Source of the DNA: a virus
Taxonomy: Duplodnaviria > Caudoviricetes
Direction: 5' to 3' (one strand)
IMG/VR virus record: IMGVR_UViG_3300032330_002145
Coordinates: 1-64,000 of that record
Length of the DNA: 64,000 nucleotides
This document shows, piece after piece, positions 1 to 64,000 of this stretch (its first letter is position 1; each line of letters starts with the position of its first letter). Made by a program: the position numbers and the translations under genes. Below the pieces are notes generated by a model. The model was not told the DNA's origin, did no database searches, and saw only the letters and a program-made list of their open reading frames with translations.

Positions 1-170
1 GGGACGTCAGTCTCGGAAAGAGTTGAGTAAGAAGAGAGTAACTTAGACCTTAAGGAGTGGTAAACCTAAAAGACCGTGACTGAGAAATACTTCTCAAAAG
101 GAAGTGGATACGAAGTGAAACAATAATACTTCAAAAGATTCTCACCATAAGCTGTAATCTCAGGCTTTTT
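1..170 (+). ncRNA. Candidate 3' part of a large structured non-coding RNA (possibly GOLLD-like), truncated by window start
   Basis: ORF-free, GC-richer than flanks. Stems visible: tcagtctcgg(7-16)/ccgtgactga(74-83), tgagaa-atac-ttctca, gaagt...acttc, ctgaga(80-85)/tctcag(158-163); ends in a T-run. Family name is recollection only. Confidence 0.35.
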
Positions 171-178
171 TAATTTGA

Positions 179-201
179 CCTGTCGTTCTGACGGGTTTTT
201 T
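179..201 (+). terminator. Intrinsic terminator-like hairpin, copy 1 of a 22-bp direct repeat
   Basis: cctgtc-gttct-gacggg stem-loop (with G-U pair) followed by tttttt. Confidence 0.6.
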
Positions 202-224
202 AATTTTAAAGGTATTTATTATTT

Positions 225-1271
225 ATGAAGATAATCCTTACAGAGAGTCAGTTAAATTCACTTATCAACGAATCACTTGGTGTTAATGAATCGGCGATTG
301 ATTATACTAATTTTATATATAATTTATTGGAACCTGTTGCAATTCAAATGGTTGAATCAGGTAAGAAAAAAATTAAAGAAATTGATATTAATGTTGATAA
401 ATTAATTAAATTTATTAAAAAAGACCCTGTAACATTTGAAGAATTACCTATTGAGGAATTAGAGCTTGATTTAGCATTTATCCCAACAAAAAAATCTTTA
501 GTCGGTGATAAACCATTTGCTGTTGGTGGTGGATTTTATGATATACAGAATGAAAACAATGGTGGTTCATATATCATAGATACTTCATTTTTATTGCCAA
601 AGAATATTCTTGACAGTGTATCTAATAGTATTCATGCAAAATTACAATTTGAAATATATGTTAATGAGTCATTTGACCAATCAATGATTGATGAGTTATT
701 GTATGATTTAAGAGACACTATCACTCACGAGTTGAATCACTTATACGAATCTTATAAAAGATGGGGAAGTAGTGGTAAAGGTACCACTAACGTAGTTAAA
801 TCATATGCGGGAACTAAAAACGTTAATACACCTGGTGTTATTTTTGAGGTTTATTCTAAATTTTTATATTTTTTATATTATTCAGAGCCTTGGGAAATTA
901 ATGCGAATGTACAGGAGGCTTTCTCAAAAGTTAGTAGGATGAGTTTTGAAGAATTTAAGAAAACCGAACAGTGGAGAATTGCAAATGAGATGGAGAAATA
1001 TTCCGCTAAAAATTTATTTAATGAAGTAGTAAAAATTGCGGAAACTAAAGACCCTGAAACTGTGGATTTTCATATTAAAAACTTACATAAATTTTATCTT
1101 AAACAACATTTAAAGTACGACAAGGCATCTAAAGAAGCTGATGAGATTAAAGATACTGTATATAAAACTAAAAATTTACTTGGTTTGTTTAAAAAGTATG
1201 AACAAAGGATTAATTCGGCTGGAAGGAAACTGAAAAAAAATTACATGAGGTTATATTCAATTGAAAAATAA
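225..1271 (+). CDS. Putative zincin-like metallopeptidase with N-terminal head-protein leader
   Basis: HELNH (HExxH) plus downstream EPWEINA glutamate; N-terminus MKIILTESQLNSLINE. Confidence 0.5.
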   Translation: MKIILTESQLNSLINESLGVNESAIDYTNFIYNLLEPVAIQMVESGKKKIKEIDINVDKLIKFIKKDPVTFEELPIEELELDLAFIPTKKSLVGDKPFAVGGGFYDIQNENNGGSYIIDTSFLLPKNILDSVSNSIHAKLQFEIYVNESFDQSMIDELLYDLRDTITHELNHLYESYKRWGSSGKGTTNVVKSYAGTKNVNTPGVIFEVYSKFLYFLYYSEPWEINANVQEAFSKVSRMSFEEFKKTEQWRIANEMEKYSAKNLFNEVVKIAETKDPETVDFHIKNLHKFYLKQHLKYDKASKEADEIKDTVYKTKNLLGLFKKYEQRINSAGRKLKKNYMRLYSIEK

Positions 1272-1277
1272 AATCTA

Positions 1278-1300
1278 CTGTCGTTCTGACGGGTTTTTTT
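1278..1300 (+). terminator. Intrinsic terminator-like hairpin, copy 2 of the 22-bp direct repeat
   Basis: ctgtcgttctgacgggtttttt identical to 180-201, 7 nt after the ORF stop. Confidence 0.65.
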
Positions 1301-1363
1301 ATTTACAGAAATTTTATTTTTTATATTATTATTCTGTGTCAATTTATAAAAAAAATTAAAACT

Positions 1364-1735
1364 ATGGAAACAACTTATTTTGTTTTAGGTGTGCTCACGG
1401 TAGTTGCGGTAATTGTTGCCGGTGTGATTACTTGGGGTATGTTTAAGATTAGTAAACAACAAACAGAAATTGGAAATCTGAAAGAAGATATCCAACAATT
1501 AGTGAGAACAATTTCACAAGAAATAGAATATACGACTCGTCGTATTGATAGTGAAAGACAATATATTCAATCTGATTTTAGAGAACATAACGACAGATTG
1601 GAAAGACAAATTACAGATATTTGGAGAGGTGTGACGGATTCTATTTCTGAATCCAATTCATATACTGACAAACGAATTGATAAATTAATTGATACATATG
1701 ATATCAAGAAAGAAAAAGACCTTTTAAAAGGATAA
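1364..1735 (+). CDS. Single-pass membrane protein with coiled-coil tail, function unknown
   Basis: Hydrophobic N-terminal helix FVLGVLTVVAVIVAGVITWGMF, then heptad-like helical region. Confidence 0.6.
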   Translation: METTYFVLGVLTVVAVIVAGVITWGMFKISKQQTEIGNLKEDIQQLVRTISQEIEYTTRRIDSERQYIQSDFREHNDRLERQITDIWRGVTDSISESNSYTDKRIDKLIDTYDIKKEKDLLKG

Positions 1736-1756
1736 AATAAAAAAGAATTGACACAA

Positions 1757-1781
1757 AAAAACCCCTCAATGAGGGGTTTTT
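1757..1781. terminator. Bidirectional intrinsic terminator
   Basis: aaaaaaacccctc-aat-gaggggttttt between the convergent ORF and tmRNA. Confidence 0.8.
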
Positions 1782-1785
1782 AATT

Positions 1786-2183
1786 TGGTGGAGATGCGGG
1801 GGTTCGAACCCCGGTCCAAATATGTCGGATATAAAACACTACACGCTTAGGTCATTGTTTTTCTAAACAATCCGAAACTTCACAATTCCCTTATTTTATA
1901 GTGGTTCGGTTTACTGAGAACTAATCCTCCACTTTGTTCCTTTTTGGGTAGGAACCACACCACAACTACGACTTCTGTTGCAAGGTTATATGTCTGCCGA
2001 CCCCTTTGTATTCTAATCTTAGATTAGGCTACTTCTACCGTTTCTTCAGTGCGAACAAGTCCTACTGCAGAAAGTTTGTTGATTACGTTTCCGTTTATCA
2101 TTTAAGCCAGTTATACAGGGTTAGCTTAGCCCCGACGTGCGTTTTATAACAGATTCATACCTGTCAAATCCAAAAACATCCCC
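1786..2183 (-). ncRNA. ssrA: tmRNA (transfer-messenger RNA), about 398 nt
   Basis: Minus strand starts GGGGAUGUUUUUGGAUUUGACAGG and ends GGUUCGAACCCCCGCAUCUCCACCA. Acceptor stem has G3-U70; T-loop and encoded CCA present; internal tag ORF at 2024-2092. Confidence 0.95.
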
Positions 2184-2205
2184 ATATACTCAAAGAACTA
2201 TATTA

Positions 2206-2213
2206 CAAATATA
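2206..2213 (-). promoter_or_regulatory. Bacteroidota-type -7 promoter element (TATATTTG) upstream of tmRNA
   Basis: Matches TAnnTTTG about 23 nt upstream of the tmRNA 5' end; overlaps a TATTTATA motif. Confidence 0.55.
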
Positions 2214-2252
2214 TAAATATATATTCTAAAAACCAAATATTTATGGAAATAT

Positions 2253-3320
2253 ATGGAACTGTATAATGCGTTAACTGGATATCTTGATGGGACTATTGAT
2301 AGTCAAACTATTAATCGTGGTTGGGGTGATGACTTAAGAATAACTATTGATAATAGTAACCGAAAAAAAAGTTTAATTGTTTTTACTTTTGAACCTGATA
2401 CCTACTATAGTTTTTTTATAGGTCGTGATTCTGAAAATAATTATAATACACATCTTTTAGATATTGCTTTAAATAGAAGTTATTATCATGGTACTGTTTT
2501 TTACGAAGAGTATAGTGCTCTTTCAGATTTGAAAGAAGGTTATATACTTGAATATTTTAATGAAGAAAGTTCTGAACTTTTAAAACAAATATTATTTTAT
2601 GTCAAACCTGGTTTGAAATTTACAAGAGTTAGTGAATTAGAGTATCAAACAAAGATAGATATTGCCAATACATTACTTAGTTTATATGGGGATGATATGG
2701 AAGACATCGCTTCACATTATGCATCATATTATGATGATGCATTAGTTGAAGGATTGAGACAATATGTACGTGGTAAGTTATGTAATCAATTCCAAGAATA
2801 TTTTATACACGAAAAAATATGTTCAATAAAATATTTTTCCACAGTTGGTAATATTGTTAATTTATGGGATAAAATGGACGTAGATAAAAAATCAGATATT
2901 AATGGTTTTTTTAAAACTTTAGTTAGTAAAACTAGTCTTGAATTTGATGAAGATTTGTATGATGATTATTATTCATATTATGATTACAGTAATTTTGATG
3001 AAGATGGATTTAATCGTGAAGTTACCAGAATTTTAGAAAGAATTTTGGATAAACTTGAAGATGATATTGATGAAAAAACAATGAAAGAAAATATTAAAAT
3101 AATTAATTTTTTCTCAAAAAATAATATAGATTTTAATAAAGTTACCCTATTTGCAGATTCAAAATTTTTCAATAAAAAAAATATTAGAAAATATTTTATC
3201 ATTAAAAAACTTGACGATGGTAAAATCGTATTGACCGACCATAATCAGTACGATATTAGGCAAATGGTTATGAATCTTGAAGATTTTAAAAATTATTATC
3301 AACATCCTGAGTTATTTTAA
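2253..3320 (+). CDS. Hypothetical protein (acidic, Tyr-rich)
   Basis: 355-aa ORF, TATTTAT motif at 2238-2244; no recognised domain. Confidence 0.7.
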   Translation: MELYNALTGYLDGTIDSQTINRGWGDDLRITIDNSNRKKSLIVFTFEPDTYYSFFIGRDSENNYNTHLLDIALNRSYYHGTVFYEEYSALSDLKEGYILEYFNEESSELLKQILFYVKPGLKFTRVSELEYQTKIDIANTLLSLYGDDMEDIASHYASYYDDALVEGLRQYVRGKLCNQFQEYFIHEKICSIKYFSTVGNIVNLWDKMDVDKKSDINGFFKTLVSKTSLEFDEDLYDDYYSYYDYSNFDEDGFNREVTRILERILDKLEDDIDEKTMKENIKIINFFSKNNIDFNKVTLFADSKFFNKKNIRKYFIIKKLDDGKIVLTDHNQYDIRQMVMNLEDFKNYYQHPELF

Positions 3321-3332
3321 TTTTTTTTTCAT

Positions 3333-3340
3333 TATATTTG
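3333..3340 (+). promoter_or_regulatory. Bacteroidota-type -7 promoter element TATATTTG
   Basis: Exact TAnnTTTG 4 nt before the ATG at 3345. Confidence 0.55.
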
Positions 3341-3344
3341 TAAT

Positions 3345-4169
3345 ATGGAAAAAAATATTGATTTTTTAAAAGAAGTTTTGTCTGTTCCGACAAAAACTTA
3401 TCAAGAAGATTTAATGATTGAATTTTTGGAAAACTGGTTAACAGAAAATAATTTACCTTTTTTCACAGATAAACATCAAAACATCTACGTAACAAAATTA
3501 ACTGAAAAAGTTGATGAGGATTTTTATTTTCCTTGTGTTGTTGCTCATACGGATACCGTTCACAAGTTGGACGTAATTAATATCCGAGAAGAAAATTTAC
3601 CAAATGCTCAGAATGAATTAAAGTTGGCGTTAAAGGCTTACAATAATTTTGACGAACCAACAGGTATTGGTGGTGACAATAAGTGTGGGGTCTTCGCTTG
3701 TTTGGAATTATTAAAGGAATTACCAAATCTTAAAGTTGCATTTTTCGTATCTGAAGAAACAGGTTGTCATGGTTCAAGAATGGCAGATAAAGATTTTTTC
3801 AAAGATGTTGGTTATGCTATTCAGTTTGACGCACCTGAAAATTGGATGGTGACAGAAATCTGTATGGGGACACGATTGTTCAAACGAGATTCCGATTTTT
3901 TTGAAACTTGTAAATCAGTGATTAATGAGAACTTCAATGGAAGGGAGAAATATGAATCACATCCTTATACCGATGTTTACGCTCTTAAAAACGCCTTTGA
4001 TTTCGCCTGTATTAATTTCTCAATAGGTTATTATGATTACCATACAAGAAATGAATATGTGGTCGTTGAGGATGTTATAAATGGTATTAAAACAGGTAGG
4101 GAACTAATTGAAAAATTAGGGAATAAATTCTACAAGGAAATCTGTAACGATAATCCATATTTCAAATAA
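3345..4169 (+). CDS. M20/M28/M42-clan zinc peptidase
   Basis: VAHTDTVH, GGDNKCG, SEETGCHGS, QFDAP and C-terminal DYHT metal-binding motifs. Confidence 0.85.
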   Translation: MEKNIDFLKEVLSVPTKTYQEDLMIEFLENWLTENNLPFFTDKHQNIYVTKLTEKVDEDFYFPCVVAHTDTVHKLDVINIREENLPNAQNELKLALKAYNNFDEPTGIGGDNKCGVFACLELLKELPNLKVAFFVSEETGCHGSRMADKDFFKDVGYAIQFDAPENWMVTEICMGTRLFKRDSDFFETCKSVINENFNGREKYESHPYTDVYALKNAFDFACINFSIGYYDYHTRNEYVVVEDVINGIKTGRELIEKLGNKFYKEICNDNPYFK

Positions 4170-4181
4170 AAAAAAGGGGGT

Positions 4182-6224
4182 TTATTCCCCCTTTTTCTTT
4201 CTTGTTTTTTTCTGTTTGTCCTCAATGATTTTTATTTTAATCTCATTGTTTTCAACATATAGGATATACGAAATATCTTCTTTCAAGTCACCTTTAAGAA
4301 CTTCTTCAGATACATAATCCTCAATTTTGTCTTGGATTGCTCTCTTCAACGGTCTAGCCCCGTAAGTTTCGTCAAATCCGACTTCTGAGATTAAATCAAT
4401 TACTGAGTCCTCATAACTGATATTGTATTTTAATGAAACCAATCTACCACAAAGTTTATCAACTTCAAGTTTAACAATCTTTTTAATATCTTCTTTTTGT
4501 AAACTGTTGAATACAATTACTTCGTCAATACGGTTAAGGAATTCAGGTGCGAAAAACTTTTGAAGTTCTTTCTTTAGAATGTCTCTTTTTAATTCCTCTT
4601 GGATATAAGTGTTTGTATCATTTTTGAATCCAATACCGACTCCAAACTCTTGTAATTTTTTAGCTCCAATATTAGAAGTCATAATTATTACACAGTTTTT
4701 GAAATTGATTTTTCTACCTAATCCATCAGTGATATGACCGTCATCTAAAACTTGTAGTAATGTTGAGAAGATATCTTTGTTAGCTTTTTCAATCTCATCA
4801 AATAATATTACTGAGTACGGTTTGTTTTTAACTTGTTCAGTTAATTGACCACCTTCATCATAACCAACATATCCTGGAGGTGAACCTATCAATCTTGAAA
4901 TTGTATGTTTTTCTTGGAATTCTGACATGTCAATTCTAATCAGATTGTCTTCACTTCCAAAAATTTGTTTGGCTAATTCTTTAGCTAATAATGTTTTACC
5001 AACACCTGTGGAACCTAAAAATATAAATGAACCAATAGGTCTGTTAGGGTCTTTAATACCTAATCTATTTCTTCTAATAGCCTTTGCAATTTTAGAAACG
5101 GCTGGTAACTGACCAATAACTTTATCTGATAAGTTATTTTCAATCGAAGATAAAGCTTTTGTTTCGTCAGAATTTAACTTTGAAATAGGTATTTTAGTCA
5201 TGTTAGACACTACTTCATATACCATTTCTACAGTAACTTCTTTTTTCTGAAGAGACATTTCCTCCTCAAATTTTTTCTTTTCTTCGTCTAATTTATTTAA
5301 GATTTTCTTTTCTTTATCTCTTAAATTTGCTGCCTCTTCATAATTTTGTTTTTTAACAACGTCAATTTTTAACTTCTTAATGTCAGAAGCTTCAGATTTT
5401 AATTTCTCAATGATTTCTGGCATCTTAACATCAACTTGACTTCTTGCCCCTACTTCATCAATAATATCAAATGCCTTATCAGGGAATTCTCTATCTGTGA
5501 TATATCTTTCAGCTAAATCAACACAAATATTTAGGACTTCATCATTATATAAAACTTTATGATAGTCCTCATATCTATTTTTTGAGTTTCTTAAGATTTC
5601 TAAAGTTTCGTCTTTAGTTGCAGCATCAACAATTACTTTTTGAAAACGTCTTTCTAATGCTCCATCCTTTTCAAAGTTTTTTCTATACTCATCTAATGTG
5701 GTTGCTCCAATACATTGGATTTCACCACGAGCAAGTGCTGGTTTAAAGATGTTAGATGCATCTAATGAACCCGAAGAATTACCCGCTCCAACAATTGTAT
5801 GGATTTCATCAATGAATACAATGATGTTTGGTGCATTCTGAAGTTCTTCAATAATAACTTTCATCCTTTCCTCAAATTGTCCACGATATTTTGTACCAGC
5901 AACTATTGATGTCATATCCAACGATACAATACGTTTGTCCATTAGATTTCTTGGACATTCACCATTGAAGATTTTAATTGCCAATCCTTCAGCGATTGCT
6001 GTTTTACCACAACCTGGCTCACCAATAATAATTGGGTTATTTTTTTTACGTCTTGATAAAATCTGAGCAATCCTTTGGATTTCTCTTTCTCGTCCAACAA
6101 CAGGGTCTAATTTACCTTGTTCAGCAAGTTTGATTAAATCCCGACTAAAATTATCAAGTACAGGTGTTGACGAGTCACCCGCTTTATTTTGTTTTTTACC
6201 GTCACCATCCATAGATTCAATCAT
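4182..6224 (-). CDS. clpC: ClpC-like Hsp100 ATPase lacking the N-terminal Clp-repeat domain
   Basis: Two AAA+ modules (GEPGCGKT/FIDEIH; GSTGVGKT/LFDEIEKA), UVR-like middle domain (QNYEEAANLRD), IGF ClpP-docking loop (GVGIGF), GARPLKRAIQ. Confidence 0.9.
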   Translation of the reverse strand: MIESMDGDGKKQNKAGDSSTPVLDNFSRDLIKLAEQGKLDPVVGREREIQRIAQILSRRKKNNPIIIGEPGCGKTAIAEGLAIKIFNGECPRNLMDKRIVSLDMTSIVAGTKYRGQFEERMKVIIEELQNAPNIIVFIDEIHTIVGAGNSSGSLDASNIFKPALARGEIQCIGATTLDEYRKNFEKDGALERRFQKVIVDAATKDETLEILRNSKNRYEDYHKVLYNDEVLNICVDLAERYITDREFPDKAFDIIDEVGARSQVDVKMPEIIEKLKSEASDIKKLKIDVVKKQNYEEAANLRDKEKKILNKLDEEKKKFEEEMSLQKKEVTVEMVYEVVSNMTKIPISKLNSDETKALSSIENNLSDKVIGQLPAVSKIAKAIRRNRLGIKDPNRPIGSFIFLGSTGVGKTLLAKELAKQIFGSEDNLIRIDMSEFQEKHTISRLIGSPPGYVGYDEGGQLTEQVKNKPYSVILFDEIEKANKDIFSTLLQVLDDGHITDGLGRKINFKNCVIIMTSNIGAKKLQEFGVGIGFKNDTNTYIQEELKRDILKKELQKFFAPEFLNRIDEVIVFNSLQKEDIKKIVKLEVDKLCGRLVSLKYNISYEDSVIDLISEVGFDETYGARPLKRAIQDKIEDYVSEEVLKGDLKEDISYILYVENNEIKIKIIEDKQKKTRKKKGE

Positions 6225-6329
6225 AAGAAATATTATATATCACAAAAATATGATGTTATCTTTGAAATATCAACCCATTGTTAATTATTTACGATAAGTT
6301 TAAATTATATATTTTTAAATAAAAAAGTT

Positions 6330-6572
6330 ATGGCAATATTAAAAGAAGAAATTAAAGGAACTAAAATCATTAACGAGATTCAGTCAAGTAACATTAGAAA
6401 ATCAGAATATGATACTGAGACTAAAAAACTAATTGTTGAATTCAATAACGGTCATTGTTATGAGTATGACGAGGTACCACATCAGTTGTATACTCAATTC
6501 AGAAGTTCTGAATCACAGGGTAAATTTTTTAACAGTAAAATATCTAAAGTTTTTAAATATAAAAAAATTTAA
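6330..6572 (+). CDS. KTSC domain protein
   Basis: SSNI..SEYD....LIVEFNNG..YEYDEVP......F..SESQGKFFN pattern. Confidence 0.9.
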   Translation: MAILKEEIKGTKIINEIQSSNIRKSEYDTETKKLIVEFNNGHCYEYDEVPHQLYTQFRSSESQGKFFNSKISKVFKYKKI

Positions 6573-6602
6573 ATAATACTTTAACTCAAATATTTATGAG
6601 TA

Positions 6603-8933
6603 ATGAGTAAATTTGAATCTATATTAAAAAGTTTTCATTCTAAAGACAATCTTAATTCTAAGATTTGGAAAGAAAGTGCGAATGATATAACTATTAACCC
6701 AAAAGTTAGAAAAAAACTTTTGGAAATTGCAAATGAATTTATTGAATTTTTAAAAGTTGATGTTGTAGTTTCTGATATTATTATGACAGGTTCTTTGGCT
6801 AATTATAATTGGTCAGAATTTTCAGATATTGATTTACATATTGTTGTTGATTTTGAACAATTCAGTAAAGAACAGTTACCTTTATACGAAGAACTTTTTA
6901 GATTAAAGAAGACTCTATTTAATGACAAACATGATATAACAATTTATGGTTATGAGGTTGAGTTATATGTTCAAAATGAATCAGAATCACATTTTAGTAG
7001 TGGAGTTTTTTCAGTATTAAATGATGAATGGATTGTTGAACCAAAAAAAGAAGATGTAAAAATTGATATTGGTTTAATAAAAAATAAAGCGGAACAATGG
7101 ATGAGAATCATTGATGGTGTTATTGAAAACGCATCGGATGAACCACTTGATGAAGCTAAAAAAATCATTTCAAAATATAAAGATAAATTAAAAAAATATA
7201 GAACCTGTGGGTTAGAGTCAGGTGGGGAATATTCTGACGAAAATTTAGTTTTTAAAATTTTAAGAAGAAATAACTATATTCAAAAGTTATTTGATTTTGA
7301 GGTTGAAATGGAGGATAAAGAACTTTCTTTAAATGAAAGTAGAATGAAAAAAATAATACTTGAAGGTTCTAAAGATAGTTTAGACCCAAGTGTATTAAAA
7401 GCATTACAATCTGTTGAAACTACTTACGGGGTAAAAATAACTGATGATAATGTTAATGATGAATTGGAACAAGAAAAACAAATCTATCATGATAATTCAG
7501 GAATAGATTCTTCAGCATTATCCCAATTAAAAAAGTTATTATCTGATTTATATTCTAAATTCCCAAACGCACCTGAAGACTCTAACAGTAATTGTGATGG
7601 AGTTAAAGGTTGTGTTTCAGGATATAGAGGATATTCTACACAGGTTAAAACTTTTGGTAGTAAAATCAGTAGAGATGGTGGTGTATCTAATAGACAAAAA
7701 TTTTCAGCTTTACCAGGATTTTCTCAACATCACACAGGTAAAGGATTTGATATATTAAGTGTTGAACCATCGTGGTGGAATAAAAATTCTGACATTAAAT
7801 CATGGGTTGCAAATAACGTATGTAAGTATGGATTTAAAGTATCTTATCCAACACAGGGAGTTTTAAGAAGTGCTGAACCTTGGCATTTATTCTATACTGG
7901 ACAATTTTGTGGTGGTGATAAAGAGGAAAAAACTCCTGAAACAATAAAAACTCCTGAAACAATAAAAACTGTAGAAAAAGAAAAAACACCTGAAACAATA
8001 AAAACTGAATCAGGTAATTTAATATCCGATATAACAAATTTTTCAAAAAGTTCAAGGACATTGACTAATTTAAAAAAAGAAGGTGGTAGATTATCTTTTA
8101 ATTTAGAAGTACAAAATTTACAAAAAGCATTACAATTTTTAAAATATTCTTTACCAAAATGGGGTGCTGATGGTAAATTTGGTAATGAAACAGAATCGGC
8201 ATTAAGAAAATTTGAATTGGCAAATGGATTAGAAGAAGATGGTAAATTTGATTCTGAAGATGCGGAAGTTTTGGTTAAAAAGTTGATTAGTTCAGGATAC
8301 GAAAAAACTGATAACCAACAAATACAAGTAACTCCAAGTGAAGTGGAAAAAGATAAAGTTGTTGCAACTACAACTAATGATGATGAATATGTTGTTTTAA
8401 TTCCACCAAACTATCAGGGTAAAAATGTTCACGTATTATTTGGAGGTTCTCACACATCAGGATATTCAAAAAATAGTTTTAAAACTGAAGCTATACAAAA
8501 ATATGGTAATATTTTGAAACCTTACGCTACTAACACTATAATTGTGGTAACACATCATATGAATACCGTAAGTAATGTACAAAAATATGTTAGTGAAAAA
8601 TATGGTGCAAATGTTACGTCTCTCGCAGGGTTTTCACAAGGTGGTAAAGAAGCTTGGAGACACGCATCGGATAGTTCATATAAATTAGTTGGGTTAATTG
8701 ACCCATCAACATATCAGACAGATGTTCAGTTTGGTAGTGGTACTTATTTATACTGTGACCCTAAAAATTGGGGAAAAACAGGATTTTACGGAGAGACAAG
8801 ACGAAAATTAGAATGGTATTGTGAGAACAAAGAAAAATACTCTGGTCACGTAACTTGTTTTGATAAAGGTGGATGGCATATGAATTTTGGTATTTTAAAA
8901 TCGTTCTACGACACATACGGTTCAATGATTTAA
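6603..8933 (+). CDS. Multidomain protein: Pol-beta-type nucleotidyltransferase + M15B (VanY-like) peptidase + peptidoglycan-binding domain + alpha/beta hydrolase
   Basis: GSLANYNW..SDIDLH; SQHHTGKGFD and EPWH; LQKALQFLKY...GADGKFGNETESAL; GFSQGG nucleophile elbow. Confidence 0.75.
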   Translation: MSKFESILKSFHSKDNLNSKIWKESANDITINPKVRKKLLEIANEFIEFLKVDVVVSDIIMTGSLANYNWSEFSDIDLHIVVDFEQFSKEQLPLYEELFRLKKTLFNDKHDITIYGYEVELYVQNESESHFSSGVFSVLNDEWIVEPKKEDVKIDIGLIKNKAEQWMRIIDGVIENASDEPLDEAKKIISKYKDKLKKYRTCGLESGGEYSDENLVFKILRRNNYIQKLFDFEVEMEDKELSLNESRMKKIILEGSKDSLDPSVLKALQSVETTYGVKITDDNVNDELEQEKQIYHDNSGIDSSALSQLKKLLSDLYSKFPNAPEDSNSNCDGVKGCVSGYRGYSTQVKTFGSKISRDGGVSNRQKFSALPGFSQHHTGKGFDILSVEPSWWNKNSDIKSWVANNVCKYGFKVSYPTQGVLRSAEPWHLFYTGQFCGGDKEEKTPETIKTPETIKTVEKEKTPETIKTESGNLISDITNFSKSSRTLTNLKKEGGRLSFNLEVQNLQKALQFLKYSLPKWGADGKFGNETESALRKFELANGLEEDGKFDSEDAEVLVKKLISSGYEKTDNQQIQVTPSEVEKDKVVATTTNDDEYVVLIPPNYQGKNVHVLFGGSHTSGYSKNSFKTEAIQKYGNILKPYATNTIIVVTHHMNTVSNVQKYVSEKYGANVTSLAGFSQGGKEAWRHASDSSYKLVGLIDPSTYQTDVQFGSGTYLYCDPKNWGKTGFYGETRRKLEWYCENKEKYSGHVTCFDKGGWHMNFGILKSFYDTYGSMI
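7928..8006 (+). repeat. KTPETI-encoding 18-bp tandem repeat (linker)
   Basis: aaaactcctgaaacaata twice plus a third degenerate copy. Confidence 0.8.
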
Positions 8934-8992
8934 AAGTAATTTTTCAATTGCCAATATATTTATATATAAAATAATTTTTTAAATTAAAAAAA

Positions 8993-10258
8993 ATGGGAAA
9001 ACTAAGACCAATTGGTAGTGAAAAACTACAAGGTATGGATAAAATTAAACGTATGATTGAAATCTCTACGTATAAAGAGAATATTCCTAACCCTTTAAAT
9101 GAAACTTCATCACACGAATATGATATTAAATTAGCTGATGGTAATAGATATCATATCGTTAAAGAAAAATCAGGATATGTTATTAAAAAAGGATTAACTG
9201 AATCTACTTCGGATTATGTTGAACCTATGAAAGGAAGAAAATATTATTCTTCATATTCACAAGCATTTAAACGTTTAAATTTAATTGCTAAAGAAGTTAA
9301 TATTAATGAAGGTTTTGAAAAAAACATTTCATTATTTAACGAAGGTGATAACGATGAAGTTAAATATTATTTGAAAACTTCAACTAACGAACAAGATGTT
9401 CCGGCAGAAAATCCAACTCCTGCTCCCGCACCTGCTCCCGCACCTGCTCCCTCACCTGCACCCGCACCTGCACCCGCACCTGCACCTGAAACGGATGATA
9501 TGGGTGGTGAAGAATCTTCTGAAATGGATGACATGGCTGATGAACCAATTGGTGGAGAAGAAGACAACGAAGAGGAAGTATCTTTTAAGTCAATTCAAAA
9601 GTTAACAGGTAAGTTAGCTCAAAAATTAAGAGAATTGATGGGTAATGAAGATGAAGAAGAAATTTCTTCTAAAGATAAAAAATATGTAATTAATTCAATA
9701 CTTTCAGCCATTGATTTAGAATCTATGGAAGAAGATGATAAAGAAGATATTATCGACAAATTAGAAGGTGAAGAAGATATGGAAGGTTCTGAAGAATCTT
9801 CTCAAGGCGAAGAGGAAATGGATTTTTCTGATGATATGGCTGACCAAGAAATTGGTGGTGAAGAAGAGATGGGTCAAGAACCAACACCTCCAGCTGCACC
9901 AATGGAAATGGGTGAAATGTTTGATGAAGAAGATGAATTTACACCTCACAGACCAAGATTTAGAAATAAAGTTGGACACAGAGGTATGAATACCGATGAC
10001 GTATTCGAGGGAATGTTTAACGAGTCAAAAATAGACAAAGTATTAGAAAAATATTTTGAACCAAAAATTAAAAACCAAGTAGATTTAACTTCAAAGATTG
10101 AAAGAATTTCTGAAACAACACTACAAGAATCATCAGCTAAGAGTTTTATTAATAAATTCCCTTCAGCTAAATTGATTGGTAAAAATAAATTAGGTAATAT
10201 TATTTTTGAAACTAATAAAGGTAGAAAAGGTATAACACCAAAAGGAACTATCCTATAA
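8993..10258 (+). CDS. Hypothetical head-associated protein with Pro-Ala repeat and acidic regions
   Basis: PAPAPAPA tract, E/D/M-rich low complexity, several LxE sites, TATTTAT upstream, lies in head cluster. Confidence 0.65.
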   Translation: MGKLRPIGSEKLQGMDKIKRMIEISTYKENIPNPLNETSSHEYDIKLADGNRYHIVKEKSGYVIKKGLTESTSDYVEPMKGRKYYSSYSQAFKRLNLIAKEVNINEGFEKNISLFNEGDNDEVKYYLKTSTNEQDVPAENPTPAPAPAPAPAPSPAPAPAPAPAPETDDMGGEESSEMDDMADEPIGGEEDNEEEVSFKSIQKLTGKLAQKLRELMGNEDEEEISSKDKKYVINSILSAIDLESMEEDDKEDIIDKLEGEEDMEGSEESSQGEEEMDFSDDMADQEIGGEEEMGQEPTPPAAPMEMGEMFDEEDEFTPHRPRFRNKVGHRGMNTDDVFEGMFNESKIDKVLEKYFEPKIKNQVDLTSKIERISETTLQESSAKSFINKFPSAKLIGKNKLGNIIFETNKGRKGITPKGTIL

Positions 10259-10665
10259 TGTATTTAATTTATGTCAATGAATTAGGACCAAACTACAAAG
10301 GAGATAATATTTACGAATTTATTTTCTCCAAAAGTTTGGAAGATGTGTGGGGTGATTCATGGGAATCAAAACCGGCAAACGGATACCCCTCACCACCTGA
10401 TTTAGAACATATAGATAAAGTTGGAGTTTTGAAGAATGACACAATTTCGTTGTCAGTAATTCAAAACTCTGATTATTTTTCAATGACTGATGCACAGGAT
10501 GGTGTTATTGCATTGGGTTGGGAAAATGAGTCAGAAAATATTAATTTTGACTTAAAACAAAGATTAGTTTTCAGATTTGGAGAACCCGAAGAATCTGTAA
10601 AAAATAAACTTTATGAACGAGATATCGTTCTTGAATTTGAAAAAAAAGTTATTTATGAACACTAA
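10258..10665 (+). CDS. Conserved hypothetical phage protein
   Basis: 135-aa ORF coupled by TAATG overlap to the previous gene. Confidence 0.7.
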   Translation: MYLIYVNELGPNYKGDNIYEFIFSKSLEDVWGDSWESKPANGYPSPPDLEHIDKVGVLKNDTISLSVIQNSDYFSMTDAQDGVIALGWENESENINFDLKQRLVFRFGEPEESVKNKLYERDIVLEFEKKVIYEH

Positions 10666-11614
10666 CAGAAAAATATTAGATTTGGTAAATCACGGATTTA
10701 GTGGTACACTTATTTCAGAATTAAATGATAATCAGATAAATTCATTACACAAAAGATTAACTGAATCAAAAAAAGAAAGTAAGGAAGAAACCCAAATTGT
10801 GACGACACAGTTGGATTCAAAAAATCCACAAGACATGGCTAAATTAAATGGTATGTTAAAAAACCCTACATCATTACAAAATAAGAATGTGCAAGTTAAA
10901 GAAACTGAGATGACTGAAGATGATGATATTAATATTTCTTCAGACCCTGACCGTAGTGCTGATGGAATGGGTATGTTTGAAAAAAAAGATATGACTGAAA
11001 AATTTGAGTCAAAAGCACAACAAAAATTATTTTGGGCGAAATGTGGAGAAGGAAAAACTAAAGAACAAAAAAAATGGTGTAAATTAGCGAGAGAATTTTC
11101 TGATAGTACATCAAAAAAACAGTTCAAAAACATGCCTGAAAAAAAAGAAAATAAAGAAAGTTATTTAGATATGGTCGGAAAAACTATGAATAAAAATATG
11201 TCAAATAAAATTTCAGATATTAAACCGGGTTTAAAATTTGAAAGTAGATTACAAAGTAAGATTGAAAATTTGGTTGAAAGACATGTTTCACCAAAGATTT
11301 CAAAAAGAGATTTATTGGAAACAATTAAAAATATGTCAATAAATGAAGCGGGTAAGGAGGTTGAAACACCTGTTAAACCTGGTGTTGATACACCGTCAAA
11401 ACCTAAACCCGGTACTCCTTATCAACCAAAACATCAGCCGGCACCTAAAGCGGGTAAAGAAGTTGAGACACCTGTTAAACCAGGTGTTGATACTCCATCT
11501 AAACCTAAACCTGGTACACCGTATCAACCAAAACATCAACCAGCTCCAAAGGCGAAAAAAGAAAAATTCCCTTCATGGTTGTCATTTAAATCAATCGGTA
11601 TTAATTTAAAATAA
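10655..11614 (+). CDS. Hypothetical head-associated protein with 34-aa duplication
   Basis: Likely start is ATG at 10655 (MNTNRK), in frame with the called ORF; Lys/Pro-rich C-terminus. Confidence 0.65.
   Translation: MNTNRKILDLVNHGFSGTLISELNDNQINSLHKRLTESKKESKEETQIVTTQLDSKNPQDMAKLNGMLKNPTSLQNKNVQVKETEMTEDDDINISSDPDRSADGMGMFEKKDMTEKFESKAQQKLFWAKCGEGKTKEQKKWCKLAREFSDSTSKKQFKNMPEKKENKESYLDMVGKTMNKNMSNKISDIKPGLKFESRLQSKIENLVERHVSPKISKRDLLETIKNMSINEAGKEVETPVKPGVDTPSKPKPGTPYQPKHQPAPKAGKEVETPVKPGVDTPSKPKPGTPYQPKHQPAPKAKKEKFPSWLSFKSIGINLK
11348..11551 (+). repeat. 102-bp tandem duplication (AGKEVETPVKPGVDTPSKPKPGTPYQPKHQPAPK x2)
   Basis: Identical peptide, synonymous differences at third codon positions. 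Confidence 0.95.
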
Positions 11615-11615
11615 T

Positions 11616-12914
11616 ATGAGTGCAAATTACAATTACGAGACAGTTTTTAAAATAAAAAACAAATTGGAAAAAAAATCTTTAACTGAAAAATTAAGTAGAA
11701 ACGAAAGAGTTCTTTTGGAATCGGTGTATGAGGCTTTGAATGAAGCACCAATTGACTACGAAGGACCTGAAAGAATGGACTCTGGTATTGAGAGAAAAAT
11801 CACTCAAAAACAAACACCTTATAAAGAACACCCAAGTTTACCTGTAGGTGATAGAGATTTTATTGAATTAATTTCGTCTAAAAGATTTAAAGATTCTGTT
11901 GACAAGGTTAGAAGAGTTATGGGTAACACCGCAGCAATTCAAGGACCAAACCCATTGATGGGATTGATGATGACCGTTATGCAATCTTTACAACAGATTG
12001 TTAGTATTCAAATGAACAACAAGGAGGTGTTAGAAAAATTAGCAGTTGATTTAGTTGTGAAAGAATTAGGTATACCTGAAGGAAGTTTACAATTTGACGC
12101 TCAACTTGTAATGCAACCTATGAGTTCTGCAGAAGGAATGAAACCTCAACCTAAAATACCATCGGAAGAAGAGATTGAAGAATTCATGGGTGATGTTGAA
12201 ACTTTTAATTTAGAGAGAGCTAAAAGAAGATTTATTAATTCTTTAATTCAAGGAGCGGCGTTTAAAGGTGGTCATATGTTTAATTTGGTTTCAAGTGAAC
12301 TTGATGAAATTAATCCAAGATTAATGAATTTATATACTGTTTCACAATCATTGATGGAACACGCATATTGGTTATTTCCTGACATGGAAGGGATGGCTGG
12401 AAGTGGTGAAGGACAAATGGGTCAAGAAGAAGTTGACACTGAAACTGACCCACCAACTGTTAGAGCAAAGGCGTTAACTTTTCCATTGTTAGTCCATGAA
12501 TTAGTTAAAGGTGTTTACGAAGTATTTGGTACACACGGTTTACCTGATGACCCAAAGGCTGCGGAATTGGTTATGGGAGCAGAAGATACACTTCCTTCTG
12601 AAATTTGGGATTCAAGATTAGGACCTGTATTTTGGGAAAAGTTCCAAGAAGCATATCCGTTAGAACTTTTTGAAGATGATATGAAACACATACAACATCA
12701 TTTGTTTTTCAGATTCTCTAAATTAGACGCAAAACAATTCTTTAAAGTAAGTAAGGCTATTCTATCAGGTAATCCTGAAGGTATGACGTTCATTCAAAGA
12801 TTGGTAGATGAAATTGTTTCTGATTTGAAAAAACAAGAATATGATGATGCAATGAATCAATACGATTCTGATGATGATGTTGATGATATAGACATTTCAA
12901 GTTTAGGATTCTAA
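11616..12914 (+). CDS. Hypothetical structural-module protein
   Basis: 432-aa ORF directly upstream of terminase; contains HELVKG segment; no firm family. Confidence 0.7.
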   Translation: MSANYNYETVFKIKNKLEKKSLTEKLSRNERVLLESVYEALNEAPIDYEGPERMDSGIERKITQKQTPYKEHPSLPVGDRDFIELISSKRFKDSVDKVRRVMGNTAAIQGPNPLMGLMMTVMQSLQQIVSIQMNNKEVLEKLAVDLVVKELGIPEGSLQFDAQLVMQPMSSAEGMKPQPKIPSEEEIEEFMGDVETFNLERAKRRFINSLIQGAAFKGGHMFNLVSSELDEINPRLMNLYTVSQSLMEHAYWLFPDMEGMAGSGEGQMGQEEVDTETDPPTVRAKALTFPLLVHELVKGVYEVFGTHGLPDDPKAAELVMGAEDTLPSEIWDSRLGPVFWEKFQEAYPLELFEDDMKHIQHHLFFRFSKLDAKQFFKVSKAILSGNPEGMTFIQRLVDEIVSDLKKQEYDDAMNQYDSDDDVDDIDISSLGF

Positions 12915-12920
12915 AATAAC

Positions 12921-12944
12921 AAACCCCTCTATTGAGGGGTTTCT
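12921..12944. terminator. Intrinsic terminator
   Basis: aaacccctc-tatt-gaggggttt, same stem as the one at 1757-1781. Confidence 0.7.
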
Positions 12945-12980
12945 TATTAATGAACCATTATTATATTTATTAATAAAGGT

Positions 12981-14741
12981 ATGACTAAAGAACAAGTAAT
13001 GATTGAGTATGTAAGATGTATGAAAGATACACCTTATGCTCTTAAAACGTATTTACAAACTTACGATAATACTGTGTCAAGATATGTTCCATTGGAACTA
13101 TTTCCTGACCAAATTAGTTTGTTAAAAGACTATGAAGAACACAATGAAAATATTGCTTTAAAATATAGACAGGCGGGTGTGTCTACAGTGACCGCAGCTT
13201 GGGTTTCAAAGAAATTAGCATTTGCTAAAAAAATAAAACCTGAAAAGATTTTGATTATTGCCAATAAACTTGATACATCACAAGAAATGGCAAACAAAAT
13301 CAGAGCATTTATTGGTCAATGGCCCGATTGGGTTGGTATTGATTTTGCAGCTGAAAAAAATTCACAAAAACATTATAAATTAAATAATGGATGTGAAGTT
13401 AAGGCGGTTGCAACATCTAAAGATGCCTTGAGAGGTTTCACTCCGACCATATTGATTTTTGACGAGGCTGCCTTTATTGAGGCTGATAGTGATTTTTGGG
13501 CGGCTTGTATGGCGTCCCTATCTACGGGTGGTAAAGTAATAGTTGTATCAACACCAAATGGGTATGACCCAATTTATTATGAAATCTATGACCAAGCAAA
13601 CAGAAATATGAATGACTTCAAAATTTCTGAAATGTATTGGTATCGTGACCCAAGATATACAAGAGATTTATATTTGGTAAAAACAAAAGATATAATTCAT
13701 TATCTTTTAAACAAAGAAGAATATCCTCTTAATGATATTATTAGTTGGGAACCAATACAATTTTCCGATAGAAACTATGATGATTTAAAAAAAATTATTG
13801 AGGACGGTTACAAACCATGTTCGGCTTGGTTTGAAAGTATGGTTAAAAAACTTAAGTACGACAAACGTAAGGTTTCTCAGGAGTTGGAGTGTAATTTCTT
13901 AGGTTCGGGTGATAACGTGTTTGATTCTAATATGATGCAAAATATTAGAGAAAATATGATTCGTGAACCACAAAACAAGATGATGGGAAATTCATTATGG
14001 ATATGGAAGGAACCTGTATTAGGTCACAAGTATGTTATGGGAGTTGACGTTTCAAGGGGAGATAGTGAGGACTTTAGTTCTTTTCAAATAATTGATTTTG
14101 ATGAAAGAGAACAGGTTGCGGAATTTGTTGGAAAACTACCTCCTGACACTATGGCTGAGATATGTTATAAATGGGCTAATATGTATTCTTGTTTTATTGT
14201 GATAGATATCACAGGTGGTATGGGTGTTTCCACGTCAAGGAAATTACAAGAAATGGGTTATAAAGATTTATACGTTGATGGTGTTGACACAGCAAATAAA
14301 TGGAAATACGACCCAAAGGCAACTGAAAAAATTCCTGGAATCAATTTTAATAATAAACGTGTTCAAATAATTGCGTCGTTTGAAGAGGCATTGAGACATG
14401 AATTTAAAATTTATAGTTCAAGATTGTTCAATGAAATGAATACATTTATTTATGTTAATGGACGACCTGACCACCAAAAAGGACAACATGATGACTTGAT
14501 TATGTCACTAGCAATGGCTTGTTATGTTGCGGAATCTTCATTTACAAGTTTAAAAAGAGTTACAGAACAAACAAAGGCGATGTTGGATTCATGGAGTGTT
14601 GCCAATAATGATAATGTTAGTAAACAAATTGAATTCAATCCAGTTATACCAACTCTTACTGATAATATGAATCAATCTAGCAGGAATAGCTACTCAAAAG
14701 AGGATTATATGAAATACGGTTGGTTATTTGGAGTTAGGTAA
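12981..14741 (+). CDS. terL: Terminase large subunit (T4 gp17-like)
   Basis: KYRQAGVST Walker A, ILIFDEAAF Walker B, VSTPNG coupling motif, nuclease GVDVSRG and HDDLIMS. Confidence 0.95.
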   Translation: MTKEQVMIEYVRCMKDTPYALKTYLQTYDNTVSRYVPLELFPDQISLLKDYEEHNENIALKYRQAGVSTVTAAWVSKKLAFAKKIKPEKILIIANKLDTSQEMANKIRAFIGQWPDWVGIDFAAEKNSQKHYKLNNGCEVKAVATSKDALRGFTPTILIFDEAAFIEADSDFWAACMASLSTGGKVIVVSTPNGYDPIYYEIYDQANRNMNDFKISEMYWYRDPRYTRDLYLVKTKDIIHYLLNKEEYPLNDIISWEPIQFSDRNYDDLKKIIEDGYKPCSAWFESMVKKLKYDKRKVSQELECNFLGSGDNVFDSNMMQNIRENMIREPQNKMMGNSLWIWKEPVLGHKYVMGVDVSRGDSEDFSSFQIIDFDEREQVAEFVGKLPPDTMAEICYKWANMYSCFIVIDITGGMGVSTSRKLQEMGYKDLYVDGVDTANKWKYDPKATEKIPGINFNNKRVQIIASFEEALRHEFKIYSSRLFNEMNTFIYVNGRPDHQKGQHDDLIMSLAMACYVAESSFTSLKRVTEQTKAMLDSWSVANNDNVSKQIEFNPVIPTLTDNMNQSSRNSYSKEDYMKYGWLFGVR

Positions 14742-14753
14742 TATTTATGACTA

Positions 14754-15785
14754 ATGGGATTTTCATCAAGAAAAAGAACAAAAAGTATTTACATGGGGTC
14801 AAAGTTAAGTGTCCCTGGTCAAGGTATATACACGGCTAAATTAAGTCCGTCTGAAAAGATTCAAGTTAACATACAAACTAATAGAGAACCAAGACCTTCA
14901 TCAACACCAAAACCGGTATTAAGTTCGACTCCTACACCGACACCATTACCGTCAACAAGTGTTACTCCGACCCCTACGATAACCCCAACAATAACTGTAA
15001 CACCGACAATAACACCTACGGCAACTGTAACACCTACAGTAACACCAACTGAAACACCTACACCTACACCAACACCTTCGTCAACACCTATACCGATACC
15101 ATTTATTAGTATTTGGGATACTACTAAAACTTCAGCAGGGTCATCAAGTTCTAATCAAGTATCTTTACCTTTAGATAGTTTTGGACTTTATAATGGTACA
15201 ATTGATTGGGGTGACGGTAATATTAGTGCTAATACTTTTGCAAATAAAACTCATACGTATTCATCACCAGGTGTTTATACAATAACTATATTAGGGACAA
15301 ATGTCGGATTTGGTTCAATTAATAATGTTGGGGATAAACTTAAATTAACTGAAATAATTCAATGGGGGAGTTTTGCTCTTCAAGGAGCGTCTTTACAAGG
15401 TTATTGGTTTTCAGGATGTCAAAATTTAAAATTATCTGGAGTTACTGATACTCTTATTTTAGGTAATACAACTGATTTAACTTCAATGTTTAATGGTTGT
15501 ACTTCATTAACAACAATAAATAACTCAAGTAGTTGGGATGTTTCAAACGTCCAATATATGGGTAATATGTTTTTAAATTGTAATAATTTTAATGATTCAG
15601 GTATTGCATCTTGGAATGTATCAGGAGTTACCAATATGAATGGTATGTTTTTTCTTAACACATTATTTAACCAAGATTTAAGTGGGTGGTGTGTAACATT
15701 AATACCTTCATTACCATCAAATTTTGCGACAAGTACGCCAGCATGGGTTTTACCTAAACCAGTTTGGGGAACATGTCCACCTTAA
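14754..15785 (+). CDS. Surface-type protein: short basic N-domain, Thr/Pro linker, PKD-like domain, DUF285/BspA-like repeats
   Basis: (TPT/VTPT)n; IDWGDG..THTYSSPGVYTITI; WDVSNVQYMGNMF and WNVSGVTNMNGMF repeats; ends PKPVWGTCPP. Confidence 0.75.
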   Translation: MGFSSRKRTKSIYMGSKLSVPGQGIYTAKLSPSEKIQVNIQTNREPRPSSTPKPVLSSTPTPTPLPSTSVTPTPTITPTITVTPTITPTATVTPTVTPTETPTPTPTPSSTPIPIPFISIWDTTKTSAGSSSSNQVSLPLDSFGLYNGTIDWGDGNISANTFANKTHTYSSPGVYTITILGTNVGFGSINNVGDKLKLTEIIQWGSFALQGASLQGYWFSGCQNLKLSGVTDTLILGNTTDLTSMFNGCTSLTTINNSSSWDVSNVQYMGNMFLNCNNFNDSGIASWNVSGVTNMNGMFFLNTLFNQDLSGWCVTLIPSLPSNFATSTPAWVLPKPVWGTCPP

Positions 15786-15834
15786 AATATTATTTAAATA
15801 TTTAAATATAAAGATTTAGAATTAAAATTATAAT

Positions 15835-17637
15835 ATGGAAAACAATCAAAATAATCAATTAACGGTTTGGCAAAAATTATCCCAAGCATTTGGGCCTAAT
15901 TCTTTACTGAATCAAGATTATCCGACTTACAAATACGATAAAGAGGAATTATTAAAAACCACTTCTAAACAAGAATACGATACAGAACTTTTACAAGCTC
16001 AACAAACGTATTATTTAGCAAACCAGTGGACTAAAATTGAAAGTAATTTATATACTCAAGCAGTATATTATGAACCAACAAGATTGGCATCGTTCTATGA
16101 CTATGAGTCAATGGAATATACTCCTGAGATATCTGCTGCTTTAGATATCTATGGTGAAGAATCAACAACTGTTGACCAAAATGGTTATATGTTACAGATT
16201 TATTCTGAATCTAAACGTATCAAATCAATCTTGGCAGATTTATTTAACAACGCATTAGATTTAAATACCAACTTACCTATGTGGACAAGAAACACATGTA
16301 AGTATGGTGACAACTTTGTTTACTTGAAATTGGATGCCGATAAAGGAGTTGTTGGATGTATGCAATTACCAAATATTGAGATTGAACGTCTTGAAAGAGG
16401 TATGGCAGCAAAATCTCAAAATGTTGATGAACCAAAAGAACAAAAAGGTTTGAGATTTAAGTGGAAAGCTAAAGACATGGAATTTAATTCATGGGAAATG
16501 GCTCACTTCAGATTGTTAGGTGATGATAGAAAACTTCCTTACGGTACTTCAATGTTAGAGAAAGCTCGTCGTATTTGGAAACAATTATTGTTATCTGAAG
16601 ATGCTATGTTGATTTACAGAACATCAAGAGCACCTGAAAGAAGGGTGTTTAAAGTGTTTGTTGGTAACATGGATGATAAAGACGTTGAACCGTATGTACA
16701 AAGAGTTGCAAACAAGTTTAAGAGGTCTCAAGTTGTTGATAATAACACAGGTAATGTAGATATGAGATTCAACCAAATGGCGGTTGACCAAGATTACTTT
16801 ATTCCTGTTCGTGACGCGGCTGCGGCAAATCCTATTGATACTTTACCTGGAGCTCAGAACCTTTCTGAGATTGCCGATATCGAATATATTCAAAAGAAAT
16901 TATTAACGGCTCTTCGTGTTCCTAAAGCATTTTTAGGATTTGAAGAAGTAGTTGGTGATGGTAAAAACTTATCATTACAAGATATTCGTTTTGCTAGAAC
17001 AATTAACAGAATTCAAAAATGTATGATTGCAGAATTAAATAAAATTGCAATTGTTCATTTATTTATTTTAGGATTTGAAGATGAGTTAAATAACTTTACT
17101 TTAGGTCTTACAAATCCATCCACACAAGCCGACTTACTTAAAATTGATGTTTGGAAAGAAAAAATACTTCTATATAAAGACGCTGTTACCGCAATTGAGG
17201 GTATTGCACCTGTATCTGTTTCTTGGGCTAAGAAACATGTTTTAGGATTCTCAGATGATGAAATTAAACTTGATTTACAACAACAACGTATTGAAAAGGC
17301 AGTTGGAGCTGAATTAACTAATACCCCAACAATCATTGTTCATACAGGTATATTTGATAATGTTGACAAACTTTATGGAAGTAAATCAGGTAGTACCGCA
17401 TCTGCAGGAGCTGCTGCACCACCACCACCTGGAGGTGAATTAGGTGGAGGAGCACCAACACCACCACCGGCGGGAGGACCTGAAGGAGGATTACCTGAAA
17501 GTGAGAAAAAAGATAATTACAATATTCTTTTAGAATCCGAAGGTTTTATTGACGATGATTCTTTCATTGATTTATCAAGAGGAAAAAATTATTTAGGTGA
17601 GATTGAAGAACAATTGAGTAAAATATTAAGAGATTGA
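15835..17637 (+). CDS. gp20: Portal protein (T4 gp20-like)
   Basis: YGTSMLEKARRIWKQL, EDAMLIYRTSRAPERRVFKVFVGNM, EDYF-like QDYFIP, TLPGAQNL, ALRVP. Confidence 0.95.
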   Translation: MENNQNNQLTVWQKLSQAFGPNSLLNQDYPTYKYDKEELLKTTSKQEYDTELLQAQQTYYLANQWTKIESNLYTQAVYYEPTRLASFYDYESMEYTPEISAALDIYGEESTTVDQNGYMLQIYSESKRIKSILADLFNNALDLNTNLPMWTRNTCKYGDNFVYLKLDADKGVVGCMQLPNIEIERLERGMAAKSQNVDEPKEQKGLRFKWKAKDMEFNSWEMAHFRLLGDDRKLPYGTSMLEKARRIWKQLLLSEDAMLIYRTSRAPERRVFKVFVGNMDDKDVEPYVQRVANKFKRSQVVDNNTGNVDMRFNQMAVDQDYFIPVRDAAAANPIDTLPGAQNLSEIADIEYIQKKLLTALRVPKAFLGFEEVVGDGKNLSLQDIRFARTINRIQKCMIAELNKIAIVHLFILGFEDELNNFTLGLTNPSTQADLLKIDVWKEKILLYKDAVTAIEGIAPVSVSWAKKHVLGFSDDEIKLDLQQQRIEKAVGAELTNTPTIIVHTGIFDNVDKLYGSKSGSTASAGAAAPPPPGGELGGGAPTPPPAGGPEGGLPESEKKDNYNILLESEGFIDDDSFIDLSRGKNYLGEIEEQLSKILRD

Positions 17638-17656
17638 TATTTATAAATAAAAAGAA

Positions 17657-18373
17657 ATGAAATTCGGTATTTTAAAATCAAAAGTTGATAGAAGATTATT
17701 AGAATCTTACTCTAATCAAACTTTCCAAAAAGAATTGAAAACATTCAAAAAATTAGTTTTGGAAAATTCAAACATAAGTAAATTGTTTTACTTGTATGAT
17801 GAATTAAAAACTAATCAAGGTTTGAATGAATCAGTTCTTGAAGAATATATTAATGAGTGTACTAAAATTTATGAGAACACCATTAGTAAAATTAAACCGC
17901 AATCGATTGAAAAAATCAAAGGTTGGGTTAAGAATATCAATTCAAAAAATGATTACGAAGATATTGATAATTTATTTTCAAAAAATGTTCTTACTATTGA
18001 AAATAAAATCAAAAGTAAAAATCTTATTAAAGAATCTTTAAGTAAAAAACCTATTGGTAGAAAAGAACCTATTAAGATTCCAATTTCTTCAATGATTAAT
18101 GTTGCAAACAATACAATCAAAAATTATATTGAAAATTTAAATGAGACTGAACAAAAAGAACTTATTAAATTTTTGAATATTGATGAGAAAGAATTGGAAG
18201 TAAAATTTGATAGTTTAAAAGAGAATGTTGTAAAAAAATTAAACGTAATTAAAGAATCTGAAAAAGATTCAGAAGTTATCACCAAAATTGATGAAACGAT
18301 TAAGACGGTTAGTTCAGAAAAATACGACAAACTTAATTACTTTAAATTGTCAGATTTAAACGATAATCTTTAA
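17657..18373 (+). CDS. Hypothetical helical protein
   Basis: 238-aa ORF after portal, TATTTAT upstream. Confidence 0.7.
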   Translation: MKFGILKSKVDRRLLESYSNQTFQKELKTFKKLVLENSNISKLFYLYDELKTNQGLNESVLEEYINECTKIYENTISKIKPQSIEKIKGWVKNINSKNDYEDIDNLFSKNVLTIENKIKSKNLIKESLSKKPIGRKEPIKIPISSMINVANNTIKNYIENLNETEQKELIKFLNIDEKELEVKFDSLKENVVKKLNVIKESEKDSEVITKIDETIKTVSSEKYDKLNYFKLSDLNDNL

Positions 18374-18558
18374 TTCTCGTTTTTCATTTTCTGAGCGTAA
18401 ATTGCCTTGTTGATTTGATTTCTACGATTACTAGATTTTTTAACAAAAGTTTTACGGTTAATTAATTCCTGACTTTGACGAGTCTTAATTACCTTATTTT
18501 TCAATTGTTTTAAGGCTTTCTCTAATGGTGTGTTTTTATCTATTTTAACTATTAACAT
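18370..18558 (-). CDS. rpsU: 30S ribosomal protein bS21 (phage-encoded, Bacteroidota type)
   Basis: 62 aa; MLIV...LEKALKQLKNKVIKT....EL..RK.FVKKS..RRNQI.KAIY; antisense inside the head module, as known for bS21 phages. Confidence 0.9.
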   Translation of the reverse strand: MLIVKIDKNTPLEKALKQLKNKVIKTRQSQELINRKTFVKKSSNRRNQINKAIYAQKMKNEN

Positions 18559-18574
18559 ATTTTAGAAATATCTG

Positions 18575-18582
18575 CAAATATA
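18575..18582 (-). promoter_or_regulatory. Bacteroidota-type TATATTTG element upstream of bS21
   Basis: Reverse complement of caaatata, 17 nt before the ATG. Confidence 0.55.
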
Positions 18583-18653
18583 AAAAAATTTTGACTTGCA
18601 CCACATTTATACCTATTTTTTTTAAAAATAAACTTTAGGAAAAATGAAAATTA

Positions 18654-19115
18654 ATGAAAAAAGGCAAAACCTCAAAAATACATGGTTTTAAAACAGCTAA
18701 AACAATTTACGGAACAGTAGATTCATTCGAATTAAAATCAATGTATTTAAACATTCAAACATGGGTTGAACCAAAAGAAGAGTTGGAGAATTGGACAAGA
18801 GTAGTGTCAAACTTAAGTAGAGCCATAAGACATTCAGTATACGAGTCGGTAAACACGGAAATATATGACAATAAATTTATTGTTGATTTAGATTTAAGGT
18901 CATCAGGATTATCAAAAGGAAAAAAATCATTTTTAAATTTAGAAGTAAATTTATATTTGTTAGACTCAACTTTAGATTTTAAATCAAAAGAAATTAAAGA
19001 TTCTCTTAAAGAAATTTGTAAAAGTATCTTCAAAAATAATTTTTCAAGTAACAAATATTTTTCATTTCACTATTCAAAAACAAATAAAACAAAACCAATA
19101 ACGACACAAAGTTAA
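18654..19115 (+). CDS. Conserved hypothetical phage protein
   Basis: 153-aa ORF between bS21 and the prohead protease. Confidence 0.7.
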   Translation: MKKGKTSKIHGFKTAKTIYGTVDSFELKSMYLNIQTWVEPKEELENWTRVVSNLSRAIRHSVYESVNTEIYDNKFIVDLDLRSSGLSKGKKSFLNLEVNLYLLDSTLDFKSKEIKDSLKEICKSIFKNNFSSNKYFSFHYSKTNKTKPITTQS

Positions 19116-19147
19116 TCTTTTCAATATTTATTATATAAACCATTGAA

Positions 19148-19882
19148 ATGAACTTAGAAATAATAAAACCTGGTCAAGTTGGGAAAGGAATTCTTATCGA
19201 GTACGATGCGGGATATATCAATCCAAAAGAGAACGGTAATGATAAAATAATTAAAGAATCTAAAAATTTTTTAGACCACTCAAAACCATTTGAATTTTAC
19301 GCAGTTTTACAAAAGTATGACACTCCGAATAGAAACGGTAGACTATACCCTGAAAAAATATTAAAAAGAGAAGCTGACAATTATAAAAAATTGATTGAGA
19401 AGGGAACATCCCTATCTGAATTAAATCACCCTGAATCGTCATTAATTGACTTAGATAGAGTTTCACACATCATCACTGAAGTATGGTGGGACGGAAAAGT
19501 ATTAATGGGTAAATTGAAATTGTTAACATCACCAGGATTCCACGAAAGAGGAATCTGTTCAACAAAAGGTGATTTGGCGGCTAACTACTTAAGACAAGGA
19601 GTTACTCTTGGTATATCTTCTCGTGGTGTAGGGTCATTGAAAAAAGTTGGTGAACAGAATGAAGTACAAGATGACTTTGAACTTATTTGTTTTGACCTTG
19701 TTTCTTCACCATCAACACCTGGAGCGTATTTGTTCTCAGAACCTAATGAAAGATTCAACTTTGAAGAAAACTTAGAAGAAGAAAACAAAATGAGAGCAGA
19801 AAGAACAACAGGTATGAGTGGAGATTCTATTGACAAACAAAAAGAACTGATGAAAAAATTGTCCGCATACCTTGATAGATAA
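19148..19882 (+). CDS. gp21: Prohead core protease (T4 gp21-like)
   Basis: PNRNGRLYP, ELNHPES, GISSRGVGSL, FDLVSSPSTPGA. Confidence 0.95.
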   Translation: MNLEIIKPGQVGKGILIEYDAGYINPKENGNDKIIKESKNFLDHSKPFEFYAVLQKYDTPNRNGRLYPEKILKREADNYKKLIEKGTSLSELNHPESSLIDLDRVSHIITEVWWDGKVLMGKLKLLTSPGFHERGICSTKGDLAANYLRQGVTLGISSRGVGSLKKVGEQNEVQDDFELICFDLVSSPSTPGAYLFSEPNERFNFEENLEEENKMRAERTTGMSGDSIDKQKELMKKLSAYLDR

Positions 19883-19914
19883 GTTTTATTTATTATATTT
19901 TTAAAAAAAAACTT

Positions 19915-20130
19915 ATGGAAATGGATGAAAAATATTTCGTAGCAAGAATTACAACTGATATTGTAGATTCAGAATCAGGTAAAGTAAAAAAACAAAAAGA
20001 AGAGAAGTTGGTTAGAGGTTACAACCCAACTGATGTGGAAGCAAAAGTAACCAAAATTTATGAGAGTTATTCACAAGATTGGAGAATAACATGCATTGTT
20101 GAAAGTAAAATTGATGAGGTGATAGAATAA
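19915..20130 (+). CDS. Small conserved hypothetical protein
   Basis: 71-aa ORF followed by a terminator. Confidence 0.7.
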   Translation: MEMDEKYFVARITTDIVDSESGKVKKQKEEKLVRGYNPTDVEAKVTKIYESYSQDWRITCIVESKIDEVIE

Positions 20131-20154
20131 TACAACAATTTTCAATAATACATC

Positions 20155-20179
20155 AAAGGAGGGTTTTCCCTCCTTTTTT
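20155..20179 (+). terminator. Intrinsic terminator
   Basis: aaaggaggg-tttt-ccctcctttttt. Confidence 0.8.
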
Positions 20180-20202
20180 GTTTTACCGAGTATTTATTTG
20201 AT

Positions 20203-21153
20203 ATGAAAATTTCAGTTTCAGAAACACAATACCAAGTAATATTAGAATATTTCAAGAAAAAAACTGACCCTGTTGCAGAACACATCCGTCAGATGTTACG
20301 TGCGATATATAAACCATTATCAAAATATGGTAAACTACCAAATCCTGATGGTAACTGTGACACTAACGAAGGTGTTATATATGTGTGGGAACATATTCCT
20401 GGTGTAGACCACTGGTCGGTCTTAAATCGTTTTGACACCAACACAAAAGTAAGAGATAAAATTAAAGAACTTTTTACATTACAAAATCCCGGAACAGAAA
20501 TAACAAATAATAATCTGATAGATTTTATTACAGATAATAAAGATGATTTGTTTAATGGGAAATATACCGAAGAACTTGTAAATCTTAATAGAGCAACAAT
20601 TGATAAAGGTAATCAGAATGAATTGTTTGGAATCAAAATCCTAACTGATTTTTTTGGTTCAGGTACAAACATTATGAGATTTTGTTCAGGTGATGTTAGA
20701 GATACAAAAAAAGGTATGGACCTTATGGTTGAAACAAATGGACAACAAATATTTGTTCAAGTTAAACCTTTCACAAAAGCAACAAGTTTTGTTGATAGAG
20801 ATGGTGACACTTTCTTTGAAATATCATCATACGGTTTTGACCACACAAAATATTCGGAAAAAAATGTTCAGGTATTTCTTTACGTGAACACAGAAACAAA
20901 TGAATATGTTGCCTTCTCAAACAAGAAAAGTAGAATCAAAAAAGAACAATCAAACATGACAAGATTCTACGAACCGTTCCTCATGACCAACATTCAATTC
21001 GAAGGAAAAACAAAAACAAAACAATATAGAAATAAACCATTAGAAGATGATTTATTTAAAATGGGTGAAAGAAGACTTCAAAATTTAGAATTTAGAAAGT
21101 CAGAAATTGATAAACTAATTGAATTAGAAAGACAAAAATTATCAAAAAAATAA
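20203..21153 (+). CDS. Putative PD-(D/E)XK-type nuclease with head-protein-like leader
   Basis: NELFG...GMDLMVETNGQQIFVQVKPF (E..D..QxK); N-terminus MKISVSETQYQVILE. Confidence 0.45.
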   Translation: MKISVSETQYQVILEYFKKKTDPVAEHIRQMLRAIYKPLSKYGKLPNPDGNCDTNEGVIYVWEHIPGVDHWSVLNRFDTNTKVRDKIKELFTLQNPGTEITNNNLIDFITDNKDDLFNGKYTEELVNLNRATIDKGNQNELFGIKILTDFFGSGTNIMRFCSGDVRDTKKGMDLMVETNGQQIFVQVKPFTKATSFVDRDGDTFFEISSYGFDHTKYSEKNVQVFLYVNTETNEYVAFSNKKSRIKKEQSNMTRFYEPFLMTNIQFEGKTKTKQYRNKPLEDDLFKMGERRLQNLEFRKSEIDKLIELERQKLSKK

Positions 21154-21235
21154 AAATTATTTTACCTCAATTACGTAAGAATTAATTTTTTTTTAAAATT
21201 AACAATATTTATATAAATAAAAATAACAACTAAAA

Positions 21236-22744
21236 ATGGCAAAAGAAAAATCTTTAGTAGAAGAAGCTATCCTTTCGATGAAAAATCTTGAGGAAGCGGT
21301 TGCTAACAACGCAAAAGAAATACTTGCTTCAACCATGAAGGAAGAAATTAAAGAATTAGTAAAAGAATCTCTATCTGAACAAGAAGAAGAAGAGATTGAC
21401 ACAGATGTTGATATGTCTGGCGATGAAGATGAAATGTCTATGGATATGGACATGGAAGATTCTGAAGAAGATATGGATACAGATAACGAAGTTGAAGACA
21501 TGGCGTCTCCAATTGACTTAAGAGGAAAATCTAACGACGAAATCATTCGTGTATTTCAGTTAATGGGTCCTGATGATAACATCATTGTTACAAAAGACGA
21601 TGCTGGTAATATCAACCTAAAAACTAATGAAGACGAATATATGATTGTTGGAGAATCTGAAGAAGATGAATGGAACAAAGAAGAAGATATGATGGAAACT
21701 TGGGATATGGATGAAGAAGAAATGGACATGGACTCAGAAGAGAATATGGATATGGATGATTCTGACGATTCTATTGAAGATATCATCAATTCTGTTTTCA
21801 ACGATGAAGAACCATCTGAAGAAGAAGATGATTATTTAGGTATCCCTGATGATATGCCGTCATACAAAACTAAATGGAGTATGCCATCTGAACCTAAAGA
21901 TGAAAAAAATGGTGAAATGTTCTATGAAATTGAAATGGACGAAGAAGATATGGAAGAGGGTGACGAAGTTATGTATGAAATCACTTTAGGTGACGATTCT
22001 GAACAATTTGAAGAAGAAGACCCTTATATGATGGAATCTAAAAAGGCTAAAACCCCTAAGACAGGTAAAGCGTCAAGTTTCAAATATAGTACAAAACCAA
22101 ATATGGACGGTGGATTCGAAGTACCAAAAAGAAAGAAAGCAAACACAACTATGGGTACAGGTTCAGCTAAAAAAGTTGACGTATACAAAGATGATGAGAC
22201 TCTTGATGGTAAGATGAAAATCGTTAAAGGTAAAAAAGCGGAAACAAAAGAAGCGTCACGTAGTTATGGTAACGGTTCTAAATCAGGTCGTGGTTTAAGA
22301 AAAGGAATCACTCCTAACAGAAATTTAGAATTCCCAATCAAAGAAAGCGTGTACGGTGAAGAAGTACAAGTACTTAGAGAGAAAAATGAAGAGTACAGAA
22401 AAGCACTTAACGTATTCAGAAACAAACTAAACGAAGTAGCTGTGTTTAATTCAAACCTAGCTTACGCAACTCGTTTGTTTACTGAACACTCAACATCTAA
22501 ACAAGAAAAAATTAACATCTTGAAAAGATTTGACGGTGTAGAGTCTCTTAAAGAATCTAAAAACTTGTACAAGACAATCAAAGATGAACTTTCAGTTAAA
22601 ACAAGTCAACCAATGAACGAATCAATTGAACGTAAAATTGAAAACGTTCAAAACACAGGTTCAGCAGTTAACTTGATTGAGTCTAAAACTTACGAGAATC
22701 CTCAATTTATGAGAATGAAAGATTTGATGTCAAAATTAAAATAA
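21236..22744 (+). CDS. Prohead core scaffolding protein (gp22-like)
   Basis: Very acidic, coiled-coil C-terminus (LNEVAVFNSNLAYATRLF...), immediately upstream of the capsid gene. Confidence 0.75.
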   Translation: MAKEKSLVEEAILSMKNLEEAVANNAKEILASTMKEEIKELVKESLSEQEEEEIDTDVDMSGDEDEMSMDMDMEDSEEDMDTDNEVEDMASPIDLRGKSNDEIIRVFQLMGPDDNIIVTKDDAGNINLKTNEDEYMIVGESEEDEWNKEEDMMETWDMDEEEMDMDSEENMDMDDSDDSIEDIINSVFNDEEPSEEEDDYLGIPDDMPSYKTKWSMPSEPKDEKNGEMFYEIEMDEEDMEEGDEVMYEITLGDDSEQFEEEDPYMMESKKAKTPKTGKASSFKYSTKPNMDGGFEVPKRKKANTTMGTGSAKKVDVYKDDETLDGKMKIVKGKKAETKEASRSYGNGSKSGRGLRKGITPNRNLEFPIKESVYGEEVQVLREKNEEYRKALNVFRNKLNEVAVFNSNLAYATRLFTEHSTSKQEKINILKRFDGVESLKESKNLYKTIKDELSVKTSQPMNESIERKIENVQNTGSAVNLIESKTYENPQFMRMKDLMSKLK

Positions 22745-22778
22745 AAAATAAACTAAAAAATAAAACAACCAAAAAAAA

Positions 22779-24623
22779 ATGGGAGCATTATTAGAATCAG
22801 GTCTTGTTGGTAACATCGGGTTAAAACACCTTAAAGTTATCAAAGAAGATACTATCAGCAAATGGGACAAATTAGGGTTCCTTGAAGGTCTTAAAGGCCA
22901 CCTAAAAGAAAATGTTGCACAATTGTATGAAAACCAAGCGTCACATTTGATTAACGAAGCTACGTCTGACGGGTCTTCAGGTTCTTTCGAAACTGTTGTA
23001 TTCCCAATCGTTAGACGTGTATTCTCTAAATTGTTAGCAAACGAAATCGTTTCTGTACAAGCTATGAACTTACCAATCGGTAAATTGTTCTACTTCGTAC
23101 CTAAGATTCAAGGATATTCAGGAGCTACTTATAACTCTTCAACTTTCCAAGGTGGTTCAGGTGAGCACTACGCTCCAATCGGTTCTCCAGGAAACTACAA
23201 GAGTGACCCACAAGCAGGTTACACAGGTGCTGGAGCATACGCTAAAAACCTTTACGATTTATTCTACGAAGGAAACGAAGCAGCTCTTGACCCTCCTGGA
23301 TTGTTTGACTACTCTAAAGGTCGTTGGGAAGCTATCACAGCTCAAACTACTGTTGTTAAATGGGTTAACGGTTTGTTATTACCCGCAGCTGCAAGTGATG
23401 ACGCTGATTACATCGGTAACAAGAGAAAAGTATTGTTGAGAATGTGTGGTTTTGCTAACACAGGTGTTGGTAAAATGATTGGTCCTGACGGTAACGAGTA
23501 TGACACAGAATCTTTCTTGTCTGACCTTATCGTTTACGCACAATCAGGATTGAAAGTTTCTGCAACATCTCCATGTTCAGTTTCTTCTGGTCCTCTATTG
23601 TTCAGAGTTGTAACTCAAAAATATGGTCAAGGAATTGTTACTCCTAACTACAACCAATCTCAAGCAGCTTTCGCTGGTTCAGGTAACGGTGGTTATTATA
23701 ACAACGTTTGTGACGTGAATGGTTGTATCTATCTTGAAGTAGACCTTTCTTGTCCAGCTTGTCCTACTTGTGGAGCTGACACTATCGACGGTTACACAGG
23801 AACTACTATCACTGGTATCACTTCAGGTACTTCTTTCGGAGCAGCGTTCAGACGTTACGAAGAATTAGAATTCGAAGACAAAATTGGTGAAGTTTCTTTC
23901 GACCTTCAATCTGTAACTGTTACTGTTACTGAAAGAAAGTTAAGAGCACAATGGTCTCCTGAATTAGCTCAAGACGTTGCGGCATTCCACAACATCGACG
24001 CTGAAGCTGAATTAACAGCATTATTGTCTGAACAAGTTGCAGCTGAAATTGACCGTGAAATCCTTCGTGATTTACGTAAAGGTGCGGCTTGGAACTTACG
24101 TTGGGACTACAACGGATGGAGAAGACTGTCAAACACAACTTCTTACACTCAGAAAGACTGGAACCAAACTTTGATTACAGCAATCAACCAATTATCTGCA
24201 CAAATCCACAAGTCAACTCTTCGTGGTGGAGCTAACTGGATTGTTGTTTCTTCTGAAGTTTCAGCTATCTTTGATGACTTAGAATACTTCCACGTATCTA
24301 ACGCATCTCCTGAGCAAGACCAATATAACATGGGTATTGAAAGAGTAGGTACTTTAGCTGGTCGTTACCAAGTTTATCGTGACCCATACTTCCCACCAAA
24401 CACTGTATTGGTTGGTCATAAAGGTACATCGTTACTTGACACTGGTTACATCTACGCACCGTATGTACCACTTCAATTAACTCCAACTATGTACAATCCG
24501 TTCAACTTCACACCTATCAAAGGTATCATGACACGTTACGCGAAGAAGATGGTGAACAATCGCTTCTACGGACGTATCACTGTTGATGGTGTTCGTACAT
24601 TCGATTTAAGAGAGTTGAGATAA
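22779..24623 (+). CDS. gp23: Major capsid protein (T4 gp23-like)
   Basis: PIVRRVF, VSVQAMNLPIGKLFY, RKLRAQWSPELAQD, EIDREIL, YAPYVPL, GIMTRYA; LINE/A maturation site. Confidence 0.97.
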   Translation: MGALLESGLVGNIGLKHLKVIKEDTISKWDKLGFLEGLKGHLKENVAQLYENQASHLINEATSDGSSGSFETVVFPIVRRVFSKLLANEIVSVQAMNLPIGKLFYFVPKIQGYSGATYNSSTFQGGSGEHYAPIGSPGNYKSDPQAGYTGAGAYAKNLYDLFYEGNEAALDPPGLFDYSKGRWEAITAQTTVVKWVNGLLLPAAASDDADYIGNKRKVLLRMCGFANTGVGKMIGPDGNEYDTESFLSDLIVYAQSGLKVSATSPCSVSSGPLLFRVVTQKYGQGIVTPNYNQSQAAFAGSGNGGYYNNVCDVNGCIYLEVDLSCPACPTCGADTIDGYTGTTITGITSGTSFGAAFRRYEELEFEDKIGEVSFDLQSVTVTVTERKLRAQWSPELAQDVAAFHNIDAEAELTALLSEQVAAEIDREILRDLRKGAAWNLRWDYNGWRRLSNTTSYTQKDWNQTLITAINQLSAQIHKSTLRGGANWIVVSSEVSAIFDDLEYFHVSNASPEQDQYNMGIERVGTLAGRYQVYRDPYFPPNTVLVGHKGTSLLDTGYIYAPYVPLQLTPTMYNPFNFTPIKGIMTRYAKKMVNNRFYGRITVDGVRTFDLRELR

Positions 24624-24644
24624 TCTAAATCTTAGATAATACAT

Positions 24645-24675
24645 AAAAAAGGTCAGAGAAATCTGACCTTTTTTT
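24645..24675 (+). terminator. Intrinsic terminator after the capsid gene
   Basis: aaaaaaggtcaga-gaaa-tctgaccttttttt. Confidence 0.85.
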
Positions 24676-24700
24676 ATTTTAATTATTATATTTGTATATT

Positions 24701-25381
24701 ATGAAGAAGTATATTCCAACTGATGAAGAACTATCTAATATATTAAGAATGTATAATGAGGAACTATTAGGTTCTCATACTATTTCATTAAAAACTGGTT
24801 TAAGTAAACCAACTATTTTAAGAATACTGAAAGAGAATAATGTGGTTATGTCCCAATCAGGGAGAAGATTTACAGGGGGTAAAAAGGTTGCTGATAAAAA
24901 ATGGAGAGATAGTAATAAAGATTATCTGTCTGACAAACATAAAACTTGGTCAGAAAAAAATCGTGAACATTTAAATACCTACCACAAGGAATGGAGGGAA
25001 AAAAACATAGACAAACATAGGGAGAATAAAAGAAACTACGAAAGAACTCGTAAGGATAATGACCCCATCTATAAGTTAATTTCAAATTTCAGGACTGCGA
25101 TATATCAGGTGTTGAAGGAGAATAATGTGGATAAGAACGGTCATTACTTTGAGGTTCTTAAGTACACACCTGAGGAATTAATCAATCATTTGGAGAAACA
25201 ATTTACTGATGGTATGACGTGGGATAACTATGGTCAATGGCATGTTGACCATGTGATACCTATTTCTGTTCATGATATACATGAGATTGGTGATGATGAG
25301 TTTATGAGATGTTGGTCATTGAGTAATTTACAACCTATGTGGGGTGATGAAAATATTCGTAAATCAAACAAAATTTTGTGA
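24701..25381 (+). mobile_element. Free-standing HNH homing endonuclease
   Basis: WHVDHVIPIS...LSNLQPMWGDENIRKSNK HNH core; N-terminal HTH; ATG at 24701 follows TATATTTG at 24687-24694. Confidence 0.85.
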
Positions 25382-25407
25382 TATTTATATGGATATAGAT
25401 ATTGCTT

Positions 25408-25830
25408 GTGAAAAGATTAATTGTTACTGAATCGGAAAAGAAAACTATTAAATCATTATATCTTAATGAGGAGGATACACCTGAAGAAAAATTAGGTAGA
25501 GCACAAGCTTGTGGTCATCAGTCGTGGGATGAGTATGTTAGTAAAAGTTTTTCTTGTGATACATCTAAGTTTGACCCGGCTAAGGGTGGATGGACATTCG
25601 TAGATAATAAGTTAGTTTATTTGCAACCTGAAGTAAAAGTTGATTCAAATAAAACTTCTGTAACACCTTCAACTACTACAAAGGGTTCGTTTTCTTATAC
25701 TAAAGAGGGTGAGGAGCTTCAGGATATTTTGATTAATACGTATAAGAAGAATATCAAGAAGGACGGTATGGTTGGTCCTGAAACTATAAATGCTTTATTG
25801 CAGATATTTGACCAATATAGAAAAAAATGA
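25408..25830 (+). CDS. Putative internal head protein with C-terminal peptidoglycan-binding-like domain
   Basis: Leader (V)KRLIVTESEKKTIKSLYLNEE; ELQDIL...DGMVGPETINAL; start taken as GTG at 25408. Confidence 0.55.
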   Translation: MKRLIVTESEKKTIKSLYLNEEDTPEEKLGRAQACGHQSWDEYVSKSFSCDTSKFDPAKGGWTFVDNKLVYLQPEVKVDSNKTSVTPSTTTKGSFSYTKEGEELQDILINTYKKNIKKDGMVGPETINALLQIFDQYRKK

Positions 25831-26303
25831 AAGATAAATCACATTTAGAAAACGTATCTGACAGGATTATTATTTTAATCTGTAAAGAAATTCTTAAGAA
25901 GACTGAAGAACATGATTTAGATGATAGAAAATTTATTAGGGTGTGTGATGAAGTTTCTGTTAAGTTATTTGGTGATACTATGAAACACATTGACATTGAT
26001 TACATGTCAAAAATTTTGGAAATAAATCCTGATATTTTGAGTAATGATAAGGATGTAAAACTTTTAAGACCTGAGTTTAATCTTTTTAAATTTGACTATA
26101 TTGAGAAACGAACAGAATGGAGGTTGAATACGTATACTCATGAGATGGGTACTTATCATGACGATATTGAACCTGTTGTTGATTTCATGTCAAGGGAGGG
26201 TGAATTTGACTATTGGGATTCAATAAGTAGGGATACTGATATTTTAGATGATGATGTTGATGATACGTATATTAATCGAAAAAGTATTGTAAAAATTAAT
26301 TAA
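25827..26303 (+). CDS. Hypothetical protein
   Basis: 158-aa ORF with ATGA overlap to the previous gene. Confidence 0.65.
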   Translation: MKDKSHLENVSDRIIILICKEILKKTEEHDLDDRKFIRVCDEVSVKLFGDTMKHIDIDYMSKILEINPDILSNDKDVKLLRPEFNLFKFDYIEKRTEWRLNTYTHEMGTYHDDIEPVVDFMSREGEFDYWDSISRDTDILDDDVDDTYINRKSIVKIN

Positions 26304-26360
26304 TATATTTAAAAACATTTAATTTTTACCATATTTATCAATGATAAATCCCTCTTCTTT

Positions 26361-26531
26361 ATGGTAAAAAAAGTTAAATTTCGCTTCTCTAATGATAAAA
26401 ATGTTTATGATTTGAACATGTCTGTTCCTGATTTTAAAAAGATTGATGAAAATGTTTCTGAGGTTCACGGTGAATATAGGGGGACTTACATTATTTTAAG
26501 TAAAAATGAGTATGAAAAAATTCTTAATTAA
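26361..26531 (+). CDS. Small hypothetical protein (56 aa, not in ORF track)
   Basis: MVKKVKFRFSNDKNVYDLNMSVPDFKKIDENVSEVHGEYRGTYIILSKNEYEKILN; TATTTAT upstream and hairpin/T-run downstream. Confidence 0.55.
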   Translation: MVKKVKFRFSNDKNVYDLNMSVPDFKKIDENVSEVHGEYRGTYIILSKNEYEKILN

Positions 26532-26599
26532 ATAAATTTTGGGGTTAATGACCTCAATTTTTTTTGATATGGGAGATATTTATTTAAAAACATAATTAA

Positions 26600-27445
26600 A
26601 TGGAAAATGTTAATGATTTATTAAAACGTCAACTTTTGTTGATGAAATTTGATTCGGGTGTTACCCTTAAAGAAAACTATGAAAAGGTTTCAGGAAAAAA
26701 TATTTTGACTGAGGGAGCTTTGGCCGATAAAGTTAAAAATATTGTGTCGGGTTGTTATACTAGAGACAATAATTTAGATAGAAAAAACGTCGACTCAAAT
26801 ATGCATAGAATAGTTGCTGACCTGTATAATGACGCAATTGAATATGAAATTGCTTATGTTCCGTCAACAGATTGTGATAAAATTAAACAGGCAAATGCGT
26901 ATATAAGAGAACAATTTACATATGCTGATTTATGTCAGATGATATTTACATATGATTCAGTACATCCAGGTGATGGTTTTTATGAAGATATTGATAATGA
27001 CACTCAAATGGATGATGAAGAGTGTGGATGGGGTGGAATTGCTAAAGCGTTTCAAGCGGCGGTAGATAAATCAGATAAAATATCAAAAGAAGCGACGGCT
27101 CCTGCACCCGCACCTGCTCCGGCACCTGTTGTAACAACTCCTGAAGAAGCTCCTAATGTTGATTCAGGTGATAAGTATATGATTCCTGGTGGTTTGGCTC
27201 ACACTCTTGAGTTTTTCAAAGAAACTTTCCCTTGTGTTTTTGCACAAAATAGAGTTAATACTAGACAAGTTTATAACAATGGAAAATATGATTATATTTT
27301 ACTTAACGCTCCGGATGGTGTGGTTATTCAAATGTATTTCGATGGATATTTAAGAGAACAAAAAACATTGGCCGATGTGACAAATAATGGTACTCCAGCT
27401 AAAATTGTTTGTAACGGAAATAAAATAACAATATCTAATAGATAA
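26600..27445 (+). CDS. Putative internal head protein
   Basis: Leader MENVNDLLKRQLLLMKFD...ILTEG; PAPAPAP linker. Confidence 0.6.
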   Translation: MENVNDLLKRQLLLMKFDSGVTLKENYEKVSGKNILTEGALADKVKNIVSGCYTRDNNLDRKNVDSNMHRIVADLYNDAIEYEIAYVPSTDCDKIKQANAYIREQFTYADLCQMIFTYDSVHPGDGFYEDIDNDTQMDDEECGWGGIAKAFQAAVDKSDKISKEATAPAPAPAPAPVVTTPEEAPNVDSGDKYMIPGGLAHTLEFFKETFPCVFAQNRVNTRQVYNNGKYDYILLNAPDGVVIQMYFDGYLREQKTLADVTNNGTPAKIVCNGNKITISNR

Positions 27446-27446
27446 T

Positions 27447-27818
27447 ATGAAAAATAGATTACATGAATATGATTTAAGTGGAGGAGAATGGAATTCCGGA
27501 GATGGTAATAATGGAAATAATGGTGGTAATGATTGGAACACCGGAGATGGTAATAATGGGGGAGACAAACCTCAAAACCCAAAACCAAAACCAAGACGAA
27601 AAGGAAGTAATAATACTGTTTGTATAAATAAAGTACAAAATTTATTAAAAGAGTTAAACCCGTCATTTAATGTGAGTGGGTCAATGGACGCAAATACTTT
27701 AATTGAAATAATGAATCAACTTAATGAGTTGGAAAAATCTTTAACAGTTACAAAAGACGAAGTTGCGGTAATTGAAAAACCTAAATTTTTACCATCTATT
27801 GATATTACTGAACTTTAA
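27447..27818 (+). CDS. Gly/Asn-rich protein with peptidoglycan-binding-like segment
   Basis: WNSGDGNNG/WNTGDGNNG repeat; KVQNLLKEL...VSGSMDANT. Confidence 0.5.
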   Translation: MKNRLHEYDLSGGEWNSGDGNNGNNGGNDWNTGDGNNGGDKPQNPKPKPRRKGSNNTVCINKVQNLLKELNPSFNVSGSMDANTLIEIMNQLNELEKSLTVTKDEVAVIEKPKFLPSIDITEL

Positions 27819-27830
27819 AAATTTAAAAAA

Positions 27831-28616
27831 ATGGGATATAACTTTATATTATCGGAAAGTGAAAAAAGAGAAATTCTTAACAAACATAATTCATATAAGA
27901 ATTTTTTGAATGAACAAGTGGTAACTCCAAGTATTATGGATATACAACTTAAACTCATAAAACTTGGATTTGCTGAATTATTAGGTCCGACTAAGGCTGA
28001 TGGTAAATTTGGTAAGTATACTTGTGGAGCTATTTTAAGTGCATTAACATCGTTAAAACAAAAACGAGGTGTTGTTACAGGTGGTAATACAAATAATAAT
28101 ATGGAAAATATGCCAACAATTATTAGAGATTGTATTTCACCTACGGATACGTCTGTATCTCTTGATACTTTTGGTACTAGTTTCATATTAAAAACCAATG
28201 GTACTGTTTCACCTGAAAATAGACAACTTTTATTTTTACCTGGTCAAACTCAGTTAAAAAATGGTCAAAGGACACTACTTTCACCATTTTGTAAGATTGA
28301 TATTGTTGACACAGATTGTACATCAAAGATGAGACAAGAAGACCCTTCAAATGTTGGGGGAGGTACTTCTGTAAGTTTGGAAGGTAATATTAAATTAATT
28401 AATCTCGGAGAGATAAAATCAACAATTAAAACTGGACATTCAATAAATATTGAAGTAGGTGGGTCAGTTTTTTGTACCGCAACAATGAAAAAGTCGGGTA
28501 ATATGGAAAATATGCCAAAAATAAAATCAGGAAATGATGGAACCCCTAAAGAAGGTGACGGTAGAATCCCTGGAAAAATTTATCCGATGGGTAACGATGG
28601 TCTTGATGTTTCTTAA
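27831..28616 (+). CDS. Putative internal head protein with peptidoglycan-binding domain
   Basis: Leader FILSESEKREILNKH..FLNEQ; IQLKLIKLGF...ADGKFGKYT..AI. Confidence 0.6.
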   Translation: MGYNFILSESEKREILNKHNSYKNFLNEQVVTPSIMDIQLKLIKLGFAELLGPTKADGKFGKYTCGAILSALTSLKQKRGVVTGGNTNNNMENMPTIIRDCISPTDTSVSLDTFGTSFILKTNGTVSPENRQLLFLPGQTQLKNGQRTLLSPFCKIDIVDTDCTSKMRQEDPSNVGGGTSVSLEGNIKLINLGEIKSTIKTGHSINIEVGGSVFCTATMKKSGNMENMPKIKSGNDGTPKEGDGRIPGKIYPMGNDGLDVS

Positions 28617-28997
28617 TTATAACAAGGATTCGATTAACTTACTTGCGGTAGAATAATTTGTTGCAAGTGGTATATCATGAACGTTACAAATTCTTAATAA
28701 CATACTAACATCCACTTGATGTGGATGAACTTCTAAAGGGTCGATAAAGAAAATAACCATATCGACCCTTTTTTCTGTTATTAAAGATGCTATTTGGGCA
28801 TCACCACCCATTGGACCACTTAACATCCTTTGAACCTTCTGTAATCCCGCATGTATCAGGTGTTTACCTGTTGTACCTGTTGCAATTACTTCAACGTTCT
28901 CTGATGTAAAGAAATCAAGTCGTTTCATGACGAATGAGACCATATCGGCCTTCTTTCCATCATGAGATATCAGAGCTATCTTTATCTTGTCCTGCAT
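28617..28997 (-). CDS. mgsA: Methylglyoxal synthase
   Basis: IALISHDGKK, ATGTTG, SGPMGGDAQI, FFIDPL..HPH..DV..LLRIC..HDIPLATN. Confidence 0.93.
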   Translation of the reverse strand: MQDKIKIALISHDGKKADMVSFVMKRLDFFTSENVEVIATGTTGKHLIHAGLQKVQRMLSGPMGGDAQIASLITEKRVDMVIFFIDPLEVHPHQVDVSMLLRICNVHDIPLATNYSTASKLIESLL

Positions 28998-29202
28998 GGT
29001 CCTTTTCTGTTAAAATTCTTATTGATTTTGATATTACCTCAGCTTCGATTAATGAATATGCTCCAGCTCTATATGCGTGGGATACCGCTTCGAGTAATAG
29101 GTATTGTGCGTTTGGTTTATCTAATGATAGTAACATCACCTCAAATTGTTCAGGTGTGTGTAGGTTAATTGTTCCAAAAAGTTTTGCGAATGTATTTTCC
29201 AT
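28960..29202 (-). CDS. Hypothetical protein
   Basis: 80-aa ORF overlapping the mgsA start; ends-region EAEVISKSIRIL. Confidence 0.6.
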   Translation of the reverse strand: MENTFAKLFGTINLHTPEQFEVMLLSLDKPNAQYLLLEAVSHAYRAGAYSLIEAEVISKSIRILTEKDHAGQDKDSSDIS

Positions 29203-29242
29203 GAAATGAAATATTTATATAATAATAACTTATCCAAGTATA

Positions 29243-29959
29243 ATGATAAAGAATTTAGACAAGATAATCAAACGAGTTTTAAAAGAGGCGACGGGAACAA
29301 GTGGTGGAGGAAGAGGTTCGTATGTATTACCTGTTCAACCAGGTGTTAAACTCTTTGATAAATCACAACTTGCTCCATTCACAGATGAGGTGTCTAAGTA
29401 TATTGATGCTGAATTGGAATACGATAGTTATGACGGTACAATGAGTACTCCAAAAAAAGAAATTAAAAAATTGGAAGATAAGGCAGAAAAAATATCAAAA
29501 TATAAAAAGAAACATCCTATTCAAAACGATGATGATGGGGATAATATAAATCCTAAATTTAATAATAAAAAAATTAAAACAGATATTTCTAAACCTTTTA
29601 TTAGTGAAGATTTGGCGGTATGGTTTGGAACTAAAAAGAAACCAAAAGGAAGTAGTCAACCAAAAGGTCCTTGGGTTAATATTTGTCGTAAAGATGAAAA
29701 CGGTAAACATCCACCATGTGGAAGACCTGAAGCCTCTGACAAGGGATATCCTAAATGTCGTGCTGCGGGTGTTGCAAGCAAGATGTCTGATTCTGAAAAA
29801 CGTTCAGCGTGTCAACAAAAAAGAAAGGCTGAAAAAACACATTCTAAATCAGGTACAGGAAATGCTCCAAAAATGGTTTCTTATAAACCTAAAAAGAAAA
29901 ATGTTACTATTACCGAATCTCAACTTGAGATGATTGTCAACTTAATTAAGAATTCTTAA
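29243..29959 (+). CDS. Putative head protein with basic Cys-containing C-terminal domain
   Basis: Leader IIKRVLKEA; LAVWFG..GPWVNICR..HPPCGR..YPKCR..ACQQKRKAE. Confidence 0.6.
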   Translation: MIKNLDKIIKRVLKEATGTSGGGRGSYVLPVQPGVKLFDKSQLAPFTDEVSKYIDAELEYDSYDGTMSTPKKEIKKLEDKAEKISKYKKKHPIQNDDDGDNINPKFNNKKIKTDISKPFISEDLAVWFGTKKKPKGSSQPKGPWVNICRKDENGKHPPCGRPEASDKGYPKCRAAGVASKMSDSEKRSACQQKRKAEKTHSKSGTGNAPKMVSYKPKKKNVTITESQLEMIVNLIKNS

Positions 29960-30085
29960 TTATTTCATTTCACACTTTTTATCAGTTTTCTTACAACACT
30001 CTTTTTGTGTATTACAAGATGATACAAGAGCTGATAGAACAGCCAATGCTAACAAAACAATTAATTGGTATTTACGGATGTTCAT
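29960..30085 (-). CDS. Small lipoprotein (41 aa, not in ORF track)
   Basis: MNIRKYQLIVLLALAVLSALVSS-CNTQKECCKKTDKKCEMK: basic n-region, hydrophobic h-region, lipobox Cys; ATGA-coupled to the upstream gene. Confidence 0.7.
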   Translation of the reverse strand: MNIRKYQLIVLLALAVLSALVSSCNTQKECCKKTDKKCEMK

Positions 30086-30504
30086 GATAAAATTGTTGGT
30101 TGGTTAATCTTATTATAAATAGTGTCAAGTGAATGCTTGATATGAAACTCCAAATCGTTTTCCATTCTCATGGCTCTTGCTTCCATTTCCTTGAAGAAAT
30201 ATTTCTCGAGTTTAATCCACTGTTCGTTATTCAATTTAATGAAGTAACTGTATGTGTGGTTTGTGATTGTTACTTCTCCACCTTCCATAGTAATGAAGAT
30301 ACCGTGTTCTTCATTCTTGATGTAAATCTTATATGAAATTGGTGCGAATAGTAATTCAGAGTTTTGGTCATGAATTAATTTTCTACAGATATATGAACAC
30401 TGTTTTGCATTGAAACCATGTTTCTCTGTGTCATACGTGTTGCGACGATTTAACTTTCGTAAGTAAATCTTGTAACGTGCTACTAATCTTTTTATGAATC
30501 TCAT
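30082..30504 (-). CDS. Hypothetical protein under a host-type promoter
   Basis: 140-aa ORF; TATCTTTG at 30522-30529 on the minus strand. Confidence 0.65.
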   Translation of the reverse strand: MRFIKRLVARYKIYLRKLNRRNTYDTEKHGFNAKQCSYICRKLIHDQNSELLFAPISYKIYIKNEEHGIFITMEGGEVTITNHTYSYFIKLNNEQWIKLEKYFFKEMEARAMRMENDLEFHIKHSLDTIYNKINQPTILS

Positions 30505-30592
30505 TTATTCTTTATTTGTCACAAAGATATATAAAAAAAGAAATAGTATCAAAATTTTTTTTAAAAAAAAAGGACTTAAAGTCCTTTTAATA

Positions 30593-31048
30593 TTAACAGT
30601 AAGGTGGAGAACACCTTTTCTTACCATCTAAACCTTTCATTCTACCCTGACATACTTGAACGGCGAACCCATTTCCATAAGCTGAGGGCCAAACTTTAAA
30701 TTTTGCCTTAGCAGCTGACTTACCACGAGCACATAATTTTGTTCCCGCTTTTTTTCTTCCTTCCATCATGACCATATCTTTATCATCAACATCCATTGAT
30801 AATTCCATACCGTCTCTTTTGGTTTCATTCATTAAGAAATCAAATACTTGGTCAAGATTATTTTTAGATTCAGCAACGTGGTCTTGTGCCCAATCGTGTC
30901 CGTTATCCAAGATGGAATCAACCATGTCTCTTTCTAAATCCAATAGAAGGTCACATTGTCTTCTCATCTGTTCAAGGTTTGAAAAGAACATATATCTGTC
31001 TGATTGTTCTTTAAGAATTTTTTTAATTTTTAAATCTAAGTTGTTCAT
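30593..31048 (-). CDS. Putative head protein with basic C-terminal domain
   Basis: Leader KIKKILKEQ; KLCARGKSAAKAKFKVWPSAYGNGFAVQVCQG. Confidence 0.6.
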   Translation of the reverse strand: MNNLDLKIKKILKEQSDRYMFFSNLEQMRRQCDLLLDLERDMVDSILDNGHDWAQDHVAESKNNLDQVFDFLMNETKRDGMELSMDVDDKDMVMMEGRKKAGTKLCARGKSAAKAKFKVWPSAYGNGFAVQVCQGRMKGLDGKKRCSPPYC

Positions 31049-31053
31049 ATTTT

Positions 31054-33693
31054 TTAACTATTATATCCGTTATTACCTCCTAAGGCTATTGCGTCTTGTT
31101 GTATTACTGCTTGACCGTATAGGTTTGTCCAATAAGGGTGTTCAACACTTGTTGTTACTGTACCACCGCTACAATCTATGTCACATATAAATACTTCAGT
31201 TCCTGCACTTATTGGAATGTTGAATGGGTCGTATAACCAAAGTCTTGCTAAATAGTTAACATCATATCCTTGATACTGATTAAACCAACCTCCAACTAAA
31301 ACTTTATAATGGTCTTGTTGAAGTATATAGTTTACTTGACCATTAAATCCTCCCACAATATTCAAATCATCACTAATGCTTCCATCTGAGTTTAACATGT
31401 TAAAATTCACATAACCTGAGTCATAATAACCACCAATTAAAATTTTTCCTGTGTCAAGTATTTCAATTGCTTGTATATAACCCCAATCTATATTATTATC
31501 TTGGAATGTTGTGTCAACGGTTCCGTCAGTGTTAAATCTTATAATATGGTTATATGAATTACCTGAATATTCACTAAACCATCCAACACATAGGAATTTA
31601 CCATCAGGTTGTTGTATTATTCTTGAAACACGGTTATTAAATCCTGGGTCACCCATTGTAAAATCATTTGAACCGTCAGGGTTTAATCTGACAATTCTTT
31701 CTGCGGTATTACCATTATATACTGTAAACCATCCACCGACAACTATTTTACCATCGTCTTGTACTATTATAGAATAAACATTACCATTTTGGTTATTCTC
31801 AAAACCGGTACCAACATTAAAAGAAGTATCTACTGTACCGTCAGAATTTAATCTAATTAAACCTCTTGAAGCAACATTTCCTGTACCATCATTGTATCCA
31901 CTAAAATTTCCTCCTACTAATATCTTACCATCAGGTTGTAATGTAATTACACGAACTTGACCATTAAAAGTATTTCCTGTTGGGAAAGTACCATCTAATG
32001 TTCCGTCAGAGTTAAGTCTTGCCATGTATCTGGTTTGAATATTTGAATCCTGAGGGTCATAATATTGAAAAACACCACCCACCAATATTTTATCACCTTG
32101 TAATTCAATTGCTTGGACAACATCATCAAAAGTATAACCTGAAAAGAAAGTGTTATCTATTGTTCCATCAGGATTTAATCTCTTAATATAACCGGCATCT
32201 TCATTATTGTAATTTTCAAAACGACCTCCGATTAATATTTTTCCATCGGTTTGTTTTTTAATAATAAAAACCATATCATAAGGCCCATAATTTCCTTCAT
32301 TAAACGTTGTATCAAGTTGTCCTGCGTATGTTGGAAATGTATCAGGTGTATATAAGATTGTCCATCCTCTTGTATTTGTTAATAAGTTGATGAATGATAA
32401 TGCATTTTGAGATGGATTAAAATTTGGCTCTTGTTCTTGAATATCAAGAAATACATTAACCGCACCTGACAAATAACCTGCTTCTAATAAACTTGTAAAT
32501 ACTGAAGAACCAATTGAATTGTTATTTAAATAAATGCGTTCAACTGTTGAAAAATTAATATAATTATAAGAACTAATATTATTATTTGGTATATTATATT
32601 CTAAGATGTTGTTATTTGGTAAATTTAAATAATTTAAATTAGAATTGTTTATGTTAATATAATTTCCACTATAGTTAGAAACGTCAAATGTTTCTAATAA
32701 GGTACAATTATAAATGTAGAATGGAGTGGACGAAGGAATTAAATCACCAATAATAGATTTTAAACTATAATTATCATAAGTATTACTTTGATAATTTATA
32801 AGTAGGTTGCTAAATGTTAGTGATTCTAAATTATTATTAGATTGTATATAAAAATAATCAGCATCTAATCCACTAACCATTATTGATTTTAAATTATTAT
32901 TACTTTGACAAGTAAATTGATAGGTTTTAAAATTAGATATTAGTAAAGTTTCTAAGCCATTATTATTTGTTATATATAAACTAATTCCCCCCAAAGTATA
33001 TGTTAACCCGTTTAAATTTAAATTTTTAATTTTGTCATTATTATAAATCTGAATATTATTATAACTACTTGGTGGAGGTGTCCAAGGATTTGGAAATGTG
33101 CATCCTGACAAACTTAATAAATTGCTTAAATTCAAACCATATACTAAACTTAATGTTGATAAATCTAAATCTTTTATGTTTGGACTACTATACAAACTTA
33201 AACTTCTTAAATTAGTACATCCAGTTAAAATTAAAGTATTAAAATAACCTTGAAGACTAATACCAGTAATATTAGAATTGGATATTTCAAGGTCAGTCAT
33301 TAATCCTGTTAAACTCACACCATTTAACGAGGTTGATGTTGATAAATCAAATGAAGGGCTAAGATAAAGATTTGTGGTACTAGTACTTTCTAAAATAAGT
33401 AAATTAACACAATTATTAATTGTTAATCCTGTTAAAGTGTTACCAAAATTAACTATTCTTTTAACATTATTTGAAGTACATGTGATTTCAATAGTTGGAT
33501 TAAAAAAATAAAAAATACCATTGTTAGGTGTGAGAGTAACTGTATAGATGTTTGAACTTACATAAGTATGGTAAAACATACCTGAACCACTTGAAAGTGG
33601 TGAACCATCACCCCAATCAACCGTAGTTGAGTTATCAGAAAATACTTGTGTAGATAAACCTAATGATGTATCAACCTTAAAATATAGAGCCAT
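31054..33693 (-). CDS. Large surface/fibre-type protein: PKD-like, leucine-rich repeats, delta-60-type beta-propeller, shared C-terminal domain
   Basis: VDWGDG; LxxLxLxxxxxLxxL repeats; about six LD.TF..G....V..I..Q.DGKILVGG.F units. Confidence 0.75.
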   Translation of the reverse strand: MALYFKVDTSLGLSTQVFSDNSTTVDWGDGSPLSSGSGMFYHTYVSSNIYTVTLTPNNGIFYFFNPTIEITCTSNNVKRIVNFGNTLTGLTINNCVNLLILESTSTTNLYLSPSFDLSTSTSLNGVSLTGLMTDLEISNSNITGISLQGYFNTLILTGCTNLRSLSLYSSPNIKDLDLSTLSLVYGLNLSNLLSLSGCTFPNPWTPPPSSYNNIQIYNNDKIKNLNLNGLTYTLGGISLYITNNNGLETLLISNFKTYQFTCQSNNNLKSIMVSGLDADYFYIQSNNNLESLTFSNLLINYQSNTYDNYSLKSIIGDLIPSSTPFYIYNCTLLETFDVSNYSGNYININNSNLNYLNLPNNNILEYNIPNNNISSYNYINFSTVERIYLNNNSIGSSVFTSLLEAGYLSGAVNVFLDIQEQEPNFNPSQNALSFINLLTNTRGWTILYTPDTFPTYAGQLDTTFNEGNYGPYDMVFIIKKQTDGKILIGGRFENYNNEDAGYIKRLNPDGTIDNTFFSGYTFDDVVQAIELQGDKILVGGVFQYYDPQDSNIQTRYMARLNSDGTLDGTFPTGNTFNGQVRVITLQPDGKILVGGNFSGYNDGTGNVASRGLIRLNSDGTVDTSFNVGTGFENNQNGNVYSIIVQDDGKIVVGGWFTVYNGNTAERIVRLNPDGSNDFTMGDPGFNNRVSRIIQQPDGKFLCVGWFSEYSGNSYNHIIRFNTDGTVDTTFQDNNIDWGYIQAIEILDTGKILIGGYYDSGYVNFNMLNSDGSISDDLNIVGGFNGQVNYILQQDHYKVLVGGWFNQYQGYDVNYLARLWLYDPFNIPISAGTEVFICDIDCSGGTVTTSVEHPYWTNLYGQAVIQQDAIALGGNNGYNS

Positions 33694-33728
33694 TTCTTTG
33701 TTTTATAATAAATATTACGATAAATAAA

Positions 33729-36101
33729 TTATGCGTAATATCCATCGGTTCCACCCAATTGAATTGAGTCTAATAAAGAAATTGCTTTACCAAATTGGTC
33801 GGTCCAAGTAGCGTGATTAACTGTTGAGGTATAAGTTGTACCACTACAATCTTCAAAACAAACAATCGTTTCATTTCCAACTTCGATAGGTAATGAACAT
33901 AATGTACAGTTAAGATATCTATTACCAGGATTAACACGTAAATAGTTATTTTCTATTGGACATGACGTTAATAGTCTCCAACATGTTCCATCAATTAAAA
34001 TAACAGGTGTATAGTTATACGTATTAAATAATCCTGTCATTTCAATATATAATTCTAAATCAACATTAACATATTGTTGTTGTTTGTTATCACAAGTAAT
34101 AATTGATATTGCTATTGTGCTATTTTCTTGACATGTTGTACAGTCAACGTAAGGTACTGTATCAGGAGTATAGTAAAAATCTATATCTGTTGGTTCAACA
34201 CGACCTGTATCACCACTTAATCTGTAACATAGATAATCTGTATTACCGTAATGGGCTTTAACAATGTCACCTTCATAGAATGTACTTCCAGTTGTTGCAA
34301 TTTTTTCCCACTCTCCACCAATACATTCTTGACCCCACCATGTGTCAATGTTCGCTGATTGACAATCTTCACATGTCTCAAATGAGAAGAAACTGTATAA
34401 TGCACTTGTGCTATATCCTGAACCTGGTTGAATATCTATTACAGTTGTACAACCATAAATAGGATGAAATATTACAGTACCAAAAGGGACATAACTATAA
34501 GATTGGACATACCACCTTTGTTCTGGTGGACATGATTCTAACAAGTAAATAACACCATTACATTGAATACAATCTTGACATGTTGGTGATGGTTCGTAAT
34601 CTAAGAATTCATTGATGGTAACAGATTCTTCTGTTTCAGGACCCACTTGCCAACAACTATTGTTGAAGTTTAAGTTTGTAACATCTCCTTGTCCAAATAA
34701 TACTGAACCCCACACTACTTCTTCTGAACCGTCAAGACAGTTTATGATTTTTCTTTTAACTTGAGAGTTTGTTTGACACTCTGTACAATCATTAAATCCA
34801 CCTTGTGATATTAATGTTGCGGTTGCAAATGGTACATTACTAACTTCAATTACTTGACCACAGAATAAGTCAACTTCACCAAAAGGTATAAATGTAATAA
34901 TTTCACCATTATAAGTATCAATTATTGGAATATAATAATTTAATCCATCACAACCATAAACTAACCATATTGGTGTGTGTTCTGTTAAACAACTTGTACA
35001 ACCATCTGTAAATTTAGTGTCTCCGTAACTTGTTGATACTTCGTATGTTTGAACTTCTAAAGTTATAAGAAATGTTTCACTTAATTTGTAATAATCAGTT
35101 CTTACATCTTGAAAAATATAACATCCCTTATATATGTATTCTTTTCTGTCGGAAGTAAATACGATATTCAAGTAATAAACATTATTTTGAATTGGTACAA
35201 AATCAAATATTAACATTGGTACCCAAAACCCTTCTCCTGTGATACAATCTCTTAATAAGTACGCTCCTGTACTATAACCTTGCATACAAGAAAGACAACT
35301 ATCATATCCTGTATTTGCATTTATTCTAAATGCGGTACCTGATGTTCCTGAAAATGTTGATGAATAATTTAATGAAACAGGAGAACCAACACCACCTAAT
35401 GGTCTTACCAAACCACCATGAGGATTATATTGTATTACTAAGTCAACAATATTTTGATTACTGTTATGAAAAATATAACTATATACTAAATTTTCAGAAC
35501 CAAATGGTAATGTAAAATCATTTAAATAAGTACCTTGAAGTTGTATTACAAAATTTTGATTACTGTTTGTATAACCTGTATATATTGAATATATTAATGC
35601 GTCATTATCGTTATCAACATCACCATATTCCGATATAAAAATACCTTTTTGACCAAATTCAGGAGAAAGAGAGTTACCAGGATAATTTTGGTAAAAACAA
35701 CAACCATCATAATAACTATCAAAATTTAAAATACCATTTGATAAAACATATATTTGTGGAGTATTCTGTGTGAAAAAATAAAAATTACCAAAAGGATTTG
35801 GGAAATCCCATTCTATGTTATCAAACCCAATACTATTTTGGTCATATAATGTTAAATCACCTGTCGTTATTGATGAGTAAGGTATTGGAGTAACAGTACT
35901 ACCATTAATTTTATCATTAGTTCCGATACCAAAACTACCAAATTTACCTTCACCAGTGTATAATCCTAAAACGGTAACGCAAGGAACTGTAGAATCATCT
36001 GTAGCATAAACACCACCAATGGTTAATGGAATATCACTTCCAATTGTTCCTATTTGATTATTAAAACAACTTGTTCCACTATATATAAACGGGTATGCCA
36101 T
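33729..36101 (-). CDS. Cys-rich repeat protein with inserted passenger domain and shared C-terminal domain
   Basis: Repeated C...C...CxxC units; about 210-aa Cys-poor insert; C-terminus paralogous to both neighbours. Confidence 0.75.
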   Translation of the reverse strand: MAYPFIYSGTSCFNNQIGTIGSDIPLTIGGVYATDDSTVPCVTVLGLYTGEGKFGSFGIGTNDKINGSTVTPIPYSSITTGDLTLYDQNSIGFDNIEWDFPNPFGNFYFFTQNTPQIYVLSNGILNFDSYYDGCCFYQNYPGNSLSPEFGQKGIFISEYGDVDNDNDALIYSIYTGYTNSNQNFVIQLQGTYLNDFTLPFGSENLVYSYIFHNSNQNIVDLVIQYNPHGGLVRPLGGVGSPVSLNYSSTFSGTSGTAFRINANTGYDSCLSCMQGYSTGAYLLRDCITGEGFWVPMLIFDFVPIQNNVYYLNIVFTSDRKEYIYKGCYIFQDVRTDYYKLSETFLITLEVQTYEVSTSYGDTKFTDGCTSCLTEHTPIWLVYGCDGLNYYIPIIDTYNGEIITFIPFGEVDLFCGQVIEVSNVPFATATLISQGGFNDCTECQTNSQVKRKIINCLDGSEEVVWGSVLFGQGDVTNLNFNNSCWQVGPETEESVTINEFLDYEPSPTCQDCIQCNGVIYLLESCPPEQRWYVQSYSYVPFGTVIFHPIYGCTTVIDIQPGSGYSTSALYSFFSFETCEDCQSANIDTWWGQECIGGEWEKIATTGSTFYEGDIVKAHYGNTDYLCYRLSGDTGRVEPTDIDFYYTPDTVPYVDCTTCQENSTIAISIITCDNKQQQYVNVDLELYIEMTGLFNTYNYTPVILIDGTCWRLLTSCPIENNYLRVNPGNRYLNCTLCSLPIEVGNETIVCFEDCSGTTYTSTVNHATWTDQFGKAISLLDSIQLGGTDGYYA

Positions 36102-36125
36102 ATTTTTTATTTATAAATATATGTT

Positions 36126-39100
36126 TTATCCATTATATCCAGTTTGTCCTCCCAAACCAACAGCATTATTTTGTATAACGGCTTGACCGTATTGATTTGT
36201 CCAATAAGGATGGTTAACGGATACTGTGTATGTACCTCCTGAACAATTTTGTAAACAAAGTACGGTCTCAGAATTTGCTTCCAATGGGTCACCACAACTT
36301 TCACAGTTATAATAAATGTAAGTTGGATTAATTGGGTAATGGTCAGGACTAAATGGACATTCATTTAATACTCTATAACAAGTATCACCAAATAAGAAAA
36401 CAGGTCTTGGAATGGTGTCGTTATAACCAGTTAGGATAAACCATAATGATAAAGACACATTAACAAACATACTGTTTTGATTACCACAATCGATAATTGA
36501 TATCGATACACTAACCCCGTCAGAACAGTTTTCACAACTTGGTTTAACTACAGAATCTGCGAAATAGAAATCTCTATTTAGATTGATATACTGATATTCT
36601 GATTGTGGTATTTTATAATTTAACGTAAAACAAACAAAATCAGTTTCACCCCATTTAACATTTACTAAATCACCTGAGTTGTAAACTCCTGAGTTTGTTA
36701 CCACATATGAGAATTTATCTGTAACACAGTTATACGATTCCCACACATCAAACCCCACATTTGTACAATCTTCGCACGTCTCAAAAGTTTCAAAACTATA
36801 GAAATTATGTGAGGTAATACCTGATGATGGTAGGATGTCATATATTACACTACAACCATTTTTTGGATGGTAGAAGTATGAATTAAGAGATGCGTATTGA
36901 TAAGAATCAATTTCACCCAATCTATATACGTCACCAAATGTTACACTTACAATACTACCACCCCACTGTGTTGAGAAATAATATTCATTTGTCACTGAAT
37001 TATATTGAACAAATTGATAACTTCCATTAGGTATTGGAGTTTGTACTTGAGATAGTGTTAGATATACTGGGTCAAAAATATAAATTCCACCATTAGGAAC
37101 TATTAGTTTTCCAGAGATTGGGTCTTTTATAACATCATATTGTATGTTAGTATTAACATAAAATAATTGATTAATATTACAATCAATAAAACGACCATTT
37201 CCAAAAATTCTATTTGTTCCATTATCGTAGAACATTTTTTGAGAATAATTCATAGAACTATAATATGTACTTTCAATATTAAAAGTTGTTCTATTAATTA
37301 TATAATACCAACCAGAATAATAGTCCGAAACATATATTTTATCACTACTTGTGTTAAGTACAATACCTGATGGATAAGGTGATGGAAGATTAATTGGTGA
37401 AACCAAAGTCTCTGTGGTTAAATTTAAAACTAATACCCATGAAGATAAGAAATTTGTTAACCATATGTAATTTGTTATACTATCATAAAAATAAGAATGA
37501 AAAGTACCAGCATAAGGTGATGAATATATTAAAGTATTTACTCCCGTTGTTGTATTAAATTTCCATAAGTTATTACTATTACAATAATAAATAAATCCAT
37601 TTGATGGATGTAAAAAGAAAAAATTCTGAACTTGAAATACAACACCATAAACTGTTATGATTGTATTTGTAAGTACATTATATTTTACAATATTTGTATC
37701 ATTATTAATGGTAAACCAAATTATATTATTTGTTTGGTCAAATTGTAAAAATCTTGGACTACCATAACTAGTTTTAATAGATGTATTTATAATATCTAAT
37801 GATGGTGTACATGCGGACCAGAAGTAATGAACTCCATTACATTGAATACACTCCTGACATGATGGATAATTATCAAAATCCAAGAATTCATTAAGTGTTA
37901 CCTCTTGGTCAGTTTCAGGACCAACTTCATAACAACCTTCACCCGTTTGAATGTGTGTAATGTTACCTTCAGCAAATAACAAAGAACCCCACACTACTTC
38001 TTGGTTTCCGTTAAGACAGTTTGTTAATATTCTTTTCTTAGCCACAGCAGATAAACAATCCTCACACACAACGTTACCAAGTATGGTGATTAGTGATGAA
38101 TCTATAGGGTCAGATTCGGTAATACCTCTAATATATCCACAATATTGGTCAACCTCACCAATTGGTGTGTAAGTTACCAAACCGTCAACACCTGATGATG
38201 ACGGATAACCAACAACGTGTATATCTCCTGATACACAATCCTCAACTAAAAATCTTATCAAGTTGTTTGTGAAACATTCTGAACAATCAACATATGGTAA
38301 TGATATTGAATTAAATGACATAGACTCATCAGGTCGTTGAGGTTGTAAACCAATTACAGTAAAACAAGTTTGATGTAGTATTGGTTCTTTACCATATGTA
38401 AAATCTAAGAAATAGACTTCACCAAGTGTTGGTAAAAATCCTATGGAACTTAATGGAATAAAATATATTTCACCACTTAAACATTGTTGGAAAAATACTT
38501 GATAATTAGGGTCATCATTTAAATAACACTCATAACAAGAAGTTAATCCTGTTGTTGTAATTGTTCCTTCGGTATTTATTTCACTTGTCTCACCTGATAT
38601 TGTTACACAAGTTCCACGATTAGTTATTACAATGTCACCTGGTGTTAAAATATTTGTTTCATTATATCCGATAATAATTGTTTCTTGTGAAAAACATGTT
38701 GTTCCACTATATCTTGTAACATTTAAATCTTCTGAACACTCAATACAGTTATTATATAAATTTGAAGTTACAAGTGGATATGTATTATCAATTGGACATT
38801 GATTTAATAATAAATGACATTTTCCATCATATTGTAAAACTGGAGTTGCAGGATTACTATCGCCACCCGTTAATCTTAAGTAATCATATAATGACACTGT
38901 AATATAAGAAGCTGATGCATAATCACAGTCAATAATTGTTATACCTACGGTACTACCTGATGAACATTCTGCACAAGTATTGAACGGTGTTTGAGTTAGT
39001 GAGTAATAATAGTTAAGTGTATTTGGGAATACATTATCACTAGGACCAGTCCAAATAAATTGTAAAGTATAACAAGTAAATTCTGAACCGTTTCGTTGAA

Positions 39101-40355
39101 CTTGGACAATTTGACCTGGAACATAAGAAGTTGTACCTGTTAGAGTTATAATATCCCAACGATTATTTTGATTACAAGATGTTGCCGCCCATCTTTGGAA
39201 ACTTGCATCTATACAATCTTGACATACATCAAATGATGGAAAACTTATATATGTTGTATTACCTGAAAATGGGTCAACAGGTGAAACATCCATAACTTGA
39301 TAACATTCATCTTCATAATAAATTACTGTCCCAAAAGGAACGTACTGGCTTGAAACAAATTCAGAAAAAATTTCTGTATAAAGACAACCAGCTAAAAGTT
39401 GTATAGATATTAAAACTTGTTCACAGTTAAGACAATCTGTACAAGTTGGTGAAGGTTCATAGTTTAATAATTCATTAATTGTTACGGGGTCAGTTGTTTC
39501 ACTTAAAATTTCATAACACTGACCACCACCCAAACTAATGTTTGATACATCACCAGGATTAAATAAGTTTGAACCCCATATTACCTCTTGAGAACCATCA
39601 AGACAGTTTGAGATTACAACTCTTGTTGCACCACTTGCTACACACTCCTCACAGAATATTTGTTGAGCTCCTGGAGAAACACCAGTAAATCCAATAACAG
39701 ATACTATTGTTGCTGTAAGAGGTCTTGGTGTTGTACTTCTAAGTATACCACAATACAAATCAATACCCAAACTATCAATTGTAAATGTTACTCCATAAAA
39801 ATCACCTCCAGTACCTGATGGTAAGGTTGCATAATATAATGTCCCACTTAAACATTCACTTATTTCGTAATAAGATGGTTGAGAATTTTGACAAAGTAAA
39901 CAATTATTTACACTTCCTATCCCATAACTACTTGGTGAGATATATGATAAATTATAATAAACTCCACATATTAGATTATTAGTATAAGAAACTGAAAAAC
40001 AACCGTTTATATATTGGTCAAGGCTAAATGGGCCTTGAAGAATTAAATAATAAATTTCATCTTGTGCTGGTAAAAATGGTAAACTTGTGATTTGTCTTAT
40101 AGGTACACAAAAAAATCCTCCTCTAACACAATCAATAAATTGTACCGCATTATATATTTTGCTTATACAATCATCACAACTTTGATAGAAGTTTTGAATT
40201 GGTTGAGGTTGTGATGGTGTTGTTGTTTCTCCTGTTAAGGTAATACATCTTCCTTTAACATCTAATACTACTTGAGGTAATGATATTGGTGTGTCTGAAG
40301 AAACTACTATAGTATCAGAACTGATACAATCTTTTCCTGAATAATAATATGTCAT
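36126..40355 (-). CDS. Giant Cys-rich repeat protein (two repeat blocks) with inserted beta-propeller and shared C-terminal domain
   Basis: 1409 aa; duplicated NCLxG..EV.WGS block; YncE/WD-like propeller blades at about 36920-37800. Confidence 0.75.
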   Translation of the reverse strand: MTYYYSGKDCISSDTIVVSSDTPISLPQVVLDVKGRCITLTGETTTPSQPQPIQNFYQSCDDCISKIYNAVQFIDCVRGGFFCVPIRQITSLPFLPAQDEIYYLILQGPFSLDQYINGCFSVSYTNNLICGVYYNLSYISPSSYGIGSVNNCLLCQNSQPSYYEISECLSGTLYYATLPSGTGGDFYGVTFTIDSLGIDLYCGILRSTTPRPLTATIVSVIGFTGVSPGAQQIFCEECVASGATRVVISNCLDGSQEVIWGSNLFNPGDVSNISLGGGQCYEILSETTDPVTINELLNYEPSPTCTDCLNCEQVLISIQLLAGCLYTEIFSEFVSSQYVPFGTVIYYEDECYQVMDVSPVDPFSGNTTYISFPSFDVCQDCIDASFQRWAATSCNQNNRWDIITLTGTTSYVPGQIVQVQRNGSEFTCYTLQFIWTGPSDNVFPNTLNYYYSLTQTPFNTCAECSSGSTVGITIIDCDYASASYITVSLYDYLRLTGGDSNPATPVLQYDGKCHLLLNQCPIDNTYPLVTSNLYNNCIECSEDLNVTRYSGTTCFSQETIIIGYNETNILTPGDIVITNRGTCVTISGETSEINTEGTITTTGLTSCYECYLNDDPNYQVFFQQCLSGEIYFIPLSSIGFLPTLGEVYFLDFTYGKEPILHQTCFTVIGLQPQRPDESMSFNSISLPYVDCSECFTNNLIRFLVEDCVSGDIHVVGYPSSSGVDGLVTYTPIGEVDQYCGYIRGITESDPIDSSLITILGNVVCEDCLSAVAKKRILTNCLNGNQEVVWGSLLFAEGNITHIQTGEGCYEVGPETDQEVTLNEFLDFDNYPSCQECIQCNGVHYFWSACTPSLDIINTSIKTSYGSPRFLQFDQTNNIIWFTINNDTNIVKYNVLTNTIITVYGVVFQVQNFFFLHPSNGFIYYCNSNNLWKFNTTTGVNTLIYSSPYAGTFHSYFYDSITNYIWLTNFLSSWVLVLNLTTETLVSPINLPSPYPSGIVLNTSSDKIYVSDYYSGWYYIINRTTFNIESTYYSSMNYSQKMFYDNGTNRIFGNGRFIDCNINQLFYVNTNIQYDVIKDPISGKLIVPNGGIYIFDPVYLTLSQVQTPIPNGSYQFVQYNSVTNEYYFSTQWGGSIVSVTFGDVYRLGEIDSYQYASLNSYFYHPKNGCSVIYDILPSSGITSHNFYSFETFETCEDCTNVGFDVWESYNCVTDKFSYVVTNSGVYNSGDLVNVKWGETDFVCFTLNYKIPQSEYQYINLNRDFYFADSVVKPSCENCSDGVSVSISIIDCGNQNSMFVNVSLSLWFILTGYNDTIPRPVFLFGDTCYRVLNECPFSPDHYPINPTYIYYNCESCGDPLEANSETVLCLQNCSGGTYTVSVNHPYWTNQYGQAVIQNNAVGLGGQTGYNG

Positions 40356-40357
40356 AA

Positions 40358-41821
40358 TTATTTATAATTTACTATTTGAAATTTTAATGTTCTTTTATAA
40401 GTATTAACCTCACTTGAACTCTCAACTTTTATATCCACATAATATTCATTAGGAATTTTATCACGGGTATCAAAAATGAAATAATATTCATTAGGGGTTC
40501 TATTTATTTTTGTCCAGTCTTGAACCTGAACTTCTGTTTGTCCTTCTCTAACATATACTCTATAATATGCACTAACCTTTTGTAAAAGTTTTTGTGTTGT
40601 ATATGCTTGTTTAATGATAACACCGACTTTTCTAATATCAGTATTAAAAATTTTCTCATCTTGTTTGATACCATAGAAATCAAATCCATAAACTTTTGGG
40701 TCTTGAGAATTAGTACCAATCTGTAAACTTTGACTTAAAGGAAATAGGTTAAACGAATTATATTGATTCGGTAAAGGGAAACCATTTAGTTCTAAACCAT
40801 ACCATAAATCTGTGAAAGTACAAGGTGTCTTAAATCCAATTAGTGGTGGTATTGTTACCTCATAAACTCCCTTGGCTCTTTGACATGAGGTAAGACCAGT
40901 AAGTGCTGGTACAAGATTTCCTGAGTTATCTAAAATGTTAACAGATGGTGGAAAGTCCAAATTAACAGGATTACCATTGTCATATAAATAAAGATAAAGG
41001 TGATTAACCCTACCTAATGTGAATAAGTTTCTATCATCATCAATATAATCATTATATGATGTTTCAAGATATGGTTCATAAAATGTTTGAGTGTGACGTG
41101 TGAAAAACTGAACTTCATATGCGTCAGTCAAACCAGTTAAGTTCTCAAGTTGTGGTTTGTAAGCTATACCCCACCCTGAAGTAACAATAGTTCCGTCTAA
41201 TATACCTTTAATTTCTTCAGTCATATCAAACTCAATATTCTCGTTACCGAACTCAAAATGTTGTGTATCAACAATGACAAGTGATGAATATGGATATGGA
41301 CCTGTCTCTTCATTACTATAGATTCCTGGATAGTTCCAATCATCAATAGTTGTTCTTTCAATCCAATTGGATGGTCTTATAGAATAGTTTTTATCAATAT
41401 CACTGTTCTGATAAATAAGGTCGGCGTAGTCATATCCCACACCTTCATCCCAAATTTGAACAGTCGGTTCTTCAGCAAATAGATTTGGTATTCTGAATAA
41501 TATTAAATCAAATGATGTTGCTCTTTGTCTTAATTGTGACGTTAGAGTATTTAACGATTCTTCATCAAATGAAGAAGTGTTTGTCATTCTTAAAGTATGT
41601 TTAACTGAATCGTCACAAGAAGTTGTGATAGTTCCATCAGCATATTTTTCACGAAGAAGTGTTAAATCTAAATCAAAAATAAAACGACTAAATCCATTTG
41701 GGTTTGTTAGACTTACAGTTGCCCCATAAAATAGTTCAGTAACAGGATTTCTACCCGTGTTAACATAACTATTTAAAATGATTGTGTTATTTTTACTAAA
41801 ATAGGAATTATTAATTGACAT
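40358..41821 (-). CDS. Putative virion structural protein (beta-rich, Ig-like C-terminus)
   Basis: 487 aa, TATTTAT motif upstream, lies among structural genes. Confidence 0.55.
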   Translation of the reverse strand: MSINNSYFSKNNTIILNSYVNTGRNPVTELFYGATVSLTNPNGFSRFIFDLDLTLLREKYADGTITTSCDDSVKHTLRMTNTSSFDEESLNTLTSQLRQRATSFDLILFRIPNLFAEEPTVQIWDEGVGYDYADLIYQNSDIDKNYSIRPSNWIERTTIDDWNYPGIYSNEETGPYPYSSLVIVDTQHFEFGNENIEFDMTEEIKGILDGTIVTSGWGIAYKPQLENLTGLTDAYEVQFFTRHTQTFYEPYLETSYNDYIDDDRNLFTLGRVNHLYLYLYDNGNPVNLDFPPSVNILDNSGNLVPALTGLTSCQRAKGVYEVTIPPLIGFKTPCTFTDLWYGLELNGFPLPNQYNSFNLFPLSQSLQIGTNSQDPKVYGFDFYGIKQDEKIFNTDIRKVGVIIKQAYTTQKLLQKVSAYYRVYVREGQTEVQVQDWTKINRTPNEYYFIFDTRDKIPNEYYVDIKVESSSEVNTYKRTLKFQIVNYK

Positions 41822-41842
41822 TAACTTTTTTAGTTATAAATA

Positions 41843-43411
41843 TCAATTAATTCGGATTTCGTTATTAAGAATGTTATTTTGAGCTTGAGCAATTAAGTCA
41901 TCAATCTCTTCCACACTTTGTCCGTTACCTGTAGCTCTCCTTGCCGGTCTCATTACAGACACAGGATGTACGTGACCTTTTAAGAATGACCAAATCTTTT
42001 CAACCAACTCAATCATCAAGTCACCACGAACTGTTGGATATGTTTTACTAAAGATATCAACAAAATTTTCTTCAGGGATTCCGTATACCGTATTTTGTAA
42101 ATTAATAGTTCCTTTTGGTCCGTTTGTATCATGTGCCAAAAAATATAATCTTTGTCCACCCATCACACTGTAAGTGATTGACACTGGTTCAAAATCAATA
42201 GGTGTGAATTTCTCAAAAACACCCTCATACGCCGGTCCTACTAATGGATTACTATTACCTTGAATACTTGAAATCAAAAAGAATCCACTTTCATCAGAAG
42301 CTGGATTCATCTTAATACCGTTCATTAAAGATTGATAATTATTAAATTCCGCAATTTCTGTTGTTGTTTGATTTGGAATTAACTTGTTCCCTTTTTCATA
42401 AGTTAAAGCATTTGGTGTTACAATAAAAGGTATTAAACTTGTTTTATTTTCACCAATTCTGAGATTACCACTAGTATCTGGTAATTGTATGTAACCTTCC
42501 CAAAGTTGATTTAAAAAATTATTAAATAAATTAATAACTTCGGTCATTGTCTTATTTGAAAAATTTGTTTCCACTAACGGTCCGGTATAATCAGTACCTT
42601 GTGAAATAGTGGTTATAGTTTCTTTATTAAATTTATCTGTCGTTAATTCAGTATTAAATTTAACGTCATAAATTCCAATAGAACCATTAAATACATTTTG
42701 TGTATTATCCAAGTTATCAACGTTCCAAATAATAATTTTTTTAACAACATTAACAATTTCTTTTAGTTTAAAACTTTTTTGTTCTTCACCAAGAACTGAT
42801 TTGTTTGTGAAATTTGATAATTGTAAAAACGCTCTTTTAGTATTACTAACAGGGTATTTATTATCTTGATATGGAAATGCTTTACCCGCTCTAACTAATA
42901 CCTCATTTTCTTTAACTACAACATCGGCAGAACCTCTACCAAGTAATGCGTTATCTCCAGGATTTGGGAATACTCCATAGTATGAATTATATGGGAATGT
43001 ACCGTCTTGATTTTTAAGAGGTAAATTTTCTTTAATTCTTTCACCTGAAGCTAAAAACTTTTTAGCTCCCTGAAAATATTCAAAAGGAGTATTAAGTGGT
43101 GTTGAGAATGGTCCTTGAATGTAAAATTGATTCTTAAAAGGAAACTCTTTGTTCATATAAAAGATATGAACATATTCGGTTACTTTAGGAGTTTGGTTAA
43201 AGAAATACGGTAATAAAGGAATAAAAATAATCGGGTCTTTTGATGTCCAAGCATCTTTGGTTTCATCCCAATCAGGAATTGATTTAAGGATGTCTTGATA
43301 ATTCATATCTTCAGGAATTACTCTTAAACGACCTAACATCATTGGGTCGTTATTGTCATAGACAATACCTGGAAATATAATTTGGTGAAAATTTTGTTGA
43401 GTTATTTTCAT
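41843..43411 (-). CDS. Baseplate hub/spike protein with gp5-like N-terminal OB fold
   Basis: GIVYDNNDPMMLGRLRV N-terminus; C-terminal VRGD.M.EL....L.GHVHP tip motif. Confidence 0.6.
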   Translation of the reverse strand: MKITQQNFHQIIFPGIVYDNNDPMMLGRLRVIPEDMNYQDILKSIPDWDETKDAWTSKDPIIFIPLLPYFFNQTPKVTEYVHIFYMNKEFPFKNQFYIQGPFSTPLNTPFEYFQGAKKFLASGERIKENLPLKNQDGTFPYNSYYGVFPNPGDNALLGRGSADVVVKENEVLVRAGKAFPYQDNKYPVSNTKRAFLQLSNFTNKSVLGEEQKSFKLKEIVNVVKKIIIWNVDNLDNTQNVFNGSIGIYDVKFNTELTTDKFNKETITTISQGTDYTGPLVETNFSNKTMTEVINLFNNFLNQLWEGYIQLPDTSGNLRIGENKTSLIPFIVTPNALTYEKGNKLIPNQTTTEIAEFNNYQSLMNGIKMNPASDESGFFLISSIQGNSNPLVGPAYEGVFEKFTPIDFEPVSITYSVMGGQRLYFLAHDTNGPKGTINLQNTVYGIPEENFVDIFSKTYPTVRGDLMIELVEKIWSFLKGHVHPVSVMRPARRATGNGQSVEEIDDLIAQAQNNILNNEIRIN

Positions 43412-43650
43412 TTTTTCTTAGTTCTATTTTCGTATTCTTTTAATATCGTATTGTAGATATTTTCAATCTTATCCAAATGGTGTGTTAATTTAAGTAAACT
43501 ATCTTTAGTTACTTCAAAATCTTTTTGAATAAACTCCATAACAAAAATTAAATCTTTGTTAGATTTTGTTTTGTAATCTTTTACAATATCTAAAACTTTA
43601 TTTGAATCTTCTTGATTAACCATATTCTTATAATTTTTTACCAAAAGCAC
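43408..43650 (-). CDS. Small coiled-coil hypothetical protein
   Basis: Probable start MVNQED; ATGA overlap with the next gene. Confidence 0.6.
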   Translation of the reverse strand: MLLVKNYKNMVNQEDSNKVLDIVKDYKTKSNKDLIFVMEFIQKDFEVTKDSLLKLTHHLDKIENIYNTILKEYENRTKKK

Positions 43651-45520
43651 TTGTTGGAACAGTAAGACCTGCTGGTGTAATTGTCAATGCTCCAAGAGCG
43701 ACTTGAACCTTACCATTTTCAGTTTCTTCAAATGACATACCTTTAATTTGTGCAAAACGACTCAACAATTCTAAATTAGGTGTACCATCAGGTAAATCTC
43801 CCGTAGGTATTCCTAGTTTTTGCATTTCTTCAATTACGTTAATAAATGCTCTCGTATCTGAAAATCCATCCAACAATCTTGATGCAAATAAAATTGGTAA
43901 TGGTATATCCCCACCCCAACCTTGAGTTGCAATTTTTAAAAGACTTAATAACTCGTCAACTAAACTTTTACATTTCCTAAAATCTTGAATGAAGTTAGCA
44001 ACAATTATTAATAAACTAACTAACTTTAAAATCATTGCAATTTTTTTCTTTAATTTTTCTTTTTGAATATCCGCAATAATTTGTTGAATTAAATTCAAAA
44101 TATCTTTTTTAATTAATTGAAATAATTCTTGAACAAATAAAGCTCCGATTTTAGATATTATATTTTTAGCATATTCTTTAAAATTCTTTAAGAAAGAAAC
44201 CATATCTTCAACTGCGTCAACAGCTGATTGTCCAAGTGCCTTTAACATTATAAAGACAGGTAGTAAAATTTTTGGAGTTAATAATCCTGATACTACTCCC
44301 TGAGCGAATTTTTTAATAAAATCTAAATCAATTGCAACATCTATGTTTGGTCTAATTCCAAATTCCCAAGCCGGATTGTTCGCTAATGTGTTTGATGCGG
44401 CAATTGCTGCATCAACTAACTCATCATCGGGAACCTCAATTAAATTAATAATTGCATCATTAATTTGATTGGCATTTACTGGTAATTTTGCGGTGGTACA
44501 TTCCAAATATTCGATAACTCCATTTTGGAAATTAGTAACTCTTTGGTCAATATTTCTTAAATCAATTTCAGTTAGTTCAAAAAAATTCTCATCGATATCA
44601 CCAAGTTCAGCAATTTTTGCAACACCACTAACGTCAATTTCTTGTCGATTGTCAAAACATAAACCTAAAATACGACTAACAAAAATATCAAATTTTGTTG
44701 CGTCCTCAACTTGTGTAACACCTAATCCCGCACTTATAGAAAATGAATTACACAAAGATTGCATAATTTGATTAATAACACCTTGAAACTCAATTGGTTT
44801 CATAGTTTTATAATAATCAATCATAAATTCTCCAACACGGTTTACGTTGTTTACTCGGTTAGGTAATGTGACTTTGAAGTACGGGTCGGAACCAACTTCT
44901 ACATATTGTATGTCAAATAAATCTTGTCCTGATACTCCTTTATATAATTGTCCGTTATCTACTGAATATGGTTGACCACTTTGTATTCTTTCAAACAATT
45001 CTTTATTCATTGGAAAAGGATTTGTTTGAATTGCGACTTGTTCTTTTTCGTAAATTAATTTACCAATCTTTGTAGTTGGGTCAATTTTAAGACTATTAAT
45101 TATATCAATTGATTTAACTTTGATATAAATTACTTGAGAGTTAAAAACTTGTTGTTGGTCACAACCAACAGCAGTTAAAGATTCTTGAATTAATATTTCA
45201 CTTATCTTTGGTTGGATATTCTTAAGAGCTGTTAACATCATTTTTTTGATGTATTTTGCAGAATTTGAACCCTGACCTGAAGTGATTTTATTAATGTCTA
45301 AAAGTTCTTCAAATTGATTTTTAATTTCTCTTTTATATTTTTCAACTTGAGCTTTTACACTTTCAATACTCTCAGTAACGTTTGATTTAAGTTCTTCTAA
45401 ATTATCTCCCGCTCTTTTAGTGATATCATCATACTTTGTTTTTAAATCATTGTATGATTGATTGGCGGTTACTTTATCTTTAACTTTTTTATAATCTACA
45501 CTTAAATCTAATGACGGCAT
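43628..45520 (-). CDS. Hypothetical helical structural protein
   Basis: 630 aa next to the gp5-like gene; amphipathic helical C-terminal half. Confidence 0.6.
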   Translation of the reverse strand: MPSLDLSVDYKKVKDKVTANQSYNDLKTKYDDITKRAGDNLEELKSNVTESIESVKAQVEKYKREIKNQFEELLDINKITSGQGSNSAKYIKKMMLTALKNIQPKISEILIQESLTAVGCDQQQVFNSQVIYIKVKSIDIINSLKIDPTTKIGKLIYEKEQVAIQTNPFPMNKELFERIQSGQPYSVDNGQLYKGVSGQDLFDIQYVEVGSDPYFKVTLPNRVNNVNRVGEFMIDYYKTMKPIEFQGVINQIMQSLCNSFSISAGLGVTQVEDATKFDIFVSRILGLCFDNRQEIDVSGVAKIAELGDIDENFFELTEIDLRNIDQRVTNFQNGVIEYLECTTAKLPVNANQINDAIINLIEVPDDELVDAAIAASNTLANNPAWEFGIRPNIDVAIDLDFIKKFAQGVVSGLLTPKILLPVFIMLKALGQSAVDAVEDMVSFLKNFKEYAKNIISKIGALFVQELFQLIKKDILNLIQQIIADIQKEKLKKKIAMILKLVSLLIIVANFIQDFRKCKSLVDELLSLLKIATQGWGGDIPLPILFASRLLDGFSDTRAFINVIEEMQKLGIPTGDLPDGTPNLELLSRFAQIKGMSFEETENGKVQVALGALTITPAGLTVPTSAFGKKL

Positions 45521-45528
45521 AAAATAAA

Positions 45529-45906
45529 TTATTTTTTCATTTTATATGAATCGTCTATATTAGAAATATCTTTTTCTAATAAACTTTTCATAATTTCATC
45601 ATCAACATCTAAATCAGAAATTGAAAATGATTCTTTAGTTGATGAATTACTTTTTTCCCAAATACTAGACTGTAGTTTTGATAATTGTAATTTTTTTTCA
45701 ACACAATCATTTATTATCTTTTGTTGTTCTTTGATGACTGGACCTAACAAAGACATGTCTTCAGCCTCTTTCATCATTGTTAACATTTTATTTTGAATTC
45801 TAATAGCAGTATTTCTTTGTTCAACAAGTTCATTGTAGATTTCTTGCATCAGAGATAATATAGAATCCTGATTAAATTTAATTTCTTTTTTTGTTGGTCT
45901 TGGCAT
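45529..45906 (-). CDS. Coiled-coil protein (possibly terminase small subunit-like)
   Basis: 125-aa helical ORF with TATTTAT upstream; the functional guess is weak. Confidence 0.3.
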   Translation of the reverse strand: MPRPTKKEIKFNQDSILSLMQEIYNELVEQRNTAIRIQNKMLTMMKEAEDMSLLGPVIKEQQKIINDCVEKKLQLSKLQSSIWEKSNSSTKESFSISDLDVDDEIMKSLLEKDISNIDDSYKMKK

Positions 45907-45931
45907 AACAATAAATATTAAAGTTCAAATT

Positions 45932-46681
45932 TTATTTTATCATAGTCTGAATTAGATTATGATAAATATTTTTATATTTTTTCATTGAACTTCTAATTTC
46001 TTTAGTGTTTAAATTAGTCATTTCTCTTAGAGACAACAAAATAATATTTTTATTAAATTTATTATTTGAGCTACCAATGAATATATTTTCATAGTTATCA
46101 AAAATATCGTGGAGTGCTTTACCTAGTTTAATTTCATTATCATTTAAACTTTTATCGTTTAATAATAAATCAATTTCAACCAAAAATTTCTTAATTACTA
46201 TTTCAGAATCTAGGATTTCTTTATCAATACTGTATGAAAATTCACGTCTATTTTCTAAATCACTTGAAATGTCTTCATAGGATATTTTCCTATTCATTTC
46301 TTTTTGGTCTTTAATGATTTGTCCCATTAGGTAATTTTTACAAATGGTACCAAAGTAAGAGTAAGCCTTCTTTTCTTTTGAAGGCTTAAACTTATCTATT
46401 TTGGTCATTAAAAACGAGTGAGTATCTATATGGATTTCGTAAAAGTCCATATCTTTTCTGTATAATTTATATCTTCTAATGATTGAAGATATCATTTTGT
46501 CTAAAGGTTTCCTTAAAAACTCATTATAAATTTTGTTCTTTTCTTCAGGACTTTCAGCTAGTAAAAAATTTACAACCGCCACCTCTTCTCGAACATCAAA
46601 ATAATTTGTTTGTGTAGGTTTTCTACCTTTCTTCTTTAACTCAACAATTGTTTCTCCAGATATCGCTTGAGTAACATCCAT
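45932..46681 (-). CDS. Phage sigma factor, late-transcription (gp55-like)
   Basis: LDKMISSIIRRYKLY...KIDKFKPS..KKAYSYFGTICKNYL resembles sigma region 2 of T4-like gp55 (F.P...NPFAYFTQI). Confidence 0.6.
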   Translation of the reverse strand: MDVTQAISGETIVELKKKGRKPTQTNYFDVREEVAVVNFLLAESPEEKNKIYNEFLRKPLDKMISSIIRRYKLYRKDMDFYEIHIDTHSFLMTKIDKFKPSKEKKAYSYFGTICKNYLMGQIIKDQKEMNRKISYEDISSDLENRREFSYSIDKEILDSEIVIKKFLVEIDLLLNDKSLNDNEIKLGKALHDIFDNYENIFIGSSNNKFNKNIILLSLREMTNLNTKEIRSSMKKYKNIYHNLIQTMIK

Positions 46682-47499
46682 TAAGAAGCTTGTGGTTCAA
46701 ATTTTATTGCTCTATCGTGAATAAAAAAATATTCTTTTTTAGCCGACTCAATCCAAAATCTAACCTCATTATCTGTTAACTTGTCCTCAGAATTTTTGTA
46801 ATTCCAAAAAATTGAACCAGTTCTCAAATTGGTGTGTTTATAACCAATTTTAGGGATTGACATAATTTTTACAGAATTGTGTGTCATTCTTAAAAAGAAT
46901 TCATAACCGAATGTCAATTTAAATGATGGTTTAAGTAATCCATAATCAAGGAATGATTGTTTTTTAATAACCATACCTGACAATTGGAAGTTTTGAAACT
47001 GTTGTAATGTTTCGTTATTTAAGTAACCCATTTCCTCCGATACGTTCAATGCAAATACTGCTTCATTAGTGAAACCGGCAAACACACCTTTCTCGTCAAT
47101 ATCAACTACGATAGGTAAAAACGCTCCAACTTCAGGATAATACTTTACATAATTTTTAACATTTTTAAACCAAATAGTTGAATACTCATCATCAAATTCA
47201 AAAATAGAAATATATTCTGATTTAGAAGTTCTTACTCCATAGTTAACTTGTTCAGCAAAATTCGCTTCTTTAGTCCATTCATGTTTAATAACATTTAAAT
47301 CACCAAAGTCATAACCATTAATGTATTCATTTAATTTAGTTTCATTTGTATGAATGATTATCAATTCATTTATTGTTACTTTTTGAGTCTTTAAAGAATT
47401 AATTGCTTTATCAAAAAATTCTTCAAAATCAATTGCAAATGCTGATTTGATAGGTAAAATGACTGATACGTCAAATTTTTCAATTACATTATTTTCCAT
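46681..47499 (-). CDS. Glycosyltransferase family 2
   Basis: VSVILPI, NFAEQVNYGV, IFEFDDEY, GYEFFLR. Confidence 0.8.
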   Translation of the reverse strand: MENNVIEKFDVSVILPIKSAFAIDFEEFFDKAINSLKTQKVTINELIIIHTNETKLNEYINGYDFGDLNVIKHEWTKEANFAEQVNYGVRTSKSEYISIFEFDDEYSTIWFKNVKNYVKYYPEVGAFLPIVVDIDEKGVFAGFTNEAVFALNVSEEMGYLNNETLQQFQNFQLSGMVIKKQSFLDYGLLKPSFKLTFGYEFFLRMTHNSVKIMSIPKIGYKHTNLRTGSIFWNYKNSEDKLTDNEVRFWIESAKKEYFFIHDRAIKFEPQAS

Positions 47500-47503
47500 A
47501 GTA

Positions 47504-48565
47504 TTATTCAGTTGTTTCTAATTTATTTAATTGTTCTTCAAAAGATTCTAAACGTTTAGCAATGTATGAATCAAATAATTCAATAACTTTTGTGTCAAAC
47601 GTTTCTTTAGTTATTAAACTTTCTACTGTAGTTTTCATACCGTTATAGATAGATTCACTAACATTATCTTCTAACCAATTTTGTAAGAAATCTGCCACAA
47701 AATCAGCCATTTGAGTTTTATTGTTTACCCATAATCCATTATCTTCATTCATCCACAAAGGAACCATGTTTGGAACTAATCCTAATACAGGAACTCCTGA
47801 CTTCATACTCTCAAGTGGGAATGTACCATAAGAACTTGTCTCATCAATCCATACTGATAAAAAACATTCTTGTAATGTATTTGAGAATTCAGTAGGAGTT
47901 AATCCTCTCATATCTCTAAATGTTACCCAACGATATTGAGGGAACTTCAGGTAGAATTGTTTAATCAAGTTAACACCATCTCTTTGTTCTCTTGAATGAA
48001 CCGCAATAATTGGTTTTGGTGGTATTGATTGTGGTCTGAAAGAATTTGAAATAAATGGTGGGATGATATCAAAAGATACTCCTCTCATAATATTTTCCAA
48101 ATATTCTTTTTGTGATTCTGATGTTGTAATACACTTATAGAAACCAAGTTGGTTCCAGTTCTCACCTGGTTGTAATGTTTCTAAAATATGGTCATAAGCT
48201 TGTGATAACACAATTTTACCACATGGTAGTTTTGTAATTTGATTCATTACAAATCCATAAAGTTCAGGAATAACAATAAGGTCTTCAGGTGAAACCTCTA
48301 AATTTTGACCCTCAATTGATTTGTGAGGTAATTTATCTGAGTAATCCTGTCCTAACCAAGATGCAACACCTGTATAATCAGGTTTCTCGTGAAGGATAAT
48401 GGGATTGTAACCCGAGTTCAATAAAGTCATTGCCATTTCATAGATGTTGGCAATTGAAGCCTTTGCATGCCCTTTAGTGTCTTGAACTATAAAATAAATT
48501 TTTGATTTTTTGTCTTTCAAAAGTTGGATTGAATTTTCCAATTTTGAAACGTTTTCTTGATTCAT
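47504..48565 (-). CDS. GT-B (GT4-like) glycosyltransferase
   Basis: IVIPEL, SYGTFPLESMKSGVPVLG. Confidence 0.75.
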   Translation of the reverse strand: MNQENVSKLENSIQLLKDKKSKIYFIVQDTKGHAKASIANIYEMAMTLLNSGYNPIILHEKPDYTGVASWLGQDYSDKLPHKSIEGQNLEVSPEDLIVIPELYGFVMNQITKLPCGKIVLSQAYDHILETLQPGENWNQLGFYKCITTSESQKEYLENIMRGVSFDIIPPFISNSFRPQSIPPKPIIAVHSREQRDGVNLIKQFYLKFPQYRWVTFRDMRGLTPTEFSNTLQECFLSVWIDETSSYGTFPLESMKSGVPVLGLVPNMVPLWMNEDNGLWVNNKTQMADFVADFLQNWLEDNVSESIYNGMKTTVESLITKETFDTKVIELFDSYIAKRLESFEEQLNKLETTE

Positions 48566-48569
48566 AATT

Positions 48570-48830
48570 TTAATATTTAGTTAATAATTGTTTATTTTGT
48601 AAAGTGTTAAATGCGATTTTAAAAGGTATTGAAATTTCTGAACTTTTTTCACCTAATGATTCGTCGATGTTTTCATGTTCTGTAATTAATATTTCTATCA
48701 TCATTTTTACCATTTCATATTTTACAACACTGATATGGTTTTCACCCCCACCTGATGGGTTAGGAATGTTTATGTACCCTTCGATTTCATCTAAATCCAA
48801 AAAGTATTCTTGTCCTAAAATTTTTAACAT
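48570..48830 (-). CDS. Hypothetical protein
   Basis: 86-aa ORF in a tightly packed operon. Confidence 0.65.
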   Translation of the reverse strand: MLKILGQEYFLDLDEIEGYINIPNPSGGGENHISVVKYEMVKMMIEILITEHENIDESLGEKSSEISIPFKIAFNTLQNKQLLTKY

Positions 48831-49480
48831 TGAATAAAGTTGTTTAATATTTCTTCTAACTCTTTTAAGTTTTTAATTGAGTATAAAGAATTTATATTTT
48901 TATTATATTCCGTCTCGTATTTTATTAATAATTTATCTGACGGATGTTGTAATAATAAATCAGGATTAGCCGTAAGTAAAACGTCTATTTCATTCCACAT
49001 AGAATTAATTGTAGAATTACTATAAAATTTTACATTTTCTACTAAACAACCAAATTTTGATAGAAAAAATAATGATGCTGGTTTTGATTTACCTATTTCA
49101 TCAGATACAATAATTAAATCATGTTTGTCTCTAAAATTATGGTAAAGTCCATTTAAATCATTAAATGTCATATACTCAGTTGATTGTGCATGACCAAAAA
49201 TTTCCATTGTAAATTCTTCAAATAAAAATGAATATAATTCTTCGTCAGCTGAGAATTTAAAATGTTCTTTTAATTCTAAACTTGTAACAGGTAAATTCAT
49301 TTCATATTTAAATGGTTTAGGTAAATTTATTGATTCAGTATTACCTGATAAATCAATATTGTATGTGTCAGTTGGTCCATACTCATCTTCATAACCATCT
49401 AAATAAAATTTTTGGTATGTTTGTTCAATTTTACCAAGAGTATTTCTTAAAACACCGTTAATTTCTATACCAATTCTCAT
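48824..49480 (-). CDS. HAD-fold 5'-nucleotidase-like protein with degenerate motif I
   Basis: RIGIEINGVLRN in place of DxDGVL; C-terminal YETEYN. Confidence 0.55.
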   Translation of the reverse strand: MRIGIEINGVLRNTLGKIEQTYQKFYLDGYEDEYGPTDTYNIDLSGNTESINLPKPFKYEMNLPVTSLELKEHFKFSADEELYSFLFEEFTMEIFGHAQSTEYMTFNDLNGLYHNFRDKHDLIIVSDEIGKSKPASLFFLSKFGCLVENVKFYSNSTINSMWNEIDVLLTANPDLLLQHPSDKLLIKYETEYNKNINSLYSIKNLKELEEILNNFIQC

Positions 49481-50211
49481 TGCTCTTCGTATTTTTCTAA
49501 TATTCTACTAATTAATGGATTTCTTACTATATCGTTTTTATCTTTAAATTCAAAAATTGAAATACTTTCCGAATCTCTAAACTTTTCAATTGCATCCCAT
49601 AAACCACTATGAGTTTTATTTTTGTATTTATCTGATTGTTCGACATCACCTGAAATAAAGAATTTACTATTAAAACCAATTCTAGTTAACAATAATTTCA
49701 TCTGACTTGGAGATGCGTTTTGACCTTCCTCAAAAATTAATATTGAATTATCGATATTCATACCTCTCATATATGCCAAAGCAAATACTTCAATAACCTC
49801 AATTTCTTTTAATTTTTCTCTTGTTTCTTTACCGATAATCTTATTTAATAAATAATAAGATGGGAAGATGTACGGGTCTAATTTCTCTTCAACATTACCT
49901 GGTAATGAACCTAATTTCTCTTCGGCTTCAACCGCAGGTCTTACAATAATAATTTTCTCATAAGGTGTTTTAGGGTCTGAAATTAAATCAATTGCAGCTT
50001 TCATTGTAATATAACTTTTACCAACACCTGCAGGTCCTGAACAAACGGTAATCTCACTTGAAATTAAAGTGTTGTAATATTTCTTTTGATTTTCAGATAA
50101 AAACTTTTCTCTGGTTTTACTTTTTATAATTTGACCAATTTGTTCTTTTTTACTAATCTTTGGTTTAACATCATCACTTGATGTTTGAGTTGTTTTTTTC
50201 TTACTTGTCAT
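49477..50211 (-). CDS. phoH: PhoH family ATPase
   Basis: GPAGVGKSY, IIIVRPAVEAEEKLGSLPG, LAYMRG, EEGQN, LTRIG, GDVEQSD, VRNPLI. Confidence 0.95.
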   Translation of the reverse strand: MTSKKKTTQTSSDDVKPKISKKEQIGQIIKSKTREKFLSENQKKYYNTLISSEITVCSGPAGVGKSYITMKAAIDLISDPKTPYEKIIIVRPAVEAEEKLGSLPGNVEEKLDPYIFPSYYLLNKIIGKETREKLKEIEVIEVFALAYMRGMNIDNSILIFEEGQNASPSQMKLLLTRIGFNSKFFISGDVEQSDKYKNKTHSGLWDAIEKFRDSESISIFEFKDKNDIVRNPLISRILEKYEEQ

Positions 50212-50220
50212 AATTTAATT

Positions 50221-50976
50221 TTAAATAATTATTTTGTCATAAAGTTTTTTCATTTGTTCTTCTTTATATTCGACAGCTCCATATCCTTTAACAAAATGCA
50301 CTAAACTGCTACTATCTAATGTACATTTATTTCTCGACACATCTAAATCTAACCATAGGTATTCACTTAAACTTGGTAAACCCAATTCAAAATAATCTAT
50401 ATAAACATTAAAAATTGGTTGGTCACAAATTCCTCTATGTCTATTAACTTTTAAATAATCGTATAATTTTTGAATATGTGGGAAAATAGTTTTATGAAAT
50501 CCAAAAGTTCCTGCATTATATCCCATAGAATTTTCTTTTGGGTCGTAGTCTCTTGTTCTAAACCATTTTGTAACATTAAATCCATCTTGAGCTTTAATTG
50601 TACCTTTTAAACTTTCTCTAGCTTTAACTAAATGAAATTTTGATTTATCTGATTCTATTGTTTCAAAAAGACCGTCTAAATTTTTCTTACAAATTATATC
50701 GGTATCTAAAAATAAAAAATTATCATATCTATGATAATCAGGGTATTGATAAAATATAAACTTACCTGAATGTCTCCAATCTATTTTAGTTGTCATAAAG
50801 ACTAAACATCTTAATTCCAATATTTTTGGAACCATTGAGTCATCATCCGTGATTATTAGAATATCAACGTCATTAAATTTTCTTATTGATTTAACAAACA
50901 TGTCTAATAATGCAACATATTTTCCTGAGCAAATTGTGTAAATTAAATTTTTATTTTTCATACCCAAAAGTTTCAA
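50221..50976 (-). CDS. GT8-like nucleotide-diphospho-sugar transferase
   Basis: FLFLDTDII, YNAGTF, DQPIFN, VHF. Confidence 0.7.
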   Translation of the reverse strand: MKLLGMKNKNLIYTICSGKYVALLDMFVKSIRKFNDVDILIITDDDSMVPKILELRCLVFMTTKIDWRHSGKFIFYQYPDYHRYDNFLFLDTDIICKKNLDGLFETIESDKSKFHLVKARESLKGTIKAQDGFNVTKWFRTRDYDPKENSMGYNAGTFGFHKTIFPHIQKLYDYLKVNRHRGICDQPIFNVYIDYFELGLPSLSEYLWLDLDVSRNKCTLDSSSLVHFVKGYGAVEYKEEQMKKLYDKIII

Positions 50977-51550
50977 AATCTATCTTATATAAATTATAGA
51001 TAAAATCTTTAATTTCTAAAGTTAGATAACTTCTTTTATCTATTTGGTTATTTAGACTAATGTTACTTCTAAGTAATGGTTTTGTTTCAATACCTAAATT
51101 ACTTTGTATTGTTTTAAAGTCTTCAATAATATTCTCAACTTTCCCTAAATAATCAACAACTAAATTACCATTCTCATAAACATATTCATATTGAGTTAAT
51201 TTATGGTCGATATCAATCTTTGAGTAAAAATTATAAATCCATTTTTTAAAGTGTTCATAATTCACAATTTTCTTTTCTCTCCAAAAAAATTCAGATAATA
51301 CTCTGTCATATGGATTACGAACAAATGAAAATTTATAATATTCATTATAAAATTCTTGGATTTCAGGTCTTGTTTTTAATTGCGTAGATGTAAGATGTTG
51401 TGGACAATATTTAACATCATCAATTATAATCTCACAACGTCTATTAAAAAAACATCTTTGATTTTCTAAACCGTACATTCGTTCAATAGATGTTCCAGCT
51501 GTTTTTGGTATGTGAACAAAAATGAATTTATTTTTATGGTCTATTGGCAT
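50951..51550 (-). CDS. Sulfotransferase family 2 protein
   Basis: FIFVHIPKTAGTSI (5'-PSB) and FSFVRNPYDRVLSEF (3'-PB). Confidence 0.9.
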   Translation of the reverse strand: MPIDHKNKFIFVHIPKTAGTSIERMYGLENQRCFFNRRCEIIIDDVKYCPQHLTSTQLKTRPEIQEFYNEYYKFSFVRNPYDRVLSEFFWREKKIVNYEHFKKWIYNFYSKIDIDHKLTQYEYVYENGNLVVDYLGKVENIIEDFKTIQSNLGIETKPLLRSNISLNNQIDKRSYLTLEIKDFIYNLYKIDFETFGYEK

Positions 51551-51554
51551 TTAA

Positions 51555-52538
51555 TTAATCAATATTTCCTCCACTAAAATAAACTAACCAATAATTAATC
51601 ATTTCATCTAACATAGATTCAAATGTGTAATCATGTGTCCACCCAGTTGATTTTATTAGTTTTGACGAGTCCCCCTTTAAATCATGTAATTCTTCAGGTC
51701 TTAAGAACTTTTCATCTTGGGTAACATATTCTTTGTAATTCAATTTTAATGATGTAAAAACATAATCACAAAGTTCTCTAACTGAATGTGATATTCCTGT
51801 TGAACAAACAAAGTCATCTGAGGTTTCTAATTGTAGAATTTCCCACATTGCCCTAACATAATCTTTAGCATGACCCCAATCACGTGTTGCGTCAAGGTTA
51901 CCCAATTTTAATTCATTAGATAGTCCTAATTTAATCTTAACCGCTTCTTTACATACTTTATTGGTTACGAAGTTTGTTCCTCTTCTTGGAGACTCGTGGT
52001 TGAATAAAATACCGTTAGAGATAAACATACCATATGAGTTTCTGTAATTACGACAAATGTTGTAACTGAATACTTTGGCACAACCGTATGGTGAGACAGG
52101 GTTCATTGGTGTTGATTCTCTTTGATAACCATCAGAATCAATTGAATTACCAAACATCTCAGATGATGACGCTTGGTATATTTTTGTATCAGGTTTGATT
52201 AATTTAACCGATTCAAGAAGATTTAAAGTTCCTAATCCTGTTACGTTGGAAGTATAAATTGGTTGGTCAAATGAAATTCTAACATGTGATTGTGCTGCCA
52301 AATTATATATCTCATCAGGCATCACTTTTTGTATTACATTGATTAATGATGACATATCTGTTAAATCACCATAATGTAATTTTATTTTATCATATACATT
52401 ATCTAATCTAGCGGTTTGATTCTCAGCTACAGAATTTCTTTTTAATATCCCGTGAACTTCATACCCTTTTTCTAAAAGGAATTCTGACAAATATGAACCG
52501 TCTTGTCCATTAATGCCAGTTATTAAAGCTTTTTTCAT
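51555..52538 (-). CDS. gmd: GDP-mannose 4,6-dehydratase
   Basis: ALITGINGQDGSYL, NLAAQSHV, YQASSSEMFG, SPYGCAK, LFNHESPRRG..FVT.K, RDWGHAKDY. Confidence 0.95.
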   Translation of the reverse strand: MKKALITGINGQDGSYLSEFLLEKGYEVHGILKRNSVAENQTARLDNVYDKIKLHYGDLTDMSSLINVIQKVMPDEIYNLAAQSHVRISFDQPIYTSNVTGLGTLNLLESVKLIKPDTKIYQASSSEMFGNSIDSDGYQRESTPMNPVSPYGCAKVFSYNICRNYRNSYGMFISNGILFNHESPRRGTNFVTNKVCKEAVKIKLGLSNELKLGNLDATRDWGHAKDYVRAMWEILQLETSDDFVCSTGISHSVRELCDYVFTSLKLNYKEYVTQDEKFLRPEELHDLKGDSSKLIKSTGWTHDYTFESMLDEMINYWLVYFSGGNID

Positions 52539-53155
52539 TTTAAATGTTTTTTTATAAAAAATCCGTCACCCCAAGTATTTCCAGCCCAATTGGTTTCAAC
52601 TAATTCAAAACCAAAGTCTGATAAAAAATTTTCAAGTTCATTAACTAAAGCATTTTTTTCATATAAAAAATCTCTATTAATTTCTGATATAATATAATCA
52701 ATATTTTCTAAAGTTTTAACTGAACCTTTAAACACTTCTAATTCATACCCTTGAACGTCAATATTAATAAAGTTAAACTTTTTTCTGTCAAAATCAATTT
52801 CATCTAATCGTTTCATTTCGACAATTTCTTTATTATTAAAAACAATATTAGGATATTGTTGAGTATGTAATTGAGGTTTTAAAACAGAACAGGACTGTCC
52901 TTTATTCTCAGATTCAACATACATTTCAATAGTTGTGTTTTCATTACCTAAAGCATAATTGTATAATATTCTATTGTTTGGAACCGACCTTTCTAACATT
53001 ATAAAATTTGATTTAATTGGTTCAAAATATATTACATTATCTATATTTGATTCGGTATATAAACCATCTTCTTCGCCATAATGGGCCCCAATTTGAATAA
53101 CTCCTTTAATATTCAAATTATATTTCTCGACTAATTGTTTAAATTCTAATAACAT
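52535..53155 (-). CDS. FkbM family methyltransferase
   Basis: IQIGAHYG, YFEPI, NYALG, INIDVQGYELEVFKG. Confidence 0.9.
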   Translation of the reverse strand: MLLEFKQLVEKYNLNIKGVIQIGAHYGEEDGLYTESNIDNVIYFEPIKSNFIMLERSVPNNRILYNYALGNENTTIEMYVESENKGQSCSVLKPQLHTQQYPNIVFNNKEIVEMKRLDEIDFDRKKFNFINIDVQGYELEVFKGSVKTLENIDYIISEINRDFLYEKNALVNELENFLSDFGFELVETNWAGNTWGDGFFIKKHLK

Positions 53156-53895
53156 TATATTTTATTTTTTTCTAAAAATTTTTCCATTTTAATTAATTTA
53201 CCTTTACCCGCACCAGGTGAACCTGAGAAATGACAAACTACTTTATTAGGGGTATCATCATCTTTAACATGATGCATAATATAATTATTCAAAGTTCGGG
53301 CTATCAAATTATTTCGATGTAAATAAACATTTAAATAAGGCTGTTCCCAACATACATTAATTTTAAAAATATTTTCATTCATGAAATTATCAATTTCATT
53401 AAATATATTTCCCATGTTTGAATAGAATGAAAAGAATCCGGCATTTACACCTTTAACTGGTCTTTTTTTGTATTCAACAATTTCATCATGATTAAGTAAT
53501 TTAAGTCCCCAATATTGGTCAGTGATATAACCATTTTCTTCTGAAAAATTTATTTTATTAGGTTCTATTACATCAAAAATTTTATTAGGTGAATCAAACC
53601 ATAAAATATCACAGTCACAAAAAATAACTTTTTCATATTCATTTAATTTATCAAATCTATGAATTTTTAATTTGTTCTGAGATGAATCCCTTTTTTGAGG
53701 ACAATCAACGGTTAAAAAATGTACAGGTATTTTAGAATCTAATTTTTTCTCGATACCTAATTTATTTGTTTCATTACAAATAACTAAAATTTCAAAATCA
53801 TTATTATAAAATTTTTCTAAACTATTTAAACTCATTATGAATAAATCTTCATAAAAAGAAATAAACCCTACGGTATAATAAATTAAATTTTTCAT
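53155..53895 (-). CDS. GT8-like glycosyltransferase
   Basis: VIFCDCDIL, VNAGFF, EQPYLN, CHFSG. Confidence 0.7.
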   Translation of the reverse strand: MKNLIYYTVGFISFYEDLFIMSLNSLEKFYNNDFEILVICNETNKLGIEKKLDSKIPVHFLTVDCPQKRDSSQNKLKIHRFDKLNEYEKVIFCDCDILWFDSPNKIFDVIEPNKINFSEENGYITDQYWGLKLLNHDEIVEYKKRPVKGVNAGFFSFYSNMGNIFNEIDNFMNENIFKINVCWEQPYLNVYLHRNNLIARTLNNYIMHHVKDDDTPNKVVCHFSGSPGAGKGKLIKMEKFLEKNKI

Positions 53896-54674
53896 TTTAG
53901 ATTACTTAATATTTCATTCTTCCAAAAACTATAATCTAATATTTCACGATTATATTTTTTTTCTTTAGCCTCGTTTATTTTTGATTTTAATAACTCATAA
54001 TTTGTTAATTCTTGTTCGTTATTTAAAATAACAATAGGTAGTTTTTCATAAAGTTTATAAATTTTAAAATTACCTACTTTTATTGTTATTGGTATTCTAT
54101 TTGAATATAAAACTTCCCATAATCTGTGAGTATCAACGCCATTACCAATTGGACAAATTACTGATTCGTATTCCAACACTTTATTAAAAAACTCTTCTAA
54201 GTGTAAATTGGAATCTTCCCAATCAATATGAGGGGTATTAATTGAGATTTCTTTTATTTTTCTACGATAATTTAAATTAGTATTAATATTAAAATTAGAA
54301 TATATCTTTTTAGATGATGTGATATCTAAATTTCGGTTCAATAAATTTTCTTTTTCTGTAACTCTTTCTAAATAACCAATACCATGACCTTCTCTTAATG
54401 ATGGTAATTTATTTTCTAACCCAATTGGTAATGATTCTAATACCTCATTATTACACAATGCGTTTTGAGCGTACCATTTTTTAACGTTTTTTGGACATAG
54501 ATTAAAAATCCTTTCGTCAATACTATAATCTGAATTACCCGAAATTAAAATTACCTCATTTTTTATTTGTTTAATTCTTTCAAATTCCTGTAATAAAAAA
54601 TCTGTTTTACAAAAAATAATTTGATTACCATCATGTAATTCAGAAAATTTATTTATTTCAATATAATCCATCAT
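53892..54674 (-). CDS. Exostosin/GT47-like protein
   Basis: VICPIGNGVDTHRLWEVLY..IPI. Confidence 0.65.
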   Translation of the reverse strand: MMDYIEINKFSELHDGNQIIFCKTDFLLQEFERIKQIKNEVILISGNSDYSIDERIFNLCPKNVKKWYAQNALCNNEVLESLPIGLENKLPSLREGHGIGYLERVTEKENLLNRNLDITSSKKIYSNFNINTNLNYRRKIKEISINTPHIDWEDSNLHLEEFFNKVLEYESVICPIGNGVDTHRLWEVLYSNRIPITIKVGNFKIYKLYEKLPIVILNNEQELTNYELLKSKINEAKEKKYNREILDYSFWKNEILSNLK

Positions 54675-55264
54675 TTTCTCTTAAAAACACTAAAACCATT
54701 TCCTTCATCTGTTTGAAATAATAATTCATATTCTGAATTACCAATTAGCTCATCGTGTATTTTTTTAGTTTTTAATTGTGTAATATCATCTAAAGCAACA
54801 ACTTTAGTTCTATCTTTTAATTTATTCCATTCAGAATAAGTTGAGAATTCTCCACCATCTAAAAGTAAAAAATCAATCTGACTTGGAAGAGATTCTAATA
54901 AATTTTCACATTGATTAATATTATCAATATCTTCTTTTAACCAAGTTTCTTGTTGAGTATTAATTTCAACACTATTAACAAAATCCAAAACTTCAGATTC
55001 ATTAACTATTGTACCAAGTAATAGTTTAAATTTACCTGAATAATCTTTTAGATTTTGCTCAGCGATTTTATAAAATGATTGATTACTTTCGATTGATACA
55101 AATTCACAATCATCATTTATAATTTCTAAAATACATTTAGTTGAACCTAATCCTTTCCACGTGCCTATTTCTACAATTTTTTTAGGATTGTATTTGTGAA
55201 TTATTTGTTTTAATAATCTACCTCTTTCTGAGTCTAAAATTATTTGTCCTTGTGGGTCTATCAT
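54671..55264 (-). CDS. Class I SAM-dependent methyltransferase-like protein
   Basis: IVEIGTWKGLGST, FVSIES, LLLDGG, ALDD. Confidence 0.7.
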   Translation of the reverse strand: MIDPQGQIILDSERGRLLKQIIHKYNPKKIVEIGTWKGLGSTKCILEIINDDCEFVSIESNQSFYKIAEQNLKDYSGKFKLLLGTIVNESEVLDFVNSVEINTQQETWLKEDIDNINQCENLLESLPSQIDFLLLDGGEFSTYSEWNKLKDRTKVVALDDITQLKTKKIHDELIGNSEYELLFQTDEGNGFSVFKRK

Positions 55265-55947
55265 ACTTTTTTAAAATTTAATATTGATTGTGAAACAGTT
55301 GAATCTTTAATAACATTATTTTTTAATTTTACATGAAAAAATATATTATCATTTCTTAATTTTAATGAATCAAAAATTAACTTAAAAGAACTGTCAATGA
55401 AATGTGATTCAACACTATTTTCCATTAGATAACAATAATCAAAAATATTTTTTGTTAAACTTTGTTTGGGTCTAATTATTGGTAAATTTTTATTAATAAT
55501 ATAAGATTCGTCAATGTTAAAATTTCTTGATTCATCATCGTGAATAAAAACATATTCACCTTCTTTTATATCATATTGTTTAAACAACTCCTGTTCAGAA
55601 TCTAAGTTTCTTTCAACATGAAAGTTTAACCATCGATTTGCAAATGGAATATTGTTTTGTAAGTAAAAACTATCATCAAATTCTATTGATTGAGGATGTC
55701 TCATAAAACCTGCCAAAATAATATCATTTCTATCTACTTTATTTTCCGAAATGTATTTTCTAACAAAAGAATCGTCACCATCAATAAATGATAAATTTTT
55801 TAAATCTCGGTACATGAACTCAACAGAAATTCTGTTATGAGGTTTTACAAACATAACATACTGTTCATTTGAATTGATTAAACTTCTAACCAACCCATTA
55901 CAGATAATATGGTCACCAAGACCTAGATGATGATAGATATATTTCAT
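55261..55947 (-). CDS. Hypothetical glycan-modification protein (GT-like)
   Basis: HHLGLGDHIICNG N-terminus, HFIDSSF; island context. Confidence 0.5.
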   Translation of the reverse strand: MKYIYHHLGLGDHIICNGLVRSLINSNEQYVMFVKPHNRISVEFMYRDLKNLSFIDGDDSFVRKYISENKVDRNDIILAGFMRHPQSIEFDDSFYLQNNIPFANRWLNFHVERNLDSEQELFKQYDIKEGEYVFIHDDESRNFNIDESYIINKNLPIIRPKQSLTKNIFDYCYLMENSVESHFIDSSFKLIFDSLKLRNDNIFFHVKLKNNVIKDSTVSQSILNFKKV

Positions 55948-56576
55948 TTAATATAATGTGATAATTTATTCTCAATGTATGATATTGGAATGTTATTTGA
56001 AACTATTCTTTTTAGGATTTCACCATCTTCACCAGGAATCCATCCTATACTTTCATTGTATTTAAACTTATCAAATAACTCTTTAGTGAATGAAGCATGT
56101 CCACAAGCATAGTCTTTATGATTTATATTCTTAGGGAATGGACAGTTAGGAAAAATACCGTTAATATAATCTTTATAGAAAATTATATCATTTATGTTAT
56201 TCTTATAAAATAAACTATTTCTATCCTTATTCATTGTATAGTTGTGAACTACGGCATTTGAACCGTTCTCAAAAGAACTAATTAAAAATTCATTTCTTTT
56301 AATGTGAGAAATATCATCACCATCCAAAAATGAAATAATATCTGTATTTAATTTACTTGCAGCAATATTTCTATTTTGACATGGATTTTGTCTATCTTTT
56401 GTTTTTGAGATAATAATCTCAAATGAATAATCTTTTAAATTGAGTTCACCATCAAAAGACGAAATACTAATACTAACCTGATTTGGTAATACAGTTGATT
56501 GTTCTAATGAATCTAATAATTGATTCAAAAAACCTAAATGATTAATGTATGTGGGTATTGCAATTCCTAATGTCAT
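55944..56576 (-). CDS. Glycosyltransferase family 2
   Basis: GIAIPTY, QNRNIAA, SFLDGDD. Confidence 0.75.
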   Translation of the reverse strand: MTLGIAIPTYINHLGFLNQLLDSLEQSTVLPNQVSISISSFDGELNLKDYSFEIIISKTKDRQNPCQNRNIAASKLNTDIISFLDGDDISHIKRNEFLISSFENGSNAVVHNYTMNKDRNSLFYKNNINDIIFYKDYINGIFPNCPFPKNINHKDYACGHASFTKELFDKFKYNESIGWIPGEDGEILKRIVSNNIPISYIENKLSHYIK

Positions 56577-57463
56577 TTTATTGTATTTTCAAAAATTAAG
56601 TTATGTAATGATTCAATTACCTCAAATTTAGAACCTTTCTGAATTTCTTCACTCCATCTGTTATGCCAATGCCATGCAAATGCACCATCAAATAGTTCAA
56701 CTTTACCTGTGTTATTGAATGGGTTTAATGGTGTGTTACCAAACCCCCATTCAGAATTAAACCAAACACATGGTAATACCAAAATTGGATTTTTATTTAT
56801 TTTTGAATACATCATATAACCCCATGAAAATGTATTTTTTGATGGGGTAGTCGATTTTAATATTTCTAAAAATTCTAAAGACGTATCAGAATTTTTATTA
56901 AGCTTCATTACCGCTCCGTTCATTTTTAATGGTTCGTTTTTAAACCCTGAAGTACCCCATTGATATAAAAACTCAAAATCATTTAATGGTAAAAAACTAC
57001 GAAGAACTAAAACATCCATATCGATGTAAAATCCTCCATATTTGTGAAGTATTAATAGTCTAAATAAATCACCTTCTAAATAACACTTATCATCATCAAT
57101 TGAATTTTTATCTAATAATAATTCAAAATCTTCCAGTATGGTATTTTTAATTTCTTCATGTAAATCCCATTTTCTAAAAGTAATAAATTTTTTAATTTCC
57201 TTTAGAAAAAGATTCTCAGTAAGGTCTACATTTGACCATAAATTAATTTCAACAGTATCTAAAATATCTTTATGGTTTACAATAATTGACTTTAATACTG
57301 CAAGTTGTTTTCTTCCAAAATCTTGAGGTACCCTCCAAAAACAATGGAATACTAATTTATTGTTATCACTACATTTTAAATTTTTAGCGTAATTAAGTGA
57401 ATTTATATAATCATCTTCAGATGGACTATATAAGTCCATATTATTATCCAAATAAGTTATCAT
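56573..57463 (-). CDS. GT32 (DXD-containing) glycosyltransferase
   Basis: GDLFRLLILHKYGGFYIDMDV; AWHWHN. Confidence 0.85.
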   Translation of the reverse strand: MITYLDNNMDLYSPSEDDYINSLNYAKNLKCSDNNKLVFHCFWRVPQDFGRKQLAVLKSIIVNHKDILDTVEINLWSNVDLTENLFLKEIKKFITFRKWDLHEEIKNTILEDFELLLDKNSIDDDKCYLEGDLFRLLILHKYGGFYIDMDVLVLRSFLPLNDFEFLYQWGTSGFKNEPLKMNGAVMKLNKNSDTSLEFLEILKSTTPSKNTFSWGYMMYSKINKNPILVLPCVWFNSEWGFGNTPLNPFNNTGKVELFDGAFAWHWHNRWSEEIQKGSKFEVIESLHNLIFENTIK

Positions 57464-57465
57464 TA

Positions 57466-58125
57466 TTAAAATACATATTTATAATCATCCCCAACAGGTT
57501 TATCATTTTCATCCATTCTTTCACCTACAAATCTTCCTGGTTCTCTCATGATAGGAAAAGGTTTTTTCTCAAAAAACTCATCGTGAGTACATCTATCATT
57601 TTCAAAGATAGAATAAACATTTGCAAGAAATGTTTGGTCTGAACCATAAGATAAGTTTTTACCTTTAATGAAATTATTAATCATTTCGGTAATTGGAACC
57701 ATTCCTTTCTTGATTCCCCACATACCTCCTAAAATACCTAATCCACTGTTTCCGTATGGTATTCTATGAGCCGGATGGTCTCTCATTACGTGTAACGATT
57801 TACCACTTATAATCCATTCATCAACAGCTAACTTTTCTCTAACAGTTAATCTTGAATCGGTATCTCTGAAAATACAATATTCCGCCTCATCAAGGTCAAA
57901 TGCAAAAAATCTCCAAAACATACCATATACTTTTTTACCTGTCATATCAACAAGTAACACATTAAGTTCTTCTAATTTATCAATAATATCGGAAGGAACA
58001 CTATCATCATAATAGACAACCATTTTCCATTCAGGGTAGATACTTTTCCATAATTCGGCGTTTTTAATTGCTCCGATATTATACATTGGGTTATCTCCCC
58101 ATAAACTAAAACTTAAATAATTCAT
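57466..58125 (-). CDS. Putative glycosyltransferase (GT-A-like)
   Basis: SFSLWG...GAIKNAE, MFWRF, IFRDTDSR, HVMRDHPAH, GGMWG, DQTFL. Confidence 0.55.
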   Translation of the reverse strand: MNYLSFSLWGDNPMYNIGAIKNAELWKSIYPEWKMVVYYDDSVPSDIIDKLEELNVLLVDMTGKKVYGMFWRFFAFDLDEAEYCIFRDTDSRLTVREKLAVDEWIISGKSLHVMRDHPAHRIPYGNSGLGILGGMWGIKKGMVPITEMINNFIKGKNLSYGSDQTFLANVYSIFENDRCTHDEFFEKKPFPIMREPGRFVGERMDENDKPVGDDYKYVF

Positions 58126-59546
58126 GACAATTTATTGGTAATTAATTCATTAATATTTTTATTATAATCAACAAAATGTCCTTGTGTACCATGAGAATCC
58201 ATTTGATAATGTTTAATTAAATTTTGAGTTAAATAAACATCATGTTTGTACATTAAACTAAAGAATGTTGTTGACCTCTCATGTGCATGACCTGCGGTTT
58301 TAATTCCGTAAAGGTTCTCAGCAATTGGTTCAAACCACTTCATATATGAATTGAAAAAATCAACATTCATAGTACTGTTACTGGTTGAAGACCACATCAT
58401 ATTTGGTTTTTTTCTCATATAAGACCTAATGGTTTTTTCCAAGTCAATTTTACATACTTTTTTAATTGACTCAAATAAATCACCTGTCCATTCTTTATTG
58501 TCTATAAAATGAAAATTATTACATGGGAATGGAATATACCCAATCATTTTTTGCCCTTCGAACATTAATTTTGAAATTATACGTTGTAAATTTGGATTGA
58601 TAATAATATCGTATTCAAATAAATTAACGTATTTTTTAGTGATTAGATTATTCTTCCACAAACAGTACCAACCAGTGTAAGCGTTAAATGTTGGGTATTG
58701 TTCAATATTGAACGGTAAATTTCTAGCGATAATAACATTATCTTTTGAATCAATCTTATCAATAGATTTATTACCCAAGAAAACATATTTTAAGTTATTC
58801 AAGTTATTAAACTTACCACTTTGTTCATATTCCAAAATAATATCTTGGTCATGACAAAAAATGAAAGTTTCACAAACATCTACGTTAGTGATATCAATAG
58901 GTAAGTTATCATTATATTTCTCAACAAATTGTTTTCTCTTATCTTCCCATGATTGATTAGTTGCACCAATTGATAAGTGTGTTAAACGAATGTCAGTAGT
59001 TACACCAATTTTAACACCGTCCAAATAATTTGGTGTACAAAAAGATAAATCATAAAAATGAAATCCTTCAAATTGTTCATCAAATTTATGTTTGATTTTT
59101 GTTTTATCAAAACACATAAAAAGACCGTCAATTAAAACAACTTCTTCAGGTTTATTTAATGCCTTTGAATAGGTGCTGGTCCATTTTTTACCTTCATGTT
59201 TATGATTAACAATACCATACATGGTTTGACTTACCTCCCACCATTTTGCGGATGATGGTAAAAATTTAGAACCGGCAACACCAATAATCCCAAACTCAGG
59301 ATTTTTTGAAAAAACTTTTAATAGTTTATTCCCCCAATTATTAGTTTCAAATTCGATATCATCGTGACAAAAAACACAAATATCATTTGAACTTTGGTTA
59401 ATCAATTCATTATAAACTTGAGGTAATGATTTCTCACCATTATTAACAACCTCAATAATTTCTACATTTTTTAAACCACATGTCTTTAAAACATATTCTT
59501 TAAATTGTGGTTTACTCTCTCTTGTGCTATATCCTATTGTAATCAT
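58122..59546 (-). CDS. Two-domain glycosyltransferase (GT2-like plus second GT-A-like domain)
   Basis: YNELI...VFCHDDI, IGVAG, IDGLFM, GFHFYDL; second domain with LFEYDI and AHERS. Confidence 0.75.
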   Translation of the reverse strand: MITIGYSTRESKPQFKEYVLKTCGLKNVEIIEVVNNGEKSLPQVYNELINQSSNDICVFCHDDIEFETNNWGNKLLKVFSKNPEFGIIGVAGSKFLPSSAKWWEVSQTMYGIVNHKHEGKKWTSTYSKALNKPEEVVLIDGLFMCFDKTKIKHKFDEQFEGFHFYDLSFCTPNYLDGVKIGVTTDIRLTHLSIGATNQSWEDKRKQFVEKYNDNLPIDITNVDVCETFIFCHDQDIILEYEQSGKFNNLNNLKYVFLGNKSIDKIDSKDNVIIARNLPFNIEQYPTFNAYTGWYCLWKNNLITKKYVNLFEYDIIINPNLQRIISKLMFEGQKMIGYIPFPCNNFHFIDNKEWTGDLFESIKKVCKIDLEKTIRSYMRKKPNMMWSSTSNSTMNVDFFNSYMKWFEPIAENLYGIKTAGHAHERSTTFFSLMYKHDVYLTQNLIKHYQMDSHGTQGHFVDYNKNINELITNKLS

Positions 59547-60145
59547 ATTCCTGTACTCCCAAAACCGTTATTACCTCTATCTTTTTCTGTAACATCACCA
59601 TTCTCAACTAACTCAACCCATTTCCCATTAACTACAGGACATAAAACCGCTTGAGCCACTTTCATTCCTTTTGGTATCATTACTATATGATTGTTGGTAT
59701 TAAAAAGAATAACTTGAATCTCTCCATTATAACCATTATCAACAGTTCCTGGTGAATTAAGAACCATTAAACCTTGTTTGATTGCCAAACCACTTTTAGA
59801 CCTAACCTGAATCTCATAACCGTCTTTGATATCAAAAGAAAGACCTGTTGGAACCAAGATTCTACCAAAAGGAGGGATTTCCAAATCCTCAACTGAATGT
59901 AAATCAAACCCAGAATCTGAAGGATAATTATATTTTGGTGTGACCGCATCGGGATTTAACTTATGGTAACCCAAAGGTAGTTGAGTAACATCGTTAATCA
60001 TTCTATCTTCCAAATCTTTAATATCAACTCCGAACTCTCTCATGACTTCATCAACGTCAAAATTTTCACCTTCCCGTTCAATCATTTCTTTGAATTCACG
60101 TAATTGACCTGCTAAGTCATTTAATCCATTTAATCCGTTACTCAT
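59543..60145 (-). CDS. dut: dUTPase (trimeric)
   Basis: SGFDL, VRSKSGLA, GTVDNGYNGEI, KVAQAV, DRGNNGFGSTG. Confidence 0.95.
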   Translation of the reverse strand: MSNGLNGLNDLAGQLREFKEMIEREGENFDVDEVMREFGVDIKDLEDRMINDVTQLPLGYHKLNPDAVTPKYNYPSDSGFDLHSVEDLEIPPFGRILVPTGLSFDIKDGYEIQVRSKSGLAIKQGLMVLNSPGTVDNGYNGEIQVILFNTNNHIVMIPKGMKVAQAVLCPVVNGKWVELVENGDVTEKDRGNNGFGSTGI

Positions 60146-60861
60146 GGTAATTGTAATTCTTTAAGTTTTTTTATTATTTCAATTAATACCTTAACATCTT
60201 CTTCACAGTATTTTGAAATTTCTTCTAATTTATTTTCTTCCCAATATGCGTTGTGAACTTTATCTCCTGTAACCTCACCTTGTTTTGATGATTCAATTTC
60301 CATTGAAGCACATAGTAAATCTAATGAACCAATTGATGAGTAGGCTCCATATTGCCAAATTTCTCTTGTATCTATGGCTTTAATCTCCCAAGGCTTTGTA
60401 TCGTAAGATGGTAATATAGATGGTGGCATCAACCCATTGATAATCATTCGTTTAGCTAACATTGGGATATCAAAATTCTTTAGATTATGACCACAAAGAT
60501 GGAAATCCAATTTACCACAACGTTCAAGTAATTTCTGAACATCCTTTAATAAAGTGTATTCGTTTTCATTTGAAAATGTTTGTGTTTTAATATCACCATT
60601 ATCCATAACAAAAGCAACACTCACACAAACAATCTTAGCAAATTCAGGAACAAGTCCAGCTCTTTTTTGAAAGACATAGTTCATCAAGTCTGGTTCAGAA
60701 TCAATATTATCTTCAGGGAATCTTTTTAAAAACCAATCAAAATAGTTTTCAAATTGTTTTGCTAAAGAAGTGTTAAACTCAAGACATTGGTCGTAGTTAT
60801 AACAACCACCAACAGTTTCAATGTCAATAAATAAAATTTTACTAATGGGGACTCTAATCAT
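60142..60861 (-). CDS. PolB/DnaQ-like 3'-5' exonuclease
   Basis: FIDIETV, GHNLKNFDIP, YCEEDV (Exo I-III). Confidence 0.85.
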   Translation of the reverse strand: MIRVPISKILFIDIETVGGCYNYDQCLEFNTSLAKQFENYFDWFLKRFPEDNIDSEPDLMNYVFQKRAGLVPEFAKIVCVSVAFVMDNGDIKTQTFSNENEYTLLKDVQKLLERCGKLDFHLCGHNLKNFDIPMLAKRMIINGLMPPSILPSYDTKPWEIKAIDTREIWQYGAYSSIGSLDLLCASMEIESSKQGEVTGDKVHNAYWEENKLEEISKYCEEDVKVLIEIIKKLKELQLP

Positions 60862-60867
60862 GATTTT

Positions 60868-62121
60868 TTATTTTATAAGGGTTTTATACCATTCTGCTCT
60901 TTCTTTACTAACATTTTTTAAATCGTAAATGTCTTTAACTGTTTCATACAATCTCTCACCCATGTCGGTAATCATATTTGGGTTTTGAACTAACTTCTTA
61001 ATATATTTTGCCCAATCGCTGTGATTTCTATTTTCATCAACCAATAATGCATTACCGTCAACAAAATTACCCTTATCTAATGAATGTTTCAAATCAATAG
61101 TGTACGGACCAACAGATGAAGCGATTAACGCCTTTTTATAGAAACCTGCTTCAATGACTTTAAGTTGTGACTTAACTCTATTGAAAATATGATTTTTAAT
61201 TGGTGCTAATGAAATATCCATCTTAGAATAATTCATTGCGTATGATGTAACAGGTTTAGTCCAAACACGAGAATAAGGTAATGATAATGATGATTCATAA
61301 TTATATTCCTTATATTCCATCAAATATTTTTTATAGTTTTCATCAACAGTTCTATAGTTATCTGTGAAAATTGATTCGTAACTAGACCAAACTGTTTCTT
61401 CAGGTTTGATAGGTCTTTGTTTCTGTTCACCTGTCTGTTTGTTAATTTCGGTCATGGTACCACGAGTATCAAAACCACATAGAACATATTGAACTTTATC
61501 ATTTAAATCACTGTTCTTATTAACAAATCCTTCAAGTAACATTAAATCATGTAAGTGAGATGAACCTCCCAACCAACCAATACGAATTCTATCTGATTCT
61601 AAAGTAGGTTGTTTAAATTGTGGTTCATTAGGGTCGATGGCATTTGGGAAAACAACGACATTTGAATTTATCTTTTTAATCTCATCAGCAAAAACTTTAG
61701 TTGTTGTGGTAACATAACTTGCTTCTTTTAAGTTTGCAACAATCTTTTCATGTATCTTATTTTGAACAATCAGTTGATGAATCGGATGTTCTTTTGTAGG
61801 TAACCAATAATCATCAATATCGACAATTACTACGATACCAATAGACTTTAATAACTTAATGATATTAGGTGTATTGTCGTAGTTATTACCAATGTTTCTA
61901 TGTACATGGACAATCTGATATTGTTTCCAATAGTTGATGTCATTTATTTTTGGTTCGTAATCAATATCCACATGAAAGTCATCAGGATATAAATTTTGTA
62001 ACATTACATGGGGGTCAACGGAACGGAATTTTCCTTAACCAACCCCTGTACGGTCAGATGGGAGTACGAGTACTCTAATCTTTTCACGACCATTCAGGGG
62101 CGAATCTGTTTTTTGAATCAT
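60868..62121 (-). CDS. GT-B glycosyltransferase whose frame is interrupted by one in-frame TAA at codon 29 (recoded or pseudogene)
   Basis: ATG at 62121 gives MIQKTDSPLNGREKIRVLVLPSDRTGVG*GKFRSVDPHV, in frame with called ORF 60868-62004 (IGWLGGSSH, SLAPI, KSQLKVIEAG). Confidence 0.75.
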
Positions 62122-63013
62122 ATTTATTTAGTATTTCTAAAATTTTTTTATTATCGTGTTTTAGGTCACTTTCCCAAATCACTTCTAAATTATAACCAAA
62201 ATTACGAATTAAATCAATCTTATCCTTATCGTAATCCCAAATTTGTTTTGCGGTTTTACCCTTTTTCTGATTGAAATAATTTTCATCATATTTTTTCGGA
62301 TTACAATGCCAATAATCACCAAAATATTCTATAATTAAATTTAAGGATGATATGTAAATGTCACATATTTTAGTATCAACTCTATATGACTGGATAGACT
62401 GAATATTATGTTCTTTTAAAAACTGTATTATTTCTTTTTCTTTTTTTGAGGTAATTCCGGATTTAATTTTACCCAGCCTTCTTGTTTTTTTCATATGTTC
62501 AGACATTAATTTTCTAGTTTCCTCCAATTCCCCACTATTCCATTTCTTTTTTAAATTATCTGAAACTTTTTTTCTCCAAATAGGATTTGACATTGCATTA
62601 TCATTCCCGGTTCCTTTACCTTTTCTTGTTTTAGATAATTTTATTAAAGTTTCTTTTGTATGTTTTTTTCCATAAAAAGGATTACCTTCACCTGTTTGAA
62701 GTTTTAATGAACATGGTTTACATAATGAACTTCCTTTTAATTTGTTTAAATGATTTCTACAACAAATTGTTTTGTCTTTTGATTTTGTTTGGATTGTTTG
62801 ATTACAATTTGGACAAACCCTTTCTACTGAATATTGTTTTCCATCAAATTGAAATTTTAGTTTTGAACACCTGTCTCTTTTCCTAATTAAATTATGTTTA
62901 TTTAATACTTTTAGAATTGTAGGTTTTGACAGACCAACTATTTTTGAAATTTTTAAACTGCTTTTTCCTTTCTTATATTCGGAAATTATTTTGTTCTCGG
63001 TACTTTTATCCAT
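62084..63013 (-). mobile_element. Free-standing homing endonuclease (HTH + NUMOD3 + DUF559/Vsr-like nuclease)
   Basis: GEGNPFYGKKHTKET (NUMOD3), SKKEKEI, CDIYI...IIEYFGDYWH, YD..K...GYNLEVIWESD. Confidence 0.85.
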
Positions 63014-63074
63014 AATAATTTAATTTATAATAGATAAATATCCCGTATTATCAGAAGGTAACTTTTTTATAATA

Positions 63075-63097
63075 AAAAACCCCACCGAAGTGGGGTT
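63075..63097 (-). terminator. Intrinsic terminator with UUCG loop
   Basis: Minus strand aaccccac-ttcg-gtggggttttt. Confidence 0.85.
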
Positions 63098-63105
63098 AAT
63101 TTTTA

Positions 63106-63669
63106 TTATTTCAATTTTTTGATTTTTGTGACTTTTCCTTCAAAGACATGTTTACCAACTTTAAAGTTAAATTGTTCATCAGTTTTACTTGTTGATTCAA
63201 CGAGTAACCCATTTTCAGATAATACTTCTCTAATAGTTTCTCTAATCATTTCTTTTAGACCCAACATCTCAAGTGATGATGGTTGTTGTTGTGGTTGTCT
63301 TGATGATTCTTGAACTTGTGTTTTTTGTGTATTACCCATTAATCTTGAAGCTTTCTCAACTAAATCATTTGATAACGTTGGACCTCCCATTGAGTTTGGT
63401 TGGTTAATTGGATGTTCAATCATTAATCTTTTAATCTCTTCAGGTAATTTTGAAGACATGATTTTAGTTTCATTTAAATCCTGATTAACAGGTCCTTGTG
63501 ATGGTAATTCACTTAAATATTCTTGAGGAATATTAACAGTTGCATCAACTGGCTCATATGATTCAAGCATTGGGGTTGAAGGTAAGCTACCTCTTGAGAT
63601 GTTATTGTGACGGTCCATAATTTGTTTTGAAACCATCAATTTTTTTATTAAATCGTTTTCGTTTTGCAT
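63106..63669 (-). CDS. Conserved hypothetical phage protein
   Basis: 187 aa; SKLPEEIKRLMIEHPI, C-terminal FKVGKHVFEGKV. Confidence 0.7.
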   Translation of the reverse strand: MQNENDLIKKLMVSKQIMDRHNNISRGSLPSTPMLESYEPVDATVNIPQEYLSELPSQGPVNQDLNETKIMSSKLPEEIKRLMIEHPINQPNSMGGPTLSNDLVEKASRLMGNTQKTQVQESSRQPQQQPSSLEMLGLKEMIRETIREVLSENGLLVESTSKTDEQFNFKVGKHVFEGKVTKIKKLK

Positions 63670-63672
63670 TTT

Positions 63673-64000
63673 TTAAGCTAAATTAATTTCTGGTGCTTGG
63701 TCAAAAGTTGCGTTAATAATAACTTCTGCCATTGTTTTATCGCCGTTTGGATTGTAGTTTGGTTTTGCTTCTGTAAAATTTTCACCTGTCGGTTTGAAAG
63801 ATAAAATTTTATCAACTCTAAACATTCTCCATCCTGGTAATGGTTTTTTACCTAAATAACCTCTATGTGAAGCTCCTTCCATATCCCATGCTCTTAACAC
63901 TGGATTACCCTTCCCAAACTTCGATTTACTATAACCGTAACACACAGGCTCAATAGTTCTCAAACCACGACCACCTGGTTCATCACCATCGTAATAGATA
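63673..64000 (-). CDS. WYL-like domain protein, 5' end beyond the window
   Basis: Frame stays open to the edge: IYYDGDEPGGRGLRTIEPVCYG...LRAWD...GWRMFRVDKI. Confidence 0.7.
   Translation of the reverse strand, partial: IYYDGDEPGGRGLRTIEPVCYGYSKSKFGKGNPVLRAWDMEGASHRGYLGKKPLPGWRMFRVDKILSFKPTGENFTEAKPNYNPNGDKTMAEVIINATFDQAPEINLA

Follow-up and report, generated by a model that had tools for sequence, protein, structure and literature searches.

A tmRNA with a long, conserved and non-canonical tag in a putative bS21 phage and its viral relatives

Introduction

Complete tmRNAs have been catalogued in phages since at least 2014, including those of mycobacteriophage Bxz1 and its cluster and of Bacillus phage G, alongside TLD-only forms such as that of DS6A, which is thought to act by titration of SmpB (Hudson, Lau and Williams, 2014; PMC4131195). 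ARAGORN reads a tag of 25 residues in Bxz1 (ATDTDATVTDAEIEAFFAEEAAALV, ending ALV) and one of 13 residues in phage G (AKLNITNNELQVA, ending QVA). Among bacteria, the Mollicutes (Mesoplasma florum) are without active ClpXP and carry long ssrA tags that are read by Lon (PMC9382460). Long, non-canonical tags are therefore already known, both from phage tmRNAs (Bxz1 and phage G) and from bacteria (the Mollicutes). Al-Shayeb et al. (2020) noted tmRNA and SmpB in huge phages, in a single sentence that gives no tags (PMC7162821). Chen et al. (2022) described bS21 phages from freshwater lakes, with Bacteroidetes as the predicted hosts; in their gene table, ClpC has its best hits in Flavobacteriales and the SsrA-binding protein its best hit in Cytophagales, and the available parts of their text and supplements make no mention of tmRNA (PMC9723584). 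In the literature that we searched, a tmRNA of bS21 phages, a tag conserved across a clade, and a fixed link to a ClpC without its N-domain were not found together.

Here we describe a tmRNA from a 64,000-nucleotide stretch of viral DNA (hereafter the window). Like the tmRNAs of Bxz1 and phage G, it is a complete tmRNA in a large phage genome, with a tag unlike the canonical ALAA type. The tags themselves, however, bear no sequence relation to one another; the hosts are Actinobacteria and Bacillus in those cases and most likely Bacteroidota here; their tmRNA genes lie in a tRNA cluster, whereas the bS21-phage tmRNA stands alone beside clpC and a peptidase gene; and the tag of the window's family can be traced through at least 176 relatives. 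The Mollicutes tags are likewise far longer than the E. coli type, lack an LAA end, and provide a precedent for a tag changing with the protease, but they have no sequence similarity to the tag described here and occur in organisms without active ClpXP, whereas the likely hosts of the present phage have a clpP–clpX pair. The genomes reported by Al-Shayeb et al. (2020) and Chen et al. (2022) are of the kind to which the window belongs, with more than 200 kb, translation genes, the bS21 gene itself, and predicted Bacteroidetes hosts.

Results

The genome and its likely host

The window covers the opening 64 kb of an IMG/VR record of 72,927 bp, to which CheckV assigns a completeness of 22%, implying a genome of approximately 330 kb. 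Its G+C content is about 30%, and its genes include a T4-type large terminase, a portal, and a ClpC-like ATPase. Three genes bear on its placement:

12981–14741: terminase gene
15835–17637: portal gene
18391–18549, minus strand: phage gene for ribosomal protein bS21 (PF01165), which marks a 'bS21 phage'

The bS21 gene lies on the reverse strand just downstream of the portal and terminase genes, which is the layout of bS21 phages, and PF01165 is matched in G000 as well as in three complete relatives, whose genomes measure 321, 322, and 304 kb. A search by way of the ClpC protein yields at least 584 related viral stretches. The window fits a huge (~300–320 kb) freshwater bS21 phage, a placement made from gene content and genome size, and the bS21 gene together with the published host prediction suggests that its host is most likely a member of the Bacteroidota. 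An unusual fusion is also present in the window, where a 776-residue ORF (6603–8933, plus strand) combines an NTP_transf_2/Polbeta nucleotidyltransferase with a VanY D-Ala-D-Ala carboxypeptidase and peptidoglycan-binding domains.

The tmRNA gene

The only RNA gene that ARAGORN calls in the window is a one-piece tmRNA on the minus strand. Its parts outside the tag frame, together with the flanking elements, are as follows:

2190–2213, minus strand: upstream motifs, candidate promoter elements (TATATTTG at 2213–2206 and AGTTCTTTGA at 2199–2190)
1786–2183, minus strand: one-piece tmRNA (ssrA) gene (ARAGORN and Rfam RF00023; same place in the whole record)
2177–2183, minus strand: 5' strand of the acceptor stem, GGGGAUG, pairing with CAUCUCC (1796–1790) and containing G3:U70
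2103–2133, minus strand: pseudoknot 1 region, in which UAAGCU (2128–2123) pairs with GGCUUA (2108–2103)
2013–2027, minus strand: helix 5, the hairpin CUAAUC-UAA-GAUUAG over the stop codon (sequence and RNAfold)
1789, minus strand: discriminator A, read from the sequence
1788–1786, minus strand: encoded 3' CCA, read from the sequence
1754–1776, minus strand: intrinsic terminator, CCCCUC-AUUG-AGGGG with a T run, 10 nt past the CCA

Rfam RF00023 places the gene at the same coordinates as ARAGORN, scoring 125.5 bits where the gathering threshold is 47, with E 1.2e-48, and the match extends from end to end of the model (1–374). G3:U70, the alanine identity pair, is kept in all of the 53 distinct sequences of the family, and covariation is seen in the acceptor stem (GGGGGUA/UACCUCC, GGGAGUG/CACUUCC, GGGUCCG/CGGAUCC). 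The T-arm of the window tmRNA reads GGGGUUCGAACCCC. Encoding of the 3' CCA, as in the window copy, is seen in 26 of 52 distinct relatives; those without it must depend on a CCA-adding enzyme.

In the pseudoknot 1 region, the first stem appears as a helix in the Rfam alignment with good posterior probability, and GGGG (2133–2130), which is complementary to CCCU (2120–2117), may form the second. The region of PK2 to PK4 aligns with low posterior probability and several non-canonical pairs. A consensus fold from MAFFT and RNAalifold recovered few helices and little long-range structure; the acceptor stem and helix 5 were counted directly instead. The hairpin over the stop codon that was described in an earlier note, written from the sequence before this analysis, corresponds to helix 5: its arms, CUAAUC (2027–2022) and GAUUAG (2018–2013), are real, but the loop reads UAA (2021–2019) and not, as the note had it, UUA. 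RNAfold lengthens this helix by an outer GUA/UAC stem, and in most relatives the last tag codons, GUA GCN, are paired in the hairpin with bases further downstream, and changes on the two sides compensate for each other.

Flanking elements are also shared among relatives. A hairpin followed by a T run occupies the same place as the terminator in most listed relatives, with differing stem sequences, and copies of TATATTTG and AGTTCTTTGA precede the tmRNA by comparable distances in divergent relatives. The motif TAnnTTTG, considered as a host promoter signal, occurs 124 times in the window against an expectation of 113 ± 10 and is therefore not enriched, such that the support for a promoter consists of positional conservation only.

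Each of the three complete relatives has a single copy of the tmRNA. Identity between the window tmRNA and those of its relatives ranges from 53 to 80%, which suggests that the family is old and not a recent capture. At the blastn level, similarity to the tmRNAs of 401 Bacteroidota genomes is limited to the last ~65 nt, which argues against a recent host copy, and the GenBank phage collection yielded no blastn match to the window tmRNA.

The tag frame

The elements that define the tag frame are:

2099–2101, minus strand: in-frame AUG, three codons before the resume codon, apparently incidental
2093–2098, minus strand: AUAAAC, the context upstream of the resume codon (U at −5, A at −4)
2092–2090, minus strand: resume codon GGA (ARAGORN; Rfam alignment)
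2027–2092, minus strand: tag frame, 22 codons from GGA to GCC, encoding GNVINKLSAVGLVRTEETVEVA (ARAGORN, Rfam, and family codons)
2029–2027, minus strand: last tag codon, GCC
2024–2026, minus strand: stop codon UAA of the tag frame

The coding part given by ARAGORN (gene positions 92–160, window 2092–2024) yields a tag identical to that proposed in the earlier note, with 22 residues ending in VEVA, or a tail of 23 residues when the Ala carried on the tmRNA is included. The same note had taken GGA after AUAAAC as the resume codon, and both ARAGORN and the Rfam alignment, in which GGA sits on the consensus resume codon, agree with it. The A at −4 is present in all 62 relatives compared and the U at −5 in 53; these positions correspond to the frame-setting U85 and A86 of E. 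coli tmRNA.

The tag frame is open in every one of these 62 relatives, at the same place and over 21–22 codons, whereas stops interrupt the +1 frame in 58 and the +2 frame in 56. An ALAA-type tag in another frame, which the earlier note had named as an outcome that would overturn its reading, is not encoded by the window tmRNA; it was also looked for among the 62 relatives, and no conserved alternative frame ending in LAA was found. Codon-position entropy across the 62 is 0.86/0.33/1.13 in the tag frame, and pN/pS is 0.46 there as opposed to 1.68 in the +2 frame. In the 74 different nucleotide versions of the frame, codons switch between families at fixed residues: Leu12 is encoded by TTA in 44 and CTT in 26, Arg14 by CGT in 47, AGA in 12, and CGC in 9, while Gly1 alternates between GGC and GGA and Gly11 between GGT and GGA. 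That residues remain fixed while their codons change in this way is the strongest of these lines of evidence and points to selection on the peptide and not on an RNA motif. The stop codon varies as well (TAA in 68 of the 74 distinct frames, TAG in 5, and TGA in 1).

Variation of the synonymous type starts at the GGN codon, and the codon preceding it varies non-synonymously (AAC, GAC, CAC, ACT, AAT). The in-frame AUG that the earlier note had pointed out is indeed present at 2101–2099, three codons upstream; however, only 3 of the 62 relatives have an AUG at this position and many have an in-frame stop 4–9 codons upstream, such that it appears to be incidental and without a role. The last two codons, GUA GCN, form part of helix 5, and the V-A end of the tag is therefore constrained at the level of both RNA and peptide. 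We consider it very probable that the gene produces a functional tmRNA with the tag GNVINKLSAVGLVRTEETVEVA.

Conservation and virus restriction of the tag

With the window tmRNA as query, nhmmer recovers a tmRNA in 62 of 81 clpC-anchored loci, at a distance of ~2.3 kb and up to ~4.8 kb beyond clpC; most of the loci without a match stop short of the expected position. One locus, L029 (15,553 bp; clpC at 8001–10034), extends 5.5 kb beyond clpC and has no tmRNA by nhmmer or Rfam, and the gene may have been lost or relocated in some members of the clade. At least 176 related viral contigs carry the same gene, and in each the frame is open over 21–22 codons. The comparison of tags across relatives, named in the earlier note as a check, shows a tag conserved over a large phage clade, with selection at the peptide level.

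The tag begins with a head of the form G-N-V-[IL]-[ND]-K-[LM]-x-x-[VIL]-G-L-[IVL]-R, continues with an acidic stretch, and ends in V-A. Its first half is hydrophobic, basic, and nearly invariant, with the strongest conservation in the first 14 residues. Ala is the last residue in all 74 distinct frames and is preceded by Val in 68, while the position ahead of V-A may hold V, A, S, T, E, or N. In IMG/VR, the pattern of the tag head occurs in at least 120 viral contigs; among the matches listed, 117 of the 118 loci fetched by this pattern are tmRNAs, and their tags have 21 residues in 96 cases and 22 in 20, with a VA end in 108 of the 117. Across 596 Gb of sequence from 185,579 cellular species representatives, the pattern has 7 matches, none of which is a tmRNA, although the pattern is strict and would miss a cellular relative of the tag that had diverged further. 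Each of the 7 falls within a protein gene, and a single sulfatase-like gene of Flavobacteriaceae accounts for 5. Judged from this distribution and from the codon variation described above, the tag is a peptide specific to the phages and maintained by selection.

Several further possibilities were considered and set aside. An amphipathic helix over tag residues 3–15 would have a hydrophobic moment of 0.54, a value reached by 78% of shuffled sequences. On inspection, the prohead-protease motif (L/I)xE is inconsistent across tag variants. The tmRNAs found near viral smpB genes mostly have canonical tags and probably represent host flanks of prophages at ssrA, and they therefore carry no information on phage tags.

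Comparison with tags of the likely host class

The earlier note had called the tag long and non-canonical, and it proves to be both when set against those of the likely host class, since the tags of the sampled Bacteroidia (26 Bacteroidia and 2 Flavobacteriaceae) have 8–10 residues and mostly end in A[LM]AA. ARAGORN gives GEDNYALAA for Polaribacter and GENNYALAA for Algibacter, and the tags of the 26 further Bacteroidia are nearly all of 9 residues, with the form G[EN]xN[YF]A[LM]AA; those of 28 other Bacteroidota have 9–10 residues and end in ALAA, RLAA, AVAA, or ALVA. The phage tag is thus more than twice the length of the 9-residue tail typical of its likely Bacteroidota hosts. The host-class tags also conform to the canonical ssrA degron (approximately 8–15 residues, with a (Y/F)A(L/M)AA or LAA end), whereas the phage tag does not.

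The phage gene and the one-piece tmRNA of Bacteroidia nevertheless share their architecture, their length (~360–410 nt), the G3:U70 acceptor pair, a stop codon in helix 5, and a resume codon that lies at approximately position 92–100 and encodes Gly; several Bacteroidia tags start with GN. They differ in that the Bacteroidia tags are of 8–10 residues ending in A[LM]AA and the phage tag is of 22 ending in VEVA, with its conservation greatest in the first 14 residues, and in that nucleotide likeness is found only at the 3' tRNA-like end. Between the tags themselves, only the first Gly (sometimes Gly-Asn) and the last Ala are common to the two groups, which is consistent with a Bacteroidota tmRNA as ancestor and a long separate evolution since.

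Candidate partners

Two genes near the tmRNA encode proteins with a potential bearing on the fate of tagged chains:

3345–4169, plus strand: M20/M42-like metallopeptidase (Pfam PF01546, phrog_4191)
4182–6224, minus strand: ClpC-like double-ring AAA+ unfoldase of 680 residues (Pfam, translation)

The phage ClpC begins at the first AAA module and is without Clp_N, and it has both Walker A motifs, a UVR middle domain, and a GIGF loop of the type by which such unfoldases dock on ClpP. Among the matches listed, clpC and the M20-like peptidase gene lie within 4.5 kb in all 56 tmRNA loci with enough flank (at least 4.5 kb). The tmRNA, clpC, and the peptidase gene are on different strands and do not form one operon, and since the block is a conserved core beside terminase, portal, and bS21, their linkage may represent inherited gene order. 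Neither ClpP nor Clp_N was found in the genomes of the three complete relatives; the phage ClpC must therefore work without the usual N-domain adaptors and, if with any ClpP, with that of the host. Flavobacteriaceae genomes encode a clpP–clpX pair and two long Clp_N-bearing ATPases.

SmpB is encoded in two of the complete relatives, G003 (137.9 bits) and G004 (112.9 bits), but was not found in the third, G005, nor in the 73-kb record, which represents 22% of a genome. The C-terminal tail of SmpB is intact in both; the G003 protein has 143 residues and the usual GKKxYDKR tail. In G003 and G004, smpB lies ~95 kb from the tmRNA. On contig IMGVR_UViG_3300017917_002818 (L260, L033), smpB is ~1.5 kb from the tmRNA, and tmRNA, smpB, peptidase gene, and clpC are clustered. 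Elsewhere, near smpB on other viral contigs, ARAGORN finds tRNAs with a CTA anticodon (L261:3636–3708 and L285:3173–3246), which would read amber codons and are labelled Pyl; these hint at stop-codon recoding in those phages.

Detection and neighboring RNA features

ARAGORN, the customary tool for finding tmRNAs, detected only 9 of the 62 family tmRNAs, and in two of the nine (L071 and L073) it reported a spurious tag, at gene positions 236–277. It is therefore probable that tmRNA is under-reported in surveys of huge phages.

Other RNA features were observed around the tmRNA in relatives. A GOLLD RNA (RF02032; 285–330 bits, full length) lies ~1.2–2 kb beyond the tmRNA in four of them:

L067:11887–12296, minus strand: GOLLD RNA
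L025:13582–13991, minus strand: GOLLD RNA
L044:14256–14670, minus strand: GOLLD RNA, directly abutting a tRNA-Met gene
L018:14763–15168, minus strand: GOLLD RNA

No GOLLD RNA was found in the window, which has only 1.8 kb beyond the tmRNA, and a copy may lie past the contig end in the window's phage. In L067, a group I intron (RF00028, 94.9 bits; 10641–10865, plus strand) splits the T-loop of the tmRNA, and an odd duplicated ...CCTCCAC... directly follows the tmRNA 3' end in L044, L025, and L018. ARAGORN also finds tRNA-like genes of 92–94 nt with a four-base anticodon (ccct) in L018 (15799–15892, minus strand) and L039 (10838–10929, minus strand), in each case by a long tRNA-Pro(tgg); these genes may contain introns or resemble frameshift suppressors.

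Discussion

The explanation that we favor, and regard as reasonably probable, is that this gene specifies a working tmRNA of a bS21 phage, whose tag is a handling signal distinct from the G[EN]xN[YF]A[LM]AA of its host. If used in infection, as seems likely, the tmRNA would receive its Ala from the host AlaRS by way of G3:U70 and be delivered by SmpB, phage-encoded in part of the clade and host-supplied otherwise, to ribosomes stalled on broken or stop-less mRNAs, which are expected to be plentiful late in infection. Translation would restart at GGA and stop at the UAA in helix 5, freeing the ribosome, and the unfinished protein would gain Ala plus GNVINKLSAVGLVRTEETVEVA, or, elsewhere in the family, a comparable tag of 21–22 residues. 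The phage would in this way keep ribosomes cycling in massive late protein synthesis, while itself setting the fate of the aborted products.

Selection on the peptide, together with its difference from that of the host, suggests that it sets the fate of tagged chains. Degradation is the most likely fate because the carboxyl end is invariantly non-polar, and the tag would thus most likely be a degron. That its fate differs from that of the host tag is a tentative proposition, against which we slightly incline. The earlier note had suggested that tagged proteins might escape host ClpXP or be routed to the phage ClpC; the VA end is no argument for such an escape, because the E. coli tag with an LVA end is itself a fast degradation signal, giving LacI a half-life of ~13 min as compared to ~8 min for LAA (PMC3511798). 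Among possible readers of the tag, host ClpXP is possible by analogy with such variants, the phage ClpC acting with host ClpP is attractive on account of gene linkage, and Lon is a candidate by likeness to the long tags of Mollicutes.

If host ClpX reads the V-A end as it would LAA or LVA, the tag may be an ordinary ClpXP degron whose proteins share the fate of host-tagged ones, with the extra 12–13 residues forming a spacer or binding a host adaptor. The half-life of the LVA variant, the clpP–clpX pair of Flavobacteriaceae genomes, the AVAA and ALVA ends of some Bacteroidota tags, and the absence of a phage-encoded ClpP in the three complete relatives are all consistent with such a degron, but the best-conserved part of the tag, its first 14 residues, would be needless for a purely C-terminal signal, and the residue before V-A varies whereas host tags hold [LM] before AA. 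This reading is possible but on the unlikely side. An alternative is an insulated quality-control channel, in which the phage tmRNA, with phage SmpB where the latter is encoded, would mark aborted proteins with a phage-only degron that is ignored by host ClpX and bound directly by the N-domain-less phage ClpC, which would dock on host ClpP by its GIGF loop, with the M20-like peptidase trimming the products to finish the process; aborted phage proteins would thereby be kept apart from host ClpXP. The proximity of clpC and the peptidase gene to the tmRNA in 56 of 56 sufficiently flanked loci among the matches listed, the retention by ClpC of both Walker A motifs, the UVR middle domain, and the GIGF loop, the lack of Clp_N and ClpP in the three complete relatives, and the precedent of the Mollicutes, where a long tag is tied to a protease switch (PMC9382460), lend this channel some credence. 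Nonetheless, the three genes lie on different strands and not in one operon, the linkage may simply be an order inherited within a core block (terminase, portal, and bS21), and L029 has clpC without a nearby tmRNA, and we judge the insulated channel decidedly unlikely in this full form.

Still less likely, in our assessment, is that the tag is no degron at all, and that what is selected is ribosome release, or competition with the host tmRNA–SmpB system, with a peptide that only inactivates, aggregates, or relocates truncated proteins or shields them from host quality control. Work on lambda–P22 hybrids reportedly indicates that, for some phage–host pairs, it is ribosome release by tmRNA and not proteolysis tagging that matters for growth, which would favor this reading. 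TLD-only phage tmRNAs, such as that of DS6A, are also thought to act by titrating SmpB (PMC4131195). Ribosome release alone, however, would not hold 14 residues nearly invariant through synonymous switches, and the carboxyl end stays non-polar, like that of known degrons (Ala in 74 of 74 distinct frames, preceded by Val in 68). Finally, the frame could be wrong, with another resume codon leading to an ALAA-type tag, or the gene could be a relic, either a decaying copy or an attachment-site fragment of host ssrA. ARAGORN does choose a different, short tag elsewhere in L071 and L073, but these alternatives are not conserved, and both RNAs bear the family tag at its normal position. Against either version stand the closure of the other frames in 56–58 of 62 relatives, none of which shares a conserved alternative ending in LAA, the full-length RF00023 match, the confinement of Bacteroidota likeness to the last ~65 nt, and the single copy in each complete relative; we find this reading scarcely credible.

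The favored explanation, a working phage tmRNA with a handling signal of its own, offers a testable handle, in that it concerns one 22-residue peptide with a candidate reader adjoining it, the N-domain-less ClpC, and with host ClpXP and Lon as alternatives. If the tag were orthogonal in Bacteroidota, it would be a useful tool as a degron, and the insulated channel, if true, would be without viral precedent as a tag-and-destroy pathway that has its own pair of tag and reader. More broadly, these observations bear on why phages carry tmRNA: the at least 176 natural variants of this virus-specific tag indicate that the peptide itself, and not only ribosome release, is under selection.

Follow-up and report, generated by a model that had tools for sequence, protein, structure and literature searches.

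The question raised by this locus is whether, and by what means, a single glycosyltransferase is made from a coding sequence that a stop codon divides close to its 5′ end. The window, a stretch of 64,000 nucleotides of viral DNA (positions 1 to 64,000 of IMG/VR record IMGVR_UViG_3300032330_002145), carries the gene on its minus strand. The first part, ORF1 (62121-62038), consists of an ATG at 62121-62119 and 27 further codons (MIQKTDSPLNGREKIRVLVLPSDRTGVG, 28 codons in all); it encodes strand β-1 and the Gly loop, and ends in the Gly codon GGT (62040-62038), which we propose as the take-off codon of a ribosomal hop. Then come six nucleotides (62037-62032), the stop TAA (62037-62035) and a second Gly codon, GGA (62034-62032), the proposed landing codon. 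AAA TTC CGT follows directly, in frame with ORF1, and opens ORF2 (62031-60868), the GT-B, GT4-like part of the gene, which runs for 387 codons from the AAA at 62031 to a TAA at 60870-60868. The initial annotation had described this layout, with its upstream ATG, its lone TAA between GGT and GGA and the long ORF beyond, and on re-reading of the sequence it is exact. Gene callers begin at an internal in-frame ATG at 62004 and give a 378-aa product. Upstream, and also on the minus strand, is the gene of a 309-aa free-standing homing endonuclease (63013-62084; Pfam, Foldseek), the 3′ end of which overlaps the new glycosyltransferase start. Other X-stop-X sites in this genome are AT-rich intergenic coincidences only, and DNA similarity to cultured phages is confined to the NUMOD3 motif.

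The glycosyltransferase and its Gly-stop-Gly insert

More than 100 homologs at 78-98% identity share the consensus PSD[KR]TGVGKFRS, without the two extra codons, as had been anticipated in the initial annotation, which expected homologs to read TGVGKFRS. By this comparison ORF1 and ORF2 correspond to two parts of one protein, parted by nucleotides that endonuclease-free homologs lack. The G-x-x-x-x-R spacing is held in 150 distant representatives, none of which has extra residues at the insert point (0/150). In an AlphaFold model (pLDDT 96.6) of an endonuclease-free homolog that is 98% identical, this point lies between G18 and K19, at the start of a helix spanning residues 16-32; among 88 family members R21 is invariant and G16 nearly so. 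Foldseek matches the model to GlgM, PglA, BshA, MshA and PimA (E about 1e-13 to 1e-10), and the Pfam Glyco_trans_1_4 match is below its cut-off. The enzyme is, as modelled, a GT4-like glycosyltransferase with a predicted GT-B fold of two Rossmann-like domains.

The same Gly-stop-Gly insert is present at 109 loci as 67 distinct alleles from many independent metagenomes, which settles whether the arrangement is conserved elsewhere, a matter raised in the initial annotation. When the inserted codon or codons were left free in a conservation scan, a stop followed by Gly was found in 31/31 viral contigs and in 68/68 glycosyltransferase matches in metagenome contigs. The stop is TGA in 41 and TAA in 26 of the 67 distinct alleles, and in none is it TAG or a sense codon; where P0070 and P0072 show a 'W' at this position, the codon is a TGA translated under code 4 and not TGG. 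The stop has switched at least five times along the cassette tree, at position 2 only (A/G) with no change at positions 1 and 3, and the 4-fold sites beside it show 9-18 changes on the same tree.

The take-off codon is GGT or GGC in all 67 distinct 6-nt alleles, and GGA and GGG are used as well at this position in endonuclease-free alleles. At the landing position a cognate GGT or GGC is found in 58 of the 67 and GGA in nine; the window pairs GGT with GGA, which is only near-cognate for a tRNA reading GGU. The sole exception to a Gly take-off is L283, in which the stop is preceded by AGT (Ser) and followed by GGC, and in which the tRNA could re-pair only through a G-U pair at the first codon position. 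We note that many alleles read GGTTAA GGTAAA, and that the 6-nt insert resembles an imperfect tandem copy. The first Gly codon is GGG in 55 insert alleles and GGA in 12 (GGT, GGC or GGA in endonuclease-free alleles), and the Pro codon is CCC in 58/67; this GGG/CCC preference is synonymous-site conservation that we leave unexplained.

The upstream homing endonuclease and its mobility

The endonuclease begins with an HTH and ends in a Vsr-like nuclease domain; its other parts are a CxxC...CxxC zinc ribbon and NUMOD3. Pfam matches are to NUMOD3, HTH_7 and MTES_1575; among 21 homologs NUMOD3 is present in all, HTH_7 in 10, and E229, D233 and H236 are invariant. A sequence search of the PDB reached only the I-TevI DNA-binding domain (1i3j, E 2e-4), and the nuclease fold was recognised through a predicted model, for which Foldseek found 1vsr and the I-Bth0305I catalytic domain (3r3p; TM 0.76 by target and probability 1.0, with whole-model E-values of only 0.01-0.06). 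From this model we class the protein as a Vsr-like (EDxHD / I-Bth0305I type) free-standing homing endonuclease, with cleavage predicted.

Of 39 insert loci 38 have a homolog of the endonuclease upstream, compared with one of 65 others, and this link, absent from the initial annotation, explains the existence of the insert. The insert state has changed at least 13 times on the glycosyltransferase tree, with at least eight changes forced by well-supported branches, and the insert has entered this tree at least 8-13 times. Between an insert allele, L114, and an endonuclease-free allele, L027, there are 0-2 mismatches over the 300 nt that follow the insert, as against 44 over the 90 nt that precede it; it is exactly at the 6-nt gap that recombination with a near-identical endonuclease-free allele has its junction. 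The endonuclease is patchy at its one genomic site, with co-conversion of flanks. In 14/62 alleles it is lost or reduced by decay to a 3′ fragment, with the gap and the new start kept, and decayed endonucleases always retain the 3′ fragment that bears the glycosyltransferase ATG. An endonuclease of a sister lineage (about 253 aa, 44-54% identical) is likewise found upstream of the glycosyltransferase gene, and no gap accompanies it. Comparison of the alleles establishes that the insert and its stop are conserved, endonuclease-linked and mobile, and that both parts of the ORF evolve under purifying selection.

Gaps of other lengths and the choice between readings

In 13 contigs, which come from different samples, sister alleles have a gap of 11, 12 or 13 nt in the same position. 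The 11-nt gaps read TAA CTAAA GGT, TAA ATCAA GGT or TAA CCAAA GGT and the 12-nt gaps TAA CCAACA GGT or TAA CAAAAC GGT, all of them GGT to GGT, and the 13-nt gap (GGC TGA ATTTAAA GGA) has GGC as take-off and GGA as landing codon. These longer gaps have the stop right after a Gly codon and Gly as their last codon, followed by AAA TTY, and comparison shows the same boundaries for gaps of 6, 11, 12 or 13 nt, with TAA or TGA as the stop at every length and in every allele. Both ORFs are intact in the longer-gap alleles, with two 13-nt contigs stopping short of the downstream stop codon, and dN/dS is 0.05-0.09 between alleles with a common gap. The gap toggles between 11 and 12 nt inside one cassette lineage, and the 12-nt interior would decode as QN in one allele and PT in another; since both length and would-be residues vary, the interior is not under coding constraint. 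A hop would fit all gap lengths, and the sister alleles are the decisive evidence for it.

We consider it quite likely that the locus holds a mobile endonuclease cassette with a short coding gap that is skipped by a peptidyl-tRNA-Gly hop. A 6-nt hop was the reading put forward in the initial annotation, and it gains support from the homolog consensus, the conserved Gly-stop-Gly and the 11-13-nt sister gaps. The cassette would bring a replacement 5′ end, comprising a new ATG inside the endonuclease 3′ end and 28 codons, together with the 6-nt insert TAA GGA after the Gly codon of the G-V-G motif. Because the junction falls at the insert, and by analogy with T4 MobA/gene 60, we infer that the insert disrupts the site which the endonuclease itself targets and would thereby protect the carrier genome. 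If decoded, it would place additional residues in the first turn of helix α-1, with a nearly invariant Gly on one side and an invariant Arg on the other. We predict a ribosomal stall at which GGU in the P site is occupied by peptidyl-tRNA-Gly and the stop is in the A site; the tRNA would then let go of its codon and pair anew with the next GGN, which lies 6 nt downstream. Translation would resume at AAA, and the product, ...DRTGVG-KFRS..., would be the wild-type protein.

Programmed stop-codon readthrough, in which a near-cognate tRNA would decode the TAA or TGA and the enzyme would work as GVG-X-G-KFRS, is an unlikely account of these sites. It draws on the window's own 6-nt gap being in frame, which for that allele viewed by itself would allow readthrough, on the codon after the stop always being Gly, which could reflect a need at the protein level, and on the leaky UGA readthrough found in phages, as for the Qβ A1 protein. 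However, with a gap of 11 or 13 nt the two ORFs are out of frame with each other, so readthrough cannot join them, yet these alleles are still under purifying selection; the 12-nt gaps would add X-Q-N-G or X-P-T-G in the first turn of the conserved helix. Were a two-residue insert tolerated, mutants with a sense codon in place of the stop would yield more product, but there are 0/67 such alleles at a saturation of neighbouring synonymous sites, and 26 alleles use TAA, the least leaky stop. ARAGORN found no tRNA genes in the 72.9-kb contig, which is part of the genome only, and on this basis a suppressor tRNA was rejected. An alternative genetic code was rejected too: TAA (50) and TGA (17) are the normal stops of 67 long ORFs, and in-frame TAG occurs in none.

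We also give little credence to a broken or split gene, whether the enzyme is dispensable, is started at the internal Met (62004) or is made as two polypeptides. Such an outcome would accord with the start chosen by gene callers, with the recent look of many invasions and with the ability of endonuclease insertions to yield functional genes in pieces, as described for MobE/nrdA in a passage of bioRxiv 10.1101/2022.08.31.505936. The internal Met, however, is missing in many alleles, which have HIKLQ, HIHLQ or HVKLQ there, and a restart at this codon was rejected for that reason. A start at Met 62004 would moreover drop strand β-1, as the initial annotation had stated of the first strand and as the model bears out, and with it half of helix α-1, including the invariant R21. 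An in-frame ATG is found 26-29 codons before the stop in 63/63 distinct alleles, including those kept in the 3′ fragments of decayed endonucleases. The last 17 codons before the stop have a dN/dS of 0.16 at dS about 1, with TCN/AGY serine switches among them. Downstream, the ORF is intact in 23/23 complete distinct insert alleles (377-402 codons) and truncated in one relative (L142). In the clade in which all members have the insert, its dN/dS is about 0.1 (0.07-0.145), and the value near 1 that the initial annotation had named as speaking against a hop was not seen; over both gene halves dN/dS is 0.05-0.2, which is purifying selection. A broken or split gene would also leave the conserved stop itself without explanation.

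It is very unlikely that the gap is removed at the nucleic-acid level, by RNA editing, micro-splicing, polymerase slippage between the GGN repeats or phage DNA heterogeneity. A variable gap length with fixed boundaries would fit excision too, and the likeness of the insert to an imperfect tandem copy speaks for this group of readings. Nonetheless, the gap is present in the DNA of about 120 assembled contigs. A stop directly after the first Gly is not something that splicing needs, whereas one kept through at least five switches suits a ribosome whose A site is empty, and a ribozyme is made less plausible by the weak consensus structure. We know of no bacterial or phage system that excises 6-13 nt. 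Finally, sequencing or assembly error and a private nonsense mutation are already refuted and carry practically no probability: the insert is neither, because it recurs in about 100 independent contigs (109 loci, many independent metagenomes) with synonymous variation around it.

As to stimulatory signals, a stem across the gap (62046-62011), with arms GGGGUUGGU at 62046-62038 and GUUGACCCC at 62019-62011 and the stop first in the loop, had been proposed in the initial annotation. Its arm positions are confirmed in the sequence and 92% of cells pair among 67 alleles, but there is almost no covariation (one pair is changed on both sides) and the GGG/CCC bases of the stem are missing in the longer-gap lineages; with a consensus energy of -1.9 kcal/mol, it is a possible but unproven stimulator. 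From -33 to the take-off codon RNAalifold gives no consensus structure, two upstream hairpin registers score no better than shuffles, and none of the structures examined has covariation support as a stimulatory element. Shine-Dalgarno (SD)-like candidates (GGGG or GGAG 2 nt upstream; TAAGGA or TGAGGT in the insert) were rejected, since the phage's genes show no SD enrichment, and the SD-like GGG also because GGC takes its place in the 11- and 12-nt lineage. With genes that have no SD sequences, a stimulator of this type is doubtful; Bacteroidia ribosomes ignore the SD even in prfB frameshifting (PMC10798248).

Relation to known bypassing systems

Bonocora et al. reportedly described in 2011 the T4 gene 60 coding gap with its MobA homing-endonuclease element. 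Judged by sequence, the cassette described here is an analogue of that element, not a homologous member. In both, an endonuclease and a short non-coding insert in the adjoining essential-motif region make up one cassette with repeated recent insertions, the stop directly follows a Gly codon for take-off and the gap closes with a Gly codon for landing, and the gap length is free of multiples of three (here, among relatives of the window allele). In both, too, the endonuclease often decays while the gap persists, and the element supplies new N-terminal coding sequence. The MobA and gene 60 gap form a mobile cassette in which the gap protects against MobA (bioRxiv 10.1101/2022.08.31.505936, Manning and Atkins).

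The two systems differ in gap length (6 nt here and 11-13 nt in sister alleles, 50 nt in gene 60), in take-off codon (GGY here, GGA in gene 60), in endonuclease (Vsr-like/NUMOD3 here, HNH-type MobA) and in target (a GT4-like glycosyltransferase here, the large-subunit gene of topoisomerase II for MobA/gene 60). Unlike the T4 target, the glycosyltransferase gene is not split into two polypeptides, and the nascent chain at take-off would be only 26-29 residues long. Comparative support for a take-off stem-loop, a 5′ stem-loop or an internal SD, all features of gene 60, was not found here, and the gene 60 bypass is proven experimentally whereas the present one is predicted from sequence comparison. 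We think that these sites probably represent a large natural family of very short bypass sites (6-13 nt, perhaps up to 44 nt), at which ribosomes would pass from one Gly codon across a stop to the following Gly codon without elaborate signals of the gene 60 type, and that homing endonucleases would use them as a self-immunity that does not alter the host protein.

In E. coli, synthetic stop-hops have an efficiency of about 1%. They resemble the present sites in that a stop has matched or near-matched codons on both sides and a slow A-site codon triggers re-pairing of the P-site tRNA; they are engineered and of low efficiency, whereas here a natural, conserved family is under selection, with the hop itself predicted. 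In the synthetic constructs 9 nt are spent on a single amino acid (Weiss et al. 1987, reviewed in PMC5009743), and no natural in-frame stop-hop was known as of that 2016 recoding review (PMC5009743). The 'byp' inserts of Magnusiomyces capitatus mitochondria are likewise short mobile inserts in coding genes, with a take-off/landing match that is not always perfect, but they place an unused sense codon in the A site and have no endonuclease, unlike the stop and endonuclease here. These inserts, 27-55 nt long and GC-cluster-like, are skipped by bypassing in yeast mitochondria (bioRxiv 10.1101/2022.08.31.505936; PMC5009743).

Vsr-like endonucleases replace MobE or MobA in T4-like phages (bioRxiv 10.1101/2022.08.31.505936). 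The endonuclease of the window shares a C-terminal Vsr-fold nuclease domain, predicted here, with I-Bth0305I (PDB 3r3p), and NUMOD3 as a DNA-binding module with I-TevI; as with other free-standing Vsr-like/EDxHD endonucleases, its gene lies between genes, beside a highly conserved target motif, and is patchy. Its domain order and its zinc ribbon are its own.

To our knowledge, T4 gene 60 with its homologs has so far been the single system behind programmed bypassing in phages. In the present family there are dozens of natural versions of a minimal hop, with several gap lengths, three take-off/landing combinations and two stops, and these make the sequence requirements of short-range bypassing directly testable. 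It would provide a second, independent homing endonuclease that carries a translationally skipped insert, with the hop predicted, and a second case suggests a general strategy in which the target site is protected without change to a conserved protein motif. Gene callers truncate such genes or switch to code 4, and annotation pipelines consequently hide the sites. If the hop is true, stop-hopping would be a genuine way of decoding that is widespread among uncultured freshwater phages, and in-frame stops beside mobile endonucleases would be systematically mis-annotated as truncated genes.

The interrupted glycosyltransferase gene

On the minus strand, the glycosyltransferase reading frame opens with an ATG at 62121, followed by 27 codons (MIQKTDSPLNGREKIRVLVLPSDRTGVG), the last of which is GGT (62040-62038); next come TAA (62037-62035), GGA (62034-62032) and AAA TTC CGT, and the frame is then open to a stop at 60870-60868. 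This re-reading bears out the Gly-stop-Gly layout reported in the initial annotation, which proposed that ribosomes hop from the first Gly codon to the second, and both arms of its proposed stem across the gap lie at 62046-62038 and 62019-62011. Its immediate upstream neighbor, a 309-aa ORF (63013-62084), runs into the first 38 nt of the frame. The usual gene-finder start is the ATG at 62004, giving a 378-aa product, and several 378-aa database entries are the same truncated gene call; this internal Met is K, H or F in many alleles.

The long ORF codes for a GT-B enzyme. AlphaFold modeled P0002, a 98% identical homolog, with a pLDDT of 96.6, and Foldseek searches with the glycosyltransferase model returned the GT4-type enzymes GlgM, PglA, BshA, MshA and PimA (E 1e-13 to 1e-10). 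Strand beta-1 spans residues 5-10 in the P0002 model and helix alpha-1 residues 16-32, which places the 6-nt insert (TAA GGA, 62037-62032) between G18 and K19, within the first helix turn, flanked by G16 and R21, which are nearly invariant and invariant, respectively, among 88 family members. Protein searches identified thousands of relatives, of which those of 405-406 aa read MSEKIKVLVLPSD[KR]TGVGKFRS and do not have the two extra codons; the predicted homolog consensus, TGVGKFRS, therefore holds. Three 410-aa entries read GVGWGKFRS, but a sense Trp codon was rejected because the DNA is TGA, called under code 4.

The 72.9-kb contig (30.5% G+C) belongs to a tailed phage whose capsid protein is distantly of the T4 type. 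The closest cultured relatives are phages of Microcystis, Flavobacterium and Rhodothermus. The phage gene leaders are A/T-rich and lack Shine-Dalgarno sequences, with no Shine-Dalgarno enrichment upstream of genes over the whole contig. Its long ORFs stop at TAA (50) or TGA (17), and TAG was found neither as a long-ORF terminator nor in frame within a long ORF of this contig; these translation signals are Bacteroidia-like. A full-length tmRNA gene is present at 1786-2183 (minus strand; Rfam RF00023, 125.5 bits, gathering score 47, E 2e-50), and the tag peptide given by ARAGORN, GNVINKLSAVGLVRTEETVEVA, lacks the usual hydrophobic, LAA-type degron at its end.

Conservation of the stop and of the downstream frame

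G-V-G-stop-G-K-F-R-S is present in 8 of 80 viral contigs. A viral scan in which the first inserted codon was left free gave a stop at that codon in all 31 matches, and a scan of metagenome contigs with both inserted codons free gave a stop followed by Gly in 68 of 68 glycosyltransferase matches, the 52 further matches being unrelated sequences. The total is 109 loci with 67 distinct alleles, defined over the region -33 to +75. The initial annotation had asked whether GGN-TAA-GGN recurs elsewhere, and Gly-stop-Gly is found in all 67 alleles, with either TAA or TGA as the stop: take-off, stop and landing codons are GGC TGA GGT in 35 distinct alleles, GGT TAA GGT in 13, GGT TAA GGA (the window's form, with a near-cognate landing codon) in 8, GGT TGA GGT and GGT TAA GGC in 5 each, and GGT TGA GGA in 1. 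TAG is absent from this position among the alleles, though it does terminate some of the endonuclease genes.

On a tree inferred from the 450 nt preceding the site, the second base of the stop codon has changed at least five times, each change being between A and G, with no change at the first or third base, whereas four-fold sites nearby changed 9-18 times; a neutral codon at this position would be expected to have turned sense many times over. Synonymous sites flanking the gap are also unusually fixed, with the first Gly only GGG or GGA, the take-off codon only GGY, and Pro mostly CCC; this may serve either decoding or immunity to the endonuclease. Variants at related loci include a cassette with Ser AGT in place of Gly before TAA GGC (L283, 3446-3466), and GGT TAA GGC in a more distant glycosyltransferase reading GVG-stop-G-YYRS (L289-L291), where the downstream ORF has at least 568 codons and in L289 is still open where the 777 codons read end.

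The downstream ORF is of normal length in all 23 complete distinct insert alleles. In a clade in which every member has the insert, its pairwise dN/dS is 0.07-0.145 at dS 0.8-1.9, far from the value near 1 named in the initial annotation as counting against recoding. One insert allele alone, L142 (JGI25911J50253_10016879), has a shortened downstream ORF (278 codons), which may reflect decay of this copy or an error in sequencing.

Longer gaps and the proposed hop

A scan that allowed the stop and the landing codon to lie further apart identified 13 contigs from different samples. The gaps are of 11 nt (TAA CTAAA GGT in L319, L320 and L326; TAA ATCAA GGT in L322; TAA CCAAA GGT in L324), 12 nt (TAA CCAACA GGT in L315, L317 and L318; TAA CAAAAC GGT in L316), or 13 nt (TGA ATTTAAA GGA, after GGC, in L321, L323, L325 and L327). 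In all 13, the frame before the gap has 28 codons ending in Gly and a stop, and the last codon of the gap is Gly, directly before AAA TTY. The frame after the gap is intact (386-389 codons), although the L323 and L325 contigs are cut off ahead of its termination codon, and dN/dS is 0.05-0.09 between alleles with the same gap. Gaps of 11 and 13 nt shift the second part of the gene out of frame with the first, which excludes readthrough as a means of joining the two. Within one cassette lineage (upstream part MSQNSLQRPNGQEKISVLVLPSDRTGVG) the gap is either 11 or 12 nt, and the residues that its interior would specify are QN in one allele and PT in a second; because both length and would-be residues vary, the interior is evidently not translated.

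We propose that, with the stop in the A site, the peptidyl-tRNA-Gly would leave its GGY codon and re-pair at the first GGN downstream, for which the predicted product at every gap length is GVG-KFRS, the family consensus. One such Gly-to-Gly hop would fit all of the gap lengths, and the window, with the shortest gap, matches the classical stop-hop, in which 9 nt specify a single amino acid. Together, the conserved Gly-stop-Gly, the gap-free homolog consensus and the out-of-frame sister gaps make stop-hopping the probable reading on comparative grounds. The proposed stem fares less well: its bases pair in 92% of cells, but in nearly every pair both bases are fixed or just one of the two varies, the consensus structure has an energy of -1.9 kcal/mol, and the 11- and 12-nt lineage has other bases where the stem has GGG and CCC. 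No hairpin immediately 5′ of the take-off codon is supported by the 67-allele alignment.

Locus L037 (1275-1360; IMGVR_UViG_3300014720_001422) has a 44-nt out-of-frame insert at the same G-V-G / K-F-R site, with GGT GCT TAA, a 7-9 bp CCCCCAC/GTGGGGG hairpin, an A-rich tail and GGT AAA in that order. Its downstream ORF is complete (388 codons), and upstream there is a remnant of an endonuclease. In this one contig, which has a sense codon ahead of the stop, the gap looks like one of gene 60 size.

The endonuclease cassette and its likeness to gene 60

The upstream gene codes for an endonuclease that combines an HTH, a ribbon with four Cys and NUMOD3, this last region matching 1i3j, the DNA-binding domain of I-TevI. 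Its C-terminal nuclease domain, when modeled, matches Vsr and the I-Bth0305I catalytic domain; E229, D233 and H236 are invariant in 21 homologs. Among insert loci with enough flank, a homolog 47-79% identical ends at the same upstream place in 38 of 39, compared with 1 of 65 loci lacking the insert. The insert state has changed at least 13 times on the glycosyltransferase tree, with at least 8 changes forced by strongly supported branches. Over the 300 nt that follow the insert, insert-free L027 has 0-2 mismatches to L114 and 4 to L113, and 44 of the 90 preceding positions are different; the insert therefore marks the recombination junction of a recent invasion. The mobile unit comprises the endonuclease gene, a replacement glycosyltransferase 5′ end and the insert. 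The 17 codons before the stop (dN/dS 0.16 at dS about 1, including TCN/AGY serine switches) travel with this cassette, so their conservation is not owed to time in endonuclease-free genomes.

The endonuclease is full length in 48 of the 62 distinct alleles with 1.1 kb of flank, reduced to its last 36-86 codons in 13, and absent from one. The kept fragment is the part carrying the new ATG, which lies 26-29 codons before the stop in 63 of 63 distinct alleles.

The glycosyltransferase gene is a hotspot at which homing elements of several types are found. A sister endonuclease lineage (L266-L297, e.g., L278:2501-3290; 44-54% identical, about 253 aa) lies ~30 nt upstream of the same gene, which there keeps its own start and has no insert. 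Two 800-aa homologs (P0124 and P0125) have a mid-gene intein with a LAGLIDADG endonuclease (Pfam Intein_splicing, LAGLIDADG_3), and other family members of 560-830 aa have unexplained internal inserts.

Synthetic stop-hops are covered in a review by Atkins and colleagues, according to which natural in-frame stop hopping was not known (PMC5009743); our literature search found no paper describing the glycosyltransferase cassette. In T4 gene 60 and its homologs, the MobA endonuclease and a 50-nt gap constitute a single mobile element that has inserted repeatedly in recent times, the gap protects against MobA, the codon following the Gly take-off codon is consistently a stop or a hungry codon, and the endonuclease often decays while the gap persists (Manning and Atkins, bioRxiv 10.1101/2022.08.31.505936). 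The glycosyltransferase cassette is not homologous, having another endonuclease family and another target gene, and unlike gene 60 it has a gap of 6-13 nt and a GGY take-off codon, and the gene is not split. It nonetheless shares the mobile unit, the repeated recent invasions, the conserved stop after Gly and the decay of the endonuclease with retention of the gap, and we infer that here too the insert would confer immunity, protecting the gene from the endonuclease.
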